NCBI GenBank assembly: GCA_010015805.1
Contig: ML978136.1
Coordinates: 62,001-126,000, forward strand
Direction: 5' to 3'
DNA length: 64,000 nt
Origin: Rhizodiscina lignyota
Lineage: Eukaryota
Made by a program: the position numbers and the translations under genes. The notes below the pieces were generated by a model. The model was given only the letters and a program-made list of their open reading frames with translations. It did no database searches and was not told the origin of the DNA. This document shows, one piece after another, positions 1 to 64,000 of the stretch. Position 1 is the first letter of the stretch, and every line of letters starts with the position of its first letter.

Positions 1-1372
1 AGATTGCTGAAAGATGCAGGGGCAGTACCGTTCGTCAAGACGAATCTACCAATCACCCTCCTCTCCTTTGAGTCCACGAACGACCTCTGGGGCCGCACAT
101 CCAACCCTCACAACGCTGCATACTCACCTGGAGGTTCAACGGGCGGCGAAGCTGCGCTCCTTGCTTTCGGCGGCTCACGAATTGGCATTGGTTCGGATGT
201 GGCAGGCTCAGTGCGTGCGCCCGCGCATTTCTCAGGGTGCTACAGTATACGGTGCAGTACGGGGCGATGGCCGAAAGCAGGAGTGGAAACAAGCATGCTA
301 GGCCAGGAGGCCATAGCGAGCGTCTTCAGTCCAATGGCTAGGACAATGGGAGATCTGACGTATTTTACACGCTCTATTATCGGGATGAAGCCTTGGAAGT
401 ACGACCACACGGTTCATCCGATTGAGTGGAGAGATAGTATGGTTGATGAATATGCCACCAAGTCCAAGCTACGAGTTGGCATCCTGAGAACTGATGGCGT
501 AGTTGATCCTGCACCAGCGTGTGCGAGGGCACTGCAGATGGTTGCGGATGCGCTGCAGGGAGGCGGCCATGATGTCTTCGATGTCGTGCCGCCTGGATCG
601 CCAGCATCGTGCTACGATGCGCTAGTTGTGGCCTCGCAGGGCCTCAACGCAGACGGGTGTCGCACCTTTAGAAGCCACTTCCGTACAGGCGAGACCGATG
701 ACCCTGGAGCTCGAGAGATGCGACGGCTCATGAGCTGGCCAGCCCCATTCAGGTACTTGTATTATCTTTGGTATAAGTACGTCTGGAGAGATCCCATATG
801 GGCGGGGCTAGTGCGAGACTGGTCTGGGAAGAGTTCCTTCGAGCAGTGGAAGATAGTCGCAAAGCGAGAGGGCATCAAAGCGAGGTGGCATGAGTGGTGG
901 GAGAATGAGACGGGCGCCGAGAAGATGGATATCCTGCTAACAGTGCCAAATGCGACTCCTGCCGTACCAGCGGGAGGAATGAAGGAGGCAGTCAGTAGCT
1001 GTGGATACACTTTCCTGTTCAATTTGGTAAGTCCGTTGTATCCCTTCGCCTTTGCACGAACCGGATTTACCTTAAATTTGAGTACATGCTGACAAGAGCT
1101 TACAGCTCGACTACCCATGCGGAATTATCCCCGTCACGCACGTCGATCCTGCAAAGGATGCGCTCTCCTCGACCTTCAATATCAGGAAGCTCAACGGTGT
1201 CGCACGCGGCGCGTATGTCCATTACGATGCACAGAAGATGGCAGGATTGCCGGTCGCCATCCAAGTCGTTGGCCAAAGGCTTGAGGAAGAGAAGGTCCTT
1301 GCGGTGATGGAGAGAATCGAAACTCTACTCGAGGAAAGAGGAGAGAAGTATCAACTTTTAGAAGTGGATTGA
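1..1372 (+). CDS. Amidase signature family protein (acetamidase/fatty-acid amide hydrolase-like), 5'-truncated by window edge
   Basis: Signature GGSTGGE...GIGSDVAGSVRAPA. Intron 1027-1105 (GTAAGT..GCTGAC..TACAG); last exon LDYPCGIIPV...EEEKVLAVM...EVD*, stop 1370-1372. Confidence 0.92.
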
Positions 1373-1667
1373 ATTGTCTGAATCCCAGACGTAACTACGT
1401 CCTGAAGTGAATCTATTATTGCTTGAGGCCCTGCTTTTCGGTCCGGGAACAGATTCCGCTACCTGTTCCATAGAAGCTGCACAGCTCACGTGTAGTAGCT
1501 AACCAGCAAGTCGTCTTTTACCTCCAGACAGAAGAGACCGTATCAAATGAGAGACATTCCACCGCAAGAAGATCAGAGAAAACATGTGCGCCGCCTCGAA
1601 AGTATCCAGCAAATAAAAAAATCCCGTCATGGCTGGTACCTCGTGACTCATCCCAAACTCAAGCCGG

Positions 1668-4083
1668 CTACGAGTATGCTATACTTCCACGTTTACGAAA
1701 GCCGAAGAGCTCCAGCACGCTTCCCTTCCTTTTCCCGCCCGCTTGACCCCCTTGATCCGCAACGCTCGCCTTGGTCAACATGATCGAAGGTGGGTCCACG
1801 CGTTTGCTCTTACGCACCAAGCCTAGCTCCTCGATCGTGCTCGTCTTCCTCGATGATTCGTCGCCAATCCTCGGGGTGCGCACGAACACGGCGACTATTA
1901 AAAAGCCTGCCACCGAGAGAGCGACACCGAACCAGAATACGGCTTGGAGGCTTTTGACATCTCCCATCCCGCCACTTGTATCATCATCGGCAATGGGCTC
2001 ATGGTTCGCCTTTGCTGCGGCGCTCTGTACCATATCCCCCAAGCACAACGAAAACGCAATCGAAACGTTGACGACGACACTACAGAGTGCACCTGCGAGG
2101 CCTTGATATCGGACAGGCTGGATGTCCGTGCAAAACAGGGTGAAGATCAGATATGTTAGATCCGATCCCAGGGTGCCGAAGATCATGGAGAGGAACACGA
2201 GGGGAAAGTAGTTCGTATTCGGCGCAACGGCGATGAAAAGCGGCGCGAGGATCCATGCGAGGCCGGAGAAGAGAAGGAGCCACATGGCAGGGACAATGTG
2301 GATGATACTCCCGCTAACCACAGATATGATCAGCCCGCCGACAGCCATTGGAGTGAAGTAAAGAACGGTCTGAAGAGGAGAGGCGTTCATGACCTGTTGC
2401 ATGCTGCGCCTTGTTAGCTTGAATTAACGGCAATGTACACGACTTAAGGATTATAAATGGAGAGATTATGACGTACTAAAAGGTGGAGTAGAAGAGAAAG
2501 ACGCCGAAGCAGCCAAAGAAAAAGAGGCAGGCAACAACCATCGGCTTGATGCCCTTTGGTCTGAAGAACTCTCCAGGCAGAAGCGGGCAGGTCACGACCT
2601 TTGCCTCTAGCACAATTGCGAGTACAAACAGCGCGAGTCCGACGAGGAAAGGTGCAAGGATGACTGGGTTCGCCCATCCACCTGCGGTATGCGATGCTGC
2701 AGCGAGTGCATAAGCTACCATGATGAGGCCAGCCGCTAAAGTGATAGAGCCAGACCAATCCATCTTCAGGTCCTCATGGCGCTCACTCCAGGCAGCGTAC
2801 GGGACCGAAAGATATGCTGCGATCGCGGTGATGGCAGCGAGGAGAGATGCGGTCCAGAAATACCAACCCCAGTGGGCATAGTGGAGAGCGACGCCGCCTA
2901 CGAGAATTCCAAGGTAGAAGCCGAGAGGAGCGCACGCTCCATAGATGCCAAAGAAGATGTTCCGGCGCCTGCCTGGCTTATAAGCATTGCCGATCAGAGA
3001 GAAGCTTGCCGGCTCGAACGCTGCAATCGCAATTCCCTGCATAGCCCTGAACACATCGAGCTGGGCTTCGGTGGTGGTGAATCCCGCTGCGCCTGTGAAC
3101 GCAATGAGGAACAGAAGGCCGACCATGAAGAATGGGTAGCCGCCGTAGATGTCGGAAAGCCGAGCGAAGGGTAAGACTAGCGCTGACAAGACGAGTGAGA
3201 GGATGCTGGTAGGCCACATGGGCGAGATCGATGAACCGCTCCTCAGTTCCGCCGCAATCGACGGCAGGATCACTCCAAATCCCGAAATCATGAACTCCTA
3301 AAGGCAGTCAGATGATAAAGTAGGCACTAATACAGCTCCACAACATACCGCAAGCACCTGTGTCATAGCCATAGCGAAGCCGAAACCAATCTCAGACTTG
3401 AGAGAGTGAAACGCTTGTCCACGCCGAGGCTCATGCTCGAGCACAAGTCCAGCATCGTTCAATTCAAAACTCGTCCTGGCAGAACTAAGGGCGCTTCGGG
3501 GGCTATCCGGGGCACTGAAAGGAGACATAGCAGCAGAGCGGTCCACTGAATCACCCTTTGAGCCATCCGCCGCGACGCTATGAATTCCCGGCTGTCCCGG
3601 CACCGAAGTGACCATGTCCCTTATAGTCTCGCGTAATTTATCAGGATCAAATATGTCAACGGTGGGTTTTTCAGAGCTTCCGGCGCTTCCTGCCGGCGAT
3701 ACGTCTCGATATGGTCGAGGGGGGGCATATCGAGCTCGCGGTGAATCTAGAAGTGGTGAACGTGAGCGGCCGCGAAGGGAACTTTCACAAGGTGATGCTA
3801 TCGAACCATTATCGCCTTGCGCAGATGAGGCAAACTGTAGTGGAGACCGCGAACGATTTCGAGAGGGAGACCGCGATTTCTCTCTTCTGTAGCGTCTGAG
3901 AGAATCAAGGCTGGAGAGCCTCAAGATTGTCGGTCTTTGCTGTCGTCGCGATGCGATGGTATCGACGGGCGAGTGCGGTGGAGTGGAATCGACCGATGTC
4001 CCCAGACTCGCAGTTTCGGTGGCAGGTTCTTGGGGCAGGATGCTGGACAAAGACTTGGGACTGACGGATCGTTCCTCAGCCAT
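1668..4083 (-). CDS. MFS drug:H+ antiporter (DHA2-like, ~14 TM) with long Ser/Arg-rich N-terminus
   Basis: Exons ~4083-3349, 3297-2477, 2403-1668 join in frame. Motif A-like ARLSDIYG; many hydrophobic segments. Alternative ATG at 4110. Confidence 0.9.
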
Positions 4084-5052
4084 GCTGTCAGTGGTGAAGT
4101 GCCGATGCACAATTTAATGTGTTCCAATGTTGAGGTGAGATTCCATCAGGATGCGGTTCTTGGATGAGGTCGAGTGTAGCTATCAGAGCGACGCAACTGT
4201 GAGGTTGGAGAACAAGAAGTGAAAGTTAGCAGAGCGTGTGTGTTAGCGCGAACCATTCACATGGTCTGCTAGCATTATGTCAGAAGTAGAGTCGAGTCCA
4301 AAGCTCGGAAAGCAAAGGTAAATGAACTTCATTGAGTGCCGAGTATGGCGATTAGGTAAGGAGATGTGAATGAAGAAGGAGCGCCACCAGCACATCAAAC
4401 CCGAGGAACATGGCAGGCACAGAGGAGAGTATTTTATCTTCTCGCATACGAAAATAATGTCGCACTACTTTTGAAGTGTCCCTCGATGAGTCTTCCACAA
4501 ACGATGATATGCTCAGAATGCGGCATCGTTGGACAGTGCTCGACAGCGGGACAGCGACACAGTATGCCCAGTATTGCATTTGATAATTCACCTCTAAATC
4601 AATTTCTTACCATCTATGCGGCTTTTCACTTGACGGTAAGCATAATTCGCGCTGTTGCGTTGGGTATCGAGTTTTGCCTGTACAGGTAGAGGGACCTTCA
4701 AGTTCACACTCCATGGCTTCATGAGAACAAGAATGAACAGTGTAGTAGAATATGTCCCTCAAAAGCTCATGTCCTATCTCTTCTGCGCGGTGGATAGCTC
4801 TGCTCTAGAAAGGACGCAGAATCAGCGATTGAGCAAGGGCAAATGAAAATTTAAGATGGGACGAAGTTCGATGAACCAAATCTGCTTAGTCATGAGATCT
4901 CCACTTCCAGCCTCCCTGCCTCTCGATGGCGATAGAAGTAGAAAATTTTGGTCGCTTTCGAGGACAGCTATAATCGATAGCTTCTAAGACGAACTAAGTG
5001 TACAAGTTTTCAATTCTGTTGTCGTTATATGCACTCCGAGGTTGTGGACAAT

Positions 5053-5110
5053 TTAGGGTTAAGGGTTGTTGAGGGCTGGGGTTAGGGTTGAAGTTAAATT
5101 TTAGTAACCC
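5053..5110 (+). repeat. Short degenerate telomere-like (TTAGGG) cluster
   Basis: TTAGGGTTAAGGGTT..GAGGG..GGGGTTAGGGTT plus an inverse TAACCC at 5105-5110. Confidence 0.5.
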
Positions 5111-5603
5111 CCTGTTCCTTCATCGCATATGTACGTACGGAATACACCTGCCCTCATTCTTTCTATCTCTCTCCGTCTCATTACTTTCGAATAGATGAAG
5201 AAAGTGCACATCCCCCTCCTATATACTCAGTCTATTCGACGTCACAGGTCAACGTTTTGTGAGCCCTCTCCGGGGTCCGGTTGGCCGCGGTCGGAAATAT
5301 ATTATGGTCGGACAAGCTAGGCCGATTTTCGTCTCTCCTTAATACTTCGGAATAATCAAGGGTGCCGTTTCGTTTCACTCTAATTATATGGGCCTCTTCA
5401 TAGCGATAATTTCGCCTAGACGCTTTCAAATCAATTTAGAGCGGTGGGAATGAGGGCACAATGTCCACATCCTCCCCACTTACGTATGTTTCGTTTCATG
5501 GGTGTTCTGGGGACGGTTGAAATATTCGTTTCCTTCCCTCAACTTTGCTCTGATCTCAGTCGTTCTCTACCCAGCAACTTCAATTCAAATTTTCAACTTC
5601 GCA

Positions 5604-6652
5604 ATGAAGTCTTCAATTCTTCTTCTGTCTTGCCTTTCAGCTCTGGCAGCTGCTTCGCCTACGCGCACCCTCCAAAAGCGAGCGGATAGCTGCGGGCAAT
5701 ATGATACGATTCAGACAGGTGATTACACGGTTTACCAGGTGGGCCTCCCAGCCAATTGCTGAGGATATTTCTAATATTTGCACAGAATCTTTGGGGAGAG
5801 AGCTCCGCGACTTCTGGCAGCCAATGCTCTGGCGTAGACAGCCTGAGCGGTAGCACTCTTGCATGGCACACGACCTGGACTTGGGCCGGCGGGTAAGCCC
5901 ATTCCTTCAGTTACATAGTTGTTAGCTTCTTTCATGCTAAACTCCCATAGTCAAGGCCAAGTCAAGTCATTCGCCAATGCCGGCCTCACCATGAGCGCGG
6001 TTCAGCTCAGTAACCTGGGATCCGTATCGACGACATGGTCTTGGAGCTACACTGGAAGCGATATCGTTGCCGACGTAGCCTACGACATGTTTACCTCTTC
6101 TTCTCCTGGAGGTAGCGATGAGTATGAGGTCATGATCTGGCTGGCTGCCCTCGGCGGAGCAGGGCCAATCTCAAGCACCGGCTCACCTATTGATACACCC
6201 ACCGTAGCTGGACACAGCTGGAAACTCTACAATGGCATGAATGGCGCCATGAATGTGTATAGCTTCGTCACCAGTGGCGACAGCATCGAAGACTTCTCCG
6301 CAGATATTGCGGATTTCTTCACGTACCTCGAGTCGGAGCAGAGCATGCCGTCAAGCCAATACCTGCTGAGCATCCAAGCAGGCACTGAGCCATTCTCGTA
6401 GGTTCAAGAATATCACATATTGTGATACCGGTGCTGACATGCCACAGTGGAACCGATGCCAAACTTACTACGACGGCTTACAGCGTTGCCCTTGCCGATG
6501 GTGACAGCGCTTCGAGCAACACTACCTCCGCAGCTACGGCGAGCTCTTCAGGCGCAGCAAGCTCTTCCATATCGGCTGCTCCAACAACAGCTGTAGCTGC
6601 TGCTGCTGCAAGTACGAGTTCCACTGGTGCCTGTAAGAGGAAGGCAAGATGA
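5604..6652 (+). CDS. Secreted glycoside hydrolase family 12 (xyloglucan-specific endo-beta-1,4-glucanase-like)
   Basis: Signal peptide [17 protein letters not shown]. Motifs [37 protein letters not shown]. Three introns (~5740-5785, 5893-5950, 6398-6447); Ser/Ala/Thr tail. Confidence 0.95.
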
Positions 6653-6719
6653 GTGGTTTCGCACCAGGACTTGATTCTTTTGTACATATTGACTACATGT
6701 CGGCCTACATATGCATCAT

Positions 6720-8057
6720 CTACCCCACCACCGCCTCCAGTATCGTCATGACCTGTGACTCTTGATCTATCGGTATCGGATTTGTCTTGATCCACTGATC
6801 ATGCAAGCTGTTTTTGGCCAGGGTATCCAACTTATCTCTCCCAACGCCCTTCTCCTTCAGCGACCGAGGCATCCCAAGCTCCCTTATCACAACGTCGAGC
6901 ACATCTCCCAAATCCGCCTTCTCCTTGCTCAATCCTCCTGCTTTCAGTACCTTTTCCACATCCGTATTACCCCAAAGAATCTCCAGCACCCTTGCTTGTC
7001 GATCCTTGTTGACACTCTCGTTGAACTTGCATACTGCGGGCAGCAAAATACAGCTTGTCTCTCCATGGCCAACTCCCAGCGGTCCCAGTTGGTGCTGCAA
7101 TTGTATTAGCACCATTGGCAGTTTGTACGGTATACGACAGCCACTCACCCCAATCGCATGACTTGCTCCCATCGGCACCCCATTCTTCACCGCCTGCATC
7201 GCCTTGATCACCCCCATCTGACTCTGCAGTCGTGCATCCAAATCGGTCGGATCATGCTTACACTTCAACAGCGCGGGAACCAGCAACCCAAGTGCTTCTC
7301 CGGCCGTCACGTCCGCCTCGTCATTGCTCAGCAAGCTACACATCGTCTCCACACAGTGGTCCACCCCTCTGATGCCTGTGCTCAACCACACCCATTCCGG
7401 CGTTGTGGTAGTGAGCTCTGGGTCCAAAAGGACAAGGGCGGGCCCTTTGATCGGTCCAACGAAGGCCTGCTTGTGGTGTGTGTCGTCCCGCGTGCCACCG
7501 GCCAGGTCCTGGTACTCGCCACCGGAAAGGGACGTCGGAATGCAGATGATGGGGATGGCAGGCGATTTGAGATCTGGTCGAGCGCGTTTCCAGTCGGTTC
7601 CAGAGTGCAAGTTGTTGAGCTCATCGAATGTTTTCGCATTGTTAGCCATCGCCTGCCAATTATGTTAGCTCATACATCATGAATTTCCGCCCAACACATG
7701 AACGAAGCGCACCAATGCGATGATCTTGCTCCCATCCGTTAAGCTCCCGGCCCCAAGAGTGATAATCAGATCCGCATCGACCTTCCCTGCGTCTTCTGCG
7801 ATTTCGAGGATCTCGGACCAGAGCGTGTGCGGCGTCATGCCTACTCTCACGCCCGCCACCTTGTCACCCAGCGCTTTCTTTAGCCGTTCAAGCGCGTCGG
7901 TGTTCGTAGAGAGCGACTTTGATGCGATTATATATACCCTCTTCGCATTGAATGTCTCTTGCACGTGCTTTGCGCACGCCTCAGGAAATGGGAGTCCATA
8001 TGAGACGTACGTATGTGCGCCTTCGAACGCCGGGCGGTAGGTCTCTTTGGCTGCCAT
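6720..8057 (-). CDS. Iron-containing alcohol dehydrogenase family (maleylacetate reductase-like)
   Basis: LGAGSLTDGSK, IPTSLSGGE, GVDHCVE, SHAIG|HQLG, GHGETS metal-ligand motifs; introns near 7654-7712 and 7096-7148. Confidence 0.9.
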
Positions 8058-8741
8058 TGAGGTTGAATGTTGAGTTGAGCATGTAAACTCTCGGCGTCAT
8101 ATACGATCTTTATTTATACTAGAGCGATGCTAGCCCATTCCACCCTAACAACTCCCGCGGCCCGAGTGCCAGGATGGTCGGAATTATTAATGTGTGGTCG
8201 GAATGCCCGCCGACTATTGCGGGGCAATTGTGAGCTTCATCCATTGGATAATTGGACTTTTGCATGCACTAAAAAGCCATACAATATCAAGAAGTACATA
8301 CGTAACTTCTTCGACGGCGATTGCGATTGAGCGAGAACAGCTGCACGGCATGGATGGCAAGCAGCAGGCGTTGGAGAACCAACGGAACAGATACCCCTTA
8401 TGTACCAAGAGGATGGCCTTGTCGGAGATGCTTGGTGATCAGTAAAGAGGTTACGGGCGTATGCTAATGCCTCATTGAGAATGTAGTATCCCGAGGGTGT
8501 CAAATATTTGCTGCGAGGGCAAGCTGTACGCGTAATGGCAATCATTTCTGAAAGTTCAGTTGCACCTTCTTTTGAGCGTACTAAAATAGCGAATCATTGA
8601 AAAACTTGTGCACTTTATTGTTTATAGAAGTCGCACACTATTGCTGTTCAACGCCTTGAAAGCCGCTGCTAATCGTTTTGTCACCTTCGTCAAGAGGACT
8701 TTACTCCGTGCTATACGCCTTCGCCAAACTAATACATCCTA

Positions 8742-10531
8742 TCACATGTACCATGCCATTCCAACAGCCATTACCGTAACAAGCACACTCCAAACTGCCA
8801 CCCAGGCACTCGCTCTCCCACCGACCGCTCCAGAATGCGTTGCCGAAGGCGCACTTGCCGTGCCGGAGCCAGTCCCGCTCGTCGAACTGGTCTCATTCCT
8901 ACAATCGCAATTAGCATCAGCTTCGCAACCTACCCACAAGATGACACGAACGTAGAAGAGCCAGGCGCGACATGAATCTCCCATGGGCTCGTCAGTATCG
9001 TGCCATTCGGTATGATTTTAAACTCTGGGTAGCTTGCGCTACGTGCAAGCTCACCCATCCTCGAACCGTTGACGACGGCGCCGACGAAGTCGTTCGAGAC
9101 GCTGACATAGTTGGCGAGAGCGGCGCTCGGGCTGATTGGTATCTTTGAGGTGAAGTTCGTAAAGAAGCTGAGGAGGGATGTGGTGATGAGGGGAGCATCT
9201 GTGATGGAGACATGCGAAGTTCCGACTTGGATGTATGGGTCAGCACGCACTTTCGGTATACTTGCTGTGAACCGATCCCGTGAAGGTAAAGAAGAATACA
9301 TACGTAATGTCATGAACCAACTCTCATTATTCTGCTTCAATGATCCTAGCGTAATGTCCTTGACGACATCAAAATGCTGCTGTCCGTAGAATTCAGTAGG
9401 GATGCTCGACCACTCCTCTGAATCCATAATGACGGTTGGAACTGAGACATCCGTATTCAACGGGCCGCTATCTTTACCCGGGTCAAAGTTAATGGACGCA
9501 TTTGCTGGGATGGCCGTAGATGGCGCGCCCTTGAGTGATTGTAGGGCGAGATTTGAGCCGAATGAGTGCCCGGACACTATCATATGCTGCATATCGAGAC
9601 GGTTCTTCCAAAGGTACAAGCCTTGCCCTTCGCCGCGAGAGTTAGCTGCTGTAACGGCGGCGCCGCTGCCATTGTTGATGTTCTGGACTACTATGATGGC
9701 AGCCTCCAACTCCGCTTGCCGCATCTGCAGCTGGCGCAACTTGAACTGGGTGTTGTTCATTGAAGGACTAATCTCATTAGTGACCACGACTAACTTTTCA
9801 CAAGAATTTGGAAGGCGAAAGCATACTTCACATCGTCAACCGTCAAAGCGGTGACATTCTGCGTCGGATGCCCTTTGATCATGACTTGAGTCGCTGGACT
9901 GCTGCCATCGCGATGCTGCAGCGCAGCGACGACCGAGCCTCGACTTGCCATTTCGCCCGCCCAGTTCGAATACCAGGTCCCGAGACTGCCGTCGCCAGGC
10001 GAGAACATCAGGATCGGAAACTGCGCGCTGCCACCAAGAAGGCTGACATCGACCTTTGCTGGAATGGTCAGGTTCCCAGCAAGCGTGGTCAGAGCGCCGA
10101 GGATGAAAGCAGGGTCGACGCCACCGCCAGTCGTTTTGGCGATGCCATCCGCGACGAGGGAGATTGGGCGAGGGAGCCAGAAATGCGGCGCTTTCGAAGA
10201 ATTCTGATTGCTCGGGATTGGATAGTAGAGCGAGAACAAGACGGTTTGGAGCTAGGATGCAGTTATGAGTTAGTCATGAAACGGAAGTCGCAAATATCAA
10301 GCCAACTATATGAACAGAAAGACGTATGAATTAAAATCGCACCTGGAAAGCAGCCTGTCCGGTAGCTTTGAGTGTAGTGTCCGTCACATTGCGCGGGTCC
10401 GACACAGGCACCTCGACATCGATCGTGCCAACGCTGTATTGGCCTGTGTAGTTTGGAAGCGCGGACAGGACATGATGAGAGAGAAGCGACACAAGGAAGA
10501 AGAGAGGGACCAAAGGAAATCGTATCATCAT
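8742..10531 (-). CDS. PAF-acetylhydrolase-family serine hydrolase with signal peptide and GPI-like C-terminus
   Basis: LPNYTGQYSVGTIDVEVP start, QHRDGS, nucleophile GHSFG, SEEW. Intron 8899-8951 (GTTCGT..GCTAAT..TAG) joins to a Ser/Thr/Gly spacer plus hydrophobic tail ending AWYM*. Confidence 0.85.
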
Positions 10532-11674
10532 GAAATCGGTCTTCCTGAGATGTGTGTTCACTTCAGAGCTGCATAATCAAAGGCTCCCAGGAATATTGAG
10601 GTTGATTTAAGACGCAGGCAGGAACAGGTCCGTTATGACGTGGTTGGCAGGAGTCGAGGAATCCTCCACATGCACTGCAAATATAGGTATGTAGCGAAGC
10701 GAAGCGGCCATTCGGCGAGCGCGCATCAGCGGCGGAGACATTTTGCGCCTGTCACACATTGGCGTAACCACAACCTCAGCAGTGTCCGGAGAGGACATTG
10801 GACAGCTCGTCTTGTGAGGTAGCAAAAGGGCGAGGACCCCAGTATTCCGCAGTTCGGGTTCGGAACACCTCATTAGTCACCACAAACACTGCGAGCTAAT
10901 TATGTATCACATAAAGGAGGCATCAAATGGGTAATGCGAAACGTGGAGAGAGAGGTCGATTATTAGTGAGACACATTTCAGTTATTTCATTCCTGTGGAT
11001 CCTACATGTTATTGCAGTTGCCTTCAGCACTTCTAAGAAGCTTCTACGCATCGGTGAGTTTACACCAGACATGGTCAGGGAGTAGCTTGTCAAGCTTGCC
11101 TTTAGAAGATGTACTTTTTGTGGAAAAGAAATGCCATTGCAGCTTTCATACGCTCATGAGAAACTCATTTCAACCCGCGCCGGTGCACTTGTCGCCGTGA
11201 TACGCCGAGCTCGACCGCCGAAGTTGTTAATAGCTTCTTAGAATATCAACCTCTGGAGATGAACTTGCCTCCGTCGCTTCTGACTTCCTCATGTCGCGAC
11301 AAACGTCTATCACGAGGCATGAAAGAATCGGAAAATGGTTCCCGGAGATATTATTCATTTCCCGTGTCGTATACTTCCTAATCGATTGTTGAAGAACCCC
11401 ATTGAAAAAACATTTCCACAAACCATCCGCATTGCTATGAGCTGCCCATTCAAATCCTGTCATGAGAGAAGAGAAAAAGAGAGGTAGAGGCAAAAGAGAC
11501 AATCGCACCGAATGAAATGCTGAAAAAGACTGGCTTCACTCAGAAGCCGGAGCTCATGTCGCAAGCAGAATCATCCTTCGCTCTAGAGCACCTCTATTCG
11601 CATGGAAATCACACCCTCGACGCTCCAACCATATGCACTCGTCACCAATCCGCAGCCATATTCTGAGATGGAAG

Positions 11675-14121
11675 TCAGCTGCCGCCTGCTGGAATGGCCT
11701 CCCTCAAACCACTCGGGCCTGGTCCCTGGCCTGGCGATGCGGGTCCTTTCTTTCCTCTCCGTCCAAGTAATGTCGCATTATCCAGACTCAGCTCGAACGC
11801 ACCCTTATTTCTGACCTGTCTCTTTGCCGCTGCGGCGACCGCTGCGCTGTGCTGTCCGTATCCCTTCTCCTCGCGCTGCTTGGGGGCTGGCTGACGTGCT
11901 TGCGCTGCCGCAGACAAGCTGGTATTGCGCATCTGTCGTTCAACGCCTTCAACACCTGACTGACCCGCTACTGCGGCGGCGCCGGTGGAGCTCTTCGGCA
12001 GCTTCGCGGGCGGATGTTGCGCAGTCGCATCGTACGGTGCGGACTCGTTCGAAAACTCGTCCTCGTCGTAGTCCATCTCCTCTTCGTCAAGCGCATTGAG
12101 GTTGTTGAGCGCCGCTCCACCACCGCGGTAACCCTGCTTGAAGTTCTTGCGGCGTTTGGTTTCTTCTTCTTGCCGGTGGACGGCATAGCCGACGTCGAAC
12201 ACTTCGCGGAGATTGACGGCTCCGGGAGAGCGGAAGTCCATACGGCGCGCGCCACCGGGCGTCTCGTCGAGGTATGCAAAGTCCGGCTGCAAACGCTGGC
12301 CTGTAGCAGCGGCCTGGTGCAACTCCTTCTGTCGGACTGTAAGCGGTGTTGCTAGTGGTGGAGCGTCATGTGCAGCGTATGTTGGCTCGTCCAACGCCTC
12401 TCTCATCCAGGGATGGGCGAGGAACTGCTTGATGTCATAGCGCTTTTCTGGGTCAACGGTCAGAAGGTGAGAAACCAAGTCCTGGGCAGGCTTGGAGATG
12501 TCGTCCCACCACGGCGAGAGGAACGTGTATTGTCCTCTGGCGACCTTCTCGGTAAGAGTCTGGATCGATTCGTCATAGAATGGAGGAAAGCCGCAGAGTA
12601 AGGTGTACAAGACGCAGCCAAGAGCCCACATGTCGACGCTCTTGCTATACCGCTCATCCTTGACGATCTCTGGAGCAGTGTAGCCGACAGTTCCGCAGGG
12701 TGTCATCGTCTGACTGTCCCAGATCACTTTTGACAAGCCGAAGTCGGCAATTTTGATGACACCGATCCCACCTGCACCAACACCTTTGATGAATTCACCT
12801 TCATCCGCTTTGTCCTCGTCATCAGGACCTCGAGGCTTCGGATTCTTCGTTGGAACAAAGGGGATGGGGTAGAAGAGGAGGTTTTCGGGTTTAATGTCAC
12901 TGTCATATGACGTCAGATCTTAATTGACTCAAATCCTAAATTGAAGACATAAAGCTGAAGGAAACAGTGCGGGGAAAGTCTAAGACTTACCGATGAACAA
13001 CGCCAGCTTCTTCGTGGAGATATTCTAGAGCCTTGGCCACTTGGTGGATGACGTGCCTCGACAAGTCCTCGCTGAAGTAAGTCAGACGAACAATTTGGTG
13101 GAAGAGTTCGCCTCCAGGACACAGTTCCAGGATAATGTAGTAGTATTGTTTTGCTTCGGAGAAGTCGATGAGTTTGACGATATTCGGATGGTCGAGCTGG
13201 CGCATGATTTGGACTTCCTTGAGAATATTTGCTCGCTGGAAAAGTAATTTGTCAGCTAATCTGTCGACAAAGGAACTTCGTAGGGAACAAATTAAATCAT
13301 GAAGAAATAATCAAGCTCTCTTCATCCACAATAGTAGATATTGGAGATATATGCGCACCTCCACGGTTTTCGGCGCCCTTTTGAAGTCCGGATGTAATGC
13401 ATCATCGCCCTAACATCCGTTGGTTGAAGTCGAAAATAATATATTCACGCCAATGATGACTGATAATAAAAGTATTTTTGAGAGCGGTGTTGGGGAGAAT
13501 AGGGAAGAGAAATTCGAATCAAGGAAATGCGACCCGGTTTGGGCGGCGAGAAGCCCAACTCACCTGACTGGAGTTCATCTCGAATTTACGGACGACTTTG
13601 ATCGCAACCTCGCCATACTGGCCATTGGTGTCTCTCGCTCTGTAGACGTTGCTGAACGCGCCGTCACCCATCTTTTCTACCAGTGTCCACCTCTCGAGAC
13701 CAGGGTATCTTGGCATCTTTCCTTTGCTCTCGCGCTCTTCAGCCACTATCCTCTCGATCACCGTTGGGTCGTAGTCCTGGTCACGCTGCTTCGCTGCCGC
13801 TTGCTGTGCTGCCTGCTTCTTTTGTGCATCGCCTACAGCTCGCGCGGCCGCGTCGCCGGCCCTGGCGGCGACATTTCGATTGTCGACTGCTGCCGCGGAG
13901 TAGTCTCCGTGGACAGCAGCGTGCCCTTGGAGAGGTTTCGCGTCTAGTACGTTCGGGTCGGAGATTGCGTAGTGCTGTGGAGGTGGAGGTGATCCGCCAT
14001 ACTGGTGATGGCGCTGCTGCTGGGCGTGGACGGGCGAGACGTTGGTGGTGGGCTCTGCGTTGGCAATGCGGGCTTGCTTCCCGTGCCGGATGAAATTCTT
14101 GAGGTTCTGTATCGTACTCAT
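11675..14121 (-). CDS. srk1: CAMK-group MAPK-activated Ser/Thr kinase Srk1/Rck2
   Basis: Exons 14121-13564, 13409-13359, 13235-12991, 12899-11675. MGDGAFSNV, VAIKVV, HRDIKPEN, GGGIG insert before IADFG, TPCGTVGYTAPE. Confidence 0.95.
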
Positions 14122-14150
14122 TGTTTCAGTTTATGAGCCTGTGAAAGCCG

Positions 14151-15980
14151 TGACGTGCGCGACCACGGTGTGAAGTGTAGCTAGCCGGCCGAATGTTTAG
14201 GTAAAGGACCGAAAGCAGGCTTGATGACAAAAGCTTAGAGCGTGCAGGTGCGGGCAGAACCGCGGAAGGCGAGGAGTGTTGAGAGCTATCAACACGCGAA
14301 TAGTAGAGAAGTGTCGAGGGGGAGAAGGTGTCTTGAGGTGAATACGGGAGATGTGATGATTGGATTGGGTATTGCGAGAGAGCTGTGGAAGGAGTGTGTG
14401 CGAGGCGTGATGTGCGGGTGGGGAGGTGATGTGCGGGTGCAGGGGGCAAAAGGTGTTGCGGGCTGTATGACGTCCGCCTATGTCATCGCCGCGAGCACAG
14501 GAGAAGCGCACGACAGCTTTTGACACGCGCGCCTGTCTGTGCCTCTTCTTGCAGGCAAGCTTGCTTGCTTGCTTGATGCTCCACTGTGAAACGGGGAAAT
14601 TGTCGTGTTTCTCTCGCCGGGGTCTGCTGGCTCTTGCGAAAAGATGAAGATGGGAAGGCCAGGGCCAGGTGGGCTCAGTTTTTTTGGTAGCAGAAGCAGG
14701 GAAACAGCGCCGGCCTGCCTTTATGGCCAAGTCACTCACTCCGACTCACCTCTATCACCGGCATGCCTGCTAGACTCTATGCTTGCCTCTCACACAGCCG
14801 TGTGCTCTCGATCTCGCAATCCTGCCCGAATACCGCGGCTGACCAGCGTTCCGTGGTCCCGCGCTGCTCTATGATATGGCGTGGAGAAGTGAGCTCGTGT
14901 GATATTGGAAGCGATCGCCGTTCGAGATCTCGATGTCACAAAGAATTCGATAGCTTGAATAGGTAATCGACAACTGGCTAGGCTCATAAAGAGCCTTATG
15001 GAGACGTCACAAAGCACACAGTAGGAAACAGACAGCAGCCATGCCTTTTAAACTATACGGATGTCGACGGGTCGCGCCTCGCGAGATTTAGCTGCCGTGT
15101 CTTGTGCGCAACATTCTATTTTACAGTCTTCTCTTGGGTGGACGGGAAGGCTCAAGACATCACAAGATCTGCCAGGCCGGCGGTTCAATCATGTCTGCCG
15201 CTCCTTGTTGAGAGCCGCTCTGTCCTGAGCGCGAACCTCACCTGTTTGCCGTCAATTTCTGTTTCTTTGAGGACGAGAGGGCCGTTCTTCGCCCCGCACT
15301 CCCTCTCTAAAGAGCGGCCATCATTTGATTCCGCTCTCCTCTCTCGCATGACAGATAGTTGAGGCTCTTGCCGTCCTCGCTTACACAATGCTCCCTATAC
15401 GAAGTGGATCTTATTCATTGAGCCGCATGGCACTGCTGCAGGAGGACGTGCTCCGTCCAAGCTGGAGCTCGCCCAAGTGACGTCGGTCAGGGTCTGACGT
15501 CGCTGCTAGCCCGTTTAGGGTTAGTCAAATATGCAGAGGACGATCAGGTCAACCGCCAATTGCCTGCTCCTCCACTTGGACCACTTCACAAACCTCCCTT
15601 TGACATTTGAACTTGCCCCACACGCCGATCTCAACATGTTTCATCCTGAGGTGCGACTCGTCATAAGCTGAAGCCAACAGATGAGAGCGAATCAAACAGA
15701 CGCGCCAGAAGGAGTGCATCGAATACCGTTTCGTCTTCAAGGCTGCAGAGATAAAGTGCATAATCAGCTAGAGTAACGTGACTCTCGTTTAATTTGTATC
15801 AATAAATTTCGACCAGTTTCCAGTCTGGTGCGTCTAGTACTTGGCTTACAGCATGTCGTCGCAAACAGTACTGGATCTGCTCAATCCAATTGAGATGCCT
15901 ATCAACTCTGTGCTCTAGGGCAAGCCTTGCCGTTGACTGCATTTCCTGCGCAAGGATATCGTGCCTTCCTTCCGACGTCA
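14151..15980. promoter_or_regulatory. Cluster of six CRE-like (TGACGT/ACGTCA) motifs upstream of srk1
   Basis: Hits at 14151, 14468, 15004, 15478, 15495 and 15975. Confidence 0.45.
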
Positions 15981-17124
15981 CTTCGAATAGCTGCGAACGA
16001 TCCGGGTGATTCTGAGTTTGCACTCACGAACGTAGTGATCCCTGAAGGAGCTAAGGTAGTTTCCCGCGAGCGAGCGAGAGTCCAGAGAGTTACTCTATTA
16101 CAGTCGCATTCAGCACTTCCAATAGGCTTCCGTGTATTAGTGAGTTTATATTTGAGCTTGTCAGGGAGGAGCCCTCTAGGCTCACCCTAGAAGATTTGCT
16201 TCTCGGTGTCGCGGAAAAGAGACGCTGTTACAGGTCAAACAATTTTGCTGATTCGGCCTTTGTACACAAGACCATAGTGATCAACAATGTACGAGTGGCT
16301 TGTAGATTCCGGCAAGTTTAACCACCGCCACCAGCCTGCTCACCTCCCTCCACCTACAGTGAGACTCGAATCGTCCATCGTAATTCTCCCCATCTCAATC
16401 TACAGCCTATCTTGCACGCACCAAAAGCTCGCTCTAATCAATAAGTGCATCTATAGCTTTGAATACGTACAGTAATCAGCGGAGTCCGCTCTACAGAGAG
16501 CACCCGATAGACGTCTAGCCTTTTGGCTCGTCCTTACTCTCTGCACCAGCACGAGGCCCTGATTCACTGAACGGCCGCAGGAAGGACGAGTTTTGTTCTT
16601 CTACACGAACGAGAGCATTTCTGAAGGCTCTCCTAAATATACAGCAGATCGTATTTCTCTAGAATACGCAGCTTCAGTGATGATAATGTATATTGACTGA
16701 CGAGGATATGCGTCCTCGCCATTCACCATATTGTAGCTACGAGTAAACTGTCCTGTCGCCCACTTGACCAGCTCCATCTACAACGCCTTGATATGTATCT
16801 CGCAGATGCCATTGGCATCCTCCAGCTGCAAGAGCGCCGATGAGTGGAATGAGATGCCGGTTTAGATGGAGCCTACTCGGAGCACTTTTGATATTGCTCT
16901 TAATGGGCAAGTAATTAGACTTCACGTATAGACGATCACTTAATATAATTGAAGCAAAGTGCAATTTTATCCTGTCTATATGCCGATCGTCGGCCCACCT
17001 GAAAAAAACAAAAAGCCAAAAAAAAAACCCGACACGCAATGCAGAAAACAACAAAAAAGAAACTTGCTATTTTAACGCCCATTCAAAGACCCCGATGCAC
17101 TTGTATTGTATTAGAAAAGAAAGT

Positions 17125-20100
17125 TCAACCCTTTGTCGGACTAGCACTCTCCCTCCCACTCCCCACCACACTGCTGAACCGCCTCTTGACATTGCCCCAG
17201 ACCTCTCCAACCTTGCCCAATCCGCCCGCACTGCCCGGTCGACTCTGGCTCCCACCCTCCTGGACCCCCTGCTGTGCCTGCAGCCTGGGATCGATCGGGA
17301 GCGCCGCCGGCGCCATCACCTGCCCCTGTTGCTGTTGCTGTGCGAGCCTCACCTCATCAGCCGAGAGGCTCCTGCGCTCCGGATTCTGGTACTGCTGCGG
17401 CGGTAGTGGAGGCTGGCTCTGGCTCTGCGACTCGCGGCGTGAGTGCGGCTGGCTGCGATTGCCGGGGAACTCGTGCATGGCCCAACCCTGTACCTGGAAC
17501 GTCGGGCTGTGTGCCGAAGCCGATGCACTGGCGCTTCGCTCGCGCCTCGCCGAGTGCACCGGATCGTACACCTGCCCGCCGCTCCCAGATTGGGATTGGC
17601 CTTGGTTCTGTTGCTGCTGGAGGGGGATGCTGCTTAGTGGGATCATGATCGTCTCGCCGCGGGAACCGCCTGCCCGCCTGCCGTTGCTCTTTCGCGCGCT
17701 TGAATGAACCTGGACTTGAGGTTCAAATGCGGGACCTAGCATCGGCTGTGGCTGGGCTGGCGGGTGATGAGGTGGTGGTGGCTGAGACTGAAACTGCATC
17801 TGGCCTGGCGGCTGCGACGGCTGCGGTGGCTGCGACGGTTGCGGCGGTTGCGGCGGTTGCGGCGGTTGCGGTGGATGCGGTGGATGTGATGGATGTGGTG
17901 GATGTGGTGGGTGTGGTGTTGGAGGTGCTGGGCCCATAGGTCCGGGTTGCATAGATGGTGCTGGTGCAATGACAATGCCATTTCCTTGAGAAATTACCGG
18001 GCTTCCAGCTGTAGAAGGTGCTGGAGCGAAAGTTGGCCCTGGGGGCGTCGATGTTGATGGTCCGGGGCGAGGTTGGATATTATGAATCTTTCCACCGCCA
18101 ATGCTGCTTCTGTTTCTTATGCCTTTTGGCTGTATGTTCGGATAGTATGCGCGGTCGATGGCTGCTGATGGAGGCGGGGCTGCGATCATCGAAATCGTTA
18201 CGTTTGGAGTGGTGGATGAGCTTGGTAACGACGGCAGAGGAGCTGGGTTGACTGGAAATACACTCGTTGAAGGAGATGGCACGCCCGATGAATTCTTGCG
18301 GCTTGACGTGCCTGCGATGCTAACTTTCCCGCTACCGTCTCCGAGACCAGGCTCCCACCGACGGACATTTAAGCCCGCTGTTTCCCACGTTTGGATACCA
18401 GATTCGCGGATGAATTTTTCACGTTGTTCGTTTGTTGGAACTGCATTTCTTTGGCTTTCTCCGTGAGGTGGCGCTTGCGCTGGGAGCGGCGCAGCCGCGA
18501 GGGCTCTTCCATTTCCCTGGGAAGGATGTAAGTTCTGGATGGAGTAATAGGGGCCATGATGTGCAAACATTGCAGGGTTAGGATTTCCGAACATCGGAGG
18601 GGGTTGAGCCCCAAACAGACCTGATCCTGGCGGTCCCGGGGGTGCCTGTCCAATGGCCGTAAGTCCACCGCCGTATCCGTGCATCTGCTGGTGTTGGTGT
18701 TGAGTGGCCAGTTCCATCTGCTGGTCCATCTGCCTCTGTGCCTCTCGCTGTGCATTCTCGTGTGCTAACTTCTCTGCTGCTGCTTTAGATACCCGTTCCA
18801 CTTCCAGTGCCCTCTTCCGGTGAGCCCACCACAACGTCATTGACTTACTGCGCTTTTCGGACTTCACACGCTGCTTCCTCTTTCCCTCAGGGGCTACTGG
18901 AGGCTGAGCTCCCGTGGGACCAACTGGCGGTGCGTTAGTAGTGGTTGAGCCAGATTCAGGATCGCCGAGAACTGAATCTTCTGATTTGCGTTGAGCACCT
19001 GGTGACGCCGAGCCCGGCATGACATCCGGTGGGAGATCGAAAGTGATCTTCGGCTTATCAGCCTTCTTTTGCACTTCGTCGACGAATGGATCCTGCACAG
19101 ACTCCGTAGAAGTGACGACAGGCGCAGGCGTCAGGGACTCGCGCATTTCGTTTGCAAGTTCTGCAATTGTCGGTGGCAGCGGAGATCGTGAAGCGGTTCT
19201 GGGTCCCTTTGGTATACCAGCATCTGATCGAATGGCATTGTTCTTCCTTCCCTTAGGTCTGCCGGGGCGCTTTCTTGTTGGGTCAGGCGATCCACTAGCA
19301 TCTCTCGCTGCTGCATCCTCCTCACTTGTCAAAGTCATCGTGCTCTCTGCTCTCATTTCCCTGATTCTTGGAATGGCCAAGGTCGACCCGCTAACAACAG
19401 CTGCGGCCTTTTCAGCAGCACTTGGTCTTCCACGCTTCTTCCTGCTACCTTCTGCCTCGGGCGTGGCCTCGAGTGGCCTCTTGTTGTTGCTGTTGCGACC
19501 TTTGGCTTCAGGCATGGCGTCATATCTCTGAACAGCTTTGCGCTTTCTCTTGCCGGCAGTACTAGCGACTCCTGCACCAAGTCCTCCTTCTGTGCCAGCG
19601 CCCGCAGCGCTCTGATTGCCCTCGTCGTCTTCGGTACCGACATCGCCAACTTCCCTTAAGCGACGAGCACGAAGCTCTCGGCCGCCCACAGATTCGCGTC
19701 CAGTGCGCTGCGCAAAAGGATTTTGAGTACCTGGCTCCTTCTTTGGATCGTATGTGTAGCCGTAGAGGTCCGCTTCCTTCATGTCTTCCCAAATTTCTGC
19801 ACGAACGGGTTCTCGGCCACCGGTGGCAGGCTTCTTAGGGGGATGCTGGTGCGGAGATGTGCGTGCATCAAGCTCTATATATTCCTTTTGCCATGTGTCC
19901 AGAATGAGCGCAATGTTCTCAGTGATAGCATAGAGACTTTCTGTGGAGCGCTTGGACGGATGAACTTTCGTAAGAGCCTTGATCAACACCGCAGGATCCG
20001 TCAGCGGAGCGAAACGAGTCTGCTTAATGTACTCCGCGTACTCCCTGAAATCTTCAGGGCGAGGGGTGGGGGGTCTTGATCCGTACGCCGAAGGAAGATC

Positions 20101-21105
20101 TTCGTCCATGATAACGTCGTACAGCTCATCTACCTCTCCATCATCGCCTTGTTCTTCTTGAGCTGTATAGGCTTGCGTATCTTGTTGGGTGGTTGGTTCG
20201 TCAGATGCCAACTCGACCTCTAATTCAGGAACGTCCGGGATGACTGCTTCTTGAGTAGCAGCTTCTTGTTGCGTCACTTCTGCTTCCTGGCTTGGCTGAT
20301 CATCTTGGAGGGCTGCAGGTGGAAGAGCAACACCTCCAGATGGAAGAGGAACACCTCCAGATGCAAGAGGAACATCTCCAGACGGAAGAGGAACACCTCC
20401 AGATGGGAGAAGTACACCTCCAGATGGAACAGGCACATCTACCGTCTCTCCTTCTTGCTGACTCGGGTAATCAGGCTCAGGCTCATCGAGTCGGGCTTCT
20501 GCTGCAGTGCGCTTTTCACCTACTTCTGCTGCAGTGCGTTTTCCACCTCTTCGTCCACCTCTACCGCCACGACGCCCACCACGTCCACGTCCTCTGGTGG
20601 CAGCGGGCTTGACTTCGAGTGAATGAGTCTCGCCATTAACTTGCTCCTCGATTCTCTGCTCAAGTTCTTTTGAGATCTGCTCTTCGACAAGATCAGCTTC
20701 CGGGACCTTTTCATCGGGAGCAGCGCTATTGAGTGAAGCGTTGGAATCGGTTCTGCGCTTCTTGATAGGTCGCTTGGAGTGTGGGTCGGTCTTCTCTTCG
20801 CTTTCTTCTTCTTCTTCTTCATGGATATCTTGGCCCGATTCGAGACGCTCGAAATGCTCAGGTTGGAGGCCGGAAATCACGAGATGTGTTTTGGTGCCAG
20901 TGCGGCCTTGGCGCTCAGAACGCGCGACGATTGGAACACGCCCAACGACAATTTGAGATTTGATGGAGGAATTTGAGGAGGAGCGTGCAAATGAGCGATC
21001 AGACTTGATAGAATTTGATGCCGATGATTTTGCAGACAGCGCTGCTGTTGTGTTGCTGGCCGAGGCAGGAGCCCGGCCAGACCGGGTGCGCATTTTTGGC
21101 GGCAT
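17125..21105 (-). CDS. Large intronless, mostly low-complexity nuclear protein with AT-hook-like and RGG motifs
   Basis: ~1326-codon ORF from ATG 21105. RGRGRGGRRGGRGG, KKRGRPS, RKRPGRPKGRK; one ordered segment (LDTWQKEYIELD..WEDMKEADLYGY); Pro/Gln-rich tail. Confidence 0.8.
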   Translation of the reverse strand: MPPKMRTRSGRAPASASNTTAALSAKSSASNSIKSDRSFARSSSNSSIKSQIVVGRVPIVARSERQGRTGTKTHLVISGLQPEHFERLESGQDIHEEEEEESEEKTDPHSKRPIKKRRTDSNASLNSAAPDEKVPEADLVEEQISKELEQRIEEQVNGETHSLEVKPAATRGRGRGGRRGGRGGRRGGKRTAAEVGEKRTAAEARLDEPEPDYPSQQEGETVDVPVPSGGVLLPSGGVPLPSGDVPLASGGVPLPSGGVALPPAALQDDQPSQEAEVTQQEAATQEAVIPDVPELEVELASDEPTTQQDTQAYTAQEEQGDDGEVDELYDVIMDEDLPSAYGSRPPTPRPEDFREYAEYIKQTRFAPLTDPAVLIKALTKVHPSKRSTESLYAITENIALILDTWQKEYIELDARTSPHQHPPKKPATGGREPVRAEIWEDMKEADLYGYTYDPKKEPGTQNPFAQRTGRESVGGRELRARRLREVGDVGTEDDEGNQSAAGAGTEGGLGAGVASTAGKRKRKAVQRYDAMPEAKGRNSNNKRPLEATPEAEGSRKKRGRPSAAEKAAAVVSGSTLAIPRIREMRAESTMTLTSEEDAAARDASGSPDPTRKRPGRPKGRKNNAIRSDAGIPKGPRTASRSPLPPTIAELANEMRESLTPAPVVTSTESVQDPFVDEVQKKADKPKITFDLPPDVMPGSASPGAQRKSEDSVLGDPESGSTTTNAPPVGPTGAQPPVAPEGKRKQRVKSEKRSKSMTLWWAHRKRALEVERVSKAAAEKLAHENAQREAQRQMDQQMELATQHQHQQMHGYGGGLTAIGQAPPGPPGSGLFGAQPPPMFGNPNPAMFAHHGPYYSIQNLHPSQGNGRALAAAPLPAQAPPHGESQRNAVPTNEQREKFIRESGIQTWETAGLNVRRWEPGLGDGSGKVSIAGTSSRKNSSGVPSPSTSVFPVNPAPLPSLPSSSTTPNVTISMIAAPPPSAAIDRAYYPNIQPKGIRNRSSIGGGKIHNIQPRPGPSTSTPPGPTFAPAPSTAGSPVISQGNGIVIAPAPSMQPGPMGPAPPTPHPPHPPHPSHPPHPPQPPQPPQPPQPSQPPQPSQPPGQMQFQSQPPPPHHPPAQPQPMLGPAFEPQVQVHSSARKSNGRRAGGSRGETIMIPLSSIPLQQQQNQGQSQSGSGGQVYDPVHSARRERSASASASAHSPTFQVQGWAMHEFPGNRSQPHSRRESQSQSQPPLPPQQYQNPERRSLSADEVRLAQQQQQGQVMAPAALPIDPRLQAQQGVQEGGSQSRPGSAGGLGKVGEVWGNVKRRFSSVVGSGRESASPTKG
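17808..17925 (-). repeat. Coding 9-bp tandem repeat (PPH/PPQ/PSQ)
   Basis: (GGTTGCGGC)n and (GGATGTGGT)n units visible on the + strand. Confidence 0.75.
20320..20430 (-). repeat. Coding 21-bp minisatellite x5 (PSGGVPL)
   Basis: Unit TGGAAGAGGAACACCTCCAGA repeated about 5 times on the + strand. Confidence 0.9.
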
Positions 21106-21664
21106 GCGAGCTTGCGCGGCACCCAAAATTCAAGAAAGATTGTAGAAACGATGCTCTGGCTGAATGGAGGTTGAGTAAGAGTGGAGAGTGGTGTGCACAA
21201 TTGCACTGTCAGCTGTCGAGTTTGCAGGTGATTGACTTTGCAAAACCCGAAGCGGCAATGGGGCTGCTCAAAGAAAGGAGCGGGTTGGATGATGTGCCAG
21301 CAATGTGAGCTGAACGATGCAAGTGTGCGCGAAGGGAGCGGCGTGAAAATGAGTTTGGAAGGTGTAAGTCTCTCGAGAGAATGCTTCAAAGGATTCTGGC
21401 GAGAGGCGAAGGGTAGTTTGGGTGTTGTAAAGGAAGAAGAGCAATGTTGCTGTTCTCTCTGACTTCTGCCAAACTAGCGTGCTTCCGCCAGCCAATCAGC
21501 GCCCGCGCCACACGCCAGGGTGCATGGGTGGCAGCTCGATGCCCCAAAGCAGCTGCGACAATAGCACCACCACCAGCTGTCTCCCCCATTGCTACGCCCT
21601 CTATGCTCCCTAACTACCATTCATGACCAGCTGATACACATTCTACCGCCACCCACTCCCCGCA

Positions 21665-23381
21665 ATGGCTCACAAGAAGGCTCTCACCGACGCCGAGCTC
21701 GAGGGTCTCTTCGAGGGCATCACCGACTCCACAGCCACCCCATCGGGAGCGTCGACGTCCAGCAAGCCTGCATCGGCTCCCAAACCTCCTCCACCTGCTG
21801 CTGCTGCATCCGCCGAAGATGATCCGCTCGCAGAACTCGAGTCGCTCGCCAAGGCCAAACCTGCATCTCGTCCTCACACCCCCAAACAATCAGGCCTGAC
21901 TGCCAGCCGCTCGCGACCTGTGACCGTTGAAGCGGCAACGCCTTCGTCCACCGGCTCCACTCGAACGAGCGAGGACCGCAATGCTCCTGGTGTGACTGGC
22001 AGGAAGTCTGGGGAGAGCAGTCGCAGCTACCATCAGGCCTTCACACCTGCCAGCACCAGCGAAGGGAGTCCAAATGAGGACCTAGAGCGCGAAAGAAGAG
22101 AGCGAGAGGCACAGAAGCAACAGGAGCAGCAAGCCGGTGGAGGATGGTGGGGTGGCCTGTGGTCCACTGCGAGCGCGGTCAGGAAGCAGGCTGAAGCTGC
22201 TGTAAAGGAGATTCGCAGCAATGAAGAGGCACAGAAATGGGTGGAGGGAGCAATGAAAGGCAAGCTTGATGTCAACGCCTTGAAGGGACTCGGTGAGTTG
22301 TCGTCTTGCACCTTTATATACTTCTCGAGCAGACGAATGTCTAGAATGGCATCTGAGCACCACTATATATGGTAAACGACGTTAGACTAATAACCCATCT
22401 ACAGGCGCTGACCTTCGTACGCGAGCCCTTCCAACATTTACCTCGCTTCTCCATACTCTTGCACCCCCCATCTCGCAGCACGAACGTCTCCTCATCCACA
22501 CCACCCATGACCTTCTCAACTACCCCTCCCTTGACCCCACCATCTTCGCCGTCTTCTCACGCGTAATGTCGCAAGTCGAAGGCGGTGACCTGATGGTGAT
22601 CCAGCGAGGGAGTGAATCAACACCCCGCCGCAGCTCCTCCGAGGGCTACCGCGGACCTGGACTCAATATGAGCACGTCTGGTGGATGGAATGACGGCCCG
22701 TGGTGGAGGCAGGGCGAGGCCAAGCGCGACATTGGCATCGTCAAGGGCCTGGCAGAGGGCTCGAAGCTTGCAAAAGTAGGCGCAGAGACGTATGCGACAG
22801 AATACTTTGCTGGCAAAGGCGGCGTCGAAGAGGCAGCGAAGCAAGCGACGCAAGTCCTGAGCGAGTCGAATCCCGTGCGAAGCAGCGACATCTTCCTTGC
22901 ACTGCAGGCGGTGTCGTACACTCAGCCAGCTGAGCTGTTTGCCTCTTCCTCTTCTTCCTCGCAGGAGCAGAAAGAGGGTGGAGTCGAAGAGCAGCCTGAT
23001 CAGCCAGACGAGCTGGTGACCTTTGCGGTCTACCTGTACGATCCTGTCCACGCACTCTCCTTCTCCACACTCTCGCAATCGTTTCCTGTGCGGTGGATTG
23101 AGTGGCTGGACGCTCCAGCGGCGCAGCACCCAGACTTCCCGAACGAGTATCGTCCGCCGGAAGATATTGCTCAGATTATTGATGAGGGGGGCGTCGATCC
23201 TAGGGAATGGGTTGCTGAGTGGGTGGAAGAGAGTCTGAGCATGGCTGTAGGTGTCCTTGCTCAGAGGTATGTTGCAAGGAGGATGGGTGTCGGCGAGGGT
23301 GGATTGGGTCGGGGTAAGGCGAGGGAAGAGGCCGTAATGGCTGGTGCGGGAGAGGTTGCGAGGGCTATGGGCGGCCTTTGA
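21665..23381 (+). CDS. mtc1: Maintenance of telomere capping protein 1 family
   Basis: GGGWWGGLWSTAS, HTLAPPISQHERLLIH, FSRVMSQVEGGDL, GVDPREWVAEWVEE..LAQRYVARRMG; intron 22293-22404. Confidence 0.85.
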
Positions 23382-23886
23382 GAGCCTTTGTCATGGATGA
23401 CACCCATGATAACCCTGGCGATGGCGTTCTGGAAGGACATTTGGGAGCTTGGTAAAGGGTGTTAAATTATTGTGGATTTAGGAATCACAGAATTATTTTC
23501 TGTTCTGCCTGAATAAATCTTTCCGACAATATCGAAATTCCTCTCTTGTGCATACCACTACAGACCCAGTTGCTCAAGGCTCAGATGATTCGCGGATAAA
23601 CCCCCATCGTTGTCGTGTTTGAGACTCATGTGAGACTCGGTACTGATGTAGCACAAAGATGTATGGTCTCCTCGTCGCATGCATTCTGATGAGCCTTGAT
23701 CCATCAAAGATGGCTTCCCTTCATAATCTTCCGACCACTGCGTTGGCCTCGCACGGTACGTTGTTTGCGCAGCGTCTTCTGGCAATCCAAGTACCGTCTC
23801 GCTGCCATTCGTGATTCGAGCGCATCGATCCTTGTGCTGTTGCGAAATCCTTCAAACCTGGTACAATATTTGCCATTCGACAATCT

Positions 23887-24214
23887 TCAGCCCTTCTTGC
23901 CCTTTTTATCCGTCCCCTTCGCAGCCTTCTTCCCACCGCCCAGCATCTCCAGATGTCCCGCCTTCTGCGCTAGACTACGTTCCGTCATCGCCGTGAGACC
24001 AGACGTGTGCTTCTTCACCAGCTTCTGCTTTTGAATGAGGGACGCTTTCTTCGGCTTGATGACGCGAGCACCGCGTTTTGATGCAGGATTCGTGGATCTA
24101 CGGAGAGTGGATTGTCAGAGGCTCGCTCGAGAAGCTCCAGAGTGCGGGATACGGAGTATCAGATGCTCACTTCTTCGAGGGCTTCGAGGGTTTCTTGATC
24201 TGCCCTTGTGCCAT
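23887..24214 (-). CDS. Small Lys-rich UPF0390/DUF2462-like protein (84 aa)
   Basis: Exon 24214-24171, intron (GTGAGC..CTGAC..TAG), exon 24097-23887: [32 protein letters not shown]...[20 protein letters not shown]...KKG*. Confidence 0.85.
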
Positions 24215-25271
24215 CGTCACAGCTATAAAACAGTCTGCGAAGAAGTTTAATGTTGAGACGTTGGACTTTTGCCTCTGCGGAAAGAAAATTATGTGGGGTG
24301 AAGATGCGTCGATTAACCTTACCTAGCTTGGTAGGTAGGATACCGCGAAATCACGATAGCCTTATCCAATGACTCGCGCTGGATTCCCTATCACCAACGA
24401 AAGTGGGCCAGAGCTTTCTCTTTAATGGTGACTTGAGAGCCATGGGCTCTCAAGTCATCATGTATATTTGAAGCTTTCAATACTATTTTGTTTGCTGTTT
24501 TATGCTGTACTCTATTTTGGCACAGCTAACTTTGCGCGTCACCAATGAGCGTTCCCAAACCGTCTATCTTTCCGGATTCAGCGCGTTATCCACAGCCAAT
24601 TCGTCTAAATAATTTTCTAACCAATCATCTCACTCCAAGTTTGAAGTCGCCAAATCTTCTGAGGCTCAGTCACTTCCTGTGCTCTCGTGCCGGAAGGAAT
24701 CGAAGTCATTGATTGACTCGTCTCGGCGGGACATGGCGTTGAGACTGTATCTGTCCCTGCCACCACCGTGTCAGTGTGCCACGACTCAGCCCGTCGGCGC
24801 CCCATTGCAATGTCCGATTGACTTCCAAATTGGCAAATCCTATGAGAGCCATAAGAGGGAAGCAGCGCCCCCTGACAGGATAATAAGTATGCTCTTTCTC
24901 TTCGCTTTCTGATTGTTGAGTGCGGCTGTTGTTTCGCACATGTTCGCCGCTGTCCCGGTACCGATTCCTTTTTGCGCTTCGACAGCCAAGCCAATAATGC
25001 GACTCCATATTCCATTATGAACTCAACGTCTATCTCGACTGCTGGACCTCTCAAAGGCACCATGTCACGCAATTGCTTTCAACTGTTTTATCTAAGGGCT
25101 ATGGCCCTATGGCCCTCACGGACACTTGGAGAGGAAGAGTTTCCTCCACCACGACCACCCTGAGCAACTCGCCGTCCAATCACGTGCTCTTTCCGATTGT
25201 TATTGAACATTCTCTCATCTATGAGACGCGAATCTCGCTCATAGTGGAAACAATTCGGACATTACTGAGAC

Positions 25272-27474
25272 ATGTATTCTCTCCGCAACAGCAATATCCA
25301 TAACGAGCCACCCTCCCATTCCACCGTCAGTATGCCATTCGATTCGAAAGGAAGCATCGCCACAGACATCCAGGATATCCCAGAAGAAACAATTCACTCA
25401 GTGGATGATACCGATAATCAAGACGAGGCATACCCAGAACCGACAGAAGAGGAGAGGATTACGCTGCGAAAGGTACCTGCAAAGATACCGTTGATCGCAT
25501 ACTCACTCTGCCTTGCAGAGTTCGCGGAACGCGCATCGTATTATGGCATCTCTGGCGTGAGCAACAACTTCATGCAGTTTCCTTTACCAAAAGGTGGTAA
25601 TGGAGCCGGTGCACCTCCCAGAGGAACAGAGCTCACCGCCGGCGCCCTGGGGCGCGGCCTGCAATTTTCAAGCAGCTTCAAGTTGTTCTTCTCGCTCCTT
25701 GGCTGCCTAATTCCCTTGTTTGTGGCGTGGGTTGCAGACGCCAAAATTGGACGATATAAGGCCATCGTTGTGGGTGTTGCGATCTGCCTCGTGTCCCATG
25801 TCGTTATCGTGGTAGGTGCTTTGCCGAGTGTTTTACAAAAGGGTACGGGAACGGCGCCGTATATGATCGGCCGAGTATTACTTTCCGTTAGCTGCGGTGA
25901 GTTGTTGCTTGACCGACAGTGGTTGCCGCCCTTGTTGACAGACACTAGGGCTACTCAAACCAACTCTGCTGCCAACGTTCCTTGACCAGTACAGACATCA
26001 GCGAGAGTACACGGAGATGAGGGAAGCACGCAGCTGCCAAAGAAGAAGCCCAGCTGATGTAGGAATACATTATGCGAATAGAGAGATGACACAGGAGAAA
26101 GTTCTGGTAGATCCCGAGACCACGATTCAGCGAATGGCCCTCGATTTCAGCTGGTTCGTCAATCTGGGCGCCTTCTTCTCCATCGCAACGGCTGTGAGTA
26201 GTCTTCAGACTCTAATCTTAGCCTGTAATTCGACTAACCGTGCTGCAGTATGCGGAGAAGTTTGTCGGGTGGTGGCTCGCCTTCCTCTTGCCGCTGATCG
26301 TAAATATCTTCATGCCCATAGTGATGGCCGTTACCTACAAGCAGACTTACCGTGCTCCTCCGAAGGGAGAAGAAGTCACCGGCGTCTTTCGTATCCTCTC
26401 CCTTGCAATCAGGCGGAACCGCGGCAGGCTGTGGAAGTCCGACGCTTGGGAAGAGGTGAAGCCGTCTACTCTAAAGCGAGAGGGCATTACCGCCATCGGA
26501 GGCAAGCCCATCATTTGGTCTGAGCAGCTGGTTGAGGATGTCCGCAGAGCGATGACAGCCTGTAGCATGTTTCTCTTCTTGCCGCTATACTTCATCAACA
26601 TCAGCGGTGTTGGCTCCATTGCTACGTCGCAAGGCTCGACACTAACAAAGAAGCATGCGCCGAACGACTTACTCTACAACGTCAATCCACTGACTATTCT
26701 AGTCTTCGTGCCATTCTTGACTTATGTTGTATATCCAGCGCTGCGGAAGTACGGCATCGAGTTCAAGCGCGTCAACAGGATGGTCCTTGGCTTCGTTCTC
26801 TGCGCGTTCAGCGGAGCAGTGGGAGCAATCCTGCAGTGGCACGTCTATAGGACAAGTCCTTGTCTGAAGTTTGCAACGGGTTGCGAGGTAGAGCCTCACG
26901 TCAGTCCGCTCAGTGTATGGGTACAGGTGCCTATGTATGCCCTCAGTGCTGCGGGGGAGCCTTTGTAAGTTGCCTCCGATGCCGCTGTTACTCTATGCCG
27001 CGAAAGTTGGTGAACTGAATGGATAGTGTGCTGAACACCAGCTACGAGATTGCGTACGCCAGGGCACCACCGAACATGAAGACCTTCGTGCTGGCCGCAT
27101 TCTACTTTATGCACGCCGTTTGTAACCTTCTCGGATTGGCTCTAATGCCTCTCTCGAAAGACCCATATCTCGTGTGGTTGTGGGCTGGGCCGGCGATAGC
27201 CCTTCTCTTACAGACGGGTTTCTTCTGGTGGATGTACAACTCTGTCAACGATGACGAGTTTATGGTTTCAAACAGAGACGACTACATCGACGATCGTGAA
27301 GCCGACATTGAGTTAAGCAAGTGTGTCGCCGACATAGGAGATGGGTCGAAGCGAACCGAAGGATACGACGACCAAAGGCCCAAAGACAACTCAGGGGAAC
27401 CTGAGGAAGCCGGATGCGGCGGAGTCATTAGGAGATCCCAACTGCAGAGGAACTTGAATCTGCAGCCTCAATAA
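25272..27474 (+). CDS. ptr2: POT/PTR2 family di/tripeptide transporter
   Basis: ExxERxxYY motif (AEFAERASYYG), ADAKIGRYK, NLGAF, YEIAYARAPPNMK. Introns ~25897-25948, 26194-26248, 26965-27025. Start could be 25331. Confidence 0.92.
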
Positions 27475-30400
27475 ACGAAACGACCTATCCAAATCATCTT
27501 CCGTCGAGGCAGACGAATCGCACCAGACCACGCGGCCGCATTTGTGGCGAGAGAAAGTTCTCGATGAACGGAAGGAGTATGCCAAGACCAAAGGAGGCGT
27601 TGATGTCTTCAAAGGGGGGATTTTGAGTGATGATGTGAGAGCCTCTCTATTTTGGCCCACGCAGACACACGAGGTTTGTTGACGTCCTGTTGCCTGTCCG
27701 CAGTCACTAATGCCAGGAACCTTAGCCAGTTCCAAATAAGCCTATTTGCTCGGAAGTAACTCTCGCCCGCCTGACTGGCCTTCGAGGTGCCTGTGAGAAT
27801 AGCCCCCGAAATGAACGAGCTGGGACCAGGCTGGTGATTGAATTATTACGTACAATCTGAATCCACCTCGTGCTCCAAGACTTTTAGGACAATGGCATCT
27901 TGCAGGAAGCTGGATCCTCTATTTCCAGTCCCGTGGGATTTGGAATATCCTCCTATTCGAGACTTCCTGAAGGAGTTCAGAGTCAAGTTTTGACGATCAT
28001 GGTCCATGCCAAATGGCAAACCTAGTCATCAACAACATCTGATATTGACGGACCCATGTCCACGGAATCCAAATCCAGCATATTCCAATCATACTCGAAA
28101 CGATTCCTGCGATCAATTCCTGTTGTTGAGATAGATTCTCGTAACTCCTTCCGCAGCGGGTGTATGCCTCGCATTCTCTCTGTCAGCTGACTTCGTTCCT
28201 GAGGAAAAAGGTAGCGGCTCGCGGCACGCCGGAATCACTGCCCGTGCGGAAGGGAGAAATTTGCAAGCTGCTGTCGCAATGTCACCATATCCAGCATCCA
28301 GCACGCTCAGGGGCATCTCATTGAGATCGTGTCATTATTGACTGCATCGAAAGCCGCACCGCAGCTACAGGCTATAGTTGTCATGGATACCATCAGCCGC
28401 ACCCGGCATCCCCAGATTTTGACGAGTCAGTACGAGTCAGTATGAGATTCATCAGGTTGAGATCTCCACGATACTTCCGGGCCAAAAAAGTGATCGGCAT
28501 TCCAATATTGTTCTCTAACAGAAACTCTAAATGGAGCAAAATCTCGCGATGTTCTCTCAGAGGAAGTGGACCTGCCATGTCAGACTCAGCCCAAGGCTGG
28601 GCAAAGGTGGGCCGGTGAGCGCTCAAGCCTCAACATCACTTTATGCTTCCTTGGGACCTTGGAAAGGCGAAAATCAATCTGTTCTCAGCGTGGCTCAAGA
28701 TGGAATTAGGTGTGCAGTCAGTGTAAATACGGCACCATACACGGAGCAAGCCGGCGCACCCTACTGGAAACTGAGTGTTGGACCTGGGCAAGATGTCGGC
28801 AAGCCGAGACGGCTGAGCGACAAGCTGGACGATGTCTGGCCGATGAGCGAGCCACCTCACGTGCAGTGGGTCCTCGAAATAGCAGATTTGGCAGACGCGC
28901 ATTCACAAGTAGGCTGATGCTTGCGAATTCTGCGGGGAAGCAGCCACTAGGAGAGATCTTGATGCGAATCTGACCAGTAAGTTCGTCCGTGCTGGGCCCA
29001 GGACCAATTTTGGATCGGTCGCTTATGCAAGCCCATGTAGGTCGTGCAGATCACGCAAGTATGTGTGGCGAGGCAACCATGATGAGGATCCAGTATGGTA
29101 TTTGCGTTTATCCGTATTTCTAAGCGGTTATGCGTTCTGAGACAGTTTCTTCGCTGGTTCTCTAAGTCGACCGCTGGACGTTGATGTCCGTGTAACTAAC
29201 TTACTCACAGTGCGTCAAATGAGACACGTCAACGAGCCGCGCTATACCTAGAACGGTTAGCCCAGCCTTTCCGGCCATGATCCAGCTTCACTAGAACAAG
29301 AAGAAAAGAGCTTCGATTGAAGGAGAAAGGTACGAGGACGGGAGAGGCGTCTATCATCTCGACTGAAATGAAATCTGGGGCAGCTCGCGAGTGTGGTTTT
29401 TGATACAGCTTTACAGCATATTGACGGAAGTATTGAACCTCGTCAGATCCTCGCAATCTGACTGCATGAAGAGCAGCGCTGCAGGCTTGAACCTTTCTGC
29501 GCTTTCGTAATTTGGACAATGTTCATGGGTCCATCAGCACCCAAAATATTAATTCTGGTCCTAATATTTCCAGCCCGGTATGCAACGGAAGTATTCTTGG
29601 GGCCGATGTGGCTTTTACACGTCGACGGGCAGAGCTTTCATCGTCACCCAGTGTTGCTACTTTTGCTCGAAACGCGAACGATTCCGAATTAGCTGGTAGG
29701 GGCGCTGAAGTGCTTGATGCTCGCCATGGAGAGGTGCCGCGTCGCGCCTAGACCCGAAGCGTGACTGTGTCAGCTGAAAATCACGTATGCGCTGGGAAAT
29801 TAATCGCTGAGAAGAAATATCGGTATTCGAGATTTTGAGGCACCCTGACCTGGCTCCATCACACCGTCTGCCTACCTTTTTGGATGCTGCTCTATTTGCG
29901 AAACAACGCCTTGTTGGCCGGATGGGGACGGTCGAGCGACAGCGGAAAAGGCGGGCAGCGTGAATGCTCATTGGCCGAGGAAGAGTACGCTCTGCTGAAT
30001 GTTCGCAGGTCTGGACAGTGAGTAACCTGAAACATAGCTCCTCCAGCGGTTCGAAATGCGGAGGCGAGCTGGCCAGCTGCTATGCGTGGACGTGGTGGCT
30101 GTGGCGTGAAGCGGCTCTGTTTGGCCCGAATTTTTGGCAGCGCAGCACGTGAGCCAAGGCTCGCTAAGAATACCCTACTCGCTCCCGCCGCTAGGGCGTC
30201 GGAGTCATCCGCGTGGCCAGCATCATCGCACCTCACCCTCCTGCAACTCTCGCCCTCTCTCCTTCACTCCACTCCGCCTCGCCTCGAAAAGCAGCTCTCT
30301 CGCTGCCGACTAAGCAGAACTGCTTTTGCTCCACAGCACGCCTGGGAATCAGCCCTAATGCCGTCAGAATCTAATTTTCGATCTTTCCCAAAGCGTGTAG

Positions 30401-30561
30401 GAAAGCGCAGCACGACCGCCCTCTGACAATTCTTTCACCTCAGCGAGGCTGGAGCCACACCCCTCTGACAAACGTCAAACATGGGTCGTGGTACGTACCT
30501 TTCCATCAACACCTTCGTCCCGAGCACAATTTTAGCATCGCAGGCAACACGCCTCCAAAGG

Positions 30562-30568
30562 TATATAA
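30562..30568 (+). promoter_or_regulatory. TATA box of the repeat-protein gene
   Basis: TATATAA ~180 bp upstream of ATG, followed by a CT-rich tract and CATCAAAATG start context. Confidence 0.6.
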
Positions 30569-30740
30569 TACTCCAACTCTCCTCCCCTCAGTCTCTCTCT
30601 CCATCAGCCAACAAAACAATCAAAACACATCAGCTTTCCTAGCTCTTAATCTTTCATATCTCTTTTTTCCTTACTCTCATTATTTCATTAGTCGTAAATC
30701 TTAATCCCTCGCTCAACCCCAACCAACTCCAACCATCAAA

Positions 30741-32578
30741 ATGCAGTTGACCAGCTCTCTCATCGCGGCGTTGTTCGCCTCCGGCAGCATCGTCGCCGCA
30801 GCACCAGCTCCCCGCCCGAATGCCAACTCGGTCGGCTCCTACTCCCACGCCAGCTACAAGGACGGCAAGCCGGAGATCTCCCAGTCCGGCTACGTTTACC
30901 ACGACGGCCATTACAAGGGCTACCACTCCGGCTACAAGAACGGCGAGCACTACGGCGAGCACTACGACAAGCGTTCGTTCGGTGACAAGAACGCCAAGTC
31001 GGAGTCCAATGCCAAAACCCGCTTCGGTGATGCTGAGGCCAAGTCCGATGCAGACGCCAACTCCCGCTTCGGCGATGCTGATGCTTCTTCGAAGGCTAAC
31101 GCAAAGACCGAGTTNNNNNNNNNNNNNNNNNNNNNNNNNNNNNNNNNNNNNNNNNNNNNNNNNNNNNNNNNNNNNNNNNNNNNNNNNNNNNNNNNNNNNN
31201 NNNNNNNNNNNNNNNNNNNNNNNNNNNNNNNNNNNNNNNNNNNNNNNNNNNNNNNNNNNNNNNNNNNNNNNNNNNNNNNNNNNNNNNNNNNNNNNNNNNN
31301 NNNNNNNNNNNNNNNNNNNNNNNNNNNNNNNNNNNNNNNNNNNNNNNNNNNNNNNNNNNNNNNNNNNNNNNNNNNNNNNNNNNNNNNNNNNNNNNNNNNN
31401 NNNNNNNNNNNNNNNNNNNNNNNNNNNNNNNNNNNNNNNNNNNNNNNNNNNNNNNNNNNNNNNNNNNNNNNNNNNNNNNNNNNNNNNNNNNNNNNNNNNN
31501 NNNNNNNNNNNNNNNNNNNNNNNNNNNNNNNNNNNNNNNNNNNNNNNNNNNNNNNNNNNNNNNNNNNNNNNNNNNNNNNNNNNNNNNNNNNNNNNNNNNN
31601 NNNNNNNNNNNNNNNNNNNNNNNNNNNNNNNNNNNNNNNNNNNNNNNNNNNNNNNNNNNNNNNNNNNNNNNNNNNNNNNNNNNNNNNNNNNNNNNNNNNN
31701 NNNNNNNNNNNNNNNNNNNNNNNNNNNNNNNNNNNNNNNNNNNNNNNNNNNNNNNNNNNNNNNNNNNNNNNNNNNNNNNNNNNNNNNNNNNNNNNNNNNN
31801 NNNNNNNNNNNNNNNNNNNNNNNNNNNNNNNNNNNNNNNNNNNNNNNNNNNNNNNNNNNNNNNNNNNNNNNNNNNNNNNNNNNNNNNNNNNNNNNNNNNN
31901 NNNNNNNNNNNNNNNNNNNNNNNNNNNNNNNNNNNNNNNNNNNNNNNNNNNNNNNNNNNNNNNNNNNNNNNNNNNNNNNNNNNNNNNNNNNNNNNNNNNN
32001 NNNNNNNNNNNNNNNNNNNNNNNNNNNNNNNNNNNNNNNNNNNNNNNNNNNNNNNNNNNNNNNNNNNNNNNNNNGCAGATGCCAACAACCGTGGCTTTGG
32101 CGATGCCGATGCTTCGTCTAAGGCTAATGCAAAGACCGAATTCGGCGATGCTACTGCTGTTTCCACTGCCGATGCAAACTCCCGATTCGGTGATGCTTCT
32201 GCTTCTTCGGAGGCTAACGCGTCTAGCCAGTTCGGTGACGCGACTGCTATCTCAAGTGCCACTGCTGACAAGCGCGGCTACCGCTACTCCTATGGCCGCA
32301 AGTCCCGCTTCGGTGACAAGAACGCCAACTCTGAGTCCAATGCCAACACTCGCTTCGGTGACGCTACCGCCATCTCCAACGCCGACGCGAAAAACAGCGG
32401 CTTCGGTGATGCTTCTGCTTCTTCCAAAGCCAATGCGCACACCGAATTCGGTGACGCTACTGCCGTGTCCACAGCCGATGCAAACTCCAGATTCGGTGAT
32501 GCCTCTGCTTCTTCGGAGGCTCACGCATCTACTGAATTCGGTGATGCCGTTGCTATCTCAAGCGCCACCGCTGAGTAA
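30741..32578 (+). CDS. Secreted Kex2-site-containing repeat protein with FGDA 15-aa repeats (function unknown); spans assembly gap
   Basis: Signal peptide MQLTSSLIAALFASGSIVAAAP; DKR at 30966-30974 and 32267-32275. The post-gap frame starting 32075 (not the frames shown in the ORF track) reads ADANNRG-FGDADASSKANAKTE-FGDATAVSTADANSR...FGDAVAISSATAE*, TAA 32576-32578. Confidence 0.85.
31115..32074. other. Assembly gap (960 N) inside the tandem-repeat CDS
   Basis: Run of n; the same repeat flanks both sides. Confidence 0.99.
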
Positions 32579-33830
32579 ATGTGTTCGCGTTCAATCTGGC
32601 ATTGCTGCACACTTCTCCCGCCCTCTCCTCCATCCTGAAGACTCGACAAAACGAATTCTCCTCGGCTCGTCATGACCAGAGCCGGCATCGCCGACAACCG
32701 ACATATATGGAGGACTCTTAAGCTGGGCGGGTCCTGTTTAATCTTTACGGGAGCGTAAAATCTTTTTCAACTTGCATGGCATGGGTTATTGGGTCGCTTG
32801 ACTGGGTTTTTATATATCTTTTTTTTTTTGGCTGATAATGTTTTTTATACTTTGGGACAGAAAAACGCGACATAGCCGTCTGGCTTCGTAGCCGGGCGGT
32901 TCCGCCACTCATTTAGCTACTCAAATCTACTAGGCTACATAGCCTAGAGTTAGGAATGGCAATTTTGCATAAATATCAATGGGAGCTTTTTATTCTTCTG
33001 ATACTGAAACATGGCGCCTATGGTACTTCTCTTCTCTGAACTGAATCCTTTGGTTGAACTTCCGATATCCGACTTGCTTTGCACTGGTTCCATCCATTCA
33101 GCTTTCTCATCTGAACGCCAGTTTGCCTTTTGGAAATAAGACTTGGCGCCTTCAAATGACAAGATGTCGATATATGTTCTGTTGCATTCGGTCTGAACAA
33201 CGCTAGGTCTCGTCGGCTTCTTCCGTGTCTTATTGGGCTGAACTGTTGGGAGAGTCGCACATTCTGGGAAAGGAGTAAGGAAAGGATACCAGAAGTGAAA
33301 GTGAACAAAATGCTACACAGATTGTTAAATTCTTGTTGTTGTACTAAAGCCTTGAAGGAAGTCAGACAGCTCTCGCTACCCGCCGGTAGTCTTACAAGTT
33401 GGAGAAGGAACACAGATTAAAATGACAGCCTACCCAACCGTACGAGTGCTGGAGAATATACAACCTTGATATCATAAAGGCGGATCCCATCAGAACCATT
33501 CGGGCAAAGCAAACCATAGATCTCGGAATTAATTGAGTGAATTTTGAGAACTAGTTTCGGTACGTCTACAGCAGTATAGCTCGCAAGTAAACCATGAGAT
33601 CTCAGTCGACCAAGTCAAGCGATCAAAGAAAGACATCACGCCGCGCTGTACTGTACAGGAACATCCCTCAGAGAATGACTAAAACGTGCCTTGAACGCCA
33701 TGGTCATGTCGTTAAGAGAAAGCCGTGTCCTGAACGTCTCCAAAATGCAGTTAGGTGATCCACCCAGCCTCAAACGCCAGGAAATCTAAGCAAGAGGATT
33801 TTTCAAAGCTCTTTTTCAAAGCTCCGTGCT

Positions 33831-36323
33831 TCAGTCCTCCTTGCTCTCTTCGGCAAATTTCGCCTGCTCGCCTGCTTCATCTCTCTCTTGTCTCTCTTCC
33901 AGACCCCTTTCCTTCTCGACGGCTGGCTTGCTTTCTACTTCGGCCATCTCGAGGTCCTCGGCAGGGAGGTCCTTCGTATCAGCTGTAGTCTGTGTGCCCG
34001 GCTGATTTGTGTCTGGCTCAACAGGAGGATTCCGCGGATCTGAAGACGTAGCTGCTGGTGCGTTTGGTGAAGCGGGTGGCGTTGTTTCTGCGAGTACGTT
34101 TGACTCCTGTGCGTTGGATGCTTCATTCGGCACTGGTGTTACTGCTTTCTCCTGCACGGCCCCTTCGGTATCAAGGGTAGCATTATCTGCATGAGTGGCC
34201 GGATCAGTAGGCTCCTCTTTGACTTCCTCTGTCTTGGCCGGCCTCTCGTCACTCGCACCGTCCATGTCGATATCGCCATCATCATATTCCATCGTTCTGT
34301 CCGCGTCCGCCGGCTCGTCGTCTTCCTCATCTGCGTCGTCCACATCGACATCGGCGTCCTCAGCATCCGCATCTCCTCCCAGTCCCGGTGCTGGACTGCC
34401 TTCCGTAACCTTGAGCGCCCTCTCCGCCTTCGCGCTGCTAATCGCAGCATTCTCCTCACGACTTCCGCTTGCGTCGCCCATGGTCACGTCAGCATTCACA
34501 TCGCCATTCGCGCTACCCGTAGCACTCCTGCTCCGCATGCCTGGACTCTGTGTCGCCAAGCGGCTTGCCATGCCGCTCTCCGGCTCAAAGTCGGGCACCG
34601 CATTCGGGTTTTGGAAATCCATTATTCCTCGTCTGCGCTTCTGTCCGGGCTGTCTCCTGACCCCGTTCTGCTCGTTCATCTCCTCGTCCTCACTGTCATC
34701 GAACTCGTCGTCTCGCGTGATTTTGGCGTCCCAAGTGCGCTGGGTGTAGCGAACGTCCGGGTTAGCATCAGCGTCCTCGTCATCAGCAGCGTCTTCAGCG
34801 TCCGAGTCAAGGCCATCCATGAGGGAGGTACGGGGCACGTCTTGAGCTTGCACAGATGGTACGGCAGCGGTGAGTTTGAGGTTCTCGATAACTTGGATTT
34901 TGATCTTCTCGAGATAGTCCGGAGAGTTGGCGTTCTCCATGTTAGAGGGGCGTACATTGAGCTCGTAGTCAGGGGCGAAATACTGCGCATGTTGTTAGCA
35001 ACATTAGCTAATATCAGGATATAACGTACCTCGTAATAATCGTTAAAAGGTAATTGTGCGCCCAAATCTTGGGTGACTAGCTGGCCAGTCTCGAATGCCC
35101 ATGTTCTTGCAACATTTCGCATGGTATAGCCACCGCCTCCCAGCACCAGCGTAGGCAGATTGAAACCCTTAACGAAGTTGACGCAATTTGCGTGACCCCT
35201 CATGCTCAAGTTAAAGCATCCAAGGCGATCGCCGCTCAAACTGTCACCACCACATTGCAGAACCACCGCTTCAGGGCGGTAGTAGTCCATGACAGCTTTG
35301 ATAACCGGTTCGAAGATGCCTTTGTATGTCTTATCCGTAATACCATCTCGCAGTGGGAAGTTCACAGCGTAGTTTTTGCCCTCGCCCACACCGATGTCTC
35401 GAAGCTCACCGGTACCAGGGAAGTATTCGCCGTATTTGTGGAATGAGACAGTCATGACGCGATCTGTGGTATAGAAAGCTTCTTCGACGCCGTCGCCGTG
35501 GTGCACATCGATGTCGATGTAGAGGACGCGCTTGTGAAATCTCAGGAGTTCGATGATGCCAAGGACGATGTCTGCGCGCGATATGTCAGCGTTGGGAACG
35601 TAGTATACCAAAGTCTTAGTTCGGACAGGATAGCACTAGACGCACCATTAATGTAGCAAAATCCAGATGCCTCGCTCTTCTTCGCGTGATGCAGTCCTCC
35701 AGCCCAGTTGACTGCGACATCGCATTTACCGCGATTCAAGCGCGCAGCGCCCTCCATGCTACCGCCAGCGCTGATACCACAGAACTCGAAGAGGCCATCA
35801 AATACAGGACAATCGTCTCCCACATTGTATCTCGCTTGCTCCTTAGAGTAGTTGTCCATGTTGTCGGGTGTAACCTTTTGAAGGAAGTCGACGTATTCGT
35901 CGGTGTGGAACTGCGTCATTTCGAATTTCGAGGCTGGTTTCGCGCGCTATCTGCTCGTCAGATTCCCATTCATGCAATAATCATAGCATAATAATATGAA
36001 TATCAGTTCCATTTGAGAATATGAGGTAAGAATCGTGGGCGTTTGTGAGAGCAGACAAGGAGGAGCAATTGCTCACTTGAGAACTTGCTGTCCGATTATT
36101 ATCAGAAAATTGGACATACATATATCTCCATCTTCTTGTAGAGGCCGTAGTTCATAATCAAGCTGTGTGCGACTCGTATTCTGTGAGGCTTCATGGGATG
36201 CCCCGACACATATGCATAGTTGCCAACGTCTGAATCGTAGAAGTATGCGACTTTTCGAGGTTGCGCGCCATTTTGAACAGGCTCATCGATGGGAGGCCCT
36301 ATATCGTTCTTGTCGGTCGCCAT
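33831..36323 (-). CDS. rpd3: Class I histone deacetylase Rpd3/RpdA
   Basis: Exons 36323-36120, 35946-35646, 35571-35030, 34982-33831. [43 protein letters not shown]; acidic C-terminal tail. Confidence 0.97.
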
Positions 36324-36701
36324 AGCTGAGGAGATGGGATGGAAAGCTATGCGACAGGTGTCGATTGTGGATGTCGTCGTGATTGGAATCGAAGCTTGAG
36401 GAGGGAGGAAGAATGGCAGCGGCGAGCACACATGCACTGCGCATGAGAGAGGTGGCTGGGCGGGGGCGTTGATTGGACGGAGCTAAGCGCGCGTGTATGC
36501 CGCTGCCACTTCCAGAAGCTTGCGGAAGAAGCAGAAGCTCCATCACCACGCAACCTCCTCTGCCTGTCTTTGCCTCTGTCATCCTCTGCAAATCTCCTGC
36601 TCTTCACTCACACCGCGAGCTGCTCTCCTCTAAGGCCGCAGGCACCCTTCTTATCGACTACTTTCTCACACTTTGTCAGCCGAAAGGCGTTTCGTTTCAA
36701 G

Positions 36702-38063
36702 ATGGATCGATTAAACCGAATGCTCCAGGCCGCGCAGCAGATGGGCGGCATGGGTGGCTCTGGTCCAGCGCAGGTAAGCAATAATGCCTCGCGCATATTG
36801 GGGTCGCATTTCGTATCCAGGCAGCCCATCAGACGCGTCTAGTGCGCCATAATGCGGCTCTCCGCTCCATGCCCTCTTCTGCGAAACTCATCGCTATCTA
36901 CACCTCTGAGGAATTTTACTGGCACCACATATTCTTACAATGGCTTCATGGCAGGACACGAACTTGATCGACAACTCCGAGACCGTCTACATCTCTTCCC
37001 TCGCCCTCCTCAAGATGTTGCGACATGGCCGAGCAGGCGTGCCGATGGAAGTCATGGGTCTGATGCTGGGAGAATTTGTGGATGACTACACAGTACGAGT
37101 AGTGGATGTCTTCGCAATGCCACAGAGTGGGACAGGCGTTAGTGTAGAGGCGGTGGACCCAGTCTTCCAGACCAAGATGATGGACATGCTGCGACAGACA
37201 GGAAGGTATGTTGTGGAAATCTCAAATGCAACGCTCTAGCTCCGAGATCTCATATCACCAAGAGAACAATAGCTAATGACCGCAATCATAGACCAGAAAC
37301 AGTCGTCGGCTGGTACCACTCACATCCTGGCTTCGGCTGCTGGCTCTCCTCCGTCGATATCAACACCCAACAGTCCTTCGAACAACTCACTCCCCGCGCT
37401 GTAGCTGTCGTCGTCGATCCCATCCAGTCTGTCAAGGGCAAAGTCGTCATCGATGCATTCCGCCTTATCAACCCCCAGATCCTCATGATGGGCCACGAGC
37501 CGCGACAAACAACTTCCAACTTGGGACATCTGAACAAGCCATCAATACAAGCGCTCATCCATGGCTTGAACAGACATTATTACAGTATCGGGATTAACTA
37601 TAGGAAGACCGGTCTGGAGGAGAACATGCTGATGAATCTGCACAAGCAGGTGTGGACAGAGGCGCTCCAGATGGAGGACTTCCACGGCGAGGCGGAGAGG
37701 AACAAGGACAGGCTGAAGAGGCTTGTCACCCTTGCAGAGGGCTATGAGAAGCGCGTAAAAGAGGAGACGGAGTTGACTAAGGACCAGCTGAAGACGAGAT
37801 ACGTCGGCAAAGTGGATCCAAAGAAGCGTAAGTATAAATAATGGACGCTTCATTAATGGTGTCAAATTTCTAACATTTCTACAGATCTGGAGGACGTAGG
37901 TCAGCAACTTATCGAAGACAATATCGTCTCCGTCTCGCGCCAAATGATCGACAAAGAGGCCTCGGTCCCATCCGAGAAGGCATCCACGATTGCAAACGGT
38001 GGTCACGCAAACGGAGCAAACGGGGCAAATGGACACTCGATGGATGTTGATGAAGAGCTGTGA
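36702..38063 (+). CDS. rpn11: 26S proteasome lid deubiquitinase Rpn11
   Basis: Exons 36702-36773, 36955-37205, 37292-37827, 37885-38063. JAMM motif [29 protein letters not shown]. Confidence 0.98.
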
Positions 38064-38919
38064 GGAGATAAAGCTCCCTCGCTCTCTGATATCGTTATCC
38101 ACGTCGTTCGCCCATTTGACAGTTTGCTTACCACCGGGCGAGACAGCGGGATAATGACTTCGTCGTGGTTAACGCTGACGATGTGGGCACATGATCGAAC
38201 TCGCTGGGCTACGATTCCTGAACCCACAAGGGCCTGATGCAACTGTTTCACCTTGATAGAAACCCTTCTGAGCGGGCACACTGGAACGTTTTGGTCTCAA
38301 TTATAGCATTGCACGGCGTCCTGGTTGCACAGAGAAGCATGTAGCATAGTCCTGCTTCGTTAAATCGACTCTTTGAATGACTGCATCGTGCAATGATCTA
38401 TTTGAATCCGGTGAAGCTATTCTGTAAGATCTATAAAATAGACATTATATGACTTCCATGAGACTTAAGGGTAAGGTTGTCTATTTCTCAAGGGGCATCG
38501 GAGTCGGAGGCTGTTTAATTCAAATTGAAGAGCAAAGCCTCGAAAATGACAAAACAGTTGAATGACGAACATGCGCAGCAGAAATGTTTCATTCTTCAAC
38601 GATTGCGAGAGCATCTTTAGATGCTTAATCCAATATACTTTGCACAGTATGGAGTACTTGTCAGAAGTGCCTAACTGTAACACACACCTGTATTGGCAGA
38701 AGAGTATTTGCATCCCGACAGTTCGCTATATCTATTCGATTATATCCGGATGCTCAACTTGTACCTTGCGTAAGTCGATCTAGCTTCGCTTTGACTGAGT
38801 GTATTCGCTGAACATCCTACTTGCCATAGAGATTAAGCTTCTGTTCGACTATTTGGGGGAGCTCGACTGACAATTTGCACACATAGATCGAGCTTATTCA
38901 TTCTTTTATTTATGACTCT

Positions 38920-39879
38920 CTAGCTTAGCTTTGCATTATCAACGAAACGAAAAGTCAATCCCTGCCGCTCCTCCATTTCTGCATATATCTTGCACCGTAC
39001 CACTTCATAGTTGTCGGTCTCGTAGTACCTCAACGTATCCTCTTGCTGTGCCAACGTTACGAGAAATGCCCGCCCATACACATTCTCTTGCCGGTCTGCG
39101 TCCACCAATGCCCTGTATTTGCCAGCCCATGTCTTGATCGCATCTCCGGTGACGAATGCCCTGTCGAACGTTGGTTCTATTGGGAGGCCCAGCAGGCGCG
39201 CAAGCCGATCGGGTTCTGCGAGGATGCCATAGAAGAAGTACCAAACGGGGTACTCCTCTTGCTGAGGGTGTACTGGCACAGGCTTGTCAGGTCGGAACTG
39301 TGTGAGGGTAAAATCGATACCAAGTGTCGGGTAAGCGGAGGTCGGAGAGAGGTTCTTGTATGCCTTCGCATTGCGGATGAATGTGATTTGGAATGGTTTG
39401 AGCTGCTCGGATATCGAGTCTTTGGCAGTGCCATTGACTACAACAAAGGTGGCATCATCGCCGGTATCATCATTGGCTTTGAAAATCGGAGGATCGTTGT
39501 CGAAGCCCGCAGCCTCTCGGACGGCAGCGACAGAGCTGAGTGGGCCTTCGAGCTTAAGTAGATATTCAGATTTTGAGGGCGTTGACTCGGGGAGAAGGCG
39601 TGCTGTGATTTGTCGATGGTGAATAGAATACTCGTAGCTCTCCTTGTCATGGCCAATGAGGGTCTTTCGAGACCGAATCATGTCCCAATGCTCGTCGGAG
39701 ATTCGGGGGCGATTGATGTTGCTTCGATGTTCTTTGATGCGCGATGCTGCCTCTAAAGGGGATTAGTTAAAGAGCTTTTGCCATCTCTCCCGGTCCACGT
39801 TGTCGATTTCGGTGGTCTCTAGGTCAAAATACTCTCGCGCATTCACGGCCATCCACTCCAGCTCTGAGAGGATGTCCAT
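38920..39879 (-). pseudogene. Gamma-glutamylcyclotransferase/AIG2-like gene with one in-frame TAA
   Basis: Frame open from ATG 39879 to 38920 except TAA at 39763-39765. C-terminal WYFFYGIL...LRYYETDNYEV GGCT-like motifs. Confidence 0.6.
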
Positions 39880-40574
39880 GTTGATATTGTGATGAGAGTT
39901 GCGCTGATCAAGCGGAGTGCAGCGAAAGCGAACTGAGCGATGTTTGAAAAATTGAGGCGTACAAAAGAGAATCGAGCTAATTCTCTGGAACTTAGAGCAG
40001 AAAGTGCAGTGGGATTAGTCACTAGACATCCAACGTTTTCTGTAAGGGGCAGTCGGTAGCACATCGCTCCTTCGCAATGGGCGTTGCCATGGAATTATGA
40101 ACTCAAATGGGACTGGACGCTGCTTCAGTTTAGCGATTAGAAGCCCGTGTCTCTAATTCCTAATGTTCTGCTCCCTGCATCACTTCGAATCTATGCATGA
40201 CTAGGGTCTGCCGCCGCCAAAACCGCCGCTAAAAAGCGATATCGACAACGCAGAGCGGAGAAGAAAAGAAACGAAGTAACCACAGCACTACAAGCTTCAA
40301 GAGCACGGCACGCACGAGGCATCTTTACACCCGGCAGGGATCGAAATCTGAGAAACGACCAGAGCGCAAGTGGCTAAAAAGAGTGCTGAAGGACATAAAA
40401 GTACAGAAACAGGAGGGGAACTGGGTTCAGTGAGAGTATCCCCCGGTGCAAGGCTGTCCAGAGGTTCAACATTCAGAAGCAGTAGCAAATGAACACCGGA
40501 TCAATAGTTCGAACAATATTTCGTACTCCGTTGAAAGAAGGGTACCAGGACGACACCGAGGAGTATTGGTACCA

Positions 40575-41582
40575 ATGCATGTTGAGGAAGCCGAGATACA
40601 CACGGGTTTTCCTAGTTTTTCTCCTCAATTCCAAGACCGTGATTCCAGTCAAACCACGCTGGAGCCTCAAAATCCTGAGGGTTATCGCCGCCCCGAAGCC
40701 ATTCCGGAGACGGAGAGTCACTTTCGCCCAGGGGATAGCATCTCGGCCGTCAAGAAGTGTGGAACTTTTCATCTACCGCCGCAGGATCAGCAAGAGACAC
40801 TTACCAATAAAGTGGAATCCGCATGTATATCCGTTGACCATCCAGGTCTTCTGAGCGTATACGACGTCATCGCTTCCGAAGGGCATGCCAATATGCATGA
40901 GCGCTTGACCTCTGAGCACGAGCAGCTGCTCGAGCACCTGAAGGATCTGAACCTCCTCATTGCCAAGACGGACGACGAGATTGCCCACCTGAAAAATGCG
41001 AACGCGGTAACATCAGTGCGCATAGTGGCGAAAAGGAAGGAGGTCGAGATTGTGGAAAGAAGGGCAATCCATCGATCTCAGCTGGCACGGAAGGCCATGG
41101 AGAGTGTACAAGTTGATGAGTCGACATGCGAGGCATTACTGAAAACAAGGGATGCGTATAGAGAACTGGATGATGTGAGGGCAGCGTTGCAGCTTGTGAG
41201 CGACGATACAACCGCTATTATTGAAAGAAGAGAAGAGGAGGTCACACTGTTGAAGGAAGCAAAGAGAGACCTGCTGAGCAAGAAAGATTGGGTTGTTAAG
41301 GAGCTGCTGCGTTATGATGGCATGCTTTCGCAACTGGATATTCAAGGGAGGTTTTTGAGGCAGCCCAGCTTCATCAACCCGAGCCTTGTGATAGAGGAAG
41401 AGCTTCCACCACCACCTCACGAGGATGTGGAATGGAGATGGACGCACTTACCTGGTCGCCGATGGGAGTCGAGAGATGTTCAGATGATCGACGTGTCCGA
41501 ATTGAGTCAGGAATCTTACAATTACGCCTGCTCTTCTTCATGGCAACAAACAGCGAGGATTGGAGGCTTGGATAGTTTCTAG
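40575..41582 (+). CDS. Hypothetical protein with probable coiled coil
   Basis: Long ORF (open from 40446) with heptad-like Glu/Leu/Lys segment; start uncertain. Confidence 0.5.
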   Translation: MHVEEAEIHTGFPSFSPQFQDRDSSQTTLEPQNPEGYRRPEAIPETESHFRPGDSISAVKKCGTFHLPPQDQQETLTNKVESACISVDHPGLLSVYDVIASEGHANMHERLTSEHEQLLEHLKDLNLLIAKTDDEIAHLKNANAVTSVRIVAKRKEVEIVERRAIHRSQLARKAMESVQVDESTCEALLKTRDAYRELDDVRAALQLVSDDTTAIIERREEEVTLLKEAKRDLLSKKDWVVKELLRYDGMLSQLDIQGRFLRQPSFINPSLVIEEELPPPPHEDVEWRWTHLPGRRWESRDVQMIDVSELSQESYNYACSSSWQQTARIGGLDSF

Positions 41583-42040
41583 GGTGGTGGTGGTGGGGAC
41601 GTTGATCCAAAGAGGACAGCAAAAGCTGTGAGTCGTGTGACGGCTTGGATAGCTTCCAGAGGCCGGTCAGCCCAATCACGTATTTTTACTGTACGATAGA
41701 AGCGAAGCAATAGAGGAGAAACATTGCTCCATCCACTGCCCAAAGAGAAAGAGCACTGTCCAAATAAGGTGTGCGAGCTGACTCGTGGAACGTGCCTCGG
41801 CTCGTCCCCACATCTCACTCGCGCGACTTTGGCTCCACATCAGGTTAACAACTCAAGACCACATCCACAGCATCCCCGAAGATGACTCCCACTATTCCCG
41901 GCATTGTTTTGAGCATATTAGAATTCAGACTGTTGTACATGAAAGAGCTTGGGATTACTTGAGGAACTTCTAAAGGGCACAAACTGGTCTTGTCAGATTG
42001 ATACAGCCATCGAATACGAGACCGAATCTCAACATCCGTA

Positions 42041-44204
42041 ATGAAGCCTTCAAGTTCTACTGATGGCTTCATCCAAGCCATACCAAAGCTAGAGAACCAG
42101 TTTCTCGAAGATGCAGCATTGCGAAGAGTCTTCGAGCGTATGTGTGCCTCCTTTCGTCTCAACTCTCTGTCGCTCACCTCCAGCAGTCCTCATCCCATCC
42201 CAAGCTCAAGCTGCTCTTACGACTTCCCTCACGACCTTCGGATCTACGGTCCTTAACCCCTCAATATTCCGCCTGATTGAAAACGCCGAAAAGCACGAAC
42301 CCTACATCCGAACCTTTGACAGCTTCGGCCGGCGTATAGATGAGCTGGTCACTAGCGAAGGATGGCGCGGGCTCCAAGAAATCGGCATCAGGGAAGGAAT
42401 TATGGCTACAGGATATGAGCGGCTGGGCCAAAGCGGTGCAGTTGTGGCACCCGATCCTGCTTCAGCGGGAGAGTCGGATTTGCAGTGTGCGAGAGTGTAC
42501 CAGTTCATAAAGTATCTTCTCTGGACGGGATCATGCGCAAATGTCACTTGCCCAAGTGCAATGCAAGATGGCGCCGCACGCCTACTATTTACCCATCTAA
42601 ACCGTGATGCCCAATCTGGACATAAGCTCCTTTCAAACACTGAAAGACTTGTACTCTCCACTGCCTTCAGGCACCTAACATCTCGCGACCCCGCAATCTG
42701 CTGGACTAGCGGACAATGGATGACCGAGCGCAGTGGTGGCAGCGATATCCGAGGCACGGAGACGTTAGCCACCTGGGCTGGCGACTCAAAGTCTGAAGTT
42801 GACGGCACAGACACGGACGGCAATCCACTCGGTCCATGGCGAATTGATGGGTTCAAGTGGTTCTCCAGCGCAACCGATTCTCACATGACGCTACTCCTCG
42901 CCAAAGAGCCCTCCAACGGCGCTATATCCCTCTTCTTTGCTCCCACCAGGCGGATCAATGCACGCGGGCAAGTCGAGCTTAACGGCGTCCAACTACAACG
43001 ACTAAAGTCCAAACTCGGCACCCATCCACTCCCCACGGCGGAGCTCGTGCTCAACAATATGCGTGCATGGAGGATTGGTGCGTCTGGTGCAGGGACGAAA
43101 GAGATCAGCACGATCCTGAACATCACGCGGATGCACACTGCCATGTCGGCCTTGGGGTATTGGGGCCGCGGTCTAGCAATTGGCCGCGCGTTTGCACGCG
43201 TCAGGAAAGCTGCTGGCGGCAGGAGCTTACGAGACGTTGAGGCGCATGTACGCACGATGGCTGGGAACGAGGTGAATTATCGCGCGAGAATGATGTTCTG
43301 CTTTTTCACAGTTTCCCTGCTGGGACGGGTCGAAAACCCTACTTGTTCTCCATCTTTAAAGAATGGAAGCACGAATCCCATCTTGGAGCCATCCTTGGAG
43401 ATAGCAACTAACCTCCTCCGCCTGCTCACACCCCTTGCCAAAGCAGTCAGCACTAAAGACTCCGTTGTTGCGCTACAGGAGTGCATGGAGTCGCTCGGTG
43501 GTGTCGGGTATCTCGAGAACGAGGACCAGGAAATAAATATCGCGAGGCTGTTTCGCGATGCGAATGTGGGCCCCATTTGGGAGGGTACGACTGATGTGCT
43601 TGGAACTGACCTTGTGAGGGTGGTGAAGCCGGCACCAAAGAAGACAACTAAAGAAGGGAAGACCGATCTTAGAGTAAGAGAAGCTATCGGGCGGTGGATG
43701 GAGGGCGAGAGCAGTACAGGGGACTTCACGTCAAGAGTACGCGGCGTCCACACCTCGACCGAGTCGAACGACTCCCCAGCAACCACAGCCCTCGCGACAT
43801 GGATTGCTACAGCCCTCTCGATCTGGCAAGCGCACCGCTCCTCGATCCCGCAAGCAGACATGTTCGTCACTGCAGTCGGGACAGAGACGAAACTGCTACT
43901 TGAGCAGATCCGCTCGTCTTCACCGGAGCAATTGCGATACGATGCGCGCGGACTGATGTGGCGGATCACATGGCTCGTAGGCGCCGCGGTACTTGTTGAG
44001 GACGCGAGAAGGGATGGGAATCAGGTTGCTTGGGAGATCGCGAGGCGATGGGTCTATGAACGACATCCGGAGGGGGCTACCAAGGGCATTTCGTCGTCGG
44101 GCAGCCAGAGTTGGTCCGAGAGAGCGAATTGGGATCGGCAGATCGTCTTTGACGCGGGAGATCGGATGGGCTCGGACGCAGAGAAGCAGAAGGCCAGATT
44201 ATAG
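42041..44204 (+). CDS. AidB-like acyl-CoA dehydrogenase with PTS1 (-ARL)
   Basis: GQWMTERSGGSD, GFKWFSSATD, RLKSKLGT, ESLGGVGY, IWEGTT; intron 42138-42186 with CAGCAG acceptor; ends KQKARL*. Confidence 0.92.
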
Positions 44205-44668
44205 CCGAGTGTGAGATCTTATCTTCGCCCTATCCCAGCAGAATAAGCCCAATATCATGGCCTACTTGTGAGAACCTACTTTGTGCTCAGCATGCAACTA
44301 TGATACCGCGAAGTGCCATCGCAGGGGCCACGCCGAGCTTGATTTCTCGAAACTGGGGGATTGGACGGTTTCAACGCAAGCACCACAAATTTCATGAGAG
44401 AAGATTAATTAGGTGGAGACCACCACAACAGCAATTCAAAGAACAAGTCACGTAATCTGGTGTAATAGAAATTAGCCTTTCATGTTACCCAGAAACGTTA
44501 GTTTGTGTGATTAGAATGCTTTAACAAGTTGATAAAATAATCCTCAGGATAACCTGTAGTCTGGTTCGCCCCCTGACGCCATATTGCGCTATTCCCATTT
44601 GGGATGCATACTTTGCATCTCCCAGCGTACAGCCACAGAAGTATAGCAATTCCACTCCATCAAATATA

Positions 44669-45278
44669 ATGGCTTCCACAGACGAGTCTACAGGCTCTGT
44701 CCATCTCCCACGAGTCGCCATTACGTACTGCACACAGTGTCGATGGATGCTACGAGCAGCATATGTATGATCAAGCTTTCATTACATAGAAGTACCTTGC
44801 ACTGTTGACACGACACTCACAGTTTGGACAAGAACTGCTATCGACATTTGGCACGACGATAGGAGAGATCGCACTGATCCCTGCGACTGGCGGACTCTTT
44901 AAAGTCGAGCTTGTACGTGAGCTCACGTAGATATCTGTGCGATTGCTGAGGGCGACGCAGACATACAGGCCGGAGGGTCAATCCTCGCCTGGTGAAACGA
45001 CGAAGGAGCAGAATGGCTTAGAGACCACAAAGAGCGTGCTGCTATGGGATCGGAAAGCAGAAGGTGGCTTTCCCGAGACGAAAGTACTCAAGCAGCGCGT
45101 GCGCGACCATCTCGACCCATCAAAAGACCTCGGCCATTCAGATCGGCATTCCAAGAAAGAGCAAGGGAAGGCCGAAAATCAAGCGGCAGAAGCTTCATCA
45201 GCAGCTGCTGCGTCCTTAACAGTAAGTGACCAAGTCAAGCGGAATCCAGATGGCACTGTATGTGAAGATTGCGCCTGA
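44669..45278 (+). CDS. Rdx family (SelT/SelW/SelH-like) thioredoxin-fold protein
   Basis: ITYCTQCRWMLRAAY|FGQELLSTF..PATGGLF|..LWDRKAEGGFPETKVLKQRVRD..LGHSD; introns 44765-44822 and 44913-44960. Confidence 0.92.
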
Positions 45279-45954
45279 CCTTACGACGCAATGGATTCGG
45301 CTGTAAGCAGATCAGACATGGCAACAGTCACAGCATTGCAATCATGTAGACTGTTCGAAATCTTGAAAACGTTTCACATTTGCTCGAATCAACGTTGCGA
45401 TTAGCGCAAACAGAGCCATCATCCTGTAAAAAGAATCCCGCCCCATCAAACGCTTGCCGCAGCCTTTTTTTAAAGAAGCCCTCGGCAACCTGCCAACGAA
45501 GATGTGAATGTAGGGTGTATCGAAAAAAACCACTGATATCGATACCCAAGTCGCAGCTTTTTGTTCGGTCTCGCCCCAATCCGGACCCAGCCTGAAACCC
45601 CCCATTCCCAGGACGACCGGTTCTGCGCGGCTCGGGGAGTTTGACCGACCTCAGGTCTAACTCCAAGCCCGTCGACGATGAAAACAAAGAAAAATCCGTC
45701 CTGACGCCTCTGTAAGTAAAGCGCCTATTCCCGCCGGGGTAAAAATGCTGTAGCGACAGTGAGCCTCCGCGCCGTTCGAAAAAAGAACTCCGTGTATCAA
45801 TCTTCAACCGCTGACGCCAGGCTTCATGGGCTCGTAAATGGAGTTAGTTGAGAACATATGATTGCGGCACCGCCAGCCAGGTGCCACAAAATGAAGAAAA
45901 GCTATTCACAAAGTAGACGGGAACAAAATTGGAAAATGCAAAAAGGGATGGCAA

Positions 45955-47810
45955 TCAGGTGCCCATTCGACGCCGTCTACCCCTATTGCCCCCTTCAGGC
46001 CTTTGCGCGAGGACTTCGCGTAGTAGGGGATCATCTCGGTCTTTGTCGATATGGTGGACTCTGACGTGTCTGTGTACGTGTAATCAGTATCTCAAGCCCC
46101 CAAAACTACGGCGATGGAGTCATTACTCACCGTTGCAAATTGTCAGGTCGAGGGTATTTATGCTCTCTATCCGGGCAAAACGGGCAGACATAACCAGGAG
46201 AATCGTGAACAAGACCGTGCCGGATCATTTCATTCTTGCGCTTGAATCCTTTGCCTCCTTCACCGCGCGGACAGCCCGCAACTGGGCAATAGTGAGGTCT
46301 GTTTTGGGAGTGCACATTCGCATGAGAGCTTTTGCATACGGTCAGCTTTGGCTCTGTGGGACAAGTGATCATCCAGAGCAAGCTGGAGTACTTACTTGAG
46401 TAGATATTGAGTCTGAAAAGGCGCAGCATTGCATCCGGGAAAGTCACACTTGAAAGACCCAGCTCCATGAGGAGGAATATGCTGTACACCTGCTACTATC
46501 GGCAGAGGCAGCGTTCGTGAACTCATGTCAATGCTCATGCGTTGGCCATCGGCCGACGTTGGATACGCCCCAGAATTGCTGCCCTCTACACTCTCCGGCG
46601 TCGGACCAAAATGCCCAGGACTGGTGTCAGATGCTTGTGAGGGCCTCCTTGGGTTATGCCCTGGAGTGGGTGGAAAAGTGGCTGTGACACCTAGCTTCGC
46701 GAAAGCCTCTTGCGGAGACGTCTCGCCATTGGCACTAACAGGTGAGATGTGACTCCATGACGAGGGCGGCGCCCCAGGCGTATAGGTAGGAGGTGATATG
46801 CCTACAGGCACACCAAGGTTTGGAGGTGATCGACCAGGAGGTCCAACGGCGGACGAGAAGGACTGTCGATGTTGGTGGAAGCCATTGACACGAGGTTCAC
46901 CCCCCTCCTGCTGAGCAGCTTCCGCAATCTTCTCTATTTCGGTGAAGCCGGGGAGACTCCGTGTTTGAATTGGTGAACCGGGAGCGTCTCTAGAAGGAGA
47001 GTCTGGGGAATGTAACGCGGGTAACTTCTGGTCTAAAGGTCTTTCGGATTCTGGAATCGTATGGTCTCTGAGATTTGGCGATGTTGCGAGTGTGTCGTCC
47101 AAATCAAACCCATTTGCTGGCTTCGAATCGTTATCCATAGCCGAGGACGCCGACTGGGGTCTTGGGGCCTCTGTACCATCTGGTTCGAGCGCCCCCGGTG
47201 CGGAAATTGCCAGTCCTTTCACATCCACATTAGGGGAGGTGATAAGATTTATGGCGTCGTCAGCTCCGTCATCCATCCCAGATGGCGTTTCGTTCTCATC
47301 GTCGCCGTCTGCGGCTGGATCAGCCTCAGCTGGACTTCCATCATCCTCTTCCAATGGATCCAATGCCTGCGCCTGCGCAGCAATAGCTTGTAATGTTGCA
47401 GCACTCTGCTCATTCACAGGAGAGGTCATTTGCGGTGAAGCTTTTCTACTTGGTGTTTTGGACTTTCGTCTAGGTCCACGGTCCGGTGGTTCCCGTGCTT
47501 TGTCCTCCATGTCAGAGTCACTGACCTCAGAATGAGAGGCTGAGTTCAGTGCAATCTCGGACGCTCTCTTCGCCACGTCCGGATAGTTCGGGTTCATGTA
47601 ACTTAGCAACACAGTGTCCCCCAGCGCCGGCCGGGTCCTCCGCCGGCGCGATTTCTTCCTGTCTTTCTGCGATTGAGGAGACAGGTTGACGGGATCTGGC
47701 GGTGCCTTTGGAATAAATGGTAACGGTTCCGGTTCCGGTGTCGATTTGACGTACACTCTTTCCAACCCTGGCGATTTTCGAAAGTCTTCGTCGGAGTCGT
47801 AATATGACAT
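45955..47810 (-). CDS. C2H2 zinc-finger transcription factor (three C-terminal fingers)
   Basis: Exons 47810-46396, 46328-46131, 46069-45955: FKCDFPGC..LNSHANVH, HYCPVAGC..MIRHGLVH, YVCPFC..LQRHVRVHH. Confidence 0.92.
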
Positions 47811-49867
47811 TCGCCAAGCGAGGCGACGTGCCTCATTCCCAGAGTTTGAAGGTTGCGCAGCGGGACACTGGTCGCAAACTCGACGGCCACCGGAGGAAAA
47901 GAGAATGGATTGCGCGAGCTAAGATACTCTAATATGCAGAAACTAGGCCAAATCATCAAGGCAAGCAGCGCCTGCCGAGGGGCTTTCACACCACCTGGGC
48001 GAGGTTAGCATCACCATTCAGACTATCATTAAGGTTCAATATTATGTGTGGATGAAAATTGTGCAATGGAAAAGGGTGCGGACGGTATGACAGGTGAGCC
48101 ATCGAAAAGCGGCAATGCGAAAAGCAGTGGTGGAAAGGTCATCTTATGAAGCGAGGGGCAGCCAGTTCGCAGATGCAGCGGAAGCTGACGAGCGGGAGCT
48201 GACAGGGGCCAAAGGGACGAAGAATGGCGCGAATGCGCGAGCAAAAGAGAAGAAATAGAGCGCTGGAGAAGTCCAGGCATGTCAAATTGCCACGCGACAG
48301 CCATGTCAGAGGTGGACTGGCAGCACCAAAAGAGGTGAAGATCTGAATGCTCGAAACGGGAGATCATCAGTGTCCGGGGAACAACGTACCGGGTGCGTGC
48401 GACGAAGCTATAGCAGAGCCTCACGAAGCTTGACGGCCGATCCTGAATCGCACAACCGGTCGATCGGAGCGCAAGAAATCGGGACGGGCGGTCGAGCGCG
48501 CGCAATTACTGTGGTGTTTGCTCTGCGAGCGCGCGTCGTCCTCGAGGCTGATTGCGGTTTCCTGGAGCAGCGTCGCGATCGGATTGCGGAGAAGTCGGGC
48601 GCGCAGGGAGTGGAGTGATTGGCGTTGCACGGCCTTCCGTAGACGAGCGAGTTTCGCGTGTTTCCTCGTGCGATGCAATGGCGGGGCGACGCGCGACAGA
48701 CGGGCTTGGGTGAACGCTGCGCAGCTGGAGGTCGCGATCTGGCAGTGACAGAGAGAGGAGCACACGAGGAGCGTGACAGCGAAGAGGTGCTTGCTGCCAG
48801 CTCCCCTCCTGCGACTGGAAGGCGGGCGAGGCGGAGGGCGCTGGCTGCGCTGCACAGGCTGTGCAGCCAGTTGAAAAGGTGGGCGCACGATTGTCTTTCA
48901 GAGCCGCACACCGGCCGGCCAGACCTTCCACAGAGCCTCACGGTCCAATCAGCCTCAAGGGAGGGGAAACGGCTCTGCCTGCTAGGCCGAGTAAGCAGCT
49001 GCGTTGCGCAAACAAAACGAATCGCGCACGCCAGAGGCCCCGTCCAGAAGCATGCCCGGCCTAGCCGAAGCTGGGCGACGGCCTCCCGACTATGCCTGAA
49101 GCTCGCCATGGCGACGCGTGTGTTTTCTTGCGCGTGAAGATGGTTACCTTACGCCCGATGCAAAACTGCCCTCGCCCTCAGCCTGACCATGCGGCGATCG
49201 ACCCCTCGTATTCCCTTATGCGGCTAGGGACGTCCTGGGAAATCGCGCAGGGAGGCTTCTCGAACTGCCGCGGCCACTGATGGAGTGGAGCCTCGAGAGA
49301 GGTGCTTTGAGCGTCTATCATGTCACTCGACACCATGCGCAAGCAGAAGACGTCGGATTTAGGTTGCACGCTCCCTCCTCTCTCCAGCGCCACTCTGCGG
49401 CCGTCGCGGCCTCATTCCACCTCTCCCTCCCTCTCCTCGCGCTCCCACGCGCATCCCCGTGCCGCATTCTTCCACGTCGCATGGTACGTACAGCGGGGCG
49501 TACTCGTGTACGCTTTCATTTGCCCTCTCGTGCGAGCCGCTGATGGCCGGGCTTACGGTCATTTAGAAACAAGGCACCACAAAAAGAACTTCGAATCTGA
49601 TGTAATTTTGCTCGCCCTCCATTCAACGCTGGCGGAAAGGTATCCTACAAGAAGAGCGCGCAGGGGGCCTGCGGCTCGCAGTCAGGGTCTAGGGTAGTCG
49701 AGTACCTGCAAGAACTTGGAAGTGTGCAATTTGCGACGCGAAACGTCAAACCGGAACAGGAACCATTTTCTCCCCATCAAGCCACACCATTGGATTCCTC
49801 CTTCTCGAACGCCGTGCTATGACAATGCAATGCTTATCCCACCTCATTAACGCGTGCCTGTAATCGT

Positions 49868-52143
49868 TCATGCGCCTCCTGACTTTCCCACGCCTGGCAG
49901 GCCCGCCCAAGCTCTTCCTTCCGGAACCCTCGGCTTCCCGTAGTTGCCAAAGTTCCCGTCCAGGTCCAAGATGATCTTGAGCGCGTTCCTGCTCCTCAAG
50001 TACGCCAGCGGCGCCTTTGCCTCTGTCAAGCCAACGCCTGGCTCAGCGTAGCCTGTTGGCGTGCCGTGGTCCTTGTGCGTTCCTGGCATGGGCAACGTAT
50101 TCTGAAGCACTTCGTAGGCGGCGAGAGTGAAGCCGAATTGCGGAGATGAACGCAAGATACGAGCCGGGCCTCCCTTGAAGAACGCCTTGAATCCTTCTTG
50201 CTGCCAGATCAATTTCGCAGCATGCCGAAGACCCGTGTAGGTCTCCTCGCCCTTCCGAGCTTCGACTTGCAGCCGAGTCTTGATAACATCACACGGCGTG
50301 GTGAGGTAGGCAGCGGGCATACCAGCAATGGCACCAGCGGTAAGGAGCTGGAGGACGCCCAGCTTCTTCTGCGGGCTTTCGCCGAAGTAGTCTTTCTTCA
50401 AGTGCGCGTAGGTAGGGAAGTAGATCGCAGAGAACGGCACTGTGGCTTGTCTTAGCATCATGATTGCGTCTCGCACGATGATAACAAATGCTTACCGTCT
50501 CGGAGCAGGCAGGCAGTGGCGCCCTTATAGAGGCCAATAAGACCAAGATTCCTCACGATCCACATCGCGCTCCTCTTTGGGACGTCAGAGTTCTTTGCCA
50601 GCTCTCCTTGCACCTGGAGACGGATCTTGACAATCTCGAGCGGGTTCGTGAAGATCTGTTGAGCGGTTAACAGGGAGGATTTCTAGACAAATAAGTCTGC
50701 TTACCACTTGACACGCGCCAGCGCTGCCACCAGCAAGGACTTCATGTCCCCACCAAATCGAGTGCGTCTTTGGATCCATGAATTTGCCTCGCACAAGGTC
50801 ATTGACGGTTAGCTTAATAGCCTTCTCTGGCGCGACACCGACCAGCTGTGGCAGTACACCAGAATACAAGCCTTTGACACCCTCGTTCTGAATAACTTTC
50901 CTGGCGCAGTCGATTGAATTTTTATACAGAAGTTGGCCGACTCGTTGACTTCGCTGGTTTTGCATGCGCGTCTTGACCAGGTCAATCGGATACACCATGA
51001 ACGCGCCAAAAGCGCCAGCGACACTGCCAAGCGCGAAGTGGTGGACGGACTCTAGAACATCGTGTAGGAGAGACTTTGAGGTTGCAAAGGCCTTTTGCGC
51101 AGTGTCCATCGCCACGCCGGTAGCATCGGTTCCCAGCTCGTACGCGTTCTGCCATGACGGATCGATCACCTTTGCGAAATCGATGAGGCCAAGGCGACCA
51201 GACGGTTCGTCCAGGCCGGCGAAGTGAAACAAAATGTCGGCCTCCATGGGGGTGTAGTTGGAGAACCTTGTGGTTCTTATGGCTTCGTTCAGAAATTCGG
51301 TTCTTGTTATCTTGCCGTCCTTGCTTTTGCTTGTGCCAGAGCGGATGATACTGTCCAAAAGGTCCATTTCTCTGATGATGTTCAGGAACGCGCGGACGTT
51401 GGCGTACGAGATTTTGCTGCCGGCGGAGATGTTGCACAGGGTGTGCAGGTTCTCCAGCAAGTGGTCAGAGAGCTTATGGCTCGAAGTCTCTATGATGATG
51501 CGCTGGAACTCCTCAGGCTCGATATAGCCATCTCCGTCCTTGTCGAAGTATTGGAAGGCTTGCCGCACACGCTCACCCTGCAGTCCGCGCAACATCTGGC
51601 AGAACTGCGGGTATGTCATGTCATGGCGCTTCTTGCGGCCACCGGTATATAGCGCTGCCCACTCCGAGCTCCAGTCAAAGGGAAGCCCGCCCGCGGCCTT
51701 GTTTTCATGGTACAATCGGTTGAAGTCGTCCCACTTGACGACGCCTTCACCTTTCACATCGAAGAAGCGGAAGGCAATCTCGTAGTCCGCATCTGGTTTC
51801 CCAAGAAGGTTCTCGAAGTTGTTCCAGTCTTGCACGGTGACTCGGCCGGCCTTGCGGCGGTCTGCCACGCGAAAGAGAATGGCATATTGTGGGCGCTTGA
51901 TTTTGTGCTAGGAATCCGCGCATCAGATCATTAGCACAATCGCGTAACGTGTCTGACACTCACGTAGTTCTCACTTGTCGGCGCAACAGCGTTTATGAAC
52001 TCGTCTTCACCCAGATAGAACTCGCCAGTCTCTGGATCCTGCCGCGCATACTTCATGAACGTCGCCTTGGTCTGCCCTGAGAGGCCTGGGTCTTCGGTAG
52101 ACCCGAGCAGAGCTCTGGTAACACTCTCCTGCACCTTCGCCAT
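49868..52143 (-). CDS. agc1: Mitochondrial aspartate/glutamate carrier with N-terminal EF-hands (aralar/citrin-type)
   Basis: EF-hand FDKDGDGYI; carrier signatures [30 protein letters not shown]; introns near 51908-51963, 50656-50704, 50440-50495. Confidence 0.96.
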
Positions 52144-53324
52144 ATCGAAGTCTGGCGCGTTTCTCGATGTGATTCGGAAGTCGGACGTCAAAATCAAACT
52201 CTGCTTTCGCCCAGGAACTTATTTCCGTGAATCGCCGTAGGTAAGACAGACGCGTGGTCTAAGCGCGACGCCGCAAAGCTAAGCTCCGAAACTTTTTCAG
52301 ATGAGGCGTTACGCCGTCTTCGAGAAGAAGAATAACGGGAGCGAGCGAAGTTCGGGAAGAGGAAGTGTCGGAAAGGTGGAGCAGGCTGCGGAGGGTTTGT
52401 GGAGGCCGCGGAGCGCTCAATTGCGGTGTACAGCGTGAGATAGGAGCTCTCCTGGTTTTTTTACTAGCGGGCCAAAGAAAAAGTTGAAGGCAGCTCAGGG
52501 TGCCTGTCATGTCAAGCGTCGTTGGCTTAGCGGATCGATGATCCTTGCTAGCGGCAACGGCATCCGAAAATTTCATCTCTCTTGATAGAGCGCGCCATCC
52601 CAGCCCCTACCTGTCCATCATGATGTATATGGCTCAGAGGAGCTCGCAGACGGAGCCGGCGAGGTGATTCTCAAATGGTCATTCACGTCTCGGACGCCTG
52701 AACAATCATGTATCTTACCAAGGACACGAAGGCTGGTCGTATAACCGTCCGATGATCGCCGCCAACTGCCAGGTACCGACTTCTCGGCTACATGCGAGCC
52801 TCAAATCGCGGATGCATGACCGAACGACGAAAACGCAAGTCATGGGCAGCTTCTGCTCGCCCTCAGCCTTCCCGGGCTTCACGACGCACCTTGACCCTCC
52901 AGCTCTGCTGTTGCCACCAGACGCTACACTTTAGCTTACAAATTCTTAGTTACGTGACTTACGCTGCTTGGTGTATATCTTTTACTACTTCGTAGTTACG
53001 CGGGAAATTATACCCAGCAACTTTTTCTATAATAAGCACCTTTTGTTTCCATTGCGTATTATAGTCATCGCGTTCCGAGATCTGAATATTTCTAAAATAT
53101 TATATTCGGGGGTGAAGGCGTCTAAACTGAATACACATTCGCGGCCGGCGGGCTTTGTTATTAGCACACCATGTGGCCAATGTATCTCATGGTCTATACA
53201 TATGTACGCCTTGTGCTCTTAATTCGCGCTACACTCTAATGGTTGACCAGTAGTATTGCCTGGCCAATGGCCGTTCTGCAGTGATGTTGTAGGAAGGAGC
53301 ATACAGCTATCCTTCCTACTTCAG

Positions 53325-54790
53325 ATGTCAGGCGCACACTCGAAAGAAAAGATTGTATCTCGCCATGATTCCGATAACCCTCAATCACTTTCAAATCCTA
53401 CCCAGCAGGACACAGACAGTGGCGCTGTGGAATGCCCAGTCACCAAATCATACCCAGCAAGACGCAGACATTGGCGCTGTGGGATACCTGGGCGCGAGGT
53501 CAATGACATTATGGACTTCCGCAACATTCCCTCCAGCTCTGTGCATGATGGTAAGTGCTTGAGTGATTAACAATCGAAAGCGGGAGTCAATGCTAACTTA
53601 AATAGCCCCCAATGTGACACCTGTCGACCCTGCTTTGAACGAACCTGCTTTCCAGCGTCCTCCGACTACACGCAGCGACCTCGTTCTTTACGAACCTACT
53701 TTCAACGAACCTGCTTCCAACGAACCTGCTTTCGATGCCAGCGGGCTGCAGTGTCTTTCGCCTACACTAATCGACCCTACTCTTATTAAACCTGCTTTCC
53801 AGCGTCCTCTGACCACACGCAGCGACCTCGTTCTCTACGAGCATGCTTTTAACGAACCTGCTTTCAATCCGACTACACTGCGTGCCAATTGAGTGGATTC
53901 ATCATCCGGAGTGAACTCATCATCTAGAGTGAACTCATCATTTGGAGTAAACTCATCATTTGGAGTAAACTCATCATCCGGAGTGACCCAAGTAAACTCG
54001 TCATCTAGAGTCTCTCAGGCAGACACCCTCAGAGGTAGCAATTCCGGCAGGCCTTACAACAATGACGTCGCCCGGGCAGATCCAGCCCAAGAGGCACCGC
54101 GGAAGAGGCGCAGACTATTCGACTGACCTAGATCGCGATTTCCCTCGAGCATTTGAAGGCCTTCACTCTACACGTACACCATTAACGTTCAACACGCCGG
54201 TCACGTCCTCGAATAATGTGGCTACAGTCAGAGGGGGCACTGCACGCAGACGATGCGGTTCAATACAGAATTCTCAGCCTTCCGAATGTTTTGAGCCTTC
54301 CGAAAGCCTCCAGTCTTCCGAAAGCCTTCAGTTTTCCACGCCCGCAACCTCCTTGGGTTCTCAGTCTCCCGCGTTACAGAGCGATTTGAGTTCTCATTCT
54401 CCCGCCCGCGCGCTGAACTCCCTCGCGCCGACCTCACTCAATACTACACAGAGCAGTTCGGCAGGAAGTAGTGGGTCTGCTGTGCCCAGGAGAAATTATG
54501 CACAGCCGCGGAACTATGTTCGCTGTCTGAATTGCTTGCTTAACAAAACAGGTTGCACTCACTCATATGAGTACAGTGAGAGATCGTACATTGTTGCAAC
54601 AGCCTCGGAAGAGCACGCTCTCCAAATATGGGACAGGGCGGCGAGAAAAAAGATGCACCTGTCCTGTGCACTCTGTTTTCAGAATAAGGGGTATTGTTCT
54701 CACTACTTGACGCCGCATGAATGGATGAGAACCTGGCAGAGTGTGGGAGGCGGCATCTCTCATGACCAACAAAGTCCACAGGGCGTGTGA
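53325..54790 (+). pseudogene. Disrupted low-complexity gene with paired Cys/His motifs
   Basis: Canonical-looking intron 53551-53605 but no frame continues cleanly; in-frame TGA at 53890; frame change near 54062-54126. Confidence 0.4.
53624..54011 (+). repeat. ~97-bp duplication (offset 147) with 15-bp subrepeats, followed by an 18-bp tandem array
   Basis: Copies start 53624 and 53771; GAGTGAACTCATCATCCG-type unit x5-6 from 53891. Confidence 0.85.
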
Positions 54791-54987
54791 GGCGACATTT
54801 TTCATTATATCCAACAAAATTGGCAGAGCGTGGGAGGCGGTACTTTGCGGGATATTTTGCTCGCATGACAACTCGATGGGAGCAATACTAACTGATGAGA
54901 ATATTTCACACTGTTCCTACATACTCTGCTTAGTAAACAAGAATGATTTAGCTGATGAAGTTCATGCCATTGTCTATGTAGACCGAA

Positions 54988-55431
54988 TTAATTACCGTAC
55001 ATCCGTAACGCATTGACGAGCTGCGCAGGTGTCACGCCGCCATTTGGCGGATTGAGGGAGAAGCCGTTACGAGATACGCCATTCCATAGCCTGTTTAACC
55101 TCCTTTGCCTTACCACCATGTTGAACTGGCGATTCTGGCCAACATGTGCTTCTAGACCCAAAGTTGTCTTGAACTCGTCGATAAGCTGGATAGCCGCGAG
55201 GAGAACCAACTCCTTCTGGAATGAAGAATGTTGATTTTGGCGGGGTGCGGAATCGTCCGAATCGAGAACAGAGGCGACATATTCCGTATATTGTTCGGCG
55301 AATCGATTGTTCATGCGGAAGTTCCAGATTTCACGTTGGTTTGCCACGAGGTCAATAGATTCCCAGCCAGTGTGAGCTCCATCGACCGGAGTGAATAATT
55401 CCGGTAGAGGACAATGGTAAGACTCCAGCAT
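54988..55431 (-). CDS. Hypothetical protein (147 aa)
   Basis: ATG-started ORF with globular-looking composition; no recognised motif. Confidence 0.4.
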   Translation of the reverse strand: MLESYHCPLPELFTPVDGAHTGWESIDLVANQREIWNFRMNNRFAEQYTEYVASVLDSDDSAPRQNQHSSFQKELVLLAAIQLIDEFKTTLGLEAHVGQNRQFNMVVRQRRLNRLWNGVSRNGFSLNPPNGGVTPAQLVNALRMYGN

Positions 55432-55937
55432 CTGATAATGAAGTATTATAGTAGTTCGTCGACCGGAAGGGAAAGTGCGAAGAGTACTGAGATTCGTTGT
55501 GAAGCCATCAAACCCCGCGGCGATGAGATGAATGGTATGATTCCCGGTAGTGTTCTGATTCTATATAACCAGATATATTCTGTAGCCCCGTCGGGAGCTC
55601 TTTAATTGGCTGGCAATCCTCTGAAGCAAGTTCACTCTGAGTTACGAATACCAGGGATATGGAGATGACACCGTCCTATTCTTGCAGTGCGGTCTCTAGC
55701 TGAGGCTCAATATCCCCGCCAACCTTAAAAGGAGTTGCTCTCCATATGTAGCTTGAAGTTGGCAGCCCCCTGTCTTTTTCGAGGTGCAGTATTTTAGGCA
55801 ACAGTCCCCCTCTCTATCTTAATTGTAGATGCACCTCTCAACCTCAGTCGGGCCTCGTCGAAAATCATTTCACTTCCGAGCCATTCGATATCCGTTACAC
55901 CCCGAAGTGCTCAAGGTCGGGAGATTACGTGTTAAAA

Positions 55938-58367
55938 ATGACTGCTCTGCCTATCGATTTGTATGCCGATGGTATCCTTAGTACCGCCAACACATCCAAC
56001 CCCGACATCACTGTGAAACCATGCAACCTCTGTTCCTGCGCCAGAGGCTACATATCTTATACGGAGGCTACTTTCAGCGACATGTGGGAGCTTTTTCATT
56101 CCTCGTGCTCGTCCTGCTCTGATGCGGAAACGCAGCATCCGACACTTCTTTGCGAGTTCTGTCGACATCTTCGCCTACCACATTTCGACCAGTGCTTGCC
56201 TCCCGCAATTAGGGAACGAGTTCAGCTGAATATTGGAAATCTCGCGGAACGAAGTGCGGAATGTCAGTTCTGCTCCTTCATCTTAAGAATCGTCGACCTC
56301 GAAGTTGGCGCGCTCTCCTCTACCAGTGCGTCGCTAGATAACCAGTCAATCCTAATCAAAGAAGCGAGCCATATTCGTACTAATACTATCCACTGGAGCT
56401 TTGAAGATGATAATAGAAATTGTGGGTATTTTACGCTACAGACGGCGCCCTTCGACCGTTTTGTAGATTGGCGACAGGTCCGCAGCTGGATTCCGAATTC
56501 CATGACTGAATCTTGCAGTAAAGTCAGTTTGCCTCAGCATTTAATAGACAACTTCAAGCTCATCGATATTCAAAGAAAGTGTATAATTAATGCACCGAAT
56601 CCTTGCCAGTACATCACGCTTAGTTACGTTTGGGGCAACGATTCATCGCGCTACTTCAGGGCCTCTCTGGATAACATCACGTTTCTGGAGACTCCAGGAG
56701 CTTTGGATACGATTGATCTCCCAAGGAGCGTTTCAGATGCAATTGAGGCTTGCTCAAAGCTTGGATACAATCACCTCTGGGTAGATTGTCTATGTATTCT
56801 CTCCGATGATGCCGAGAGCAAGCATGAACAGATCGGCCAGATGGATAAGATCTATGAAGGCTCTGAACTGTGCATTGTTGCAGCAGCAGGACCAGATGCA
56901 AGCTACGGACTTCCAGGCATATCTCGCGGTCGGGGCTGCAGGGATGGGGAAGGAGAAATCTACGGCTTGAAACTTCGACCGCTTCTTCATTCTGCAAGCA
57001 CTCTGATCGATGCAAGCAAATGGGCTCAACGGGCGTGGACATACCAAGAGGACATTATGTCCAATTGCCGGCTGTTCTTCACTGACATGGGCGCATTCTT
57101 CCATATACGTCTACCGCATCGTCAACATTATATCACTGATCAGCCCGCCTGCACCGGCTTGCAAACCTCTGGGCCCATGGGGAGCGCCGCACTTGAATAT
57201 CCTGCCATGCTATTCGGATATACGCGCCGGGAACTTTCTTTTAGTGAAGATATTCTCAGAGCGTTTTCCGGCATCTTACACCGCCTCTTCGAGCAAGCAA
57301 CAATATTCGGCCTACCCCTTAGCCAATTTGATCGAGCAATCCTCTGGCATACTGACGACTATCTGAGCACGGCACGTTGTTCAAATGTAGACTGCCTCTT
57401 CCCGTCTTGGTCATGGACGTCAGCATTTGGTACAATTCGCACCTCGACGGACAACTCTGGCGTTGCGCTCTGGGCAATCGCCACTGCCAAAGGCAAATCT
57501 CATCAAAATTTAACAATCATGATCCCTGATCCTGAGCTGTGCATGGAATACGAAGACTGCAGTGCCTGTATGTTCGCTTGGGCCTCAGGGTGCGTTGCAG
57601 CGGCCCGTCCCACCAATATCGACCTCCAAAATTTCACGCAACAAGATATCTTGTCGCCCAACTATCGGTGGAATAGCTATAAGGATTACTGGATGGAAGT
57701 TTTCGGTGAATACCTTACAAACCCGCCATTCTCAAGAGAGGAAACTGAGATTGCTCGTACGAATGGTCGACTGCTTGTGTTTACCCAAGAAGCCAAGTTC
57801 AGGATCAACCTCATCGACAAGGTTGACACGTGGACCCCAGGAAAGCGGTATGTCGAAATTCGGGGCACTGACGGAAGGACGGCGGGTTTAATCCAACTCA
57901 GCGAGCATCACATAAAAAGGTTCCTCACTAGTACCTATGACTCCGCTAGATTCATCGCGCTCTCGGCAGGCACCGATCCCGCTCACGAACTGCATCCAAT
58001 CGAGTGCATTAGCTGTGGTCAAACCCACGAACCAGACCTAAGCGCAAGCCTGCCGGGCGATTCATGCGGGAGGCAGAACGCGCCAAGCGTCCTTTCAGAT
58101 CAAGATCACAGCATCGAACAGCTTCTCAAACCGCCTCCTTCAGGCTTCTCAACTAGTATTTTCTTCCTGGACACGGAAGGAAAGCCACAGTCGGCCCAGA
58201 TTGTTCCAGTGTGGCAGGTTCTAAGACCTGTCATGATGAACGTCATGCTTGTGGCAAGCGACGACCCAAGCGATGACAGGGTCGTACGGAGGGTCGGCAT
58301 TGGGCAAATATATCTCAGGAAATGGGCGCGAGCAGAACGGAGATTGCGAACGCTTATCCTGGAATGA
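55938..58367 (+). CDS. Heterokaryon incompatibility (HET-domain) protein
   Basis: Intronless ORF; YITLSYVWG, LWVDCLCI, QIGQMDKIY, WAQRAWTYQE, FPSWSW, C-terminal RRVGIG. Confidence 0.93.
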   Translation: MTALPIDLYADGILSTANTSNPDITVKPCNLCSCARGYISYTEATFSDMWELFHSSCSSCSDAETQHPTLLCEFCRHLRLPHFDQCLPPAIRERVQLNIGNLAERSAECQFCSFILRIVDLEVGALSSTSASLDNQSILIKEASHIRTNTIHWSFEDDNRNCGYFTLQTAPFDRFVDWRQVRSWIPNSMTESCSKVSLPQHLIDNFKLIDIQRKCIINAPNPCQYITLSYVWGNDSSRYFRASLDNITFLETPGALDTIDLPRSVSDAIEACSKLGYNHLWVDCLCILSDDAESKHEQIGQMDKIYEGSELCIVAAAGPDASYGLPGISRGRGCRDGEGEIYGLKLRPLLHSASTLIDASKWAQRAWTYQEDIMSNCRLFFTDMGAFFHIRLPHRQHYITDQPACTGLQTSGPMGSAALEYPAMLFGYTRRELSFSEDILRAFSGILHRLFEQATIFGLPLSQFDRAILWHTDDYLSTARCSNVDCLFPSWSWTSAFGTIRTSTDNSGVALWAIATAKGKSHQNLTIMIPDPELCMEYEDCSACMFAWASGCVAAARPTNIDLQNFTQQDILSPNYRWNSYKDYWMEVFGEYLTNPPFSREETEIARTNGRLLVFTQEAKFRINLIDKVDTWTPGKRYVEIRGTDGRTAGLIQLSEHHIKRFLTSTYDSARFIALSAGTDPAHELHPIECISCGQTHEPDLSASLPGDSCGRQNAPSVLSDQDHSIEQLLKPPPSGFSTSIFFLDTEGKPQSAQIVPVWQVLRPVMMNVMLVASDDPSDDRVVRRVGIGQIYLRKWARAERRLRTLILE

Positions 58368-60331
58368 GCAGAAGTGCGCCGCTGTGTTGAGGACCCCAGC
58401 AAATGCTATAGCAAATGCATCAGGCAGAGGAGAGTCGTTGCGAAAGCTTCAGCGGAAACACCAGACGGGGGCTAGGAAGCCCTGTGACAGATACAGGAGC
58501 AATTGAAATAGAAGAATCAGAAGACAGGATCCAGCACTCATCAAGGAGCTCATGATCATGATGCCAGAAGCTAAGAGCAAGCTATCACCGAAATCGGACA
58601 AGGAAATTGGGAGGTAATAGATGGGAAAGACGTTGAAAGCGGAACCTTGGTGATTTCTCTTCAACATCAAGTGTTTGAGAGAACAGAACTTGAGAATGAA
58701 GCATCTTTCTGAAACTTCTCGTGCTAACCACGCATACCCACAGGCTTTCCCTCAGGAACGACAAACTGGCGGAGAGAGTGCGCGCAAATATGACCATTCC
58801 ACAACTTACACTTCGCTGGATGATATTATCCCAATGGGAGATGTCCTCAAATGAGCAAAGACATCATTGGTTGGACAGACCATGTCTACGTGTATATGTA
58901 TTTGAAATTGCTGGGCTCGGCCTCTCTGCCTCCCGTCACGGGAGTGCGCGTGCCAGCGGTTGAAGCACACGAGATGGTGCAGAGGGATCCGGTCATTATT
59001 GCAGTGATGCAGCGAAACGCTGTCAGTTATGTCCAGAAGTTCGCATTGTATCCGAGAGATCGCCGTTGATGATGCAAACAGTCGAGGTATTCGTCGACAG
59101 GTGGAAGATGACTTTGACCGTATTCGCCTCCGAATGCATCCAGGTCCCTGGCCTTCTTTCTTGTTGCCGCACCTGGACGCCGAAGAGTTGTCGCGGCGGC
59201 AGCGGTGATATTCGCCGACTTTCTTATACTGATATCAAATGGAATTCTGCTGAATACCGCGAGAATTCCAAAAACCTCAGGCCGTGTCCTCCGGCCAAGG
59301 CAAAGGCAGCGAATAAGAGAGGATGCATTCTTGCACGGGCTTGGCACCAGCATTCGGTGTGCAGAAGGGGACCCGGAGCATTAGAGCACCTCGCTCCTTC
59401 TCACCTCTCTGCGGAGAAAGTCTGGGGAAATGGAGTATGTAGAACGCGCGTCTGCGCATCGGCGGGCGCATTTCATTATATCTCTTGCATAATATTTGCG
59501 ATAGCTGATACTCCCGTGCTTGTCTAAGTCCTGAAGCGTCCATGTGGCTGCAGCTATTTCCGGCTTTAGAGTTATGCGCGGATGTACGTCAGCCTCCAAT
59601 ACGAGCAGCCAAGTTCCGAAGCCGATCGATACACTCAGCCGTCATCCGCTTCTCCTCCATCACTCCAGAGCGCATTGGCAATCCAACCAGGCCTCAGTGT
59701 ATAAGACGTTTTGGGTAGAGAAAGTAGTGGGTATATTTACGGTGGCTTCTTTACAAAGCACCGAGGCGCAGCTGGGAGAGTGCGCCGGTTATGCAGAGCT
59801 CCGAGCTCAGCGCTCAGCCCTACAACAAGAGAACCGTAGTTCCTGTGCCAACGGGCCAACGACACGCGAGCGTGGCGCAGGGCCAGGCGAAGAAGCGTTA
59901 ATCACTTAATCTCGACCTCCGGGTGATGAGAAATTGACGAGGCCTGCTGCACTCGTGGCCCTGGGTGGCATGCACATGCATGAGTGCTGACAGAGGCGAG
60001 TCTTCGCCATGCCTTTTTCCACTTCCATTTTATCTATCGCCTGCCTCAGCATTCGCGCATTCCGAACTCTTCTGCTCGCTCTTCTTTGAAACTAGCACAA
60101 CGCTGTTTTCTCCCCTACTCCGCAATATATCGTCGCTGTCCACGTATTCGTTTGCTTTAAAGTGTCCACCCTAGCGCAAACCGGGGCAACACCACTCCTT
60201 TTACGCTAGCGGCGTCGCCGATCCTGACGTCTTCTGGCTGAGCTGGACATAGCTTAGAGGCCCAAAGGCCCCGACAATAATCTCTTCTTCTTCCTCGCGC
60301 AACGTCGCACGACCCGTAACACCCAAGAACA

Positions 60332-61526
60332 ATGTCGAGGAGAAGCGTATTCACCACCATCACCCCTCTCCCGCCCACCATCTCGCGGGAGACGGCCGTT
60401 GAAGCTCTGCACGACCACAAGCTCATGATCGACTTGAACCCGCTGGTGATCGAGCGCAAGCTGGTACCGAAAGCACCGCACTTTGCCAGTGCGGAGGAGT
60501 ACAATTGCAAATGGTATCTCATCACTGACAGGTACGTCTATTCTGAAGCAATTCATCAGTCTGATCGCGCGACACCGATTGCGTTTCCAAACAAGTTTCG
60601 CCCCAGACGTAGCTAACTCTTGTTTCAGAATATCGTACATGCCAGGGCGCATGGTAACCGGCAAAGTCGACTACTACGCATGCTTCCACGACCTCCACGA
60701 TGGCATACAAACCCACTGCTTCGCACCCATGGGCCTCGACATCCGCTCACGCTGGAGAGTCGCCGGCAGCTTACCTGGCGAGCCGCGCGAACCTACGGAG
60801 CTCGGTCTTGGCATCCCAAAGGAAGGACTGTATATTCGCGAGGATGTGCAGATGAAGTGCAACATCATGTTAACGAGCTTTGTGAAAAAGACGTTCAAGA
60901 AGGCCCACGAGCGCCTTGTCGACCGGTTAGGAGAGAAGACGCACGTCGTTGACACGGACAGGCACAACGACCGGCTGCGTGTGTCGGGCAGAATGTCTGG
61001 ATATGGGACAGCGGGATCATCAACGCCTTCCACTCCGTCGTTCACCGCACCGGGCTCTCCACCACTCCCGTCAGCCTCCCCACGCTTCTCCGGTGCTGCA
61101 ATCATGCGCCCCGACAGCCCGGCCTCACAGCATACTGGTGTGTCCAGATCCAGTGTATCTCCATATTACGGCTCGCCAATGATGGCGGCGCAAATGGCAG
61201 CACAGGGCCTGGACCCGAACAATCCCCATCACCAGAGCTACATTTCACCGCTCTACCACCAAATGGACCCTGCGTATCGTGCGGCGAATCCATACGCGCA
61301 GCCTCCACCGGGCTCGAACCCGCATTTTTACGATCCGTCAATGCAACAAGGCGATATGAAGATGGCCTATCCGAATCCGATGGGATACCCGCAACCACCG
61401 ATGCACCAGGGCGCAGTGGAGATTGCGAGCTCCGAATTACAACATCCTGCAATAAGGGAGGACGGAAAGCTCGGACCGCCAGTACCAGCGAAGGTTCCAT
61501 ATCCGCCAGCGGAGATGGAAGGTTGA
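60332..61526 (+). CDS. Conserved fungal protein (DUF7053-like N-domain, Pro-rich tail)
   Basis: TITPLPPTISRETAVEALHDHKLMIDLNPLV; intron 60532-60628; GIQTHCFAPMGL..YIREDV. Confidence 0.75.
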
Positions 61527-62668
61527 GACTGAAACAGGACAGAGATGGAAGGCATGATACAGGATGGAAAGACAGAAATATGAGGACACTATTGATTGCG
61601 CAACAAGGCGAAGTGGAGTTTGACAACGGTCAAAACCCAATCTTTACGGCGATATTTTCACGAACAAGGAAAGCTTGGTGCATTTTTTGAACGGATTTTG
61701 AACGGACGAACTTTGATATGAAGGTTTGCAACGACTCGACCTTTCTCGGCTTCTGGGCTTCTGGACTTCCACGAATGTCAATCTCATCTGAGATTCTCTT
61801 TTTGTTTCTTGCTTCTTTTTTGCAAGCGTTTGATACCAATTAGCTGTTAATGTAAATATTGCACACGTTCCATCCTCGCACTTGCGTTCGATGCGGCCGC
61901 TCCTGCGCTCCTGCAGCGTGCCTGCGTTAGCGTTGCTTTTCGCTTTCTTCCGAAAATTCCAAATCATTCATCCTCCTACATTCTGGGATTCAACTCCGAT
62001 GCAACACTGAGAGGGGCCAAGATCAAGATATCAGTCAAAACTCCTCCGCCCCGATGCGGTCTCTACTTGATACAATGTAGGATTCGTAGCGGATTTCCCA
62101 TACTCAAAGTTGTCGACCCGGCTCACAGTCCCTTGGGATATTCACTACAGTCTGCTCGAGCAGACCAGATCCTTAGCCATGTTGGAGATCAGGAAAGCAG
62201 TAGCAATCGACTGAGAAGAGGCCCCTCTGCTGCTTCAGTTCAACTCGGAGCACTCTTGCTCTTTCCTGGATACCGACTATGCGGACGTAGAAAACAGGAC
62301 TCCGACATGGGGCCGGAACGAAATGACGAACCCAGTACTAGTACGCGTCGCAGCAGGTCTGAATCGGCATACGAAAGCGCGTATAAGAAGTAAAATCATG
62401 TTGGAGCGACTCATTATGATTTCCTCATCGGAGCTCTCGTTCCCCCGCCATTGGAAATGCCCACCGAGTAGGAGGACTTTATCGACAGGACGCACAAGTA
62501 TTTCCCGACAACCCCTTCAGCCGACGACTTTCACCAGCTGTACTGCTAAGGTTGCCTACGACGGGGCGATGTTGACCGAAAGAGCACGGGGCTTATGTTA
62601 GAAGAGTCGTGTTTACTACGACGATACTGGTTACATTATTTAGGGAAGAACCGCCCGCAATTTAGGAA

Positions 62669-63850
62669 TCAAGGAGTATCTAAACGCAGAAAGAGTTCCC
62701 TGGAGATCAAATCAAGTGTAATAGTCTCCTCTTCTGCATCCTTCAACAGCCCCATGCTCATCGGCGTTGCCATCGAGCTCGCGAAACCGACACGTCTGTA
62801 TACCTCGTTACCTGTGGCTATCTGGAGGATTAACGCACCCACGCGACTGTACGTCGACATTAAACAGTAATGCACTGTCTTGCCGTCATTTGTTCTTCGT
62901 CTTCTATTGTATCCATGCTACGGCAATAAGATCGGACAAAATGGAAACCGCGACCGAATGACTGTAATGATCTCTTAGCTCCATTATTTGAGCCTTCCAC
63001 CATCGATGATACAACTTGGTTCGTTGATTGCCGGGATATTCATAAGGTTCTAGCAAATTCCCTCGCATTGAAAGATCTTCTACACGAGCCGGCGTAGGAA
63101 GTATTATCTCTTCTAACTCGCTACCAGCAATTGGGGCCTCAGATAGCAGCGTGAGGCTTGCCCAGTCATTCAGGAGACCCGCCATTAGTGATTGGATAGT
63201 AGATGAGCTGCTGGACTGCTCCTCCGGTGGCCATCTCGGGTGTGCCGCTATTCTGTTCTCAGCTTCTCGGAAAGACCGGCCAAGGGAAAGGGGCCTGGTT
63301 AGCCGCCAGTGAGTGCACTTGGAGGGCTGAGATTGACAAGACTGCGAATTTTCATTTGCTATCTGCATAATGGAAGCTGGGCTAAGGGTCTTAAGGAAGT
63401 TGAGTTGGATGCTGAACTGGGAAGGCTGAACGGACGTAGAGCAATCGGGCGCTTGCAGTGTAACATATCACCAACGCTCTTAGGTGTACTCTACGGAGGA
63501 GCCAGTTTTTCGTGAGTGTATGAGGCCTGTAAAGGTGTCCCTTTCTGCGACAACGAGAAGCAAATCTTCTAAGACATGCCTAGCAAGCTACACCCTGACA
63601 GCCTCGAATGTCAAGTCACTAATATGCAGAAGCTTCTTGGAAGGGTTGAGGGCGACTGTAACAGAGTGGCTCTGTAGACTGTGTGCTCGCGGGAAAGTAG
63701 CTCCTTCATAAGGGCGAGTTTGTGTTTGTTTTACCGTGTGCGAACAAGGGCAGATATGCTTCGTAGAGAGCAGTCCTGGAAGTCAGATTGCTAGATGAAC
63801 ACTCGAAATCAGGGGAATCTCGATGCCATTCGGCGGTGAAATCCATCATG
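62669..63850 (-). pseudogene. Degenerate relic resembling a HET-protein C-terminal region
   Basis: Fragments LYHRWW..YS..SDLIAVA and LILQ..YRRVG..EETITL lie in different frames, with several stops upstream. Confidence 0.3.
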
Positions 63851-64000
63851 ATTGTTGAACATATAAGATTGTACTCATGACACTCTTCTATCTACCACGT
63901 CGAGAGAATTACTCCGGTGTCAGAAGAAGCGCGTTTACAACGCAACGACACAAGCAACTCAATGGACCCAGAAGCATTGCGCAGGATACGAACAGCATTT

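Follow-up and report, generated by a model that had tools for sequence, protein, structure and literature searches.

The window, the whole stretch of 64,000 nt of fungal DNA analysed here, contains on its forward strand an open reading frame (ORF) that starts at position 30741 and closes with the stop codon 32576–32578, its interior being interrupted by an assembly gap. There are 124 codons before the gap (31115–32074, 960 N), and coding resumes beyond it in another frame. Because the frames differ on its two sides, the size of the gap is an estimate only. The features of the locus are as follows.

30562..30568, forward strand: TATA-like box, followed by a CT-rich stretch, 179 nt 5' of the ATG; a consensus match only
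30741..30800, forward strand: signal-peptide-like segment, residues 1–20, from the hydropathy profile
30801..30974, forward strand: N-terminal 58-aa segment, residues 21–78, X-Pro/X-Ala dipeptides and then a Tyr/His/Gly-rich part
30975..31114, forward strand: module 1, repeats 1–3 (starts 30978, 31023 and 31068), from the sequence
31115..32074, no strand: assembly gap, 960 N, presumably holding the remainder of module 1 and 3–4 further modules
32075..32275, forward strand: penultimate module, repeats 3–6, of which repeat 6 closes in DKR (KR at 32270–32275)
32276..32308, forward strand: 11-aa leader, basic and aromatic, that opens the last module; it includes an RK pair and is modelled with low confidence
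32309..32578, forward strand: last module, six repeats and stop, a predicted three-coil flat beta-solenoid

A divergent housekeeping pair lies directly downstream (33831–37841), with a histone deacetylase on the reverse strand and the proteasome protein RPN11 on the forward strand, and the repeat gene lies outside any biosynthetic cluster. No paralogue of it is present within the 64,000-nt window. A dikaritin (ustiloxin-type) RiPP precursor was considered and rejected: DUF3328 occurs in 0 of 36 ORFs scanned across the window, the scan taking in exons of about 130 aa and longer.

The 9-residue hydropathy is 1.1–2.1 across residues 1–16, in agreement with the signal peptide noticed in a first-pass annotation of this DNA, and the profile of the sequenced protein contains no later hydrophobic, membrane or anchor segment. 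The following 58-aa segment holds 9 Tyr, 6 His and 8 Gly; it starts with X-Pro/X-Ala dipeptides, which we take to be a Ste13-type signature, and closes with the first KR (30969–30974). It is covered at 100 per cent by RNA-library contigs, without an intron, and has no family match in Pfam or NCBIfam. The Tyr/His/Gly-rich segment (30801–30974) would come off as a peptide of its own, of 50–58 aa, with metal binding or wall cross-linking as possible functions. Three records (13, 14 and 16) of the soil RNA-library run X4, aligned to window positions 30717–30890, represent relatives that have the signal peptide in common with this gene, as well as a short block within the N-terminal segment, and diverge around that block; the segment is possibly the mark of a broader secreted-protein family.

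Beyond this segment the sequenced protein is built mainly of repeats of 15 residues, and FGD opens all 13 of them (F1-G2-D3). Ala or Ser occupies position 4 in 11 of the 13 repeats and positions 6, 8, 10 and 12 in every one, position 8 being invariably Ser, so that 63 of the 65 inward positions are Ala/Ser. Thr/Val/Ile are found at both positions 5 and 7 in five of the six even repeats and in none of the seven odd ones; in module 1, repeat 2 carries Glu/Lys in place of the Thr/Ile of other repeats. Cys is absent from both sequenced parts. The small-residue positions, the alternation of two repeat types and the lack of Cys had all been described in the first-pass annotation and are borne out by these counts, and the string that it gave for the last module matches exactly at 32276–32575. 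It had also inferred one Thr/Val/Ile face and one charged face, and the latter is not clear: in the last module the even face carries 8 Thr/Val/Ile per 15 outward positions (4 of them Thr, without TxT) and 4 charged residues, whereas the odd face carries 0 Thr/Val/Ile and 3 charged residues per 15. A degenerate two-repeat pattern has seven matches in the window, all inside this ORF, and 0 in 100 shuffles.

Repeats 1 and 6 are closer to their counterparts in other modules (11/13 identical) than to neighbouring repeats. They keep their own identity between modules, and the six-repeat module is therefore the duplicated unit. The repeats of the last module start at 32309, 32354, 32402, 32447, 32492 and 32537; this module is hydrophilic and acidic (10.1 kDa, pI 5.0, GRAVY −0.70). 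There are 14 Gly per 167 aa, one per repeat. Lys residues stand at normally inward sites in repeat 1 (position 4; 32318–32320 and also 30987–30989) and in repeat 6 (position 14; 32270–32272), and these junction residues are possible gatekeepers of stacking.

The assembled sequence contains two KR sites, and the multi-module layout comes from contigs of public sequencing runs, which imply about five module junctions, the KR letters being visible in part of those copies only. From module 1, one RNA-library contig and one DNA contig of run X1 read on into the gap without a frame change and add more FGD repeats; X1 is possibly the source of the assembly itself and hence not independent. In X1 the depth is 146–151 over the unique flanks and 416, 154 and 151 over the module-end-like contigs, which suggests, among the contigs listed, about five junctions and six modules. 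In one contig (record 7) a module end and a module start lie about three residues apart (145 + 36 matched + 12 loose letters = 193). The gap would have to hold 774 nt for five modules and 1054 nt for six, against 960 N in the assembly. We infer 5–6 modules of about 91–100 aa and a precursor of about 550–650 aa. The claim that DKR sites delimit modules of about 102 aa thus survives in part: the six-repeat layout and two assembled KR sites agree with it, the other junctions are read from run contigs, and the length is lower, 100 aa for the last module and about 91–94 aa for the internal modules as they appear in those contigs.

A codon comparison over seven equivalent repeat pairs gives 49 identical codons, 29 silent differences and 13 replacements. 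Alternative reading frames over the ORF were ruled out, since the silent changes cluster in the FGD frame. Judged from its codons, the repeat ORF is under selection at the protein level, and the gene is real and working. The stretch is present in four public runs (X1–X4). In the soil RNA-library run X4, three of six contigs match at 99 per cent or more; these, at 30741–30891, 30868–31114 and 32169–32319, show 0 differences and no intron, in a type of library that tells neither strand nor level and in which DNA may occur. The last of these contigs bridges the junction of the penultimate and last modules. Runs X2 and X3 contain diverged coding pieces and the 3' flank. The cover of the RNA runs ends at 30688 upstream and 33015 downstream, which is not counted as evidence.

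No characterised family was recognised in sequence searches of Pfam, NCBIfam and the PDB, in line with the first impression of an unfamiliar protein. Pfam gave nothing above its cut-off (a weak nucleoporin FG match reached 21 bits versus 32), the NCBIfam scan gave no match and the PDB search no solved homologue. A word-indexed protein search with the C-terminal part returned none in either length range, one of which was crowded, so that it counts as weak evidence. The ESM Atlas contains no usable match for the fungal protein or for the algal-type protein described below, an absence that does not amount to novelty. No fungal relative was found in the protein, profile and family searches run, and no literature on such a fungal or algal repeat family was found in a search of mainly open-access papers.

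Searching 1.84 billion representative sequences with phmmer gave eight matches, of which six share the same 15-residue register (best E 2e-10, 47% identity). Two composition matches, P0006 and P0010 (a Nup214), were dropped. A profile search recovered three proteins, two being its own inputs and the third a seventh protein with this register. The seven (P0004, P0005, P0007, P0008, P0009, P0011 and P0015) come from ENA/Logan/JGI contigs. Their common register is Gly2, Ala4, Ala6, Ser8, Ala10 and Ala12, and in six of the seven the array closes with a dibasic GRRL. Protein P0008 begins with a signal-peptide-like segment and contains 11 repeats. Pattern scans yielded one viral, six metagenome and three prokaryote loci, and the repeat is present in two of these ten (L002 and L006); the other eight, including all three prokaryote loci and the viral one, are unrelated low-complexity sequences.

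The gene at L002:1782–3194 (forward strand), like that at L006, is multi-exon-like, with a GC content of 68 per cent; its product begins with a signal-peptide-like segment, contains many Gly/Ala/Ser repeats of 15 residues, has Cys close to its ends and keeps the fungal repeat register. Together with P0008, these loci suggest an undescribed algal solenoid family. The look-alike proteins, none of them named, would be green-algal, to judge from GC content and exon structure. Identity of the outward faces between fungal and algal-type repeats does not exceed that of column shuffles (ranks 14, 36 and 98 of 120). The likeness is therefore one of core and turn only, and on present sequences convergence of the two kinds of repeat appears as likely as descent. 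If the fibre-precursor reading proposed below is right, it would indicate an undescribed repeat family in fungi and apparently in green algae.

From the single sequence, AlphaFold2 produced one model with pLDDT 89 and four with 37–45. With a seven-row alignment, which took in four of the look-alike and apparently green-algal proteins, the five models range from 87.5 to 89.7 and have six strands of 9–13 residues per module. Structural comparison with 48,161 chains identified only three at Z of at least 5, all of them arthropod antifreeze proteins: that of a snow flea (2pne; Z 7.4, rmsd 2.2, 79 aligned), of a springtail (7jjv; Z 7.1, rmsd 2.3, 86 aligned) and of a beetle (6xnr; Z 6.8, rmsd 5.3, 66 aligned, under Z 8). 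The reliable level of Z 8 is reached by no chain among the 48,161. Chains of curli type come next (CsgA Z 4.0, FapC Z 3.7; Z 3.7–4.2 over two comparisons), and no Foldseek match at E 0.001 is found in the PDB or viral libraries. Read from these models, the antifreeze matches point to a layout of two flat layers, but not to a function.

AlphaFold2 is reported to return confident but unrealistic solenoids for repeats and to confuse their handedness (bioRxiv 10.1101/2025.03.18.644030). Independent support for the predicted fold is found in the sequence itself, in the strict alternation of small residues and the difference between odd and even faces. We consider it likely, from models and sequence together, that the module folds as a flat beta-solenoid. 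That reading would be an artefact if the modules were hydrophilic, mostly disordered Ala/Ser-rich chains that protect against stress outside the cell or are cut at the recurring Arg-Phe bonds into short peptides; the reported over-prediction of repeat solenoids (bioRxiv 10.1101/2025.03.18.644030), the four poor single-sequence models out of five and the Arg that terminates 6 of 12 repeats speak for this, but the alternation of small and variable residues is strict, Ser is invariant, the odd and even faces differ, conservation is position-specific, distant proteins keep the same repeat register and a second, alignment-free predictor (ESMFold2) also reaches pLDDT 90, and we regard disorder as very doubtful.

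Given three copies of residues 11–100, ESMFold2 scored 0.61, the best of three controls scoring 0.10, at pLDDT 90; its runs share at least 96 per cent of contacts. In the predicted stack, repeats 1/2 of the next copy lie under repeats 5/6 of the preceding one, in register and head to tail. Among microbial structures, 21 of 30 solved homo-pairs and 0 of 23 single chains reach the mark used for stacking; among eukaryotic ones, 17 of 29 homo-pairs and 0 of 30 single chains do (1 of 7 pairs that lack an older solved relative), a calibration based on two copies, whereas the module job had three. The controls were unrelated proteins, which leaves room for the model merely continuing any uncapped repeat. 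We lean slightly towards self-stacking of the modules. The three-rung, two-sided, stacking solenoid that had been proposed from the letters is supported computationally, by the six predicted strands, the nearest solved shapes and the in-register stacks.

We propose, with a probability of roughly 0.45, that the gene encodes a precursor processed by Kex2, whose subunits, flat beta-solenoids without caps, form cross-beta fibres outside the cell. The secreted precursor would consist of the signal-peptide-like start, the Tyr/His/Gly-rich 58-aa segment and 5–6 six-repeat modules separated by KR. Each repeat is predicted to form one beta-strand and an FGD turn, and two repeats one coil; the alternating Ala/Ser would pack as a flattened core, giving a three-coil, two-sheet solenoid without a cap. 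Kex2 in the Golgi would cleave at KR and free modules of 9–10 kDa, which would assemble extracellularly, head to tail, as flat cross-beta ribbons; of the two faces of a ribbon, one would be polar (Asn/Ser) and the other striped with Thr/Val/Ile. Most likely such ribbons would have a structural role as fibres at the surface of hyphae or spores (sheath, adhesion or coat). Wild-type solenoids carry caps that prevent polymerization, and uncapped ones, including engineered RiAFP, are reported to form ThT-positive fibrils (PMC7034853); the present module has neither cap nor Cys. At cleaved Kex2 sites, acidic or small residues are favoured after KR and basic ones disfavoured (PMC2515848). The first KR fits these preferences, with small and acidic residues after it; after the internal KR comes G-Y-R, a poorer fit that counts against cleavage there.

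The processing logic of the proposed system would resemble that of Rep1, and its folded subunit that of curli. Kex2-processed repeat precursors mostly give short peptides. Here the released unit seems to be a folded, uncapped solenoid domain, a natural version of the cap-stripped RiAFP (PMC7034853). Kex2-processed repeat proteins (KEPs) likewise have a signal peptide and units between KR sites (Le Marquer 2019, PMC6339444; Umemura 2020, PMC7329392); the units here differ in lying at the upper size limit (91–100 aa), in their internal six-fold repeat and in being predicted folded domains. KEPs are defined by at least three tandem repeats of 8–100 aa between Kex2 sites (Umemura 2020, PMC7329392) or by at least four fragments after KR/RR cuts (Le Marquer 2019, PMC6339444). 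The hydropathy profile indicates an ER signal peptide, and the precursor would probably come under both definitions once the gap is closed. The repeat motifs were not found in the supplements of the two surveys (3 and 4 text files, possibly not all repeat sequences).

Rep1 of Ustilago maydis is a pre-pro-protein cut at Kex2 sites; the repeated products assemble as amyloid fibrils within the wall (PMC3133707). The Rep1 products are amphipathic, of 34–53 aa and from a basidiomycete (PMC3133707), whereas the modules here are hydrophilic, have about double that length (91–100 aa) and are predicted to fold as three-coil solenoids. The repellent-like role first suggested for the modules is weakened by their hydrophilic character (GRAVY −0.70, pI 5.0). 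The bacterial curli-type proteins CsgA and FapC are small secreted beta-solenoid subunits that polymerize head to tail. They differ from the present modules in repeat length and core, and here secretion would be eukaryotic, as a multi-subunit precursor. No curlin or Fap model matched in the Pfam and NCBIfam scans. If the proposal of a fibre precursor is right, the modules represent a new subunit of functional amyloid in fungi and offer a flat scaffold for fibres that is ready to use. We regard the gene as a real and rare secreted repeat precursor, for which the modelled flat solenoid and fibre are credible.

A second possibility keeps the solenoid fold unchanged and makes the protein ice-active, its flat Thr/Val/Ile face ordering water; lone modules would inhibit ice recrystallization, and stacked ribbons could nucleate ice. 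All three chains found at Z of at least 5 are antifreeze proteins, and Fusarium has small self-assembling ice nucleators of unknown sequence (PMC12978214, PMC13365547). The antifreeze proteins of Rhagium (RiAFP/RmAFP) and of an inchworm are flattened two-sheet solenoids with an Ala/Ser core (PMC13080227), as predicted here. In contrast to theirs, the coil here has 30 residues instead of about 24, and there is no Thr array, no cap and a polyprotein. The flattened Ala/Ser core is shared (63/65; models) and the stacked TxT array is absent; the likeness to beetle antifreeze in the first-pass annotation may extend to the flat shape (6xnr, Z 6.8, below Z 8) but does not extend to the Thr face, which has 4 Thr per 15 outward positions and no TxT. 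Asp, Lys and Glu share that face, and in repeat 2 of module 1 it carries Glu/Lys. Three coils would also offer only a small surface. Springtail polyproline-II antifreeze proteins have Gly at every third residue. The repeats here have one Gly each, though the layout aligns at Z 7.1–7.4; two of the three top structural matches are polyproline-II bundles, alike in layout only. Ice nucleation proteins of the InaZ and Mortierellaceae types have 16-residue repeats with TxT, SLT and YGS (PMC12978214, PMC13365547); the 15-residue FGD repeats here lack these motifs. Lacking a TxT array, ice activity is the lesser reading, and we consider it unlikely. Equally unlikely is a combination of the two, a polyprotein counterpart of curli in fungi in which Kex2-released flat Ala/Ser solenoids form ribbons with an ice-active long face. 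If true, fungi would here be seen for the first time to use the flattened fold of insect antifreeze proteins, and the protein would belong to an undescribed family of 15-residue solenoids common to fungi and green algae.

A third possibility is one long solenoid, with cleavage confined to the first KR or with internal cuts that just nick a continuous rod of 15–18 coils; such a rod could bind a flat repeating surface (cellulose, chitin or mineral) or take part in wall cross-linking through the Tyr-rich segments. The DKR of repeat 6 falls precisely on repeat positions 13–15, the internal modules seem to restart three residues on, so that the coil could continue, and the internal KR suits Kex2 less well than the first (PMC2515848). 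The algal-type P0008 has 11 uninterrupted repeats. However, KR is kept at both assembled module ends, and the junction Lys at normally inward positions of repeats 1 and 6 suggests a true boundary. A continuous rod seems to us improbable, and separate modules remain our preferred reading. A 90-residue Cys-free module is easily expressed, which makes the questions of fibre formation and ice activity directly testable. The gene also belongs to a class that collapses in short-read assemblies and is absent from protein collections.

Elsewhere in the window, an open frame of 1334 codons on the reverse strand (17125–21129) has no Pfam match and contains tandem arrays of 9 nt and 21 nt, and a frame of 871 codons on the forward strand (55752–58367) carries a HET (heterokaryon incompatibility) domain.
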